From the NCBI RefSeq assembly GCF_963921235.1, contig NC_086102.1:88226001-88290000 (forward strand): a stretch of DNA of 64,000 bases, in the 5' to 3' direction. The DNA is from Mobula hypostoma. Lineage: Eukaryota. Positions 1 to 64,000 of this stretch are shown one piece after another. Made by a program: the position numbers and the translations under genes. A model generated the notes under the pieces. The model searched no databases, was not told the DNA's origin, and worked only from the letters and a program-made list of their open reading frames with translations. The first letter of the stretch is position 1, and the number at the start of each line of letters is the position of its first letter.

Positions 1-2764
1 CACCGGGTACAAGTTATTCTTTTACACTGGCGGAAAGATGAATCCAAAGCTCTTTTTCTATAAGAAACAAACAAAATGATAAACATGTGGTTACAAAAGC
101 CACAAATTGAGATGATCTTCACTGTGCTGTGCTCAATTTGATGTAATAATTTAAGAAGAGATTGATCAGTTGTACGTTGCTAGTCTCGCATGAATCTGCA
201 GAACACAAGTTCAAATCCCAACAGCATTTTAGGGATTTTGAGAAAGCAACTGGAACTTTTTGCAGCTGATGTCATTAAAATGATCGTAAAGGTGACAGAT
301 TACAGTGAAGGTTAGAAAAAAAAACCTATCAGCCTTGTGTTGTGTTACTTCTGATATGAACAACCCTTTTCCCTGGTGGGGATTGAGCCACTCTCATCAT
401 GAAGAATGGTCTATCTCTTTGTTAGGTCAAAATCTTAGCATCACTGTAGGAGCACCTGCAGAAGACATTAGAATGGTTTAAAAAGAAAACTTACTACCAC
501 TCCCTCAGGACAGTTTCAAATTTTGGAAAAGAAATCAGCCGTTTCTGATGGTTTATAATCAAACCTCCATGCTTCGCTGTGTCCTTTGATATTCTCCTGG
601 ATTTGATAGTTTGTTTTCTGTAATTTTGATCAGGTTATTAATTCCTCCTTTTAGAGTCATGTGATCACTTGTGCAGTGCTGATTTTCAACACTTCATGTT
701 TTCAACTACATTAGCCTTGAGCTCTGACATTTTCTCTCTCCCTGTCTGTCACCCTCTCATCTGTTTTAAAATGTTCCTCAACATTTACCACTTTGACTAA
801 GGTTTTAATCATCTCTGTGTGAATTGGTGCCAAAATGTTTTCCATTACGATCCTTTTAATATGCAATGTGGAGTGTTAAATATTAGTGAAAAATACTGGA
901 GGCATTAAAGGCCATTATGGGAAATTCAGAAAACATTCTGTAGAATGCTGTCTCAATTTCTGTCATCTTTCAAAATGAGCATAGTTTCTATGGAGTTAGA
1001 ATCAACTGCTTAATGAATTTGAGTAGTGTTTGTATATTTAGTAGCTCTTCGGCTGAGCTGTTGAATGTTATTACCAGTGATGAACAGTAGGGGACAGTAT
1101 GTTTGTATATTAAAGCCCAGTGATTGAATATGGTATTTATTTACACTCACTCATTGATATTACAAGAAAATATGCCAAGCAAGAGCGTAATAGCCACCTC
1201 CTGATATAAAGTTAATGTAGGGCATAGTTTGTTATAAACTCATAATCACCAGCTTTACTTCTGTTGTTATGCAGTAAAATAATAAATTATAAAATATTAT
1301 ACACTTTTCCTTGAGGTACTTAAGCAGCTCTCTTTATAGTCCCAATGAATCTGCCGTTAGGACTACCTGTGGCAGTGCATTACAGACTATTACTATGTTT
1401 ATTTTTTGTGTTAAATTGCATTTTTGCCCATCATTTTCATTCTGTCTCCTAGTTTGACCCTTTTGCCAAACAGTTTATCTCTATTAACCTAATTTATAAC
1501 TGTCATGTTTTAAAATCCCTGTATTAGATCCCCTCATAAACTCCTCAGTTCCTAGAAGAGCCACCCCAATTTCTCCAGTTTTCACACAGAACTAGAACCT
1601 TCACATTTTTCCTGATGGTGCCCAGAAATTGAAACACTGCACAGCTGTTGCTAAACCAGAGTTCATTATGACTATGTTGTTGCTGTTATGCTGTATGGCT
1701 CTATAGCTCAGTGTATAAAACCCAGGGGTCTAACCGTTAAACCCAGCTTGCCACTTTCAATGCACTATGAAATCTGTTTTTGAACCCCTCTTGGAATTGT
1801 ATTCTCTTTTATAATCCCCTTTTCAGTATTGCTTTCAAAATGTAAAACTTTTCATTTCTCAATGTTTATCTGCCCATTCTACCAGCCTGCATGCATCTCC
1901 TTCAAGTCGTTCACTATCCTCCTTGCAGTTCACTCCACCTCTAAGAATTAGTGCCTTCTATACTTAACTCAGGGCTGTTGATACACATTATGAAATGTGG
2001 TAGACCTTGTACTGACCCCAGGGGAACTCTCTATTTTTCCCTTCAATTTGAAAACCAAACTTTCATTACTTAATCAAAATCCTCTTTCACATTAGTTGAG
2101 CACAATTTGTCTATAACAAAGATTTTTCAAACCAGGCTGAAATAATTTTGTATTATTTTTGTAAAATGTAATTTTCAGTTTAATTTCTTTATTTTACTGA
2201 TTTTAATTGATCTATTATTAGCAAGAAAGTCCTAATACAGTTATATAGAGGACAACATGACCTAAATCCAGAGTTAGCCCTTGTTCCGGTAGTTAAGTAT
2301 GTAACTCTCTCTCCAAGTGTCATAGAGCATGGAGCACTTCTACACGTATCTAGTTCTGGTCTTGAGAATATTCCAATTTCTCTCTGTAAATTTTTACATT
2401 TAGCTGCCTTCCACCTTTTTACTACCCTTCTCAACATTCACTACTTTAATTGTGCTATAGGTCACCTATCCAAACATTTCCTTATGTGGCTTAGTTTCAT
2501 TTAGTTTTATAGATCTGTGAAACACCATATAAATATTACATAAGTGCATGATTACACCAGGCATCAGCAGATATATTCTGGAAATCTCATGCGTGGGTTT
2601 TGACCTTGGGTTGTCTGTGGTACAACAATATATGAAAAATTGAAAATACTGGAAGTACTCAAATTGCTGCAGAGAAAATGGTATTAACCTTTCACCAAAA
2701 TATGTCTTGCTATCAAAATTGTTTGCGGAAATATCTCAGATGAGGTGCAGGAGTGATTTGATTA

Positions 2765-3310
2765 TTATTATATTGGTTTGGTTTATTATGTGTACAGTGA
2801 AATGCTTGTCCTGCATAGTGTTCATACAGATCAGATAGTTACACAGTGCATTGAGGTAGAACGAGATGAAACAATAACAATGTAGAAACAAAGCGTAAAG
2901 TTAAAGAGAAAGTGCAGTACAGGTAAATGATTAAGTGCAAGACCATAACATGAGGTCAAGGGTCCACCTTGATATACAAGATATCTGTTCAATAATCATA
3001 TTAGCGGTGTAGAAGCTGTCCTTGAGCCTGATGGTATGTGCTTGCAGGCTTTTGTTTCTTCCATCTAATGGAAGCAGGGAGAGGAGAGAATGGAGTGGGT
3101 GGGGTCTTTGATTATGCTGGTTGCTTTTCCGAAGCAGCACTGAAGTATCAACGGTCCGTAGAGGGGAGGCTGGTTTCTGTGATGTGCTGTGCGAGGTCCA
3201 CAACTCCTCAGTGTCTTGTCACATGTTGTGCATCAGGATAGGATGCTTTCTATGATGCAGCAATAAAAAATTCTTCAGCTTTCTGAGGTTAGCCTTCTTG
3301 ACTGTAGCAT
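2765..3310 (-). mobile_element. Rex1/Babar-type LINE, degenerate 3' fragment
   Basis: ORF 2931..3203 contains HPLHSLLSLLPLDGRNKSLQAHTIRLKDSFY, matching the Rex1 C-terminal motif also seen at 16794..17381; 3' UTR resembles 22610-22680. Confidence 0.7.
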
Positions 3311-3494
3311 CTTCGTGGTTGGATTTTAAGAATTAGCCAGAGAACTACAGTTTACCTTGGAAGGGAAATGCAAATCAGTGGGATTAGTTCTAATAGTAGT
3401 GATTAAAAGGAACTGAAGAGCTGACAAATGGCGAATTTGCCTCTGGACTGAATTTCTATTTCCATGCACCTGGCAGATTATTTAACCATGCCCT

Positions 3495-3710
3495 GTGATG
3501 GGGCGTTGGAGTTCAGAGTTCAATGCCAGCATCCTCTGTAAGGCGTCTCCGTACGTCCTCCCTATGGAACGCGAAAGTTTTCTCTGGGTTCCCCGGTTTT
3601 CCTCCCACATTCCGAAGTCACACGGAGGGAGGAATTGGTCATTGTGCATTGTTGGGGATTGTTGGGTGGTGCAGTTTGAAGGACCTGTTCTGCACTGTAT
3701 CTCTAAGTAA
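3495..3710 (+). mobile_element. V-SINE (HE1-like), degenerate
   Basis: B-box-like GAGTTCAATGCC followed by V-domain-like ccggttttcctcccacattccgaag. Confidence 0.55.
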
Positions 3711-4149
3711 AAAGTTAAATCTAGATTCTAGATGTGTTTTATTTTTGCTTGTTGAGTGTTTACGGAACTAGCTGGCAGTTTTTCTTCAGTAAGACACGCA
3801 GAGCTGGTCTACATTGACCGTTCAAACTGAAACATTAACCCCGATTCCCTTTTCATAGGTGCTGCCTGGATTGCTGAGCAGTTTTTATTTTGCATTTTAT
3901 TGGGTGCTGTTTGTAGATTTTTTGTTTTATTTTAAAATTATCTGAAACTTATTTTCAATTCGTTGGGATTGTTATCCTGTACTTTTACCACCAAACAAGG
4001 GAGGTTCTTTGTGCGTTAGTCGCAGATGAGTTTAATTTGCCTTCGTGCGCCTTTGAAAGTTTCCCGTAATCGTTGTATAATGAGTGGAGAGAACGGGGTT
4101 TCGAGCTGTTGACAGTCTGTGCGCTACCTGCCCCGGACCTGACACTGCA

Positions 4150-4533
4150 GGCGTTCCTGAATGTGTAACCTGGCGTGCGAAAATTCTGAAATCGGGCCCG
4201 CTGAACCTGCGCGGCTGCGGCTGCGGCTCCGGCTCCGTGCGTATATATTATGCTAATGACGATCAGGTGAGCCAATGGGCGGCGCAGCTGTCAGCGTTCT
4301 CTGCATGTATTATGCTGATGAGTGTGCCGTGGGGTTTTGTGGAGGAGCGGCGGCGGGCGCTGTTTGTCACCATCTCAGGGTTCTTTGTGGAGCCGTGGAG
4401 GTGGCTTTCCAGGTTCACTAGCAGTCCCAGACAAAATCCACACTCTCCAACCCTCACAACACTCCCTCTGCGGCGATCGGGCAGGCACAGGCAGCAAAGC
4501 ACCGTTTCTCAAGCATCTTCCTTTTGAAATAGC
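4150..4533 (+). promoter_or_regulatory. TSC22D1: CpG-rich promoter/5' UTR of the short TSC22D1 isoform
   Basis: CpG-dense stretch just upstream of ATG 4534; CCAAT at 4272-4276; repeated TATTATGCT(A/G)ATGA at 4246-4259 and 4308-4321. Confidence 0.7.
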
Positions 4534-4658
4534 ATGAATGCTGAATATTTTAAGTCACTGGCGATGGAGCTTGGGGTTTACCAGCTGAGGAATTTCTCGA
4601 TTTCATTCCTTTCCTCTTTGCTTGGAACAGAAAACGCCTCCGTGAAATTAGACAGTAG
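4534..4658 (+). CDS. TSC22D1: TSC22 domain family protein 1, short isoform, coding exon 1
   Basis: Translates [41 protein letters not shown], matching recalled human TSC22D1 ([31 protein letters not shown]); donor AG|gtaaat at 4658/4659, phase 2. Confidence 0.93.
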
Positions 4659-5294
4659 GTAAATGTCGGTGGTTGCCTTTTTGGAGCAGTGAAAGGTCGT
4701 TTCTGTTTGAGGGAGCAGATACAGTTTAGCAAATGCCTCTTGTATTGCAACAGTCTGCGATGCTAAAGGCGGTGACAGCTTCTTCGAAGTCTTAAGCTCT
4801 TTGTGGTGGGGGGAGGGGGTATTTCTGAGGAAAGCGAGTTTGTTTTTTTTGAGTGTTTTCTGAGTCCTGGGAGCTTCTGCTTTAATGTATGCTCCTGGAT
4901 ATATTGTCGAGCAATGCGGGGGAAAAATGGCTGGCGTCGTCTCACCGGCTTGTTATTTTGCCGCATTACAGCGGGGGACCCGGGAGTCAGCAAAAAGTCA
5001 AGATAACGGCGTCTTCTTTTTGTCCAAAGCTTGATCCTACACATGAATTAAAATCTATTTAAAATATTACTGGGGTGGTGGGATATCGCCGTGTTGCATA
5101 CCTTGCAAACTGCTCGCACGGGAGGGGGAGTAGTTGAATATAATGCATCAGATATCACAAAAACAAGGCTATTATCAGGTTTCAGCGCTACATTTGATCT
5201 TGGCAGGGACTTGATTTGGCTGTTATTCGCATGTTTTTTTGTGCATCAGTGGGAATAGCAGCCTTAATCTTATTTTCTTGTGTTTCGTTTCCAG

Positions 5295-5346
5295 TTCTTC
5301 TGGTGCCAGTGTGGTAGCCATAGACAACAAGATCGAGCAAGCCATG
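5295..5346 (+). CDS. TSC22D1: TSC22D1 common coding exon (TSC box)
   Basis: Polypyrimidine tract and ccag acceptor; encodes (S)SSGASVVAIDNKIEQAM; donor ATG|gtaagt; phase consistent with both neighbours. Confidence 0.96.
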
Positions 5347-5989
5347 GTAAGTGGAGCCAAATATCTATATGGCGGTTAGGGGAAAAGGGAAATTTATTAA
5401 TCGCACAGTAATACGGGGGGACAATTTTGATTATTTGATAAGCTCTTGGATGCAGCAATTATGGGAAGCAGGGAGAGCGAGAAAGGGCAGTATTTTTGTG
5501 GGACTATGCCAAAGAGGTAAGGCTAGGAATAGAAATAATTCCCAAATCACAGGTTGCAATAATGCTACTCAGGAATGGCTGTACATTGTGTTTAGTGTTT
5601 CCACCGCTAGTCCTCTGAGGACATTTATTGTGCGAATGAATCATTGCAGAGATGCTCAAGGTGAAGCAGAGACAGCGTTTACACTTTCCTGTATCTGTTT
5701 TGTATGGCATGACCGCGGGCAGAAACTGTCTCTGCAGGGCGAGGCTAAATGTTCATGTTTATAATTCGGACTAAATTAAAATACCCTTCCATGTTACTGA
5801 AACGTCAGATTGAGTGAACAGTTTCCCTGTTTGTTGCACATAGCATACGTCGAGTTTATTTTGCCGTGCTTGTGTGTGTGAACATTCCGTTTGTATTACA
5901 AGTGTCCTGGAGATCTGGGTATGGCATTGGGTGAGAGATTGTGGTACAAGACACTAGCCTGCTCTTTAATATTTGTAGCAGCAGGCCAG

Positions 5990-6460
5990 TGGGGTCGGGC
6001 CTTTGTATATTGCAGCTGCAGGAGGCGGTAGAGCGTTGAGCTCCCCGCGGGTCCGAATGTGCCAGAATTTGCTGGAAACACCGAGGCCAGCGGACACACG
6101 ATGGCGAGTGGAGGACGGAGTCGCTCTGGCCGCCCCGCCCCGCCCACTGAGGCTGTGTTCGAACTGGTTGGGCTAGGCGAGGTGGCCCCGGGCCCCGGAC
6201 CGGTGGGTGGCAGAGCCCGGACCCCGGCGCAGCGCCTCTGCCGCTCGCATCGCTCTTCCGGCTGCCGCCGCTCGATCGCAAGCCTTAAACCCCGGCTATA
6301 AATAACTCGGCTGCCGATTGGTCACGGCCAGTGACGTGGCGCACTCTGTGGGTTTTGGTGACGTCAACAGTTGTCAGGAGCGGGAGACGACGGAAGTGGG
6401 AATGCAGGTCGGGGAGGGGGAGGGGTGGGCAGTGCAGACGGTCCGGGATTGCTGCCGGAG
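5990..6460. promoter_or_regulatory. Intronic CpG island with CRE, UPRE-like, CCAAT, TATA/MEF2, ETS and GC-box motifs
   Basis: TGACGTCA 6359-6366, TGACGTGG 6332-6339, ATTGG 6317-6321, CTATAAATAA 6296-6305, CGGAAGTG 6391-6398, CGCCCCGCCCCGCCC 6131-6145. Confidence 0.7.
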
Positions 6461-8647
6461 TCAATTGGTAGCTAGTGATAGTGCTGGAGCTCCTCCATTC
6501 CCTGAACGCACTTCCCACTTCCCAAACATTTAAAGCATCTGGCACAAATCCAATTGCCTTTGGTTTAATGCTTTTAGAATCGCGGCACGCACTGCTGTAA
6601 ATTTGTGTATTCAGCAAGCAGGAATTGAAGCCTCATCCAATGGATAAGTGGGGAAAGGGGCAGGGAATTGGCACAAGGGAACATAGGGAGGGAATGCAAA
6701 CCAGAATGAGCATTTTAAGGTAACACCAGTGTGAGTGAACGAGCAGAGGGGTAATCAGAGTGCTGAGGAAGTTGGGGCACTAACAGTCAGATTTCTGCTG
6801 TGTATGTTTTCACGTGTAGATTAAGCCAGATAGGGAGAGTAGATGTAAGCACAAGAGAGAGAGTTGGCGGTGGATAAGGGATGTTGCATAGGTAGAACAT
6901 GTGGTTACTGAGAGAGAATCGGGTCAGAATCTCAGCTTGGCTTCAAGTAATTGCCTCAGTCATGGGAATGGGTACAAGTGTCTATTGTGTCATAGCCATC
7001 CTTGTCTATTTCTCCCACTTCTACCCTTTGAATATCTCTGTGGGTGCATCAGTTTTAAATTTGATGAGGGTTTCTATATCTATCTTTCAGACTGGGAGTT
7101 CAACTCCCATTCATTCTGGCAAAAAATCATCTATGCTTTAACTACTTTTTCTCGTTATTGACCTTCCTTTCAAGGGAAATGTGATTGTAGCACAATTTTA
7201 CACCCTCGTGTAATTTCCCCTCTCTCCTGACCATCTAGTGTGCCAAAGAAAATGATGCAATCTCTGCTCATAACTAAACTTCTGTAGCCTGGCAACATTT
7301 CTGTTATCTCAGCCATCCTTCAGTGTGATGACCAGAACTGTACGCCACTCTAGTTGTAGCTTCGTTCTGTCTTGTGATGGGTGTCAGTGAAGGCGAGCAT
7401 CACAAATGCTGCCTTAACACCTTAGCTAACGTGCTACTTGTCGTAGGTGCATGTGCATCACAAACGCTGCTGTTCCTTCAAACTGCATTGTGCATTTTCT
7501 CACCTTTCACAGCTATAGATTAAATTCCAGTTTGCATGCACTTAGCTGGTCCATAGATATCTTACTGGAACATCGTTTTCTTTGCTGTCAAAAAAACAAT
7601 TTTGGTGCCTGCGCAAATATTTTTAGCCATTAGCTCTTCATTTATTTCTAAGATCCAACACTGAAAAACGGCAGTCTTGGGAATGAATATGCAGTCACTC
7701 ACTCAGATAACTGGAAAATGATAGTTGGTCGGGCTCTGTGCTACTGCGATACAATGTGTTTCAGTTTAGCACCCACTCACTCAGAGAACTGAGTTTAGCA
7801 GGTTTCCACTTGTAAATGTTCCTGGCCATTTACCGTGTCACCGACTCTTCTCATCTGACTTCTCCTGTTCGATGTCAGTAGTGTTCCTTTAATGCCCTCT
7901 TCTGTGAGCTCCGACATAAAGTAACTAACTCAGCTGTATGTTTCTCCTGCCTTCACCCTTCATGTCCTGCTTACACTCTTGCTCCATTTTGTGCTGTTTT
8001 GTGCCAGGTATACAGTTTATTGGTGAAAACTCAGTTCACTCACAAGCAGGTGACAAATCAGAGCTCTTCGGGCATTAGCTGAAGCTGGGTGCTGGTGGCA
8101 AACATTTGGGATGTGGCTTTGTGTAAAAGGTTGGATATGACACGGGAAGCAGGAATAGACCCTCACACCTGCTCCAGCTGCTGGTTCACTCCCGGCTCCA
8201 CTTTCCTTTAACACTCTCAGACCCACCCATCTGTGTCTTGAGTATTCTCACGAGATGGGTGTTGCAAAGAATGTGCTTTTCTGATTTTACACAAGATTTG
8301 AAATCTCAACACCTGAAGGATTTTCATATTCCATTTCGCTTCTTCTCAAAAATTGAGAAAATTATATTAATAAATTAGAAATTTTAAACAGAAGATCACA
8401 GATAAGTATCTTCAAATATCCTCGTGGGAAACCATAAAAAGCTTTGTAATGTATTATAGAGGTGGTTTATTCTTGGCAGATGTTAAATTAATATCTTGGC
8501 AAGGAAACATCTCAAGCAAGCAGAAAAGACCATTTGACTGCTTGAACAAATCGTGGTTCTTTTTAAAGGTGCAGTGGATAAATGTTTAAAATCGTGGTTT
8601 TGTACAGTGCAATGTAATGGTCTTTAATTGGAATCTTTGTTTTGTAG

Positions 8648-8896
8648 GATCTGGTGAAGAGTCACTTGATGTACGCAGTGAGGGAGGAAGTGGAAGTCCT
8701 TAAGGAACAGATCAAAGAGCTGGTGGAGAGAAACTCTCAGTTAGAACAGGAGAACAACCTGCTGAAGACTCTGGCTAGTCCTGAGCAATTAGCTCAGTTT
8801 CAAGCACAGCTCCAGACAACTGGCTGTTCTCCACCAGTGTCTCAATCAGGACAAACCACTCAATCCACACCACCTAACGGCGGATCATCAGCTTAA
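8648..8896 (+). CDS. TSC22D1: TSC22D1 last coding exon (leucine zipper and C-terminal tail)
   Basis: Acceptor ttttgtag|GAT; [57 protein letters not shown]...*; spliced CDS is 125+52+249=426 nt = 141 aa plus stop. Confidence 0.97.
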
Positions 8897-10292
8897 AGTC
8901 CATGCTGTAGAAACCACTGGGGCCATCGGGCTTTGCAGAGAGGAGAAATAAATCTGTCATTTCAATCATCATGTAATATTTCATCGCACACCGACAATTC
9001 TTAATTGGTTATGGGAACTAGAGTTGTATAAAGCCAGAAAGAAACTCTCTTCGGTGATAAGGCAGTTGTCTTTAGCTAAAGGAGTTTGCTTTAGGGGTGT
9101 GGAATGGAACCTTGTTCTCAAAGAGAGTGGTTGTATGCACAAGGGGAGAAGCTATCATGCAGTCCCGAGTCCTGCTTACTGATCACTGCTGGTGCTGTGA
9201 GAATGCGTGCAGAGTTTTATTTCGTTCAGCACAGCTATAGTCGAGTGTGCATGCGCATGTATGCGCGCGCGCTGATATAACCACTACCTGACAAGGTTGA
9301 GGAAGACGTGGATCAGAGGCAATCAGATACTGTCTGTGGAGTCGAGGGGGCTGTGCCCTCCTTTACAGTGCCGTGGGCCACTTTGAATTATAAATGAGCT
9401 ATGAAGACAAAATGGGAGTATGAAGGCAAAACTAGTAGTATTTAACTTGAACTACAGAACTATCACCTTGGACCTTAAATGGACAAGTTTGCTTTGTTTA
9501 CACTTCTTCAAGATGTGGAGAGGGGTCGATTTTTCAATTTAGATGTGACTCTAAAGCTCTGTGGCAATCCAAAAGATTGTTCATCTAATGTATATTGTGT
9601 ATGTAGTGTAAGTATTGTGTAATATAGAGCTGTAACTATTAGGTTGTACAGATTGAAATCTTGCTGTTTCATTGATCCAATTGCATTTGGACATTTTTTA
9701 TGCTGTTGAACAGAAATGGCATTCGTGAACAATTATGCTGTTCAAAAATACTGTAGGCCTGGAAGACTTTTTTTTGTAAGTTAATGGTACGTGACAGATA
9801 ATAGAAAGTGGTCCACTGGTCCCATTTCTATCAAGGTAAAGCAGTGGCAAATACTGCACTGACAGAGTGGTCTCTTAGTCAGAAATGGCTTTGAGAGGTG
9901 GGAGTCCCTGGGTTCCAGTGAATTGATTCTTTGTGAATGCTGTTGGTTCAGTAGTCCTTTGGTCTGTCAAAATCTATACTGTAATGGTTAGATTCCTGTA
10001 GGTTCCAGGAGCAATGGATTCATCCAGCCTGGATATATTTGTTGCTTCTAGTTGGTTGTTAAATACCTTCTGAGAAAACTGTATTCAACAGTAGTACAAT
10101 ATTTAGAACACCCACGAAGAGTGTGTTTTCATAATTAAGCACTCCCAGACCTGAAAAATTCTGTTAGCAGTTCTGATCTCTGCTATAGATTTCACATTAA
10201 CAGTAATAGTGTTGCTTATATTCTGGTGCATGTTCTGAAACAGTTGTAACACATTCAGTTATACTTGACTGCTGCACAACTTCTAAACTTTC

Positions 10293-10298
10293 AATAAA
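10293..10298 (+). terminator. TSC22D1: Likely polyadenylation signal of TSC22D1 (~1.4 kb 3' UTR)
   Basis: AATAAA followed ~25 nt later by a GU/U-rich tract (tgtgcatttgttttttc). Confidence 0.65.
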
Positions 10299-11442
10299 CT
10301 CATGTTGGTAAATAATTGACTGTGCATTTGTTTTTTCAGTGTTACCTTTAACTATAGACTGCGATTGGATAGTTTAAAAGAAATGTTATTTGGTTGAATA
10401 AATTTATTCCATTAATCACCACCTGAGCAGCTGAACCTAAATTGTGATGAAAATGAGGATCAATGCTGCAAAAGAAACAAAAAGACAGAGCACCCAATGG
10501 AAGATTTGCTTTTTATTAAGAAACAATCTATTTTAAGTCAAAATTCTACAGGCTAGAGCATTTCATTGCACAAATCGCAACATTTTTCTGTGCATACTTT
10601 ATGCATGGCTTATGAAAGTTAAAATTTTCTGCTTCATCTGTACAGCTGGGATTTTCTCAAAGTTAGCCATTCAGAAAAATAAGATGGACTTCATCAATGG
10701 CATTGAATTTGATCTTGTTAAATCAGGATAACTTAAGCAGTTGCTCCAAATTCTGATATTACATCTTTAACTTTTCTCCTTTTTAAGGTGTAGACTGAGG
10801 AAAATTTGACTTGCCTCAATTGTACATGTGTGGATATGACTGAAGCTGTAAAGGAGCTACAGTGTTCTCATCGTCATTCACATTGCAAATCTGTTCCTGT
10901 CCATGAAAGTTTTTATAAATTGCTGTGTTTATGCAACACTACCACTGAAATGGTTTCTTCATTTCCACTGAACCTCTTGTGTTTGTACAACCCATCATAT
11001 TGTAAAACTATTTAAAACATACCTTAAGTTAGTTACTAAAATAACAATAGAAGATGGGAAAAGAAAGTTAACATTTTGGATCGAAGACCCTTTGTTAGCT
11101 TACCAAGTTTGCTACTAATTTCTTTAAAACTTTGCCCCAAGTGTAGGCTTTGCAACTCGTTTAAACTTTGAAAAATTATAAACAGTGTGAATGAATTCAA
11201 GACCAAATATTGTGGTAAAACACCTGATAAAAGATCATCAGATCCTAAAGCATCCACTGGAGCTGATAATATCCAGAAAAATGCTAGTTTTTGGGAGTAT
11301 TTTCTGAAACCTCATATGCAAGCCTTCCTAAATTTGCTTTGACAATGTCTTGACAAATAGAAACCTGTGCGACTGATGAAATATACATAGCATTGGATTT
11401 AAAATTAATTGAGATGGCATAACTACATGGTAGCAACAAATA

Positions 11443-12865
11443 TAAGACATGGGAGCAGAATTTGGCCTGTGAAGTCTCCTTTCATCAAGGCTATTTTCCT
11501 TTCAGCCCCAATCTCCTCCTCTTCTCCCTGTATCCCTTTGTGCCCTGACCAATCAAGAATTTATCAACCTCTGTCTTAAATATACATAAAGACTTGGCCT
11601 CCATAGCTGTCTGTTGCAAAGAATTCCACAGGTTCACCACTCTCCGGTTAAAGAAATTCCTCCTCACCTCTGTTCCAAAAAGACACTCCTCTATTCTGAG
11701 GCTGTGTCATCTGGTCTTAGACTCTCCCACCATAAGAAACATCCTCTCCACATCAACTTTATCCAGGATTTTAACAATTCGATAGATTTCAATAAGGTCA
11801 CCCTTCACTCTTATGAATTTGAGCGAATACAGGCCCAGATCCATCAAAGTCTTTGTATGACAAGCCATTCAATCCTGGAATCATTTTTGTGAACCTCCTT
11901 TGAACCCTCTCCAATGTCAGCACGTCCTTTCAGATAAGGGGCCCAAACCTGCTCACAATACTCCAAGTGAGGCATCACCATGCTTTATAAAGTTTCAATG
12001 TTACATCCTTGCTTTTATATTCTCGTCCTCTTGAAAGGAATGCTAACGTTGCATTTGCCTTCCCCACCATACTCAACCTGCAAATTAGGGAATCCTGTAC
12101 AAAAACTCCCAAGTCCCTTTGCACCTCAGATTTTTGTATGTTCTTTCCATTTAGAAAGTAGCCAACCCTTTCACTACTTTTACCAAAGTTCGTTATCCAT
12201 CTGCCATTTCTTTGTCCATTCTCCCAATTTAGGTCCTTCTGTAGCCCCTCTACTTCCTCAAAACTACCTGCCCCTCCACCTATCTTGGTATTGTCTGCAA
12301 ATTTTGCAACAAAGCCATCAATTCCATCATCCAAATCATTGACATATAACATAAAAAGAATCGTCCCAACACAGACCCCTGTGGAGCACCACTAGTCGCC
12401 AGCAGCCAAGCAGAAAGGGCTTTCTTTATTCCCATGCTTTGCTTCCTGCCAATCAGCCACTGCTTTATCCATGCTAGAAACTTTCCTGTAATACCATGGG
12501 CTCATAGCTTGTTAAGCAGCCTCATGTGTGGCACCTTGTCAAAAGTTTTCTGAAAATCCAAGTACACAACATCATCCGATTCTCCTTCATCTATCCTGCT
12601 TGTTCCTTCAAAGGATTCCAAAAGATTTGGCAGGCAAGATTTCCCCTTGAGGAAACCATGCTGACTCTGGTCTATTTTTATCATGTGCCTTTGAGTACCC
12701 TGAGACCTCATCCTTGGAAGTCAACTTCAACATCTTCCCAATCACTGAAGTCAGGTTTCTTTTCTTTTGCCTCTCTCCCCTTTTGAAGAGCAGAGTGACC
12801 TTTGAAATTATCCATTCTTCCGGAACCATACCAAAATCTAGTGATTCTTGAAAGATCATTACTAA
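11443..12865 (-). mobile_element. CR1 LINE, 5'-truncated and degenerate (RT region plus 3' end)
   Basis: ORF fragments SQHGFLKGKSCLPNLLE, VYLDFQKTFDKVPH, KFADNTKIGG, QRDLGV. Confidence 0.9.
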
Positions 12866-13104
12866 TGATTAATTGGGAATCGTATATTCAGTCTCTAAAG
12901 AGCAGAGTAGCCCTGCAGATGTTGAAAGTTTGAAACAGAAAATGGGGGAATAACTGAGCAATTTAAGAATCTATCATTAGAAAGGTAAAATATCAACTCT
13001 TCACAAGAGCTGCAGAGTGTTTCCGCCATTTTCTTTTTTGAAATTTCAACATCTGCAGGGCTATTCTGCTCTTGGAGACTTGATACATGACTCCTGATTA
13101 ATCA
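12866..13104. repeat. Imperfect inverted repeat (~85-bp arms, ~70-bp spacer)
   Basis: 12866-12950 (tgattaattggga...gagcagagtagccctgcagatgttgaaa...agaaaatgg) is the reverse complement of ~13020-13104. Confidence 0.8.
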
Positions 13105-13769
13105 GACATCTCTTTCGGTGGATGCAAGGGGAATGAAATGTGGAAGGAAAAACTTCGAGAACAATCACTTTATCAGGAACCTAGTAAAGATGAAGAAATT
13201 CAAGTATATCTTTTCCCACAGGGGTCTTCTGTCTCCTGAGGTAGTAAATGTGAACTCCTGTATCCCACTAGTAACTTACTGGTCTACAGTTCCCAGTCTT
13301 TCTTCTTTGCAGCTCTTTGTAAAGGCACAACAATAACCCCCATTCAGTCTTCTGCTATTTTACCTTTCACTAATGATGATGCATATACCTCACCAGGGCT
13401 CCTGCAAGTATCTTTAACTTCCCACAGTATTACTCATCAAACCCTGGAGATTTATCTACCTTCATATGCTTTTAAGATAGCCAGCATCTACTCTGCTGTG
13501 GAATATCACCAAGATGTCTCCATTCACTATTTTGTTCCGAAGACTTATGCCCTTCTTCATAGTGAATATAGAAGAAATATTCATTAAATACCTCACCTAT
13601 TTCCTACAGGTCTACCTGAAGATGTCTACTTTGGTCTGAGGCCCTATTCTCTTCCTGATTATTCTTTTCCCCTTAATGTACATTAAAAAAAAATGTTTGA
13701 ATTCTCCTTAAACTTCTCTGTCAAAGCTATCTCATGCCAAAAAAAGATCTTTTGCTTTACCGGCATTTA

Positions 13770-14490
13770 TGACGAATAAACTCTTTTTGGGCTTCCAGCT
13801 AGGTACAGGTATTGATTTTAACCAACATTTCAATGACAAACTCTGCCATTTTCATCAAGGATGATGTCTAGTCTGCTGGTATTTATACTCCCGGAGTCTG
13901 ACACCCCTGATTGGTCATCCAATCAGCTTTCCGCTCTCCCACCTTGTTTACGATTGAATTCCAGTTCTTCCTTGGAGCAAGACCTGTCTTTGTTAAAAAC
14001 TTTTTCCTGTAGTTTTATTTCAATGGTTTCCTTCACCAGGTGGTATCAAAAGCCATTGGCATAGCACAGAAGTTTTGTGCCATTGAAGTCAATCCTATGG
14101 CTATTGTGAATGCAGTGTTTTACTACCACCTGTTTCTCTGGGTATCCCAAACAGATACACCTGTTCTCCTTGATGCTCCTCTCAACGAGGAGGAACCTGT
14201 CGCTACCACCTGTCTTCCCTATATATCCACAGTTTCCAAAAGGATCACCAGGATCCTAAAAAAAAAATACTGGATTAATACTATCCACAAAACCGTAAGG
14301 AAGCTCCAATCACAGCTTATGCCAGTCAAGGATGACCTGGGACTCAGGACGGCTGACGTTTACAGGATTTCCTGTGAACGTGGAGCAGCGTATATCGGCC
14401 AGACGGGACACGCTGTGGAAACCTGCATCAAGGAGCCTTTATAATCGATACCTGTACCTGACTGGAAGCCCGAGAAGAGTTTGCTCACCT
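13770..14490. mobile_element. Penelope-like element fragment with inverted arrangement (GIY-YIG region)
   Basis: + strand LPYISTVSKRI...VYRISCERGAAYIGQTG; - strand continuation LVKETIEIKL near 14020-14050; terminal segment atacctgtacct..ctggaagccc appears inverted at ~13785 and direct at ~14450. Confidence 0.8.
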
Positions 14491-16344
14491 ATCTCATGTC
14501 TTTTCTGCCTTTGTGATTTCCAAATGTACTTCAACATACCCCGTACCGCTCCAGGGATTCATTTAATCCCACCTGCTTGTACTTAAAGCACCTTTTTCCT
14601 CATCAGAGCCTTGATATCTGTGATCATCCAGGCTTCTGTACTGGATGACAGGAACATACAGATTTTGAATGCTCACTATCACTTCTCAAAGCCTCCTCTT
14701 TGCCAAATGTCCTTTTGCCTGAAAACAATGACAGCCACATGGTCTGTCAAAATTTACCTTGCTCCGATTTAGAATTTTACTTTGTTGACCAGATCTGTCC
14801 TTTTTCATAACTAATTAAAAATTAATAGAACTTTTTTTTTCAATTTTTTCTTGGTGGCACAGTTGCAGTCAGATTGATGCTGGAGGCCTTGTACATTAGC
14901 AAGGGCAAATAAAAATAAATCAGGGACAAGCAGAGTGGCCATTGTGTGAGTGGACCAATGTTAGAGTGGTGAGGTTTTGGGTCATCAGACTTCAATGAGA
15001 ACAAGCTTGGACAAGGTATGTAACTGGTAAGTTTCTTCTTCATTCTTCGTCTGTTAGTTCATAGAGCAACGAGAATGGATCTGGGGGCTGTGCTGTGTTT
15101 GTTACGTGAGATGTGGGTGTTCTGGGAGACCTCCAGACTCTCAGGTTACCACATCGGCGCCAGATGCACTGAGCTGCAGCAACCCTGGAGAACATGTCAA
15201 GGAACTGGAGCTACAGCTCGATGACCTTCAGCTCATATGGAAAACTGAGAAGATGACAGGGAGGTAGTTACCCCTAAGTTGCAGAAGGCAGAAAAATAGG
15301 TGACTGTCAGGAGATGGAAGGGAAGTGGGCAGCCAATACAGAGTACCCCTTTGGCCATTCCCCCAATAATATGTACCGTATACGGTTTTGGACACTGTTG
15401 AGAGGGACGACCTACCAGGGTGTAACCACTGCAACTAGTGCTCTGGCTGTGCATCTGGTGCTGTGGCTCAGAAGGGAAGGGGAGCGGGGAGAAGAAGACG
15501 ACAGTGGTGATAGGGTAGTGGATCGCCATCGTTGTAGAAGTAGAACACGATGGAGACACCCAGATGGTATGTTGCCTCCAGGGATTGTCTTGGATCAGGT
15601 CTATAACGTTCTAAATGGGGAGAGTGAGCAGCCAAAAGTCTTCACAGGTAGGAAAAGCAAGGAGATCCTGAAGAAATAATTTAGGGAGTCAGGTAAAGAG
15701 CTGAAAGTTAGGACCTCCGAGGTAGCAATCTATGAATTTCTGTCTGTGCCACGTGCCAGTGAAAGTAAGAGGAGGATGATTTGGCAGATGAATGTGTTGA
15801 GAAACTGGTGCAAGGGGCAAGGTTTTAAATTTCCGGATCATCGAGGTCTCTTCGGGGGTAGGTATGATCTGTACAAAAGGAGCAGGTCAAGAGGGCAATG
15901 TTACAATGGGGAATTTCAATAGGCAGGTAGATTGGGAAAATCAGCTTGGTGTTGGATCCCAAGGGAGGGAATCTGTACAATGCCCATGAAATGGCTTTAC
16001 GGAGCAGCTTGTGGTTGAGCCCACTAGAGGATCAGCGATTCTGGATTGGGTGTTGTGCAATGAACTGGATTAAATGAAGTGAGCTTAAGGTGAAGGAACC
16101 CTTGGAAGGCAGTGAACATAATATGAAAGAATTCACCTTGCAATTTGAGAGGGAGAAGCTAAAGTCAGATGTATCAGTATTACAGTGGAGTAAAGGAAAT
16201 TACAGAGGCATGAGCGATGAACTTGCCAAAGTTGATTGGAAGGGACACTAGCAAGAATGATGGCAGAGCAGAAATGGCTGGAGCTTCTAGATATATCGAT
16301 ATAACAAATATATCCAGGCTGGATGAATCCATTGCTCCTGGAAC

Positions 16345-17478
16345 CAATAGGGTTCCTTCACAATAGGTCAACGGCAGATGTAATCTCATTGGCTCTTCAC
16401 ACGGCTTTGGATCCCCTGGGCGACACAAACACCTATGTCAGGATGCTGTTCATCGAGTATAGCTCAGCATTCAATACCATCATTCCCACAATCTTGATTG
16501 AGAAGTTGCAGAATCTGGGCCTCTGTACCTCCCTCTGCAATTGAATCCTCTACTTCCTAACCAGAAGACCACAATCTGTGTAGATTGCTGATAACATCTG
16601 TTCCTCGCTGACGATCAACACTAGTGCACCTCAAGAGTATGTTCTTAGCCCACTGCTCTACTCTCTCTATACTCCTGACTGTGTGGCTGGGCATAGCACA
16701 AGTACCATCTAGAAATTTGCTGATGATACAACCATTGTTGGTAGAATCTCAGGTGGTGATGAGAGGGCATACAGGAGTGAGATATGCCAACTAGTGGAAT
16801 GGTGCCACAGCAACAACCTTGCACTCAACGTCAGTGAGATGAAAGAGCTGGTTGTGGACTTCAGGAAGGGTAAGACGAAGGAACACATACCAATCCTCAT
16901 GAGAGTGAGCAGTTTCAAGTTCTTGTTTGTCAACATCTCTAAGGATCTAACATGGTCCCAACATACCAGTGTAGTTATAAAGAAGGCTAGACAGCAGCTA
17001 TACTTCATTAAGAGTTTGAGGGGATTTATTAGGTCAACAAATACATTCAAAAAGTTCTATAGATGTATCGTGGAGAGCATTCTGACAGGCTGCATCACTG
17101 TCTGGTATGGAGGGGCTGCTGCACAGGACCAAAAGAAGCTGCAGAGGATTGTAAATTTAGTTGGCACCATCTTGGGTACTGGCCTACAAAGTAATCAGGT
17201 CATCTTCAGGGAGCGGTGTCTCAGAAAGGCAGCGTCCATTATTAAGGACCTCCAGCACCCAGGGCATGTCCTCTTCTTACTGTTACCATCAGGAAGGAGA
17301 TACAGAAGCCTGAAGGCACACACTCAGCGATTCAGGAACAGCTTCTTCCCCTCTGCCATCCAGTTCCGAAATGGACATTGAATCCTTGGACACAACCTCA
17401 CATTTTAAATATATGGTATTTCTGTTTATTTGCATGATTTTTACTCTATTCAATATATCTATACTGCAATCTATTTAT

Positions 17479-17522
<44 letters not shown>

Positions 17523-17650
17523 TTATTTATTGATTGTTATTATTTTATTTAGTTTTTTCTTCTAGATTATGTATTGCATTGAACTGCTGCCGCTAGGTTA
17601 ACAAATTTCACGCCACATGCCAGTGATGATAAACCCGATTCTGATTCTGA
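16345..17650 (+). mobile_element. Rex1/Babar LINE, 5'-truncated, nested in CR1
   Basis: [61 protein letters not shown]; (GATTCT)n tail ending ~17650. Confidence 0.9.
17480..17522 (+). repeat. (TCTA)n microsatellite in the Rex1 3' UTR
   Basis: About 10 tandem TATC units. Confidence 0.95.
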
Positions 17651-18726
17651 CGATTACAGTATATATTTAGATAGACTAAAGGAGTACTGAACTGACAGAA
17701 TCCCAAAGAATCAATTAAGAAGGTACAGGATAGATAAACCCCAAAGAAGTACTATTCTAAATGCAGGATGATGCCACTGTGGCTGACAAGGGAAGTCAAA
17801 ACCAACATAAAAGCAAAAAAGAGGGCACATAGTAAAACAAAAAATAGTGGGAAATTACAGGATTGGGGAACTTTTAAAAACCAACAGAAGGCAAATAATA
17901 ACCCATCAGGGGGTAAGATGAAATAAGAAGGCAAGCTAGCCAACAATGTCAAAGAGGATACCTGACGTCTTTTTCAGATAGATAAAGAGTAAAAGAGAGG
18001 CAAGAATAGATATTGGACCACAAGAAAATGTCGCTGGAGAGGCAGTAATGGGGAAAAAAGGAAATGGTGGATGAACTGGATAAGTATTTTGTATCAGTCT
18101 TCACTGTGGAAGATACTAGCAGTACACCAGGAGTTTGAGAATCTCAGGGGCAGAAGTGAGTGCAGTTGCTATTACTAGGAAGAAGATGCTTGGGAAACTG
18201 AAAGGTTGGAAGGTAGATCAGTCACCTGGACCTGATGGACTACACTCCACGATTCTGAAGGAGGTGGCTGAATAGATCGTGGAGGGATTATTAATGATCT
18301 TTCAAGAAACACTAGATTCGGAATGATTCTGGAAGATGGGAAAATTGCAAATGTCACTCCACTCTTCAAAAAGGGAAGGAGGCAGAAGAAAGGAAATTAT
18401 AGGCCGTTTAGCTTGACTTCACGGTTGGGAAGATGTTGGAGTCAATTGCTAAGGATGTGGTTTTGGGGTTCTTGGAAGCAAATGATAAAATAGGCCAAAG
18501 TCAGCATGGTTTCCTTATGTGAAAACCTTACCTGACAAATCTGTTGGAATTCTTTGAGGAAATAACAAGCAGGATAGACAAAGGAGAATCAGTTAGTGTT
18601 GTGCACTTTCAGGAGGCCTTTGACAAGGTTCCACGCATGAGGCTGCTCAACAAGATAGGAGCCCCTGGAATTACATGAAAGATACAAGATGGATAGAGTA
18701 TTGGCTAATTGGCAGGAGGCATCTAG

Positions 18727-19101
18727 TTTTCTTGTTCAGCCATTGTCAAGTCTGACCGTTCTTGACCTCATAGACTCCGACACACCAAGCCTTCTTGTTG
18801 GAAACTGTCTCTCTGAGATCCCCCAAGGTCACACTCATTGTCTGAGTAATATTATCTATCCATCATAGCCTCTGTCGTCCTCTCCATTTACCTTCTGTTT
18901 TACCTAAGGTGGGAGTCTTCTCCAAGGAACCCTGTCTTCTCATGATGTGGCCAAAGTATTTGAGCTTTTGCCTCATAATCAAGCCTCCGAGTGAGCAGTC
19001 TGGCTGTATTTCTTCAAGTACTGACTTCTTGGACTTCTTACTGTCCAACGAACTCTGAACACTTCCCTTCAGCATCCAAGTTCAAGGGCGTCGATTCTTT
19101 T
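18727..19101 (-). mobile_element. BovB-like RTE LINE, 3' fragment
   Basis: Reads KRIDALELGC*REVFRVRWT / SVLEEIQPDCSLGGLIMRQKLKYFGHIMRRQGSLEKTPTLGKTEGKWRGRQRL*WIDNI, closely paralleling the recalled BovB C-terminus. Confidence 0.8.
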
Positions 19102-19299
19102 GTATTACAATTTTGTCCAAAAAATACTTGCTCCATACATTTTCAAACTTTTCCCCTCTTACCTTAAATACATGTTCTCTGGTACTTGATACGATGGTGG
19201 TGTTTAAGAAGCTGGGAAAAAAATTACCCTGGGGAAAAGATTCTGGCTATCCTGTGATGCTGTTCACCATGGCAGCTGTGCAGACATATACTTGTACAT

Positions 19300-19925
19300 A
19301 TAAGGTGTAGGAGCAGAATTAGGCCATCCAACCGATCAAGGCTGCTCCACCCTTTCATCATAGTTTTTTATTATCCCTCTCCACCCCGTTTTCCTGCCTT
19401 CTCCCCATAACTTTTTACACCCTTCCTAATCAATAACTTAATTAACCTCCACTTTCACCACCCAATGACTTGTGGCAATGAATTCCACACTATTGCCATC
19501 CTCTGGCTAAAGATATTCCTCCACACCTCTATTCTAAAGGGATTCCCTTCTATTTCTGAGGCTGTGTCCTCTGGTCCTAGACTTGCCTGGTATTGGAAAC
19601 ATCCCCTTCACATCCACTCTGTCTTGGCCTTTCAGGATTCAGAATGGTTCAATGAAATCATCTCTCAGTCCTCTGAACTCCAGCAAGTACAGGGCCAGAG
19701 CCATCAAAAGCTCCTTATACGTTAACCCTTTCATTCCTGGGATCATTCTTGTGAACTTCTTCTGGACCCTGTCCAATGCCAGCACATCCTTTCTTAGATA
19801 CGGGGCCCAAAACTGCTCACAATACTCCAAGTGCAGGCTGACCAATGCCTCATGAAGTCTCAGCATTACATCCTTGCTTTTATATTCTAGTCCTCTCAAA
19901 ATAAATGCTAACATTGCATTTGCCA
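19300..19925 (-). mobile_element. CR1 LINE 3' fragment
   Basis: ANAMLAFILRGLEYKSKDVMLRL...HLEYCEQFWAPYLRKD; 3' UTR like the other CR1 copies. Confidence 0.9.
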
Positions 19926-21024
19926 ATAAACTTTAAAAAAAATTTTACACGAGCCCAGCCAACATTGACACTTCCTACTTTATCTACGTCTGTTCACCAC
20001 CCAGAATGTCCAAAGCACGTTGCTTATTGGGAACCCTAAGCATGGGTCACAATTTGAAGAGTTGTGTTTTAATTCAGGAAAACAAAAACTAAAACAGGAA
20101 ATAATGGAGGACAGGTCCCCTGCAGACAGGTGAACTGCAAATAGCCAGTTACTTACATTCAATGGTTTTAGAGGAGATGGATGTGAAATAGTGGTTTTCA
20201 TTTTCAAAACTTGCATCAATCTTAGAGCAGTTCCCAGAGAGAGGACGGTAGCAAACATGAGCATATTTAGAGAGAAGGACATCAGAGTTGGGGAAATGTC
20301 TGGAATTTATTATGGAGGATGTGAGGGCAAGTGCTTCACAGGATCAGAGCACATAGCAGATGGAAAGCATTCTGGCAAAACGTGGGTTCACATAGAGGTA
20401 GGAAAGCCTGGCTGGGCTGTCTAGAACCAGGAGTTACAATCTCAGAATAAGGTGTCGGCCATTCAGAGCTGAGGTGAGAATAGACCTCTCCATCCGACAA
20501 GCTGTGGAGATCGGGTCATGATAATGAAGAGAGGGATTTTGATATGCCGTGCTCTATGGATTAATTCAGGAAAGTGGCACTGAGATAATTAGCCATGATT
20601 CTTCAGAAAGATGCGGCAAGAATGAAGGGCTGGATGGTGTGCTTCACATGGAAGACCCAGATGCACACGAGCACCTTTCAGCATTAGGCAAATGTTTGTT
20701 CAGACACTATTTTCCTGTCTTCAAAAATAAAGATACCTGTCACTTACCAGGTGATATTCAGATAGGAAATCCTCAGTATTATTCCTAATCTGCTGTAGAA
20801 TTGTGCTTGTCATCCAAAGTACTAATATTAAAATCTGTTATTATTTTTGAAAATACATTGGGCTTTTCCCCGATAGGCCTCCTCAAGCTTATTGCTTGTT
20901 ATAATTTTCCAAGCATTTAAACCCAAAACTCCTCAAAAGTTCCTGAAGACTCTGTTTTTTTTCTGCGTTAGGATCTGATTGGAAAGGAATCAGGTGGTCT
21001 ACTTTGAGCCAAACCAATTTCTAT

Positions 21025-22700
21025 AAATACACCATGGAAAATTTCATCACGGCTGGGACAGGAACTGGTCTGCCCAAGACCACAAGAAACCGTAGATTGT
21101 TATGGACATAGCACTACACAACACAGAAACCAACCTCTCTATAGATTGTCTGCACTCCTTGTTAGCTCAGTAAAGACTCTATCCACACAGGGCGTTCTCT
21201 CTTCTAACCACTCCTCTTGAGGACAAGACACAGAAGTCCGAAAGCACATACCAACAGGCTCAAGCACAGCTTCTATGCTATTATAACACTACTGAACAAT
21301 TCCCTGGTACTGGTCGATTCTATGGACACTTAACCTTTTCATGGCCTTGTTTATATCTTTTTATCTGCCTGCACTGTACTCTCTGTCACCGTATCACTGT
21401 ACTCTCTCTGTAACTGCGTCACTGGACTCTCTGTAACTGTATCATTGTACTCTCTGTAACAGTATCACTAGACTCTCTGTAACTGTATCACTATACTCTC
21501 ACTTTAACCATATCACTGTACTCTCTGGAACTGTATCACTGTACTCTCACTGTAACTGTATCACTGTACTCTCTGTCACTATCACTGTACTCTCTCTGTA
21601 ACTGTATCACTGTACTCTCACTGTAACTGTATCACTGTACTCTCTGTCACTATCACTGTACTCTCTCTGTAACTGTATCACTGGACTCTCTGTAACTGTA
21701 TCACTGTACTCTCTGTAACTGTATCACTGTACTCTCTAACAGTATCACTGGACTCTCTGTAACTGTATCACTGTACTCTCTGTACCTGTATCATTGTACT
21801 CTCTCTGTAACTGTATCACTGTACTCTCTGTCACTGTATCACTGCACTCTCTCTAACAGTATCACTGTACTCTCTGTCACTGTATCACTGTACTCTCTCT
21901 GTAATTGTATCACTGCATTCTTTCTGTAACCGTATCACTGTACTCTCTGTAACTGTATCACTGCATTCTTTCTGTAACAGTATCACTGGACTCTCTGTAA
22001 CTGTATCACTGTACTCTCTCTGTAACTATCACTGTACTCTCTATCACTGTATCACTGTACTCTCTATCACTGTATCACTGTACTCTCTGTAACTGTGTCA
22101 CTGTACTCTGCATGTAATGGTATCACTGTACTTTGTAGCTGTATCACTGTACTCTCTCTGTAACTGTATCACTGTACTCTCTCTGTAACTATCACTGTAC
22201 TCTCTGTCACTGTATCACTGTACTCTCTGTAACTGTGTCACTGTACTCTGCATGTAATGGTATCACTGTACTTTGTAACTGTATCACTGCACTCTCCCTG
22301 TAACTGTATCACACTATGCTCTGTAACTGTATGACTGTACTCCCTGTAACTGTATGACTGTACTCTCTGTATCTGTATCATTGTACTCTCTCTGTATGAC
22401 TGTACTCTCTGTAACTGTATCATTGTACTCTCTCTGTATCACTGCACTCTCCCTGTAACTGTATCACACTATGCTCTGTAACTGTATGACTGTACTCCCT
22501 GTAACTGTATCACTGTACTCTCTGTATGACTGTACTCTCTATATCACTGTACTCTCTCTGTATCACTGTACTCTCTCTGTATCACTGTACTCTCTGTATC
22601 ACTGTATTCTGCTCTCCATTATTGTTCACCTTGTACTACCTCAGTGCATGTTGTAATGAGCTGATCTGTATGGACAGGAAGCTGTACCTTGGTACAGGTG
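21025..22700 (+). mobile_element. Rex1/Babar 3' fragment whose 3' UTR hosts a tandem array
   Basis: Degenerate C-terminal coding sequence (aagcacataccaacaggctcaagcacagcttct) before the array; UTR continuation after it is homologous to the reverse complement of ~2820-2880. Confidence 0.65.
21372..22608. repeat. Minisatellite, ~23-26 bp unit (CTGTATCACTGTACTCTCTGTAA), roughly 50 copies
   Basis: Direct tandem repetition visible. Confidence 0.95.
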
Positions 22701-23187
22701 GCAATTTTACAAATATATTAATTTAAAAATAAACATTTGGTAAACTGCAGAAGCTGTTGTGAAAATACTGTATTTATCTTTAGTTGGATACTTGAGTAAA
22801 ATTAACTAGTTTAAGATCTTCTCCACATTCTCTTAAAGCCATTTACTTGTTCCTATTTGTTAATTCTATTGCTATTGTTATACTTCATATCTTGTCTCTT
22901 CTACAATTACTGCGGGTTTCAATGAAAATATTTACAGTAAATACAGCGGCAACATTTACAGTTATCACTTTCCTCTGTGTGACTGTTGTTTTAGCCTCTC
23001 AGTGATGGAACATATCAAACTTGCACTTTCAGTTCATGGGGAACCTTGCAACTAACCACAGGTCACAGTAACATGGGAGCTTGTTACTGTGACTGAACCA
23101 ATGGCTCGGCTCAGCTCCTATTTCAACATTAACTGGAGAGTTCTTGAGTGAGAATGTTCCAGGATTTGGTGCTGGGTCATTGTGGAT

Positions 23188-23485
23188 GGTGTGGTATCAC
23201 AGCTAGTAGTACCACAGGCTGACAGTCCTGGAGCCCCAGGTTCGGTCCTGACCCCTGGTGTTGTCTGTGTGCTGTCTGCACAGTCTCCCCGTGTGGGCTG
23301 CCTCACCCTGGTACTCTGGTTTCCTCACACGTCCCAAAACTCTGGGGGCTTGTTGGGCTAAGTTTCCCCTGGTGTGTCAGTGAGTGGTAGATGCTGTGTG
23401 GGGAAGGGAGAGCTGGTGGGAATGTGGGTAAGGTGAGTGGTTGATGGTCAGCATAGACTGTGAAGACAGGTTGTCTCTCTCCACA
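23188..23485 (+). mobile_element. V-SINE (HE1-like)
   Basis: tRNA-like head with GGTTCGGTCCT, V-domain-like ggtactctggtttcctcacacgtcccaaa, CR1-like tail ggttgatggtcagcatagac. Confidence 0.65.
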
Positions 23486-26400
23486 GCTCCATTCGTCCCT
23501 TCCTTTCACGCTCACTGTTACAAGGGTGCCAGCTCACATCCACCAGCTGCCCTGATCTCACTGGCCTCTGATGCTTCCTATCAGCCAAAGTGTACAAAGT
23601 CTCTGCGGCCTTGCTGCCTTCTTCACTTTGTCCAATGTTGCATCTGTCTTTTGGCAGCATCTCCTCCTCCTTCACCCTCAGGATTACCGTCTCCGAACCC
23701 CCGGTCTCTGATTTTAGCACACAAAATGTGCATGGCTGCGTGTGCTCTAACTTAGGCAGGAGGGAGGGGATGAAATCCATGGGGCAGGCAGTCCATGCAG
23801 AGGATGACAGGTATAAATATTCTCATTGCTGGGAGAGCAAATGTCTCGAGGCCTGCACGTCATGTCACTGACCGGCAGAGTGAGGGTGGAGTAAAGAGAC
23901 GCTGGGGGTCTGCAGACGGCAGAGCGGAATCAAGCAGATGCAAAAGACTGCTGATATTTGAAATAGAATGAGCAGCATCCATTTGGGGGTGGGGTGGGGG
24001 GGTTATTGTCAACATTTTGGTTGGAGACACTGCGTCAATACTGAGGGAGGAGCGGACGATGAGGGTCAGTATAAAGAGAAGGGCAGGAGTGAGACAGGAG
24101 CCCAAGGAGAAATGCAGACTGGGATGATGGTCAGGTGGCACCAGGTAGGGGTGGAGTCAGGATCGGATTCATGGGGCACTGTTGTAGTTTATCGGCAGTG
24201 CGGGGACTGAGCTGTCTGCTCACACTTAGCCTCCTCTGCCTCAGAAGAAGTAGGAGGGTCCCCTGTGCAAAATGTCACAGAGATCTAGAAGAGGATAAAT
24301 AAAGGGTACAGCAACAACTAGTCCATTTGTGTGGTTGATAAAGTAGTCAATACATCATCTGATTGGGAAGTTCAAGGGATGGGCAAGGAAATGGCAGGAA
24401 GCACATATTTAAAGAAAGTTATGAGGGAAAGGAGGGAGCTGGCCAACAATGGTTGTTTTCTTTTGAGGTGTGGCTATCAGGAAAAGGAAGATGCATTTAA
24501 GAGGCTCATAGCAAATCAAAATGGAGGGATGTGGACCATATGCGGGAAGAAGAGATTAGTCTAGTTAAGAGTTATTAGTTTAGTTATTTCAGCACAACAC
24601 ACTGGGCCAAAAGGTCTGTTCCTGTGCTAAAGCGAGCTTTGAAGAACATACTGGGCATGGGACAAAAGGAGATGTTAATTGAAGGGGAGGGGAGATAAAC
24701 TGAAACGAGCCTCACGGCAAAGATTCTGTGCAGAGAAATTAGAGGCAGGAGTTATTCGGAATGGTTTCTGCACATGTGCTCACTGAGGCATAGCAAGCTC
24801 TGCTTATGCCAGCTGGTTTACAGCCAATAGTATCTAACATGAACGTTCTCTGTCAATGCGACTATTGCATGAATTTATTTGGTCAAATTTAATGTAGTAG
24901 GTTGTGTGACCTATTTCCTTCATATAAAGTAGAGCCATCCTTCTGTATTGGACTGATATGCCTAAATTTCTTGTCTGAGCATCAGCAAACCAGTTTCCAT
25001 TCCCGACTGTTTTAAGATAAACCTCCGTTACCAAGGCAGCAGAAACCACTTTGGATGCAACAAGGTGCGCACTGCTACATTTCATAACCAGTTCTGCGAA
25101 TTCCCAATAAATCAGAATGTTGTTTACAGCTGGAGCTCTGAAGAGCAGATCACGTCCTTGGCATGAAGCTGCAGATAGAGCACTTTACTAGCCAAGACAA
25201 AGAAGTTTAATATCTGCAAAGGCAGGCAGGTATTAACAAGTGAAATAATTAAAGCGGATCAAAAGGTTTGCAAGAGCAGCTCATGAGGCTAGCTTCAGGG
25301 TTGATGAGGAAGAGGTAAGTGAATGTGATCGATTATGAAATGCACACCAAGCATAAGGAAAATATAGATACAAAGGTAGATTGTATACACCCTCATCTGT
25401 ACACTTCAGTTATAGAATCGTACTGCGTAGAAACAGGCCTTTTGGCTCAAATGGCCTATGCCAGCCTAGGTTCTTATCTAAGTTAGTCCCACTTGGCCCA
25501 TATCCCTCTACCTAGGTACTTGTCCAAGTGCCTTTGAATGCTGTTAATGTGGCCGTTAGTAAACCTACATGCAAAATTCTTTATTGCACTGACAACAAAT
25601 TCTATATTCATGTAGATAATTAACTAGGACAAGTAGTAACTGGAGTCGAAACAAACACTGGGGAAATTCAACGACTGAAACAAATGTCAACTACCAAGTT
25701 TAGGAAAGTGACTGCTGCGAGTCATGCGTGTTCATGCCTACCCGACCAGCTGACCTCATAATCTGTTGTGTTTCATTCCAGGCAAATTGACAGTGAATGG
25801 TAAACAAATTATTTCTTAAAACAAAAGTAATTGAGAAACTGCATTGAAAATGTTGACTGATGAAGGACACACGTCTGCAATTTACACCTTCAAGCGATCC
25901 AGAGTTTTCCCACTTCAAAAGAGAGGGAAATTACTGAATTAAACTCAAACTGGTGCTTCACAGAGGCTTCATCAATTTCTGATTACCCCAAGCCAACATT
26001 TAAAGGGACACAGTTTTACTCTGGTAGCAGAATTATACATCTCTTATTAGACCATAAAACCACAAGACTCAGGAGCAGAATTAGGCCACTCAGCCTATTT
26101 AGTCTGCCCCTCCATTCCATCACGGCTGATTTATGATCCCTCTCAACCTTTAAATCTTTGATGCCTTGACTAACCAAGAACCTATCAACCTCCACTTTAA
26201 CTATTGGCCTCCACAGCCATAAGGGTCAATAAATTCCACAGATTCACCACCCTCTAATTACTGAATTGCTGTCCCAATGGGACAGGGCATTGTTTGACAT
26301 GAGAATACAATGTTATAAGAAACCTACTTGTTTACAGTTGATACCTTTGATAGCTTGCATTGGATCAGTGTTGAAACCACTGCCAGAGAAGTCAAGGTGT

Positions 26401-26539
26401 GAAATGAAGATTAAGTCAACCACCAACATATAGAACTGTTATTTGCACACACATCCCTTATCTACACAAAGCAAGACAAACTAACTCAGTGTGGAAAGTT
26501 ATGGGAGACGTCACCAACAATGCCATCAGTCAATAATCT

Positions 26540-27110
26540 GCTCTCTGCTGACTGGTTTGAGTTTTTCCAGGATGACCAGGCTCCAGAGCAAGGTTACTCA
26601 TCCCAGCACCTTACAACAGGGGCTCTTTGGGACAGAGTGTCCCAGGCCCAAGAATCTTCCACTGTTTCTTCCCTCTAACACAGAGGTGTCTGCTAATGAC
26701 TGCCCGGTGTTCAGTTCCATTTACAACTCCTCAGCAGGCGAGGCAGCTGTAAGAGTCAGACCACACCCAAGGGTGCCAGGCAGCACTGGAGTATGACCAT
26801 CTCATCACCTACCCTGGATGTATAGGGTCATTACTAACACCCTGCTGGACCAACCACATTGATACTGTGGCTCTGTCAGCATGCCAGGGACGAGGTATCT
26901 GCAGCAACTGACTCAGCTCCTGATACCCTGAAGCTGTTTTCACCACATACACATCAAATTAGGCCTGTAATGGAATACTTCCCACTCGCCCACTTGAGTG
27001 AAACTCCAACAACAATTTAGAACAGTGTCATCTTGGAACCCAGCATCACCTCAACACTGACAAGCTCCAGTCATGTTTATGGACCAGGGGCTGGCTTCCG
27101 AAATGAGAAA
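26540..27110 (+). mobile_element. Old, highly degenerate non-LTR retrotransposon RT fragment
   Basis: VSANDCPVFSSIYNSS resembles a decayed FADDC RT motif; downstream sequence is LINE-like. Confidence 0.4.
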
Positions 27111-27542
27111 GCACTTGCACTGTCTCTGTGAATCTGCGCTGCCCACAGTCAGAAGTTCAGAGCAGCAGATTGACATACAAATTATAGGCTTCAGGGCCAG
27201 TTCCCTGGAACTCCCCCAAAATTCCCAGCTTGGACTGCCTCTCCCAAATTCTCCACCCATGGCTAATGGTTGAGTGTGAGGCTACCAACATCTATATCTA
27301 TTCCTGTAAGTGCTATTAGCCCTAAGGAACTCAAAGGTAATACCAAGGGATATGGGAGGGGACACTGAATTTAAAGACAAACTAAGAAAGTTGAGAAAAG
27401 ATTCTCCACCATTTAAATTAATCTCAACTTCATATATCTGTTCACCAACAGTAACCTTGTACCACTTTGCTTGTCAAAAATATTAGCTATAGCGACACAA
27501 GAGATTGCAGACGCTGGGTTCCAGAGCAACAGATATTCTGCA

Positions 27543-29144
27543 GGACGGACTCGGTACGTCGATTGGTATCTGTGGGGGGGGGGACTCGGTACGTCGATCG
27601 GTATCTGTGGTGGGGGGGACTCGGTACGTCGATTGGTATCTGTGGGGGGGACTCGGTATCGATTGGTATCTGTGGAGGGGACTCGGTACGTCGATCGGTA
27701 TCTGTGGACGGACTCGGTACGTCGATCGGTATCTGTGGGGGGGACTCGGTATGTCGATCGGTATCTGTGGGGGGGACTCGGTATGTCGATCGGTATCTGT
27801 GGACGGACTCGGTACGTCGATCGGTATCTGTATGGGGGGGGGACTCGGTACGTCGATCGGTATCTGTGGGGGGGACTCGGTACGTGGATCTGTATCTGTG
27901 GGGGGGACTCGGTACGTCGATCGGTATCTGTGGGGGGGACTCGGTACGTCGATCGGTATCTGTGGGGGGGGGGACTCGGTACGTCGATCGGTATCTGTGG
28001 GGGGGGACTCGGTACGTCGATCGGTATCTGTGTGGGGGGGACTCGGTACGTCGATCGGTATCTGTGGGTGGGGGACTCGGTACGTCGATCGGTATCTGTG
28101 GGGGGGACTCGGTATGTCGATCGGTATCTGTGGGGGGAGACTCGGTACGTCGATCAGTATCTGTCGGGGGGGGGACTCGGTACGTCGATCGGTATCTGTG
28201 GATGGACTCGGTACGTCGATCGGTATCTGTGGGGAGACTCGGTACATCGATCGGTATCTGTGGGGGGACTCGGTACGTCGATCGGTGTCTGTGGGGGGGA
28301 CTCGGTATGTCGATCGGTATTTGTGGATGGACTCGGTACGTCGATCGGTGTCTGTGGGGGGACTCGGTACGTCGATCGGTATCTGTGGGGGGGGACTCGG
28401 TACGTCGATCGGTATCTGTGGACGGACTCGGTACGTCGATCGGTATCTGTGGGGGGGACTCGGTACGTCGATCGGTATCTGTGGGGGGGACTCGGTACGT
28501 CGATCGGTATCTGTGGGGAGACTCGGTACGTCGATCGGTATCTGTGGGGGGACTCGGTACGTCGATCGGTGTCTTGGGGGGGACTCGGTATGTCGATCGG
28601 TATTTGTGGATGGACTCGGTACGTCGATCGGTGTCTGTGGGGGGACTCGGTACGTCGATCGGTATCTGTGGGGGGGGACTCGGTACGTCGATCGGTATCT
28701 GTGGACGGACTCGGTACGTCGATCGGTATCTGTGGGGGGGACTCGGTACGTCGATCGGTATCTGTGGGGGGGACTCGTTACGTCGATCGGTATCTGTGGA
28801 CGGACTCGGTACGTCGATTGGTATCTGTGGACGGACTCGGTACGTCGATCGGTATCTGTGGGGGGGACTCGTTACGTCGATCGGTATCTGTGGATGGACT
28901 CGGTACGTCGATTGGTATCTGTGGACGGACTCGGTACGTCGATCGGTATCTGTGGGGGGGACTCGGTACGTCGATCGGTATCTGTGGGGGGGACTCGTTA
29001 CGTCGATCAGTATCTGTGGATGGACTCGGTATGTCGATTGGTATCTGTGGACGGACTCGGTACGTCGATCGGTATCTTGGGGGGGACTCGGTACGTCGAT
29101 CGGTATCTGTGGGGGGGACTCGGTATGTCGATCGGTATCTGTGG
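27543..29144. repeat. CpG-rich minisatellite, ~30-35 bp unit (G5-10)ACTCGGTACGTCGATCGGTATCTGT, roughly 50 copies
   Basis: Direct tandem repetition; variable G run or GGACGG/GGATGG linker. Confidence 0.97.
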
Positions 29145-30771
29145 GAGGAAAGGAATTGTTGGCACTTCAGTTCAAAGCCAAGTATCAGTATCAGTCCTGT
29201 GGCAGGGTTTCAGCCTGAAACATTGACAATTGCTTTGCTTCCATTGTTGCTACGCGACCTGCTGAGTTTCTTCAGCAGATAATTTGTTGGTCGAGAATTC
29301 ATCTATCCCAACCTTAGGAATGATCAAAAATCTGCTTCATCTGTCCTTTATGGGGCAGGTGGGGGGCCACACAAAAAGTTGACAGTTCCTTTCCTCCCAC
29401 AGTTGCAGCTCGACCTCCTGAGTTTCCCCAGCAGTTTGTTGAATCAGATTTCAGCGTCTGATCTGCAGTTTTTCATGTTTTCAAGAAGTTCATCTTAGCT
29501 CTTTCTCAAATGGGTGATACCTTAGTGTTAAACAGTAACCCCGGTTCTCTATTTTGAACAAAGGAAACAGCACATCATGACTGTGCAGGAGATCTGGCAC
29601 CCTTTTTACACTAATCCCACATTGCCACCAGCTGTCCCCATACTCTCCCACTCGCCTACATACTAGGGTCAAATAACCTAACAGTTAACCTAGCAATCTG
29701 CACATTTTTGGAATGTGGAAGGAAGCCAGAACACACTAAGGAGAGCGTGCAAACTCCTCACGAACAACCTTCGAGGTCAGGATTGAAGCTTGGGTTGAAA
29801 CATCCTCTACACGTCCACCCTGTCCAGGGGTCCCCTTGGTTAATGGTAGGGCTCCATGGCATTAAAAGATTGGAAACGCCCGACCCTGTAAAAAGCCATC
29901 AGGATCTTATATGTTGCAATGAAGTCCCCGCTCATTACTCTAAGCTTTGGTAAATGCAAGCCTACGTTGACAAATCTTCCCTCACCAGACAACCCATCCA
30001 CTGCCGTTATGAGGCTGTTGTTTGGAATAATTAATATGTGTAGTTACTGTTACCTTCTACAGGGAAGACATTTGTCAGATCTGCAAGAAATCACCAAAGT
30101 TATGCCAGAAATTAGATGCAATATACAAAGAAAGGCTGAAACAGAGAAGGGTGACGAGCAATCTGGTCCAATTTCCAGACTATGGGCGACGTTGATGGGT
30201 TCACAGAAGAATCTGGGAATAAGGGCGACTGGAAGAACGAACAGAGAAATTGGAACAAATAGTTTGCACATTGGGTGTTATTACAAGAAAGAATGCTCAA
30301 CCACAAGTAACAATTGAGACAAAGATTAGAACTAACAGAATTTAAAAGGAAATTAGATGCGTTTTGGATAAGGAAAATTGTAAAAGGAAATGTAATTATA
30401 GTGATTGCATTTAATGGTCAGCAGGGCCGCATGCACTGCCTACATGGTTTCAATGATTCCCACAGCTGATAATGTGAATGTGTACGAGCTGCTGAATGCC
30501 TCATCCTCCAGCCATACTAACTGGCAAACTTGGACAAGTTTATCGGTCATTCCCAATCATTCAGTAGGCAGAATGGGAAGCCCAGCTTGTCTCAAGGTCG
30601 CACTGGAGGCTTCCTGCTCCACTGTCAGCCTGGAACTCGCCATAAATCAGAAGTTTCTATATTTGCGTTCCAATCAAGCAGCAAGACCAGCAGTCCCCCG
30701 CAGGACTGAGGAAGTCCCTCATATTTTAAATCCCCATTTCCTAAATAATTGTTCATCCAATCTCTACCATT

Positions 30772-30971
30772 TGTTGTGTTCTTATATTTATACGTACCAT
30801 GAGTTAACAATAAAGAGTCATATTCTGGAAGAATTAGAACTTTTATTTACAGCAACAAAACCAAACCACATTTTTACCAAGCTATGTTCCAGATCATTCT
30901 AACATTTCTGCACATGCTCAGAACTTTCTCCAATCACGTTCTTACACGTCATTACACGTGATATCACCACA
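30772..30971 (-). repeat. 3' LTR
   Basis: Direct repeat of 33216-33415 with about 11 substitutions counted by eye; AATAAA on the - strand at 30842-30847; PPT adjacent at 30972-30984. Confidence 0.95.
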
Positions 30972-31029
30972 TCTTCCCTTCCTTAAAAAGAAAAACAATT
31001 AGCAACATTAACCAGAGCAAATGCATAAT

Positions 31030-31262
31030 TTAACATGTTTCTATCAGTCTCTCTGGGGGTTTACGAACACGAGTAGACCTTCTAAGTGGTTCACACAGTT
31101 CTTGTGTTTCATTGTTATTTCCATGTTTTGTCTGGTCTGCATCAATTAACTGAAACTCTGAAGTTGGCTCTTTCTTGAGGTCTTTGCGATTTCTTCTTAA
31201 CATTGTTCCTTCTTCTGTTTGGACCATGTAAGATCTGGGTTGTACTTCTTCAAGTACTGTAG
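31030..31262 (-). pseudogene. Gypsy integrase C-terminal remnant
   Basis: ATVLEEVQPRSYMVQTEEGTMLRRNRKDL...LRRSTRVRKPPERLIETC*, a typical Mag-type pol ending. Confidence 0.85.
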
Positions 31263-31911
31263 CTTTCTTAATTCCTTCACTTCCATTTGTAATGAACATA
31301 GAACATAGAAATCTACAGCACATTACAGGCCCTTCAGCCCACAATGTTGTGCTGACCATGTAATCTACTCTAGAAACTGTCTAGAATTACCCTAGCACAT
31401 AGCCCTCTATTTTTCTAAGTGTCATTGAGTCTAGCCTCTGAAAGGGGAGGGTGAACAGCCAGAAGTCATGGTACACATTGGTACCAACAACAAAAGTAGG
31501 AAAAGGTATGAGGTCCTGAAGAGCACATATAGGTAGTTAGGCAGAAAGCTAAAAATACAGAAAATATGAATCATCTTTTCTTCATCTAATTCATTCATTA
31601 ACAGTGTAATCTCTTTTTTTATGTTGAGGCTTCATCATTTCAATAAAACTTCTCAATTCCTTCACTTGTGCTTTCACTTCTTCAGCTGGATCCTGATTCT
31701 TGTCACTCTTTGGCTTCAGATCAGTATTGTACTGTACCGGCAAGTTTGGCCTCTGTCCTCCTGCAGAAGTGAGATTGTGATGGAATGCATGGCCCATTGA
31801 TGCATGTGTGTTACTTCCAGAGGGCAAAATTGCAACTCCTGGTTTTGGTGGCAATGATTTGTCAGATGCTGGTAAGAAAGGGATGGGTCTGGGAGCTTTC
31901 TTTATGACTTC
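31261..31911 (-). pseudogene. SH3KBP1: Captured, apparently processed fragment of the SH3KBP1 (CIN85) C-terminus, split by a CR1 insertion at 31296-31562
   Basis: Reconstructs as ...ASDKSLPPKPG...KPK...AEEVKAQVKELRSFIEMMKPQHKK/EITLLMNELDEEKMIHI|SLQMEV/EGIKKA versus recalled human VSDNKASLPPKPG...KPK...[53 protein letters not shown]. Confidence 0.85.
31296..31562. mobile_element. Short CR1 insertion: 3' end (- strand) joined to an inverted ORF1 piece (+ strand)
   Basis: 31296-31420 matches the CR1 3' ends at 33935 and 37761 (aacatagaacatagaa...); ~31437-31555 reads LKGEGEQPEVMVHIGTN (ORF1 esterase-like, compare 15610-15710). Confidence 0.8.
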
Positions 31912-33104
31912 ATACTCTTTCATCAAGTCACTGTATTCTGACTCTGTCACTGTCACTAAGACTCTTTTCACCAAATTCAGTCTCTCACAGGCAGATGGAT
32001 CCAGTATTGACTGTACATTCTTTGGCACCACCACAAATGAAAGTGTGTGCACAATATTTTTGTGTGATACTTTTGCCACATGTGTTCCTTTAACTGGAAT
32101 GTCTGCACCTGAATAACCAGTCACTTTTATATTTGTCTGATGTAACTTTGGTCTTGGCTTTAATGCATTAAACTCAGATTCTGCAAGAACATTTACTTGT
32201 GCTCCAGTATGAAGTTTAAACAGAATATTGTTTTGGTTAAATTGCAATGGAATAGTCCAGTCATTCTTACTTTGTTTGTTTTCACAAAGCACATCTATAT
32301 AAAACTCCTCAAGTTCATTTTCAAGCACTGCATTTACTTGTTTTATTTTCTTTCTACTTCTGCAACAGCGTGAAAGATGATTACTCTTACCACAGTCGTT
32401 GCACATTTTCCCATACGCTGGACACTGTTTTGGTCGATGCTGCCGCCCACAGTAATCAGATAACTTTTTTCTCTCAGATGACGTCTTGCTCTCTGTCGGT
32501 TTTGTTGTCATTTTATTATTATTTCTAATATGTTTGTGCTTTTCCACAGCGTCTACGTGGCAGTTTTTAATGAAAAGTTCTTTAGCCTGTGACATCATTG
32601 TCTCCAACGCTTTGCAAAGCATCAAGGCTTTTTCCAAGTTGAAATCTTGTTCTCTTAACAGTCTTTCTCTCAGACCATTATCCCGAATGCCACAAACAAT
32701 TCTGTCTTTAATGACAGAGTCTGTCAGTTCTCCAAACTCACATGTTTTACTATGGTGTCTCAACTCCGTAACATATCGATCAATTGCTTCAGCAGCTCTT
32801 TGTGCAGGTGTAGAAAGTTTATGCCTTTCGTATGTCAAATTACACTTCGGTATACAAAATGCTTCAAATTTGTCCATTTCCGATTCCAATTTTAAACCAT
32901 CTCCATCTTCAAAAATAAAATGATTATATACCTCAATTGCATCGTCACCTATTACGTGGAGTGGAAGCGCAGCTTTTGTTTTTTCCGGTTTTCCATCAGC
33001 TTCGATCGCTGACAAATAAAATTCAAAACGTTGCTTGAATTTTCTCCAGTTTAGGCTACGTTCCCAGTCAGCTGAAGTGTTGGCGGAGGTTGCAAACCTT
33101 TCAT
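31912..33104 (-). pseudogene. Gypsy gag and aspartic protease (disrupted)
   Basis: MKGLQPPPTLQLTGNVA / NWRKFKQRFEFYL (frameshift ~33052); IKDRIVCGI; two zinc knuckles ..YCGRQH..CPAYGKMCNDCGKSNH..C; protease FKLHTGAQVNVL (catalytic D to H). Confidence 0.92.
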
Positions 33105-33202
33105 TTTTAAAACTGTTAGCAAACACCAAACAGTTCGAACTCTTTTTGCTTCGATTATCTTTGCTTCTTCTGTGTTAGCTAACATATTATTCTTCCAGAC
33201 CG

Positions 33203-33215
33203 ACTTCTGACACCA
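33203..33215 (-). promoter_or_regulatory. Primer binding site, complementary to the 3' end of tRNA-Leu(CAA)
   Basis: TGGTGTCAGAAGT immediately inside the 5' LTR. Confidence 0.8.
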
Positions 33216-33415
33216 TGTTGTGTTCTTATATTTATACGTACCGTGGGTTAACAATAGAGAATCATATTTTGGAAGAATTAGAACTTTTACTTACAGCAAC
33301 AAAACCAAACCACGTTTTTACCAAGCCATGTTCCAGATCATTCTAACATTTCTGCTCATGCTCAGAACTCTCTCCAATCACGTTCTTACACGTCATTGCA
33401 CGTGATATCACCACA
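33216..33415 (-). repeat. 5' LTR
   Basis: Direct repeat of 30772-30971; followed by the PBS on the - strand. Confidence 0.95.
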
Positions 33416-33934
33416 CCATTTGAACTGCACAATAACAACTAAAATTGTCAACAACAAGCACACCAATAAAAACTTCAACAAAATCTTTCTGTTCCTGGTT
33501 CAAACCTAACTTCTTTCTGAAGTTATCAGCACTTTGCCTAAAAAAGCATTTACATTCTAACAAACGACAGTAGAGCGGACACTCCTTGGCTAATCACAGA
33601 ATTTGGTAAGAGAACTAAACGTGGAAATAGAGACACATCTCCAAGGCTGAGTGCACATGATGAACCCTCGTCAAACTGTACACCAGCTTCACCCTCCACA
33701 GAGTTTTTGGAGCAATCTCTGCTATTACGTTGGCGAGGCCGTGATTGTGTAATTCCAATGTCAGTCAGACTTGCTGATCATGTTCCATTTTGTGGCCCAA
33801 ATTCAACTGAACAGTTACTTCGCGCATCTCTTGTCTTCCAACTTGAACTTCTGGTGACATTTACCTGCTGGCAGAGATTGATGTACTTTTATTTTTGGTA
33901 GATTCTGTTTTTTTTCTGCTCCTGAAAAGTTCTT

Positions 33935-36900
33935 AACATAGAACATAGAATAGTACAGCACAGTACAGGCCCTTCGGCCCACAATGTTGTGCCGACCCTC
34001 AAACCCTGCCTGCCATATAAGCCCCCACCTTAGATTCCTCCATATACTTGTCTAGTAGTCTCTTAAACTTCACTAGTGTAGCTGCCTCCACCACTGACTC
34101 AGGCAGTGCATTCCATGCACCAACCACTCCCTGAGTAAAAAACCTTCCTCTAATATCCCCCTTGAACTTCCCACCCCTTACCTTAAAGCCATGTCCTCTT
34201 GTATTGAGCAGTGGTGCCCTGAGGAAGAGGCGCTGGCTATCCACTCTATCTATTCCTCTTATTATTTTGTACACCTCTATCATGTCTCCTCTCATCCTCC
34301 TTCTCTCCAAAGAGTAAAGCCCTAGCTCCCTTAATCTCTGATCATAATGCATACTTTCTAAACCAGGCAGCATCCTGGTAAATCTCCTCTGTACCCTTTC
34401 CAATGCTTCCACATCCTTCCTATAGTGAGGTGACCAGAACTGGACACAATACTCCAAGTGTGCCCTAACCAGAGTTTTATAGAGCTGCATCATTACATCG
34501 CGACTCTTAAACTCTATCCCTCGACTTATGAAAGCTACCACCCCATAAGCTTTCTTAACTACCCTATCCACCTGTGAGGCAACTTTCAGGGATCTGTGGA
34601 CATGTACCCTGAGATCCCTCTGCTCCTCCACACTACCAAGTATCCTGCCATTTACTTTGTACTCTGCCTTGGAGTTTGTCCTTCCAAAGTGTACCACCTC
34701 AGACTTCTCCGGGTTGAACTCCATCTGCCACTTCTCAGCCCACTTCTGCATCCTATCAATGTCTCTCTGCAATCTTTGACAATCCTCTACACTATCTACA
34801 ACACCACCAACCTTTGTGTCATCTGCAAACTTGCCAACCCACTCTTCTACCCCCACATCCAGGTCGTTAATAAAAATCACGAAAAGTAGAGGTCCCAGAA
34901 CAGATCCTTGTGGGACACCACTAGTCACAATCCTCCAATCTGAATGTACTCCCTCCACCACCACCCTCTGCCTTCTGCAGGCAAGCCAATTCTGAATCCA
35001 CCTGGCCAAACTTCCCTGGATCCCATGCCTTCTAACTTTCTGAATAAGCCTACCGTGTGGAACCTTGTCAAATGCCTTACTAAAATCCATATAGATCACA
35101 TCCACTGCACTACCCTCATCTATATGCCTGGTCACCTCCTCAAAGAACTCTATCAGGCTTGTTAGACACGATCTGCCCTTCACAAAGCCAAGCTGACTGT
35201 CCCTGAGCAGACCATGATTCTCTAAATGCCTATAGATCCTATCTCTAAGAATCTTTTCCAACAGCTTTCCCACCACAGACGTAAGGCTCACTGTCTATAA
35301 TTACCCGGACTATCCCTACTACCTTTTTTGAACAAGGGAACAACATTCGCCTCCCTCCAATCCTCCGGTACCATTCCCGTGGACAACGAGGACATAAAGA
35401 TCCTAGCCAGAGGCTCAGCAATCTCTTCTCTCGCCTCGTGGAGCAGCCGGGGGAATATTCTGTCAGGCCCCGGGGACTTATCTGTCCTAATGTATTTTAA
35501 CAACTCCAACACCTCTTCTCCCTTAATATCAGCATGCTCCAGAACATCAACCTCACTCATATTGTCCTCACCATCACCAAGTTCCCTCTCATTGGTGAAT
35601 ACCGAAGAGAAGTATTCATTGAGGGCCTCGCTCACTTCCACAGCCTCCAGGCACATCTCCCCACCTTTATCTCTAATCGGTCCTACCTTCACTCCTGTCA
35701 TCCTTTTTTTCTTCACATAATTGAAGAATGCCTTGGGGTTTTCCTTTACCCTACTCGCCAAGGCCTTCTCATGCCCCCTTCTTGCTCTTCTCAGCCTCTT
35801 CTTAAGCTCCTTTCTTGCTTCCCTGTATTCCTCAATAGACCCATCTGATCCTTGCTTCCTAAACCTCATGTATGCTGCCTTCTTCCTCCTGACTAGATTT
35901 TCCACCTCACTTGTCACCCATGTTTCCTTCACCCTACCATTCTTTATCTTCCTCACCGGGACAAACTTATCCCTTACATCCTGCAAGAGATCTCTAAACA
36001 TCCACCACATGTCCATAGTACATTTCCCTGCAAAAACATCATCCCAATTCACACCCGCAAGTTCTATCCTTATAGCCTCATAATTTACCTTTCCCCAATT
36101 AAAAACTTTCCTGTCCTCTTTGATTCTTTCCTTTTCCATGATAATTATAAGGGCCAGGGAGCGGTGGTCACTGTCCCCCAGATGCTCACCCACTGAGAGA
36201 TCTGTGACCTGCCCCGGTTCATTACCTAGTACTAGATCTAATATGGCATTCCCCCTGGTTGGCCTGTCCACATACTGTGACAGGAATCCATCCTGGACAC
36301 ACTTAACAAATTCTGCCCCATCCAAACCCTTGGAACTAATCAGGTGCCAATCAATATTAGGGAAGTTAAAGTCACCCATGATAACAACCCTGTTATTTTT
36401 GCAGCTTTCTAAAATCTGCCTTCCAATCTGCTCCTGTGTATCTCTGCTGCTACCAGGGGGCCTATAGAATACCCCCAGTAGAGTAACTGCTCCCTTCCTG
36501 TTCCTGACTTCCACCCATATTGACTCAAAAGAGGATCCTGCTACATTACCCACCCTTTCTATAGCTGTAATAGTATCCCTGACCAGTAATGCCACCCCTC
36601 CTCCCCTTTTTCTGCCCTCTCTATCCCTTTTAAAGCACTGAAATCCAGGAATATTGAGAATCCATTCCTGCCCTGGTGCCAGCCAAGTCTCTGTAATGGC
36701 CTCTACATCATAATTCCATGTATGTATCCAAGCTCTCAGTTCATCACCTTTGTTCCTGATGCTTCTTGTATTGAGGTACACACATTTCAGCCCTTCTACC
36801 TTACTGTCTTTACACCGTTTATTCTGCTTCTCTTTCCTCAAAGCCTCTCTGTATGTTAGATCTGGCTTTACTCCATGCACTTCTTTCACTGCTCTATCGC

Positions 36901-37160
36901 TCTGGGTCCCATCCCCCTTGCAAATTAGTTTAAACCCTCCCGAACCATGCTAGCAAACCTACCTGCAAGGATATTGCTCCCCCTCGAGCTCAGGTGCAAC
37001 CCATCCAATCTGTACAGGTCCCACCTTCCCCAGAAGAGATCCCAATGATCCAAAAACCTAAAACCCTGCTCCCTGCACCAACTCCTCAGCCACGCATTCA
37101 ACTGCCATCTCCTCCAATTCTTACCATCACTGTCATGTAGCACTGGCAGCAATCCTGAGA
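33935..37160 (-). mobile_element. Young CR1 LINE: ORF1 3' part and near-complete ORF2 (APE endonuclease + RT) with one frameshift at ~35290
   Basis: ORFs 35288..36889 (YLNTRSIRNK, ITETW, MGDFN, GDSDH) and 33999..35291 (DFSKAFDKVPH, GVPQGSVLGP, FADDTK); (TTCTATG)n tail; ORF1 piece 36925..37152. Confidence 0.97.
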
Positions 37161-37170
37161 ACTGGCAGGA

Positions 37171-37300
37171 CTGGCGAAGGGTCTCGGCCTGAAACGTCGA
37201 CTGTACCTCTTCCTGGAGATGCTGCCTGGCCTGCTGCGTTCACCAGCAACTTTGATGTGTGTTGCTTGAATTTCCAGCATCTGCAGTATTCCTGTTGTTT
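37171..37300 (+). repeat. Penelope-associated short repeat with a degenerate hammerhead core
   Basis: ctggcgaagggtctcggcctgaaacgtcgactg; near-identical reverse copy at ~50995-51090. Confidence 0.6.
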
Positions 37301-37760
37301 GGAAAATTGACTGTTTGCTGGAAGCACTAAAACTGCTACCAGCCAAAACCTTGGCTGACACAGACTTCTTTAATAGTGACTAATGAAAATATGTAAAAAA
37401 CAATATGTGAGTCCAATGGGAAGAAAACCCATCGATCAGAACCTGAAGGAATAGAACAGAAAGTCACAAATCAGTCACCTGATTAGATCAGAGCCTATTG
37501 GCATCAAGAGTCAGACTCAAAGGTTTAACACATTTACAATACACTCCTTAGAATAATTAGAGTCAGCGGAGAAATGGTACAACTAGCAACACAGCAGTGC
37601 AAAATCTTCTTGATTTTGAAATCTCCTTTTGAGTTCCTGGTGGAGAAGAGGTCACTAAACAGACAATGTGGACAACCTGGCACATCCTCCCCATGATCTA
37701 CTGAATAAGCAGTGGAGCACCCTTTCGAACAGACTCATTCAGCTCTGCTGTCACAAGGAT

Positions 37761-40700
37761 CATAGAAACATAGAAAACATACAGCACAATACAGGCCTTT
37801 CGGCCCACAAAGCTGTGCCGAACATGTCCTTACCTGTGAAGTTACCTAGGGTTACCCATAGCCCTCTATTTTTCTGAGCTGCATGTACCTGTCCAGGAGT
37901 CTCTTAAAAAGACCCTATCATATCTGCCTCCACCCCATCGCTGGCAGCCCATTCCACACACTCACCACTCTCTGCGTAAAAAACTTACCCCTGACATCTC
38001 CTCTGTACCTAATTACAAGCAACTTAAAACTGTGCCCCCTCTTGCTAGCCATTTCAGCCCTGGGAAAAAGCCTCTGACTATCCACACAATCAACGCCTCT
38101 CATCATCTTACACACCTCTGTCAGGTCACCTCTCATCCTCCATCGCTGCAAGGAGAAAAGGCCGAGTTCACTCAACCTATTCTCATAAGGCATGCTCCCC
38201 AATCCAGGCAACATCCTTGTAAATCTCCTCTGCACCCTTTCTATAGTTTCCACATCCTTCCCGTAGTGAGGAGACCAGAAATGAGCACAGTACTCTAAGT
38301 GGGGTCTGACCAGGGTCCTATAGAGCTGCAACATTAAACACAATCCCACGATTGATGAAGACCAATGCACCGTATGCTCTCTTAAACACAGAAGTCAACC
38401 TGCGCAGCAACTTTGAGTGTCCCATGGACTCTGACCCCAAGATCCCCCTGATCCTCCTCACTACCATTAATGCCATATTCTTCCATCATATTTGACCTAC
38501 CAAAATGAACCACTCCACACTTATCTGGGTTGAACTCCATCAAAACTCAGCCCAGTTTTGCATCCTATCAATGTCCCGCTGTAATCTCCGACAGCCATCC
38601 ACACTATCCACAACACACCCAACCTTTGTGTCATCAGCAAACTTACTAACACATCTCTCCACTTCCTCATCCAGGTCATTTATAAAAATCATGAAGAGTA
38701 GGGGTCCCGGAACAGATCCCTGAGGCACATCACTGGTCACTGACCTCCATGCAGAATATGGCCTGTCTACAACCACTCTTTGCCTTCTGTGGGCAAGCCA
38801 GTTCTGGATCCACAAAGCAATGTCCCCTTGGATCCAATGCCTCCTTACTTTCTCAATTAGCCTTGCATGAGGTTCCTGTATGCATCAGAAACCTGGACAA
38901 CACACCGACGACATCTGAAGGCACTTGAAAAGTTCCATCAACGCTGTCTTCGAAACATCTTAAATATCAGCTGGGAAGATAGAAGAATCAACGTCAGCGT
39001 GATAAATGAAGCAAAAACAACAAGCATTGACGCCTACGTCATCAAGAACCAACTAAGATGGAGCGGTCATGTTGTTCGGATGAAAGACGAACGTCTGCCG
39101 AAACAAATCTTCTACTCCCAGCTTAAAGAAGGCAAACGTAAAAGAGGCGGACAACAGAAGAGATTCAAAGACGTCTTAAAAGCTAACATGAAGAAATGTA
39201 TCATCGACATCAGCAATTGGGAAACCAATGCCAAGGACAGGAAACTCTGGCAAGCCATCATCCGAGAAGGAACAGCAACTTTCGAAGCCAACAGATGTGC
39301 GGAATTAGAAGAAAAGAGAAGAAAATGGAAAGAGAGGCAGCAACAACCAAAGCCCGATCTGCCATCTGGAACTACCTGTCCTGAATGTGGAAGAACTTTC
39401 AAAGCCAAGATTGGACTCATAAGCCGCTTGAGAGCCCATAAGTAGATCAACAGAATGAAGACTATCATCCTCGACCTTGAGGGATAGCCACGATGATGAC
39501 GACCATGTTAAATGCCTTGCTGAAATCCATATACATTACATCTACTGCTCTACTTTTATCAATGTGTTTAGTCACATCCTCAAAAAATTCAATCAGGCTC
39601 GTAAGGCACGACCTGCCTTTGACAAAGCCATGCTGACTATTCCTAATCATATTATGCCTCTCCAAGTGTTCATAAATCCTGCCTCTCAGGATCTTCTCCA
39701 TCAATTTACCAACCACTGAAGTGAGACTCACTGGTCTATAATTTCCTGGGTTGTCTCTATTCCCTTTCTTGAATAATGAACAACATCCACAACCCTACAA
39801 TCCTCTGGAACCTCTCCTGTCCCCATTGTTGATGCAAAAATCATCGCCAGAGGCTCAGCAATCTCCTCCCTCGCCTCCCACAGTAGCCTGGGGTACATCT
39901 CATTTGGTCCCGGCGACTTATCCAACTTGATGCTTTCCAAAAGCTCCAGCACATTACCTAGTTTTTTGAACCTTTCATAAGCTCTTCTTTTCTTCTTGAC
40001 TAGATTTACGACAGCCTTTGTACACCACAGTTCCTGTACCCTACCATCCTTTCCCTGTCTCATTGGAACGTACCTATGCAGAACTCCATGCAAATATCCC
40101 CTGAACATTTGCCGCATTTCTTCTGTACATTTCCCTGGGAACATCTGTTCCCAATTTGTGCTTCCAAGTTCCTGCCTGATACCCTCATAATTCCCCTTAC
40201 TCCAGGCTTTTCTAACTTGTCTGTTCCTATCTCTCTCCAATGCTATTGTAAAGGAGATAGAACTGTGATAACTATTTCCAAAATGCTCTCCCACTGAGAG
40301 ACTTGATACCTGACCAGGTTCATTTCCCAATACCAGATCAAGTACAGCCTCTCCTCTTGTAGGCTTATCTACATATTATGTCAAGAAATCTTCCTGAACA
40401 CGCCTAACAAACTCCACCCCATCTAAACCACTTGATCTAGGACATTCCAAAGAATATTTGGGAAATTAAAACCTCCCACCACGACAACCCTGTTATTATT
40501 ACTCCTTTCCAGAATCTGTCTCCCTATCTGCTCCTCAATATCTGTGTTACTATTGGGTGGTCTATAAAAACACCCAGTAGAGTTATTGACCCCTTCCTGT
40601 TCCTAACTACCATCCACAGAGACTCCATAGACAACCCCTCTATGACTTCCTCCTTTTCTGAAGCCATGACACTATCTCTGATCAACAGTGCCACACCCCC
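37761..40700 (-). mobile_element. CR1 LINE ORF2, 5'-truncated and degenerate, with a nested RTE
   Basis: ORFs 37918..38370, 38540..38815, 39465..39731 and 39728..40330 are collinear CR1 ORF2 segments; (TTTCTATG)n tail. Confidence 0.93.
38872..39502 (+). mobile_element. RTE-clade LINE 3' fragment nested in CR1
   Basis: LYASETWT..LEKFHQRCLRNILNISW..LRWSGHVVRM..RLPKQIFY..C-terminal CPECGRTF zinc finger; (GAT)n tail; no stops over ~190 aa. Confidence 0.92.
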
Positions 40701-40996
40701 ATTGCAGAAATTTTTTTCCTACCAAATGTATTAAGCAAATACAACAGTTCATCTCTGTGTGACAGGAGAACACTCATCATAGTACAATGGTCTCTGTTTT
40801 ATTATTTCATATATTATTATTGCACAGTATTGCACATTGGGAAATCATTGCTGTGTATATTATTATTCTGTACTTTATCATTAATTGAGTCTGCACACTG
40901 CTAAGTGTGTTTTCAAATGTTGCTGCTGTAACAGAAGTATTTCCTACTCAGGATCAATAAAGTATTTATAATAATAATAATTATTATTATTATTGT

Positions 40997-41734
40997 GACT
41001 TGTGATCTCAGTTGTTGTTTATGCCTCATTTCAGGCTGATACAAATTCATTTATTGGACCTCAAATTGATCTGCAAGTGTATGGGATAAAAGCTATTGCT
41101 GCAGCTTAATAGAAACATAGAAACATAGAAAATAGGTGCAGGAGTAGGCCATTCGGTCCTTCGAGCCTGCACCGCCATTCAGTATGACCATGGCTGATCA
41201 TCCAACTCAGAACCCTGTACCAGCCTTCCCCCCATACCCCCTGATCCCTTTAGCCACAAGGGCCATATCTAACTCCCTCTTAAATATAGCCAATGAACTG
41301 GCCTCAACTGTTTCCTGTGGCAGAGAATTCCACAGATTCACCACTCTCCGTGTGAAGAAGTTTTTCCTAATCTCAGTCCTAAAAGGCTTCCCCTCTATCC
41401 TCAAACTGTGACCCCTCGTTCTGGACTTCCCCAACATCGGGAACAATCTTCCTGCATCTAGCCTGTCCAATCCCTTTAGGATTTTATATGTTTCAATCAG
41501 ATCCCCCCTCAATCTTCTAAATTCCAACGAGTATAAGCCTAGTTGATCCAGTCTTTCATCATATGAAAGTCCTACCATCCCAGGAATCAATCTGGTGAAC
41601 CTGCTTTGTCCTCCCTTATTATTATTATTACTAAACTGCAGCAATAGCCTTAATCCCATACACTTGCAAATCAATTTGATGTCCAATTGTACCAGCCTGA
41701 AATGAGGCATAAACATCAACTGAAATCACAAGTC
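40997..41734. repeat. Inverted repeat (~110-bp arms, 40997-41110 and ~41628-41734) enclosing a CR1 fragment
   Basis: gacttgtgatctcagttgttgtttatgcctcatttcaggctg...gctattgctgcag is the reverse complement of ctgcagcaatagcc...cagcctgaaatgaggcataaacatcaactgaaatcacaagtc. Confidence 0.88.
41109..41616 (-). mobile_element. Young CR1 3' fragment (same subfamily as 48507-50153)
   Basis: QSRFTRLIPGMVGLSYDERL...GYGGKAGTGF*, nearly identical to 48613..49020. Confidence 0.95.
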
Positions 41735-41789
41735 TGTAATCCCACGTAAGGACTTAACTCATGTTAGAAAGCTCTCATTTATTTGTACA

Positions 41790-43075
41790 TTGCAGGATGT
41801 TCGGCAAAGAATTCGACCCAAGACAGGGTACCTGGACGAATACTATAGACCTGTGCTGATCGACTGGCCGGAGTCTTCACTGATATCCTTAAGCTCTTGC
41901 TTCATCAGTCTGAGCCTGCTTCGACCTGGGTTCAGTTATACCGGTGACGAAGAACAACGTGATAATCTACCTCAATGACTATTGCCCAGTAGTACTTACA
42001 TCCACTGTGATGAACTGCTTTGAGAAGTTGGTGATGAAACATATGAACTCCTGTCTGAAGAGCGACTTGGATCTGCTACCATCACAACAGGTCAATTGCA
42101 GATGCCAATCCTGGAACATCTGGACAACGAAAATACATATATCAGGATGTTCTTCATTGACCACAGCTCGGCATTCAATACCACCATCCCCTCAAAACTA
42201 ATCAATAAGTTTCAAGACCTTGGCCTCGATATCTCCTTGTGAATTGGATCCTCAGTGTCCTCACTTACAGACCCCAGTCAGTTCAGACTGGCGACAACAT
42301 CTCCACAATCTCCATCAGCACAAGTGCACCGCAAGGCTGTGTGCTTAGTCCCCTGCTCTACTCGATATATACTTGTGACTGTGTGGATAAACACAGCTCC
42401 AATTCCATACTCAAGTTTGCTGGTGACACCACTGTCACAGGCTGGCCAAATCAAAGGTGGTGATGAATCAGCACACAGGAGGGAGACTGAAAATCTGGCT
42501 GAGTGGTGCCTCAACCACCTCTCACTCAATGTCAGCAGAACTATGGAGCTGATTATTGACCTCAGAAGAAGGAAACCAGAGCCAATCCTCACCTACATGA
42601 AAGCAGCATCCATCATTAACAACCCCCAGCACCTAGGCTGTGCTGTCTTCTCACGGCTGCCGTCAGGAAGGTGGTACAGGAGCCTCAGAACCCACACCAC
42701 CAGGTTCACAACAGTTATTACCCCTCAATCCTCAGGGGGGATAACTTCACTGAACTGGACTCACCCCAGCCCAGAACCAATTGACCCACTTTCAAGGACA
42801 CATCATCTCATGCTCTCGATATTTATTGCTTGCTTGCTTATCTATCTTATTTATTTATCTATCTATTTATCTATCTATCTAGCTATTTATTTATTAATTT
42901 ATTATTTATTATTTTTCTTTTTGTTCTTGCACAGCTTCTTGTCTTTTGCACACTGGTTGTTTATCAGCCTTTGATTCTATTGTGTTTCTTGTACTTACTC
43001 TGAATGCCTTTAAGAAAATGAACCTCAGGGTTATATGGTTATGTATGTCTGTTGATAATAAATTTACTTTGGACT
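41790..43075 (+). mobile_element. Rex1/Babar LINE, degenerate with internal deletion
   Basis: [62 protein letters not shown]. Confidence 0.88.
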
Positions 43076-43359
43076 TTGTTCATTCACAGTCCGGTGAGTA
43101 ACTGGTGACGAATGATATGGCCATTCCAGTCCCTACATGCTCGCTAGCACACCTGAGCCAAGCTGTGGGAAAGGGGAGGCCTGGGTAAGCTGAGCAGTCA
43201 CTGCCCTCAAAATAACCTGATTACACCCTGTTGCCTGTCAACTAGCCCTTTCTTCATTGGCCAGTGAGTTTTCATGATGTTGCCAACGTGTTCCAAGAAT
43301 GCCACAACACTGGTGGCTGCTGGAAGGAAGAGGGCCAGCAACAACACGTTTCACATCGT

Positions 43360-44720
43360 GCTGTTTGGCAGGAAGGGGGAAGATGCCAGAGTAAAGAGGT
43401 GAGGGTGAGGGGAAGGAGGACGAGCAAGAAGGCAATGGGTGAAGCCAGGTGAGCGGGAAAGGTGAAGGGCTGCAGAAGAAGGAATCTGGACAACGAGGAG
43501 AGGGCGCTATGGGAAAAAGGGAAGAAGGAGGAGCACCAGGTGAGGAGAAGAGGAAAGTGGCCGGAAAGGGGAATAGAAGAAGAGGGAAGGGGGAAGGGAT
43601 AAGAAGGGATCGGTGATCATGCCTTCTGGTTGGAGGCTACCAAGACGGAATATGAGGTGTTGCTCTTCCACTCTGAGAGTGGCCTCATGGTGGCACGAGA
43701 GGAGACCATGGGCCGAGATGTTGGAAAGGGAAGGGGATAGGAATTAGAATGGTTGGCCACCGGCATATGTTTGGTAGTATGATCCTGTTGAATACGGCAG
43801 AAGTTGCAGAGGATGATGTTTATACATCTTTATCTTCCCTCCACCCCACTCTCTGATTTCCACAGGGATCTCTCCCTCTGTGATTCCCTTGCCCATTTGT
43901 CCCTCACCACTCATCTCCTTCTGGGCACTTATCCCTGCAAGCAACAGTAATGTTACACCTGCCCATTCACCTCCTCCCTCATCTCCATTCAGCCCCCCAA
44001 ACAGTCCTCCCAGGTGAGGCAACACTTCACCTGCGAACCTGCTGGGATCGACTATTGTACCCAATACTCCCCATGCAGCCCTCCTTTACATCGGTGAGAG
44101 CCGACATAAAATGGATACGGCTTTGTTGAGTACCTTTGCACCATCCCACAAAAGTGGAATTTCCTGGTGGCCAACCATTTTAATTCCTATCTCCATTCCC
44201 GTCCCGACATGTCAGTCCATGGTCTCCTCTTGTGCCACCATGAGGCCACTCTCAGAGTGGAAGAGCAACACCTCTTATTCTGTCTGGGTAGCCTCCAACC
44301 TGATGGAATGAGCATCGGTTTCTCCTGATAACTTTTCCCCTTCCCTTCCCTTTTTCTATTCCCCACTCTGGCCTCTTACCTTTTCTCCTCACCTGCCTAT
44401 CACCTCCACCTGGTGCTCTTCCTTCTTCCCTTTCTCCCATGGTCCACTCTCCTATCCCATCAGATTCCTTCCTCTCCAGCCCTCTACCTTTCCCATCCAC
44501 CTGGCTTCACCAATCACCTTCCAGCTAGTCCTTCTTCCCCTCCCCTCATTTTTTTGTTCTGGCATCTTCCCCCTTTCCTTTCCAGTCCTGATGAAGGGTC
44601 TTGGCCCGAAACGTCGAAAGTTTATTCATCTCCACAGATGCTGCCTGGACTGCTGAGGTCCTCCAGCATTTTGTGTGTGTTGCTCTAGACTTCCAGCGTC
44701 TGCAGAATCTCTTGAGTCTA
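43360..44720. mobile_element. Penelope-like element 3' region with a long inverted duplication and a hammerhead core
   Basis: GIY-YIG remnant (GTYPCK..CYTCPFTS, LLYIGE) at ~43920-44330 on +; 43370-43765 is an inverted copy of ~44160-44575; CTGATGA...GAAACGTC at 44588-44615. Confidence 0.8.
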
Positions 44721-44990
44721 TGAATATGTTGCACATTGAGAGGTCTGAGTTGGTGATGGTACCTCTGAAAACCCAGAAAGCAGGCCCTTCACAAATGGAC
44801 ATTTCCAGGAGCCCTGGCTCACCATGAGTGAGCAGCATGGCTTTTACAAGGTCCTGTTGGTGGAGAACAGCCAGGAAGAACACCACTGGTCACCACAGGA
44901 ATGAGTATCTTGGTGTCTGAATGTTGGAGATTTCACTCCCTCTTGGTTATCATGCTCTCGTGGAGTTCCAAGCTGCTCTGAGGTTGCCCA

Positions 44991-45145
44991 GTCAACGGGG
45001 TCCCTCTGAGTGATAAGAAAGGTCAACGGGGTCCCTCTGAGTGATGAGAAAGGTCAACGGGGTCCCTCTGAGTGATGAGAAAGGTCAACGGGGTCCCTCT
45101 GAGTGATGAGAAAGGTCAACGGGGTCCCTCTGAGTGATGAGAAAG
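44991..45145. repeat. 31-bp tandem repeat, 5 copies (GTCAACGGGGTCCCTCTGAGTGATGAGAAAG)
   Basis: Four identical copies plus one with a single mismatch. Confidence 0.97.
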
Positions 45146-45614
45146 GCACTCTAAGGAGCTGCACTGGGAATGATGCACAATGGCTGTCATGTGGAGCTTC
45201 CAATTGAGGTTGATCCAAGTGGAAACATGGTGCCTGAATCCGGATGCAACCTGATGTGTGCTCAACCCTGAGGAAAGGTCAGGAGCCCTGTGATGTGTAT
45301 TTGGATCAGGAGCTGGTGACTGGGACTGTCCACTTGTAAATCAAGTGCTCCCCAAATCAGTAGTGCTCACACAACCCGTGCAAAAAGGCAATATGGTTCA
45401 CAATTACTGCCTTTATAAGGTATAGAAGCATGGTAGACCACTCAGCCTATCCTGCCTCCTTCACCATTCAATAAGATCATGGTTGATCTTTCACCTCATC
45501 ACCACGCTCCTGCAGGAAGCCCACATCTCTCAATTCCAAACATCTAACAATCTCCAGGATATACTCAGTAGCTAAGTCTCCACTGCCCTTTTGGACAGAA
45601 AAGTGTCCCACAGA

Positions 45615-46730
45615 ACCTGGTGAACAAACTCTTACTCCACAGTCTAAATACGCCACTGTGCAATTGGGTGTTGGACTTCCTAACAAACAGGCCTCAGGTA
45701 GTCAGCATGCACAACCACTCCTCCCTCCCCATTATCCTCAACACGGGTAGCTCCCAGCGCTCTGTGCTGATCCTGTTGTTGTACGTTCTCCTCACACGTA
45801 ACTGCACAGCCAAACACTTGAGCAATCACATCATTCATCGTCAAGTTCACTGACGACGCAACAGTGGTGGGACTCATCACCAACAATGATGAGATGGACT
45901 ACAGAGAGGAGGTGGAAGAGCTCAAGGCCCAGTTCCAGGCGAATAACCTCTTCCTCAACATCAATAAAGCAGGTGGTTATCGACTTCAGGAGAACTCTCA
46001 CCACTCACACTCTTTACATTGGTTGGCACACCAGAGAAAACTGAGCAGTTTTAAATCATAGCACTCATACCCTCTCAAGGTCTGAGAACACACTTACACA
46101 GTCAGGAAAGCTCTCCCACACCTCTACTTTCTGAGGAGGCTGATGAGAGCCGGACTACGCACATCTATACTCACTTCACCCTACAGACATGCAGTGGGGA
46201 GCATCCTAACAAGCCGCATCACTGATTGATACGGAAACTGCACTGAGGATGACAAGAAAGCTCTACAATGGGGAGTCAAAACTGCCCTACGCATCATCAG
46301 TACCAACCTACACACCATCAAGGACATCTGTACAGGAAGGTGCCAGTAACATCATGAAGGACCTCATCGATTGTCCAACTCCCATCAGGGAGAAGGCTAC
46401 ATAGCATTCACACCAGGACAACCAAACTCAAAAACAGTTCCTTTCTCCATGCAGTAAGACTGATCAACAGCTCCACCCACTAACTCCACCACTACTTTAT
46501 TATTTCCCATTTGTCACCTTATGTAAAGCCTGGTGTCACTTAATGGACATGCAGTCAATCTGTGTATATTAACTATCTTATGTATTTACCAATGTTTATT
46601 GTGTGTTTTTTAGTGTTATTATTGTGTTCTTTATTTCTTATTTCGTTCTTTGGTACTGCATCACAACTGGAGAAACAATTATTTCGTTCTCCTTTACACT
46701 TGTGTACAGGAGATGACATTAAACAATCTT
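45615..46730 (+). mobile_element. Rex1/Babar LINE, degenerate
   Basis: LNTPLCNWVLDFLTNRPQVV, KFTDDATVVGLITNNDEMDYREEV, C-terminal LKNSSF. Confidence 0.85.
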
Positions 46731-46830
46731 GTATGTATGGATTAAAATTCCAAAGAACACCTTTCCCTTGGGTGAAGAAATTTCTACTCTCCTTCGTCCT
46801 GAATGGCCAACAGCTTATCTTGAGAATGTG

Positions 46831-47385
46831 ACCATTGGTTCTAGATGCCCCAACAAGGTGAAACATTGGTTCTAGATGCCCCAGCAAGGGGAACCATTGG
46901 TTCTAGATGCCACAGCAAGGGGAAACATTGGTTCTAGATGCTCCAGCAATGGGAACCATTGGTTCTAGATGACACAGCAAGGGGAACGATTGGTTCTAGA
47001 TGCCCCAGCAAGGGGAAACATTGGTTCTAGATGCCCCAGCAAGGAGTACCATTGGTTCTAGATGCCCCAGCAAGGGGAACCATTGGTTCTAGATGACCCA
47101 GCAAGGGGAAACATTGGTTCTAGATACCCCAGCAAGGAGTACCATTGGTTCTAGATGCCCCAGCAAGGGGAACCATTGGTTCTAGATGCCCCAGCGAGGG
47201 GAACCATTGGTTCTAGAGGCCCCAGCGAGGGGAACCATTGGTTCTAGATGCCCCAGCGAGGGGAACCATTGGTTCTAGATGCCCCAGCAAAGAGAATCAT
47301 TGGTTCTAGATGCCCCAGCAAGGGGAACCATTGGTTCTAGATGCCCCAGCAATGGGAACCATTGGCTGTAGACGTCCCAACAAGG
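46831..47385. repeat. Minisatellite, 30-31 bp unit (ACCATTGGTTCTAGATGCCCCAGCAAGGGGA), ~18 copies, within an old CR1 fragment
   Basis: Tandem repetition; left flank gtgaagaaatttctactc...ttgagaatgtgac is antisense CR1 ORF2 3' sequence. Confidence 0.93.
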
Positions 47386-47836
47386 GGCACCGACTCCATC
47401 GACAGCAAGAATATCCTCCTTCAGGATCACCAGAATCCTATACAAGTGGAATATGACTCTTGCAATAGAGTCAATGTGCCACTTGCCCTCCTCCTGAATG
47501 TTATCTTTTGTTGATCTGTATGCAGGGTGAGCCAGGTTCCTCTGAACACCATCTTTCAATGCCTCTCCATTCTATTTCTTCAATTAAAGTAGATGAGCAC
47601 AATATTTTGACTTCAAATTCCACACCACCCACTCACTTATCTTAGTCTTAATCCTCTTTCTCCACTCCACCCATATTATTGCCCAGACATGCATCATCAG
47701 CAACTTGGATTTATTTATACTAGATCTCCTCATCCTGCTCACTGGTGAGAGCTGGAGAGATGTCAATAAGCCCTGCTTCATCCCTAGTTATAGTCCCAGC
47801 TCAAGATAGCCCCATTTATTCCTACTAGCTGGATTC

Positions 47837-48112
47837 TTTTTTTTTTGGCGTGTGCCTGCGTGCGTGCGGGTCTGTGCATGTGCGTCTACGTGTCCGTGAT
47901 GATGGATTTTTCATGGCTTTTTCCAGGGCACGGAGGGAGAAAGAGAGACTGTGTGGCGTGCCACTCCCCACACAGACATTTTCGCAGTATTTTCCCTTTG
48001 CAATCTCGACACTCAACGTGGCATGGATGGAAAGCGGACCTGACTGGTTTCGAACCCGGGAACCTCCGCTCCCGGGTCCGGCGCCGATGTCGTTGTGCCA
48101 CCAGCCGGCCCA
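47837..48112 (-). mobile_element. Young tRNA-derived SINE with poly(A) tail and 17-bp TSD
   Basis: A-box-like TGGCACAACGA (48100-48090), B box GGTTCGAAACC (48056-48046), A10 tail (47837-47846), TSD cctac(t/c)agctggattct at 47821-47837 and 48113-48129. Confidence 0.85.
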
Positions 48113-48329
48113 CCTACCAGCTGGATTCTATCTGCTGACTGATTCTCGATCCACTTGTTGCCCCCTAAAACCATGAGCTGTACTTTTGTTTCATAACCTC
48201 TTGTGTGGCACCTTACCAAAGGCATTCTGAAAGATCACATTCACTGGTTCCTCCTTTATTCTGCTGGAACTAAACATGCAGATTTGTCAAACATGCTTTC
48301 CCTTCCTTAAATCCTATTGTTAATTTCAA

Positions 48330-50240
48330 AGTCACAGTTGTGCAGCATGCAAACAGGTCCTTTGTCTGACATCAAGTGAAACTACCCATTTACACTATGC
48401 TAATCCCAGTTTATTCTACCCACATTCCCATCAGTTCTATCACTCGCCTACGCACTGGGCAACATTTGCATCAACCAATTAACCTAGCAACCTGCAAGTC
48501 TTTGGAATAGAAACATAGAAACATAGAAACATAGAAAATAGGTGCAGGAGTAGGCCATTTGGCCCTTCGAGCCTGCACTGCCATTTATTATGATCATGGC
48601 TGATCATCCAACTCAGAACCCCGCCCCAGCCTTCCCTCCATACCCCCTGACCCCTGTAGCCACAAGGGCCATATCTAACTCCCTCTTAAATATAGCCAAT
48701 GAACTGGCCTCAACTGTTTCCTGTGGCAGAGAATTCCACAGATTCACCACTCTCTGTGTGAAGAAGTTTTTCCTAATCTCGGTCCTAAAAGGCTTCCCCT
48801 TTATCCTCAAACTGTGACCCCTCGTTCTGGACTTCCCCAACATCGGGAACAATCTTCCTGCATCAAGCCTGTCCAATCCCTTTAGGATCTTATACGTTTC
48901 AATCAGATCCCCCCTCAATCTTCTAAATTCCAACGAGTACAAGCCCAGTTCATCCAGTCTTTCTTCATATGAAAGTCCTGCCATCCCAGGAATCAATCTG
49001 GTGAACCTGCTTTGTACTCCCTCTATGGCAAGGATGTCTTTCCTCAGATTAGGGGACCAAAACTGCACACAATACTCCAGGTGTGGTCTCACCAAGGCCT
49101 TGTACAACTGCAGTAGTACCTCCCTGCTCCTGTACTCGAATCCTCTCGCTATAAATGCCAGCATACCATTCGCCTTTTTCACCGCCTGCTGTACCTGCAT
49201 GCCCACTTTCAATGACTGGTGTATAATGACACCCAGGTCTCGTTGCACCTCCCCTTTTCCTAATCGGCCACCATTCAGATAATAATCTGTTTTCCTATTT
49301 TTGCCACCAAAGTGGATAACTTCACATTTATCCACATTAAATTGCATCTGCCATGAATTTGCCCACTCACCCAACCTATCCAAGTCACCCTGCATCCTCT
49401 TAGCATCCTCCTCACAGCTAACACTGCCACCCAGCTTCGTGTCATCCGCAAACTTGGAGATGCTGCATTTAATTCCCTCATCCAAGTCATTAATATATAT
49501 TGTAAACAACTGGAGTCCCAGCACCGAGCCTTGCGGTACCCCACTAGTCACCGCCTGCCATCCTGAAAAGGTCCCGTTTATTCCCACTCTTTGCTTCCTG
49601 TCTGCCAACCAATTCTCTATCCACCTCAATACCTTACCCCCAATACCGTGTGCTTTAAGTTTGCACACTAATCTCCTGTGTGGGACCTTGTCAAAAGCCT
49701 TTTGAAAATCCAAATATACCACATCCACTGGTTCTCCCCTATCCACTCTACTAGTTACATCCTCAAAAAATTCAATGAGATTCGTCAGACATGATTTTCC
49801 TTTCACAAATCCATGCTGACTTTGTCCGATCATTTCTCGGCTTTCCAAATGTGCTGTTATCACATCCTTGATAACTGACTCCAGCAGTTTCCCCACCACC
49901 GACGTTAGGCTAACTGGTCTATAATTCCCCGGTCTCTCTCTCCCTCCTTTTTTAAAAAGTGGGGTTACATTAGCCACCCTCCAATCCTCAGGAACTAGTC
50001 CAGAATCTAACGAGTTTTGAAAAATTATCACCAATGCATCCACCACCTCCCGGGCTACCTCCCCAAGCACTCTAGGATGCAGACCATCTGGCCCTGGGGA
50101 TTTATCTGCCTTCAATCCCTTCAATTTACCTAACACCACTTCCCTACTAACATGGGGGGAAAATGGAGGAAACCCACATGATGACAGGGAGAGAGTGCCC
50201 GATGCCGGGATTGAACTGGAGCAATGAAAGCTCTGTTACA
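48330..50240 (-). mobile_element. V-SINE (HE1-like) split by the CR1 at 48507-50153
   Basis: aacctgcaagtctttggaat (left) joins gggggaaaatggaggaaacccac (right), the antisense V-domain. Confidence 0.6.
48507..50153 (-). mobile_element. Young 5'-truncated CR1 LINE with an uninterrupted RT (508 aa)
   Basis: ORF 48613..50139: SPGPDGLHP, NYRPVSLTS, DFQKAFDKVPH, GVPQGSVLG, FADDTK; (TTTCTATG)n tail. Confidence 0.97.
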
Positions 50241-51829
50241 AGTTCCCACAGCATCTCCTCTCACAAAGGTTGGACTAGCTAGTCTGCAGTTCCTTAGTTC
50301 CTTTCTTCTCCACCACCCACCCCCCCCCCCGCACTCCCACAACATTTCTTAAGTAGCAGGGATACAAAGTCTCATTCCACTACTACCAGCCAAGCATGCT
50401 TTCTTGGAATGCAGACAAAATGCCGGAGGAACCCAGCAGAGCAGGTAGCATCCATGGAAAAGAGTATGCGGTCAATATTTCAGGCCAAGACCCTTCAGCA
50501 GGACTGGAGAAAAAAAGATAAGGCATTTTTGGAGATTATTTTTCATTTTTTAAAAATATGTATTTTTTTTACTATCAGGACATTGCCGTCAAGGCCGGCA
50601 TTTGTTACCCATCTCTAAGTGCTCGGGAAGGTGGTGGTGAGCCTCTGCAGTCCTTCCGGTGATGATGGTTCCTTTGTGCAGTTGACGGGGGAGATTCAGG
50701 ATAGAGGCCCAGACACAATGGGGATTCACAATGTGTTTCCAGTTTAGGATCGTGCATGACTTTGTGGAGACCCAAAAGAGGCGATGATTTTTCATTTTCA
50801 CGTTTCTTCATGACATTGAAAGAGGCCATTCAGCCCATCGAGTCTTTGTCAGCTCTCAGAGAAAATACAATCCTGTAGAAAAGTTCTCTATTCTCCCAAC
50901 ACACTAGGGACATCTTACTGAGGCCACTTTCCTACTCATTTTCCTGTGCTGTTACTGCCCTTGTCCTGGTGTCCACAAGTGAGCCTTACACCATATTCAA
51001 GCAACACACATCAAAGTTGCTGGTGAACGCAGCAGGCCAGGCAGCATCTCTAGGAAGAGGTACAGTTGATGTTTCAGGCCGAGACCCTTCAATGCAGGTA
51101 CCAGTTTGGCACTGTACCCAGTTAATGTAGGTGAAACTGCTCAACTGAATGCCATTTTCCCACTAATTCATGACTTCACCAAGCAGAAGTGCAAGAAGCA
51201 AATTGTACTCATGGAGTCTGGTAGGATATTTGAGGTCTACTCACTGTTGTAATGAAGCATTCCATATAGTGCGTCATATGTTGCCTAAACCAAACAGAAA
51301 TAATTTCACGCTAGCGGGTGTCATTGTTTCTGAAACCGTTGGTTTGTGGTGCTATGCTCCCAGTGTTCCGCGTTGGGACTGAGAAATTGGCCCTGAGCTT
51401 GGGGTGCATGGGGATGAGGTGGGCCGCATCCTCCAAAGGGATCGCTTACGGAACAGCGAGATACCCTGGGTTCCTGATGTGGCATGTGGGATCGCTATGG
51501 CTCAGGAGTATCCACCTGCATTTCATTTCATGACCTCACCTGGAAATGGTTACAAATCCAATTAGCTCTGGGTTAAATTCACTGCATCGATTCCAATTTA
51601 CAAACAAAAGTGAGAGCCCGCATATGGATAGTAGTTGGAGAAGAATACTTTTAAATATATGGACTTGGATTAGTTCAAAAAGATGACTTATTTCATTTTT
51701 GTGGGTGGGTCTACAATTCATCCCCCACCCCCCAACTTCCACCAGCGTTCAGAAGCTGGTAGAACAGAAAGAGGGGGCTACAGGAATTGTGTTGACTTTG
51801 TGATATCATCTATACAAGTGGGGAGTTGT

Positions 51830-52234
51830 GTTCTTCTTTCTTTTGCCTGTTTCGGGCAGCAATGAAGGCCCTCCACCCCTGGCAGTGTTCAGGACTTCCT
51901 TCATCATGTCAGTAGCTTCCTCTCGGCTTTCACTACTGTCAGTCCCAGGAGGAGACACGGAAATACCATCACACTCAGATGTGGAAGGGTTCTTCATTGC
52001 TGTTTCTGTAACAGTTTTGTTTGACCACTCAGAGCTGTTCGGCCTGAGCTGAGCCCCCGACCCTGGAGGACCGGTGGACCACTCTTAATCTGGCCTCTAC
52101 CCTTTGACCTGTTTGTCATGGGTGACCCTACCAAGAGCCAAAGCATAAAGCCCTGACTCCAGCCAGCACAGCTCTCTGGATCATTGGGGCATGCAGGCCT
52201 CCAAACCATGACAAGGTTGTGGCCCTCTTGGAGG
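51830..52234 (-). mobile_element. Non-autonomous bipartite RTE-derived element, copy 1
   Basis: Reverse-complement homolog of 53320-53570; starts CCTCCAAGAGGGCCACAACCTTGTCATGGTTTGGAGG. Confidence 0.7.
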
Positions 52235-53319
52235 TGGAGACAATAAACTCTAGCCAGAATACTTACCAGAATTCACAAGGGCAATGTGTGAAGCCTGATA
52301 AGTGTGCAGCTGCTGTTGGTTGAGCAGTGCCACACAGCATTCCACGTAACCGCAGTCACTGGCTCTGGCTCTCCCCTTCTATGACTCACATGAGGAGGAA
52401 GATAGGGTGGGGAGAGAGGGAAGGAAGGACAATTTCCTGATCAGGAGCTTTAGACCTTACAAACGATGCATGTTAAATTTGTGCCACCATTTCTCAGCCG
52501 CACAATATTTGTGCAATGAGTTTTAAGGTTGATTTTTCTTTCTACTGAACAAACAAATCTCATTCAGAAAACACTAATCAGAATCTGAACACATTTTATG
52601 CCCCGACCTCTCTCAGTCTGTTTGTTCATAGCATGCTGTGCTATCAGTGAGTCAGCAAGTTGGGAGTGGGCTGGCATGCTTGGGGAATCGAAATGTGACC
52701 ATCCCAACAGATTCATTCAGTCAACATCTCACCCACCTCCAATACTGAAACAGCTCATCCACGATGATAACCTCTTCACTTATCGGTTCTTAAGTTACTG
52801 TCCTTTACATGATTCATTTTGTCACCATGTGAACGTACAGATCAGAAGCAGACGCAAGCCACTTTATCCCTCCAGCCTGCCCACTCAATGAGACCATGAC
52901 AGTCTGACCGTAACTTCAACACCACACTCTTGCCCACCCCACTTCTTATCCGGGATCTGTCCATCTGCCTTAAAAGCATTCCCACCTTCTGTTTCTCTGT
53001 CCTTTGATGAAGAGAGTTCCAAAATCTCACATTCCAACACCGTTCTCACCACACCCCACCATCTGCCTCACTTTGAGAGAAAAAATATCGGTTTTAAATG
53101 GGCCACAGTTTGGTTTTTAAAAATAGCATTGCTAGTTCTAATTCTCCAGAAGAGGAAATACTCTCTCTGCATCTACCATATCAGGGCCCCATTTCAACCA
53201 GGTTTCTATTCACTTTTCTAAACTCTGTAGATAAAATCTTAGCCTTTACTACCTTTCCTCATAACAAAACCAGTATATTCTGGGTAATCCTCCTTTGAAC
53301 TGTTTTGACCAATTCCTTA

Positions 53320-53653
53320 CCTCCAAGAGGACCACCACCTTGCCGTGGTTTGGAGGCTTGCGTGCCTCAGTGACCCAGAGAGCTAGGTCGGCTGAAGTCA
53401 GGCCTTTATGCTTTGGCTCTTGGTAGGGTCACCCATGACAAACAGGTCAAAGGGTAGAGGCCAGACTAAGAGTGGTCCGCTAGTCCTCCAGGTTCAGGGG
53501 TTCAGCTCAGGGCTAACAATCCTGACTGGACAAACAAAGCTGTTACAAAAAGACCAATGAAGAATCCTATATCTGTATGTGGCCAAGGACAGACAGAGAT
53601 GGACGACCTTCATTGGTGCCCTAAGCACCAGTGGTGTAACAGGCAGTAAGTAA
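53320..53653 (+). mobile_element. Non-autonomous bipartite RTE-derived element, copy 2
   Basis: Rex3/Expander-like 5' UTR joined to an RTE 3' end (DRQRWTTFIGALSTSGVTGSK*), (TAAG)n tail, approximate TSD accaattccttac / accaatccttcac. Confidence 0.75.
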
Positions 53654-53739
53654 CCAATCCTTCACTTAAATAAGGAGATAAATGCAGTACAGGGCCCTCC
53701 TGATGTCGTTGTGATAAGATGGAGGAAGGTTAAGGTAAC

Positions 53740-54475
53740 AGTTCAAAGGCTCAGAGGTTCATTTATTATCAAAGTATACAATTCTGAAATTCTTCTTCTC
53801 CAGATAGCCACAAAACCCAGAAAGGAAAGAATGGCAGCATGATCATCCACCGCCCCCAGTCCCTCCTCCCCGCACAGAAAATGAACAATAACGGAACAGA
53901 TACATCGACCTCCCAACCCCCCAATTCCCCCTGCCCTGCATAGAAAAAAAATAGAAACATCACGTGAAGAACAAAGAATATAAAAAAACTATAAGGCTGA
54001 AAATATCTGTAGTCCAAGTCCATATCCAAAGCGCAGAAAACCTGGGGAACACTCTCCTGGCACAGTGGTAGCCCTTTACCTCTCTGGCATTGAGCGATCT
54101 CACCAGTGATCAATAGGCGGTCTCCCCTCTCTGGCAGCAGAACAATCTCGCCAGCGATCAATAGTCCAGACTCTCCCCTCCATAGTAGAGTGATCCCACC
54201 ACCCATCAATAGGCATTCACCGCTCTCTGGTAGCAGAGTGATCCCACCAGCACTAAAAAGACAGGCAACAGGCACTCACCTTCCACATTGGCCTTGATGC
54301 TTCAATCTCCATTGTTACTTTAGTCAGAGAAATAGATTCAAATATCTGCTTGTGGCCTTCTTGCCAAGAGATTCCTGCACGATGCCTCTGTCTCCCAGAA
54401 TCCTCCTGGAGACTGCAGAGCTCTGAGACTCCCAAACAATCTCCAAACTACAAATCACAGGCTCCAATAGCCACT
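53740..54475 (-). repeat. Unclassified interspersed repeat with internal ~38-bp tandem units (54090-54255)
   Basis: AATAAA and a (TGAAC)-type tail on the - strand near 53741-53770; repeated gatcccaccagcgatcaatag-like units. Confidence 0.4.
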
Positions 54476-55599
54476 GAGGAGAGATCAGTGCACTACGGTC
54501 ACAGATGATGTCATTTGGTTGCTGAGGTCCATGTTGTACTTGCTGCCGCTGACAGTGAGAGAGCTTTCATGGTTAAAAATAACACCAGTTACTGCTGAAG
54601 AGTGGGGCATTTTGCAAGTCATTACCTACAAACCACTGCAGGAAATGTCTGCTTTTAGATGCCTCCTCATCTGAGGCGCCACACTTCTAAATACGTATGG
54701 GAAAACATATGTATGCACTCATTAGCCATAGGTATGTTTATACTGAAATGCACAATTAAGAATTAATGCTTTTACATACTCAAAGCCCTATTTTGAGTGC
54801 TTTTTATGGAACAGTAGCTGTGATTTCTAATTATACCAGTTGGACGAACCAGATCTTTGCATACACGGTCTGCAGTGGAGATCTCATTTGCATCACTCTG
54901 CTGCTTCTGGGATGAAATGGGTCTTTTTTTTGCTTGGAGCCAGAGGCCAGCCCCCGCTCCACCCCCCGGATGAAGCTGTCAGGTGCAACACTTTACTCTG
55001 AGTGCTGGAGACATTTTATTATTACAAGGCGACAAACAGCACTTTACATTTGGGAAAGAAAACAAAGAGCAGCACCTGCACGGTTTTTGAAGCTTACTAA
55101 CCTGCCACTTTGCCAGCGTAGGTATCACTGTAAAATATTTGCTTCAAGGATTTGAAGTAATGAGCTGTGTGCTTGGGTATGCAACAAAGCTAACCTAGTC
55201 ACAGCCTGCTTTTAGTTAGAAAATGAAGGACTGTAAGTTTTATGTGCAGACCTAATAGTCTCAGAAATATAAAGATGTATTCATGAAGAATGAGGAAAAA
55301 AGTGAGTTCAGCTACTAGCATACTGTAAATCATATTAGCTCATCAAACAAGTTTTGCTGGATTCTAGATCCCAATTAATTAGTATTTATTTAAATTTAAA
55401 TTCTCTGGCGTTTTTCTGTCTAACCTGTTATCTGGACAGTCTATCCTTACCCCAATTTAATGCCTTTGAAAGTGTTAAGTTTCAATACACATATTGTAAA
55501 CCGTCATCTGTGCAAAATCCTATAACGGGGAGGATGATGCCTACCTTAAGGAACAATCAATCTTCTGAAGGAACTCAGCTTCTGCAGGGTGGGTGGAGA

Positions 55600-55965
55600 G
55601 AACATAAGACCATACGACATAGGAGCAGATTTAGGCTATTTGGCCCATCGAGTTTGCTCCATCATTCATCATGGCTGATCCACTTTACCTCTCAGCCCCA
55701 AGTTCCTGCCTACCCCCCCCACATATCCTGTCATGCCCAAGAATCTATCAACCTCTCCCATGACATGGCCTCCACAGCCACCTGTGGCAATGAATTCCAC
55801 AGATTCACCACTCTCTAGTGAAAGGAATTCCTCCTCATCTCCGTTTGAAAAGGATGCCCCTCTATTCTGAGGCTGTATCCTCTGGTTTTAGACTCCTACA
55901 CCATAGGGAACATCCTCTCAAGGATGCACAATTCGATAGGTTTCGAAGTGTCACCCCTATTGCCT
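55600..55965 (-). mobile_element. CR1 3' fragment
   Basis: Homologous to 11443-11810 and 19300-19680. Confidence 0.85.
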
Positions 55966-55975
55966 GAATTGCCTG

Positions 55976-58900
55976 AAGATGGAGAGTGGGGTGGATTAGG
56001 AAGGTGGACACTGGGGTAGTGTGGAAGGTGGACAATAGGTAGAATGAGGAAACTGGACACTGGTGTAGATTGAGGAAGCTGGACAGCAGTGTAGACTGAG
56101 GAAGATGGACAGTGGGGTTGAATGAGGAAGATGGACTGTGGGGTAGACTGAGGAAGATGGACAGTGGGATGGGATGAGAAAGAAGGACAGTGGGGTAGGA
56201 TGAGGAAGATTGACAGTGGGGTAGAATGAGGAAGATGGACAGTGGGGCAGGTTGAGGAAGATGGTCAGTGGTGTTAAATGAGGAAACTGGACTGTGGGGT
56301 AGAATGAGGAAGATGGATAGTGGGGTAGAATGAGGAAGATGGACTGTGGCATAGAATGGGGAAGCTAGACTGTGGCGTAGAATGAGGAGACTGGACAGAG
56401 GGAAAGAATGAGGAAGATGGACATTGGGGTAGAATGAGGAAGATGGACTGTGGGGTGGAATGAGGAAGATGGACAGTGGGGTGGAATGAGGAAGATGGAA
56501 AGCTGGCTAGAAATGAGGAAGATGGACAGTGGGGTAGAATGAGGATATTGGACAGTGGGGTAGAATGTAGAAGATGGACAGTGGTGTAGAATGAGGAAGA
56601 TGGACAGTGGGGCAGAATGAGGATATTGGACAGTGGGGTAGAATGAGGTAGATGGATAGTGGGGTAGAATGAGGAACATGGACAGCGGGGTAGACTGAGG
56701 AAGATGGACAGTGGGGTAGAATAGGTAATATGGACAGTGGTGTAGAATGGGGAAGGTGGACAGTGGGGTAGAGTGAAGAAGATGGACAGTGGGGCAGAAT
56801 GAGGAAGATGGACAGTGGTGTAGGATGAGGAAACTGCATTTTGGGGTAGAATGAGGAAGATAGACAGCGGAGTAGAATGAGGAGACTGGACAGTGGGTTA
56901 GAATGAGGAAACTGGACAGGGGGGTAGAATGAGGAAGATGGACATTTGTGTAGAATGGGGAAGACGGACAGTGGGGCAGAATGCAGACAATGGATAGCGG
57001 GATAGAATGAGGAATCTGGACAGCAGGATAGAATGAAGAAGATGGACAGTGGGGTAGGATGAGGAAGCTGGACAGTGGTGTAAAATGAGGAAGAAGGACA
57101 GTAGGGTGGAATGAGGAGGATGGAAAGTGGTGTAGAATGAGGAAGAGGGACAGTGGGGTAGAATGAGAAAGATGGACAGTGGGGTTGGATGAGGAAGATG
57201 GATAGTGGGATAGAATGGGGAAGATGGAAAGCGGGGTAGAATGAGGAAGATGGATCGTGGGGCAGAATGAGGAAGATGGACAGTGAGGTAGAACAAGGAA
57301 GATGGACAGTGGGGTAGGATGAGGAAGATTGACAGTGGGGTAGAATGAGGAAAATGAACAGTGGGGTAGAATGAGGAAGATGGACAGTGGAGTAGGTTGA
57401 GGAAGATGGACAGTGGGGTAGAATGAGAAAAATGAACAGTGGGGTGGAAAGAGAAAGCTGGACTGTGGCATAGAATGGGGAAGCTGGACTGTGGCGTAGA
57501 ATGAGGAGACTGGACAGCGGGAAAGAATGAAGAAGATGGACATTGGGGTAGAATGAGGAAGATGGACTGTGGGTTAGAATGAGGAAGATGGACTGTGGGG
57601 TAGAATGAGGAAGATGGATAGTGGGTTAGAATGAGGAAGAAGGGCAGTGGGGTGGAATGAGGAGGATGGAAAGTGGTGTAGAATGAGGAAGAGGGACAGT
57701 AGGGTAGAATGAGGAAGATGGACCGTGGGGTAGAATGAGGAAGATGGACAGTGGGGTAGACTGAGGAAGATGGACAGTGGGGTAGAATGGGTAATATGGA
57801 CAGTGGTGTAGAATGGGGAAGGTGGACAGTGGGGCTGAATGAGGTAGATGGACAGTAGGGTAGAATGAGGAAGATGGATAGTGGGGCAGAATGAGGAAGA
57901 TGGACAGTGGTGTAGAATGAGGAAGTTTGACAGTTTGGTAGTCTGAGGAAGATGGACAGTGGGGTGAATGAGGAAGATGGATATTGGGGTAGAATGAGGA
58001 ACATGGACAGTGGCGTAGACAGGAAGATGGACAGTGGTGTTGAATGTGTAATATGGACAGTGGTGTAGAATGGGGAAGGCAGACAGTAGTGCAGAATGAA
58101 GAAGATGGACAGTGTGGCTGAATGAGGAAGATGGACAGCGGGGTAGAATGAGGATACTGGACAGCTAGGTAGAATGAGGAAGATGGACCGTGGGGCAAAA
58201 TGAGGAAGATGTACAGTGGGGTAGAATGAAGAAGATGGTCAGCAGGGTAAAATGGGGAAGATGGACAGTGGTGTAGGATGATGAAACTGCACTTTGGGGT
58301 AGAATGAGGAAGAAGGACAGTGGGGCAGAATGAGGAAGATAGACAGCGGAGTAGAATGAGGAGACTGGACAATGGGGTAGAATGAGGAAGATGGACCGTG
58401 GGGCAAAATGAGGAAGATGGACAGTCGGGCAGAATGAGAAAGATGGATAATGGGTTAGAATGAGGAAGTTGGACTGTGGTGTAGAATGTAGTAGACGGAC
58501 AGTGGTGTAGAATGAGGAAGATGGACAGTAGGGTAAAATGGGGAAGATGGACAGTGGGATAGGATGAGGAAACTGCACTTTGGGGTAGAATGAGGAAGAA
58601 GGACAGTGGGGCAGATGAGGAAGATAGACAGTGGAGTAGAATGAGGAGACTGGACAGTGGGGTAGAATGAGGTAACTTGACTGTGGGGTAGAATGAGGAA
58701 AATGGACAGTGGGATAGAATGAGGAAGTTTGACAGTGTGGTAGACTGAGGAAGATGGACAGTGGGGTTGAATGAGGAAGATGGACTATGGGGTAGAATGA
58801 GGAAGATGGACTCGGGTGGAATGAGGAAGATGGACTGTGGGGTCGACTGAGGAAGATGGACAGTGGGATGGAATGAGGAAGATGGACAGTGGGATGGAAT

Positions 58901-60545
58901 GAGGAAGATGGACAGTGGGATGGAATGAGGAAAATGGGCATCGGGTTAGAATGTATAAGATGAACAGTGGATATGATGAGGAAGCTTGACAGTCGGGGAG
59001 AATGAGGAAACTGGACAGAGGGGTAGAATATGGAAGATGGACAGAGGGGTAGAATGAGGAGGATGGACTGTGGGGTAGAATGTAGAAGATGGACAGTGCG
59101 GAAGAATGAGGAAAATGGACAGTGGGGAAGAATGAGGAAGATGGAGAGTTGTGTAGAACGAGGAAACTGCACAGCAGGGTAGAATGAGGACGATGGATAG
59201 TGGGGTAGGATGAGAAAGATGGACAGTGGTATAGACTGAGGAAGATAGACCATGGGGTAGAATGAGGAACATGGATAGTGGGGTAGAATCTAGAAGATGG
59301 CCAGTGGGGTAGAATGAGGAAGATGGACAGTGGGGTAGAAGATTTACAGTGGGGAAGAATGAGGAAGATGGACAGTGGGGTAGAATGAGGAAAATGGATA
59401 GTGGCTAGAATGAGGAAACTGGACAGTGAGTTTGAATGAGGAAGATCGACTGTGGTGTAGAACGAGGAAGATGGACAGTGGTGTAGAATGAGGAAGATGG
59501 ATAGTGGCGTAGAATAAGGAAGATGGACAGTGGTGTAGGACGAGGAAAATGCACAGTGGCGTAGCATGAGGAAGATTGACTGGGTTAGAATGAAGAGGAT
59601 GGTCAGTGGGGTAGAATGAGGAAGATGGACAATGGGTTAGAACAAGGAAACTGGTCAGTGGGGTAGAATGAGGAAGATGGACCGTGGTGTAGAATGAGGA
59701 AGATGGACTGTGGGGTAGAATGAGGAAGCTGGACAGTTGGGTACAATGTAGAAGATGGACAGTGGGGTAGAACGAGGAAACTGGACAGTGGTGTAGTATG
59801 AGGAAGCTGGACTGCGGGGCAGAATGAGGAAGATGGACAGTGGTGTAGAATGAGGAAGATGGACTGTGGGGCAGAATGAGGAAGATGGACAGTGGGGTAG
59901 AATGATGAAGATGGACAGTGGTGTAGTATGAGGAAGCTGGACTGCGGGGCAGAATGAGGAAGATGGACAGTGGTGTAGAATGAGGAAGTTTGACAGTTTG
60001 GTAGTCTGAGGAAGATGGACAGTGGGGTAGAATGAGGAAGATGGACAGTGGGGTATAATGAGGAAGATGGATAGTGGGGCAGACTGAGGAAGATGGACTG
60101 TGGGGTAGAATAAGGAAGATGGAGAGTGGGGTGGAAGTAGGAAGGTGGACAGTGGGGTAGTGTGTGGAAGATAGACAATAGGTAGAACGAGGAAACTGGA
60201 CAATGATGTAGATTGAAGAAGCTGGACAGCAGTGTAGAATGAGGAAGATGGACAGTGGGAAAGAATGAGGAAATTTGACAGTGTGGTAGACTGAGGAAGA
60301 TGGACAGTGGGATTGAATGAGCAAGGTGGACAGTGGGGTAGAGTGAGGAAGATGGACAGTGGGCTAAAATGAGAAAGATGGACTGTGGGGTGGAATGAGG
60401 AAGATGGACTGTGGGGTAGGCTGAGGAAGATGGACAGTGGGGTGGAATGAGGAAGATGGACAATGGTTAGAATGAGGAAAATGGACGATGGCTAGAATGC
60501 GGAAACTGGAAAGTGTGGTAGAATGAGGAAGATGGAAAGTGGGGT
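55976..60545. repeat. Purine-rich satellite, 26-bp unit (GAATGAGGAAGATGGACAGTGGGGTA), roughly 175 copies
   Basis: Direct tandem repetition; - strand ORFs show a 26-aa (three-unit) period. Confidence 0.97.
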
Positions 60546-63500
60546 TTCCCTCTGCGTTGTTCCCTCTACTTCTTATGAGGCCTCTATTTCTTTAATTCTT
60601 AAAAAAGATAAAGATCCTACTGACTGTGCTTCATATAGACCTAGTTCATTACTGAATGTTGACGCTAAGATTTTGTCAAAGATAATGGCCAATCGGTTGG
60701 AGAATATTTTGGGGAAAATTATTTGTAAAGATCAAACAGGCTTTATAAAGGGTCGCTATTCCTTTTCAAGTGTCCGGAGACCGCTTAACATTATATATTC
60801 ATCCTCTTCTAATATTCCACAATGTGTTGTATCTTTGGATGCTGAAAACGTGTTCGACCGAGTCGAATGGAAACATTTATTCAATGTTTTAGAGAAATTT
60901 GGCTTTGGTGTTAATTTTAATAATTGGATTAAAATGATATATAAAGCCCCTATTGCTACTGTTGTTACTAACAATTGTACGTCTCCTTTTTTTCAGCTTT
61001 CACAGGGGACGAGGCAAGGCTGTCCATTAAGTCCTTTGTTGTTTAATTTAATATTAGAACCCCTTGCTATTGCTCTTCGTGAGTCTAAAAATATCCATGG
61101 GATCTTTGTGAATGAGACCATGAATAAGGTCTCTCTTTATGTTGATGATTTATTGGTTTATATATCTAACCCTGACGAATCCATTCCTGCCCTGCTAAAA
61201 TTATTTAATGAATTTGGAGGGTTTTCAGGATATAAAATTAATTTTAGTAAAAGTGAATTATTTCCTTTAAATGATTCTGTTTCTATATATGATAATACTC
61301 CTTTTAAAGTTTCAGACTCTTTTATATATTTAGGTATTATAATTACTAAAAAATATAAGGATCTTTATAAAGCTAATTTTGTTCCCTTAGTAGACTCAAT
61401 GAAGTATTTATTTAGTAGATGGAGTCCACTTACATTTTCAATTGTTGGCCGTATTCATATAGTTAAAATGATGATTCTACCGAAATTTTTATATTTATTT
61501 CAGAATATTCCTGTTTTTTTGACTAGGAAGTTTTTTGATTGGATTGATTCTATTATTTTATCCTTTATTTGGAATAATAAAAGACCAAGAATTAGTAAAC
61601 GTCATTTATAAAAATTGAAAAAGGATGGAGGTCTTGCTTTGCCTAATTTTAGAATGTATTATTGGGCTGTTAATCTGCGATATATGTCTTTTTGGTTATA
61701 CTGGGTTGATAAGAGTGATCGGCCAATTTGGGTAGACCTGGAACTAAAAGTTGTAAAACAGTTTTATTTAACCTCGTTATTGGGGGCTCCTTTACCTATG
61801 CAATTAGGTAAAGTTGTTAATTTAAACCTATATCCTGTGATTAAGTATTCTTTACAAATTTGGCTCCAGTTCCGCAATTTTTTTAATCTTAAAAAATTTA
61901 AACTTTGTAGTTTAATTTACCGAAATTACTTTTTTAAGCCTTCTTTGAGTGATCCAATTTTTCTGCTTTGGGAAAATAAAGGTATTAATTCTTTTTTGGA
62001 TAAATTTAAAGACGATTCATTGATGTCCTTTGAACAATTAATTGATAAATATTCTCTTTCATACTCACACTTTCTGCAATAGCTTCAAGTTAGATATTTT
62101 TTACAAAAATATTTAAGCAATTTCCCTTACATATTGGAGGCTGACCTGTTAGATACTATTATGAGTATGAATCCTTTGATTAAGGGTTCTATTGGAAGAA
62201 TTTATAATTTACTATTACAATGGGATAAGCGTCCTTTGTCTAAGATTAAACAGGATTGGGAAAAGGAACTTAATTTGACTTTTATGACGGAGGATTGGAT
62301 GCGGATATTGAAGTTGGTTAACTCTTCTTCAATTTGTGCTAGCCATTCATTGATTCAATTTAAAATTGTACATCGTTATCATTTGACAAAGGAGAGACTT
62401 TCTAAAATCTTTCCTATTGTTGATCGTCATTGTGATAGATGTAAAACTGAGATAGCTACACTGACGCATATGTTTTGGTCTTGTTCTATATTCGAACAGT
62501 TCTGGAAGTCGGTTTTCTCAACAATTTCTAAAGCACTTAAAATTAATTTACAACCTAATAAATTAACTGTGCTTTTTGGAATAGTTCCTCAAAATTTTCA
62601 TGGTATTTTTGTGTCTGACCAACATGTTATTGCATTTGTTACATTGATAGCTAGGAGGGCCAATTTGTTGAAGTGGAAGGATACATCAGCTCCCACTTTG
62701 TCACAATGGTTCTCTCAAGTGATGCTATGTCTTAGTTTGGAGAAAATTGGAAGTCGAACCTTTAAACCTTTATTTGATTTTGAGAAAAGATGTGGCTCAT
62801 TTGCTTGTTATTATCATTTGAGTTAATTGATATAATTTTTCCACGATCTAATTGTAAAATTTTTAGTATATTTTCTTTTCTTGCTGGTGGTTTGATGTTT
62901 ATTTTTAGAAGCTTTTTGTATGACACATGTGTAGCCCCCCCCGCCGGCCACCCTCAGGGTCGCTTGGCTCGCTGTCGTCTAGGGAAACAGCCTCGGCCCC
63001 GCCAAACTGGATAATTCGTTTGTGTGGATGCTGTGTGAGATACTCCACCCCGCCCAAATAACAGACAATACACCAGATGCAATTAAATGATTTACAGTTT
63101 ATAGATATTACTGGAACTATATAATTAAAAGAGAATAAAATATAAAAGGAAAATAAAAGGCGCCACACTTATCAAAGTTCAATCTCTTCGTGCACAAAAC
63201 AGTTGGAGCTCACGAACCTTCTTCTTCACCCTGCGACCCCCTCGGGCCACCTCGACCGGCCGCCTGGGACCAACAACGGTGGTCGACCAGACGTTCCACA
63301 CGAGTCCGTCTCCGTATCCTCGCCGAACGTCCCGCTCGGGGTCCGACCCCGTTAGGGACTCACAGCACCTCGTCCATCCTCTGTCTCGCTCTCCCGCCTT
63401 CTGCCCCAAAATCCCGTGCATACAGTATCTTCAAATACACCAAAACCATAACAACTATCCCAATTGGTTAATAGCACTCTCTTATCACACTCTAAAGCAA

Positions 63501-63826
63501 AAACAAACTGTTAGCGCAAACTTTCTCAGTGTTTAACACAACAAAGCCGCATTCCCCAGATTAACATAATAAAGACGCCATTTTAATTAGCCTCCGCAGT
63601 AACATAAAAGACGAAACCCCCTTACACATGACTCCAGGGTTGTACACCTATGGGTGTTCTTTTTTCTCACTTTTCTGCTCAGTAGGTTTTTTTTGTTATC
63701 ACAAAATTTTGTTTTCAATCTTTAAGATGATGGTTTTTTCTGAGGCATTGTAAGTGTTGTTACTTCGATGTACTCATGTTATTTTTCCTATATATACAAT
63801 AAAAAGATTTGAAAAGAAAAGGAAAG
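60546..63826 (+). mobile_element. L1-clade LINE, 5'-truncated ORF2 with stops and a frameshift, inserted in the satellite
   Basis: SYRPSSLLNVDAKIL, DQTGFIKGR, GTRQGCPLSPLLF, LYVDD, GGLALPNF, C-terminal CDRC..HMFWSC; AATAAA and A-rich tail at ~63798-63826. Confidence 0.93.
62930..63626. mobile_element. Solo LTR (697 bp) in the L1 3' UTR
   Basis: TGTA...TACA termini; 4-bp TSD CATG (62926-62929 and 63627-63630); CpG-rich against AT-rich L1 flanks. Confidence 0.85.
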
Positions 63827-63834
63827 CGAGGATG

Positions 63835-64000
63835 AATGAGGAAGATGGACAGTGGTGTAGAATGGGGAAGGTGGACAGTGGGGCAGAATGAGGATACTGG
63901 ACAGTGGGGTAGACTGAGGAAGATGGACAGTGGGGTAGAATGAGGAAGATGGATAGTGGGGTAGAATGAGGAAGATGGACAGTGGGGTAGACTGAGGAAG
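63835..64000. repeat. 26-bp satellite resumes and runs off the window end
   Basis: Same unit as 55976-60545. Confidence 0.97.

Follow-up and report, generated by a model that had tools for sequence, protein, structure and literature searches.

The window, by which I mean the whole analysed stretch of 64,000 nucleotides of Mobula hypostoma DNA, carries a Gypsy LTR element on its minus strand at 30772-33415 (Table 1). Structural hallmarks of Ty3/Gypsy elements (LTR ends, 5-bp duplication, primer site, purine tract) are all present, and the two LTRs, each 200 nt long with TG..CA ends, differ at 11 positions. This confirms an earlier note on this DNA, made from its letters alone, which had described a bounded Gypsy element with LTRs, CCATT flanks, primer-binding site and purine tract, and had counted about 11 LTR differences over 200 nt. 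The primer-binding site is presumably of the tRNA-Leu type. The protease (32008-32250) is recognised by the Pfam model gag-asp_proteas only weakly, with an E of 4e-4 that falls short of the curated cut-off.

Table 1. Parts of the minus-strand element, in window positions, with the sequences to which they were compared.
Feature	Position	Strand	Comparison
Target-site duplication CCATT, left	30767..30771	none	
3' LTR, 200 nt	30772..30971	-	
Polypurine tract	30972..30984	-	
Parent-element integrase C-terminal tail through stop codon	31030..31261	-	79-97% to pol-bearing copies
Last SH3KBP1 exon, start; final 7 nt AGAAAGC common with parent integrase	31262..31286	-	host C18:80909830-80909855
End of SH3KBP1 exon c, past the later insertion	31287..31295	-	
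Later 267-nt insertion, without duplication	31296..31562	-	absent in 29/29 other copies
SH3KBP1 exon c (coiled coil)	31563..31617	-	host C18:80907729-80907784, 95%
SH3KBP1 exon b, whole (proline-rich linker and first half of coiled coil)	31619..31869	-	host C18:80906391-80906641, 96%
SH3KBP1 exon a, 3' part; 5' join to pol at 31911	31870..31911	-	host C18:80902169-80902210, 95%
Aspartic protease and protease-RT linker	31912..32250	-	78-91% to pol-bearing copies
gag with zinc knuckle, broken near start (~33050)	32251..33104	-	
Primer-binding site	33200..33215	-	
5' LTR, 200 nt	33216..33415	-	
Target-site duplication CCATT, right	33416..33420	none	

The copy in the window is a dead member of its family that was damaged later. 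A frameshift and a stop near 33050 disrupt its gag, its 527-aa open stretch excludes the gag start, two single-base frameshifts lie in the host-derived part, and a LINE has inserted into it. An intact frame and purifying selection at one orthologous locus, by which a domesticated retrogene is known, were not found, gag and host-derived part being broken in the window copy and constraint on the latter not shown.

The insertion is private to this copy. The earlier note had called it a CR1 in its entirety and had held that its removal restores continuity; the second point stands, all 29 other copies reading straight through, but the match to the tail of a common LINE is limited to the 3' 124 nt of the insert. 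That tail recurs at window 33935-33997, just behind an endonuclease-RT LINE. The latter (33935-36949, minus strand) is near-complete, with open stretches of 553 and 431 aa, the Pfam domains Exo_endo_phos and RVT_1, and a tail shared with the element's insert; I take both to be of the CR1 type. The 5' 143 nt of the insert (31420-31562, minus strand) have no match to the LINE tail and a single match of 71%, in copy L118 only. Elsewhere in the window a 26-bp minisatellite of about 177 copies and strong purine skew occupies 55975-60545 and 63834-64000, with a LINE RT fragment (60496-61609) between its arrays, and further minisatellites lie at 21372-22607 (23/71 bp), 27547-29145 (31/95), 44991-45146 (31) and 46831-47391 (31).

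The captured sequence

The host-derived part, hereafter the cargo, is spliced host mRNA. It is 383 nt long and consists of four joined SH3KBP1 exons, 95-96% identical to the host: the last 42 nt of one exon, the next two exons entire, and the 26 nt that open the last exon, ending four codons ahead of the host stop. The exons are joined exactly at GT/AG boundaries, and the three introns between them (4180, 1087 and 2037 nt) are missing. Across the family the cargo has just three fixed differences from the host gene, which lies on the same contig as the window, about 7.3 Mb distant, and whose two long terminal exons match P0002 at 98-100%. The earlier note had recognised the CIN85 (SH3KBP1) protein in the translation, and searches agree: the 105-residue P0001, which starts at 31911, has as its top named match Mobula hypostoma SH3KBP1, at 95% identity across 93% of the query, 15 of its 18 matches are cartilaginous-fish SH3KBP1-type proteins, and the best PDB matches of the cargo are the CIN85 coiled coil, 2n64/5abs.

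Could a LINE have made this sequence, as a processed pseudogene of SH3KBP1 within a Gypsy copy, trimmed by deletions at either end before amplification? LINEs do abound here, and the window copy itself contains one. Against this, the cargo shows no 3' UTR, poly(A) or target duplication of its own, and no intron sequence, poly(A) tail or own duplication was found on it in the 120 loci examined. It does not interrupt pol but replaces about 2.2-2.4 kb of it (the RT-RNase H-integrase core, compared with 19 parents), and it ends inside coding sequence at letters shared with the parent. The same pattern is, moreover, repeated for RABEP1 and SLU7, as described below. I regard a LINE origin as largely refuted and most improbable. 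Capture of an mRNA in place of the pol core, as the earlier note had proposed, is supported: three tests that might refute it, on the identity of the best match, on exon-exon junctions in the host gene and on a separate duplication or poly(A) around the cargo, were all run and none does so.

Parent element and joins

The parent was found by a protein search with a related protease-RT protein, a guessed integrase pattern having had no match. Pol-bearing parent copies have the same LTR, gag and protease as the hybrid, at 78-91% identity, and a pol in the order protease-RT-RNase H-integrase (Pfam protease and RVT_1, then RT_RNaseH, Integrase_H2C2 and rve), with the integrase tail about 2.4 kb past the protease in 19 of the 20 copies fetched. 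At the 3' join, host and parent have in common the 7-nt word AGAAAGC, which reads cAGAAAGCt in 16 of the 19 parents with an integrase tail and aAGAAAGCa in the host. The overlap that had been proposed from the window alone therefore exists, but its letters are not AAAGCT, the T belonging to the element only.

The commonest 5' join, found in 52 copies (18 that retain the RT start and 34 without most of it), falls within the RT start, where RT and SH3KBP1 both encode VIKK and 14 of 16 letters agree. Through this similar stretch the letters of the hybrid are those of the host, which is what reannealing to the element by a nascent minus strand copied from the mRNA would leave. At 31911 the window does have a 5' join, as had been claimed, and five copies have it, but it is a minority form with only 2-4 nt shared, most copies switching inside the RT start. 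A longer host piece is present in 15 copies. In the class L161-L180, 9-13 nt of filler stand in frame at the join of SH3KBP1 exon c to the integrase tail; the filler resembles an inverted copy of adjacent integrase sequence and is present in public runs too. Because nearly all copies share one 3' join, the simplest history would be a single capture with presumably later switches onto helper RNA.

Copies, spread and age

The 25-nt 3' join occurs at least 141 times (allowing at most two mismatches) and the parent form at least 273 times, while reversed controls gave 0. Gag/protease before the cargo and the integrase tail after it were found in 85 of 90 fetched SH3KBP1 loci, and complete copies are each flanked by their own, differing 5-bp duplications. 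The hybrid, which had been suspected of amplifying as a family, is indeed a non-autonomous LTR family, dispersed, with joins in common and separate target duplications. Segmental duplication has multiplied L018/L019/L026 and L150/L151/L159, and flanks are shared at 98-99.8% for L018/L019 and L150/L151/L159. Another Gypsy family, more distantly related (about 46% to P0020) and with open frames of more than 1000 aa, is apparently younger; its sites include G000:C91:460881-462326 and C40:75464430-75465899.

Mean within-copy LTR divergence is 7-11%, depending on hybrid class, and 8% in pol-bearing copies, a similarity which indicates that hybrids and helpers were active together. In other rays, a protein record of Hemitrygon akajei (P0004) runs through protease, RT start, cargo and integrase tail with both joins in one frame, and records of Hypanus and Hemitrygon carry the RABEP1 form. 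The family is thus older than the divergence between these ray families. Genes annotated in Hemitrygon and Hypanus as 'uncharacterized' or 'rab GTPase-binding effector protein 1-like' (P0004, P0018, P0019) are hybrid copies, not host paralogues. Among four public runs, three guessed to be RNA and one of uncertain kind, contigs bridge the 3' join in two and a subfamily-specific joint in three, though such contigs cannot show transcription.

Sister cargos and helpers

Sister subfamilies bear spliced pieces of RABEP1 and SLU7. A search with P0019 gave 159 matches, and the 30 loci that were fetched and examined hold two joined RABEP1 exons (Pfam Rabaptin). Most of the 30 have the SH3KBP1 coiled coil slotted into a RABEP1 exon at one AGTGGAA-like word, an insertion that cost no RABEP1 sequence, and in five the window-type SH3KBP1-integrase join, or a deleted version of that join, leads on to joined SLU7 exons. 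Among 30 loci chosen by DNA pattern, three are RABEP1-only hybrids (L187, L188 and L193). These have three distinct 5' joins, every one in frame, and L187 is without protease. Two other reduced kinds of copy were seen: L198 is a cargo-free deletion form with protease joined in frame to late integrase, and L195, L202 and L209 lack gag, their 5' LTR region being joined to integrase.

Three helper subfamilies have supplied the gag that accompanies the cargo. Three groups of a gag tree built from 112 real copies have pol-bearing and cargo copies interleaved, pol-bearing copies show 183 of the 211 common gag variants as well, and divergence among copies is 11-14% in gag against 5.5-5.8% in the cargo, all of which indicates that the cargo moved across helper backgrounds. 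Gag variants present in at least eight copies have an omega of 0.54 (P 0.0007, with the first 18 codons counted in the wrong frame). I considered this purifying selection as a sign of function in the hybrids and rejected it, since most of the variants occur in pol-bearing copies as well.

Reading frame

The gag-pol frame is kept in 16 of 17 shared rearrangements. Counted here, from a hand-compiled list, are rearrangements of at least 10 nt common to at least two independent copies, leaving out the segmental duplicates L019, L026, L151 and L159 and three joins fixed by an in-frame query. The lone out-of-frame case, carried by two copies, is a deletion of 10 nt close to where the integrase tail ends. 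Private indels of at least 10 nt are in frame in 17 of 54 cases, and single-copy joins in the DNA-pattern sample in four of five. Rows set aside were an artefact of the reference's private indel (a join that is in frame in 14 of 15 when another reference is used), a slip of 2 nt adjoining a join in four copies (three of them duplicates), a variant of the 27-nt deletion in two copies, and a 9-nt gag insertion that was likely inherited from a helper; 9-nt deletions and single-base indels were treated likewise.

It might be argued that no selection on frame is needed, and that in-frame joins come from the codon-phased similarity of A-rich coding sequence together with a few lucky founders. Chance matches among these sequences are in frame at a rate of 0.38 (at least 3 nt) to 0.52 (at least 8 nt), and those of at least 7 nt in 116 of 227 cases; frameshifting indels are also frequent among the copies. 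However, 16 of 17 gives P 0.00025 at a rate of 0.52 and P 0.0027 at 0.61, and certain joins with almost no shared letters, or with filler, are in frame all the same. Counting doubtful rows as out of frame raises P to 0.0037 for two of them and to 0.021 for four. An explanation without selection seems to me unlikely. The counts show statistically that hybrids which kept multiplying nearly always retained one frame from gag through cargo, and this excess among shared rearrangements is new here.

Single-base frameshift indels are common in the cargo: 26 of 62 copies have one in the last exon, and 29 of 115 at the junction of exons b and c. Tests for linkage of these to other variants found none (lowest P 0.017 among 260 tests and 0.004 among 272), and they may therefore have arisen more than once. 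The last-exon frameshift lies next to a near-repeat within the cargo, where mis-templating may produce it repeatedly; frameshifted masters may also have multiplied.

What, then, does the frame serve? One candidate is the cargo protein itself: by analogy, an in-frame host coiled coil behind Gag/protease could be an oligomerisation module that replaces the association of the polyprotein through RT/integrase, and such a module might help hybrid Gag to co-assemble with helper particles, in which case coiled-coil captures would be the ones to amplify. Internal deletions drop the RT remnant and the proline-rich linker and retain the start of the coil in every shared class, and what was transferred into RABEP1 is the coiled coil and nothing more, set within another coiled coil. 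Gag-protease of HIV-1 shows enhanced multimerisation and cleavage when protease is followed by a leucine zipper, although the construct also reduced particle yield, according to the part of that study drawn on here (PMC3291649). Retention of the coil is in part a matter of ascertainment, because all loci were found with cargo-containing queries, and there are further difficulties: one class truncates the coil, one RABEP1 copy is without protease, and one copy joins protease to the integrase tail in frame with no cargo at all.

Nor was amino-acid constraint on common cargo variants found once mutation type was corrected for, with 7 N:6 S (P 0.16) over the whole SH3KBP1 cargo, 6 N:3 S (omega about 1.1) in its coiled coil and 7 N:0 S in RABEP1, a comparison of low power because the cargo genealogy is star-like. 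A contrast between private and shared cargo variants in N/S (P 0.03) disappeared under the same correction. Use of the cargo protein is, on this evidence, a doubtful reading, as is the broader proposal that this ray Gypsy family repeatedly samples host mRNAs and that element-level selection favours Gag-protease frames running into a host coiled coil (SH3KBP1, RABEP1).

The reading I prefer, and to which I would give about an even chance, is that the frame is kept through a need acting in cis for translation to proceed almost to the 3' end of the RNA, and not for any amino-acid function of the cargo. Such a need might lie in RNA stability or in packaging coupled to translation. The absence of detected cargo constraint, the common frameshifts, and the existence of coil-truncated, protease-less and cargo-free forms are what lead me to place it there, and to hold both the oligomerisation module and the absence of selection improbable.

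Discussion

Taken as a whole, it is very probable that a Gypsy element captured spliced SH3KBP1 mRNA, was amplified in trans, swapped helpers and kept its frame. A Gypsy particle in the ray germ line would have packaged a spliced SH3KBP1 message. During minus-strand synthesis reverse transcriptase probably left the element in the integrase tail at the shared AGAAAGC, copied some 380-430 nt of the message and rejoined the element near the protease-RT boundary, steps whose products are the observed joins. Gag and protease stayed in the hybrid so formed, along with the LTRs, primer site and purine tract, and pol-bearing relatives copied it in trans to at least 141 places. Repeated co-packaging may have led to the swapping of front ends among helper subfamilies and to the trading of pieces with RABEP1 and SLU7 sister hybrids, exchanges whose products are likewise present in the genome.

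The capture mechanism, multi-gene chimeras and secondary amplification are already published. Tan et al. (2016, Genome Res 26:1663, PMC5131818) describe LTR-mediated retrocopies of animals in which a partial spliced mRNA replaces the internal ORF between LTRs, with microsimilarity at the joins. By the part of their account used here, the ray cargo belongs with these: it is a spliced segment in internal replacement, with microsimilarity at the switch points and no poly(A) or inner duplication. Both sets also have multi-gene chimeras and secondary non-autonomous retroposition. The median microsimilarity is 6 bp in their cases, and is 7 and 14 of 16 here. Their cases have one to few copies, compared with at least 141 in the ray family, which is further unlike them in being common to different ray families, in its nested cargo exchange and several helper gag subfamilies, and in having both cargo ends fused in frame to gag-pol. 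The frame considered in the same part of the paper is that of ORFs relative to the parental protein, with which they are reported to agree, and no test of frame at element-host joins is given there (PMC5131818).

In maize, Bs1 is an LTR element with exonic pieces of three host genes that was recopied after capture, but, as described in the sections used here, it has one to five copies against at least 141 in the ray, and one of its three pieces is out of frame (PMC5131818). Crocodilian CrocERV29 (KIT-ligand) and CrocERV31 (nectin3) are old, germ-line, multi-copy captures of host mRNA, and nectin3 in CrocERV31 replaces viral coding sequence as the ray cargo replaces pol; in the part of the report consulted they are true retroviruses with whole host ORFs and reported purifying selection (PMC4299795), whereas the ray case concerns fragments, carried by a Gypsy element, on which no amino-acid constraint could be demonstrated. 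I found no paper on the ray element and none combining SH3KBP1 with elasmobranchs, in a search that left most subscription journals and Repbase/Dfam entries outside. What sets the ray case apart is its scale, age, nested exchange, helper swapping and frame excess.

The capture chemistry that also gave rise to acutely transforming retroviruses has in this family a large and old germ-line record, whose copies and sub-forms are numerous enough to show in what order capture, helper swapping and cargo exchange took place. Its hybrids explain the mis-annotated 'RABEP1-like' and 'uncharacterized' stingray genes. The in-frame excess hints at a hidden rule on which hybrids can spread; it makes testable, simply by counting, the long-standing question of what an LTR element without pol must keep if it is to be copied, and it bears on whether captured pieces of host protein can serve the element. 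If the coiled-coil reading were true, gene capture would here benefit the parasite without oncogenesis.
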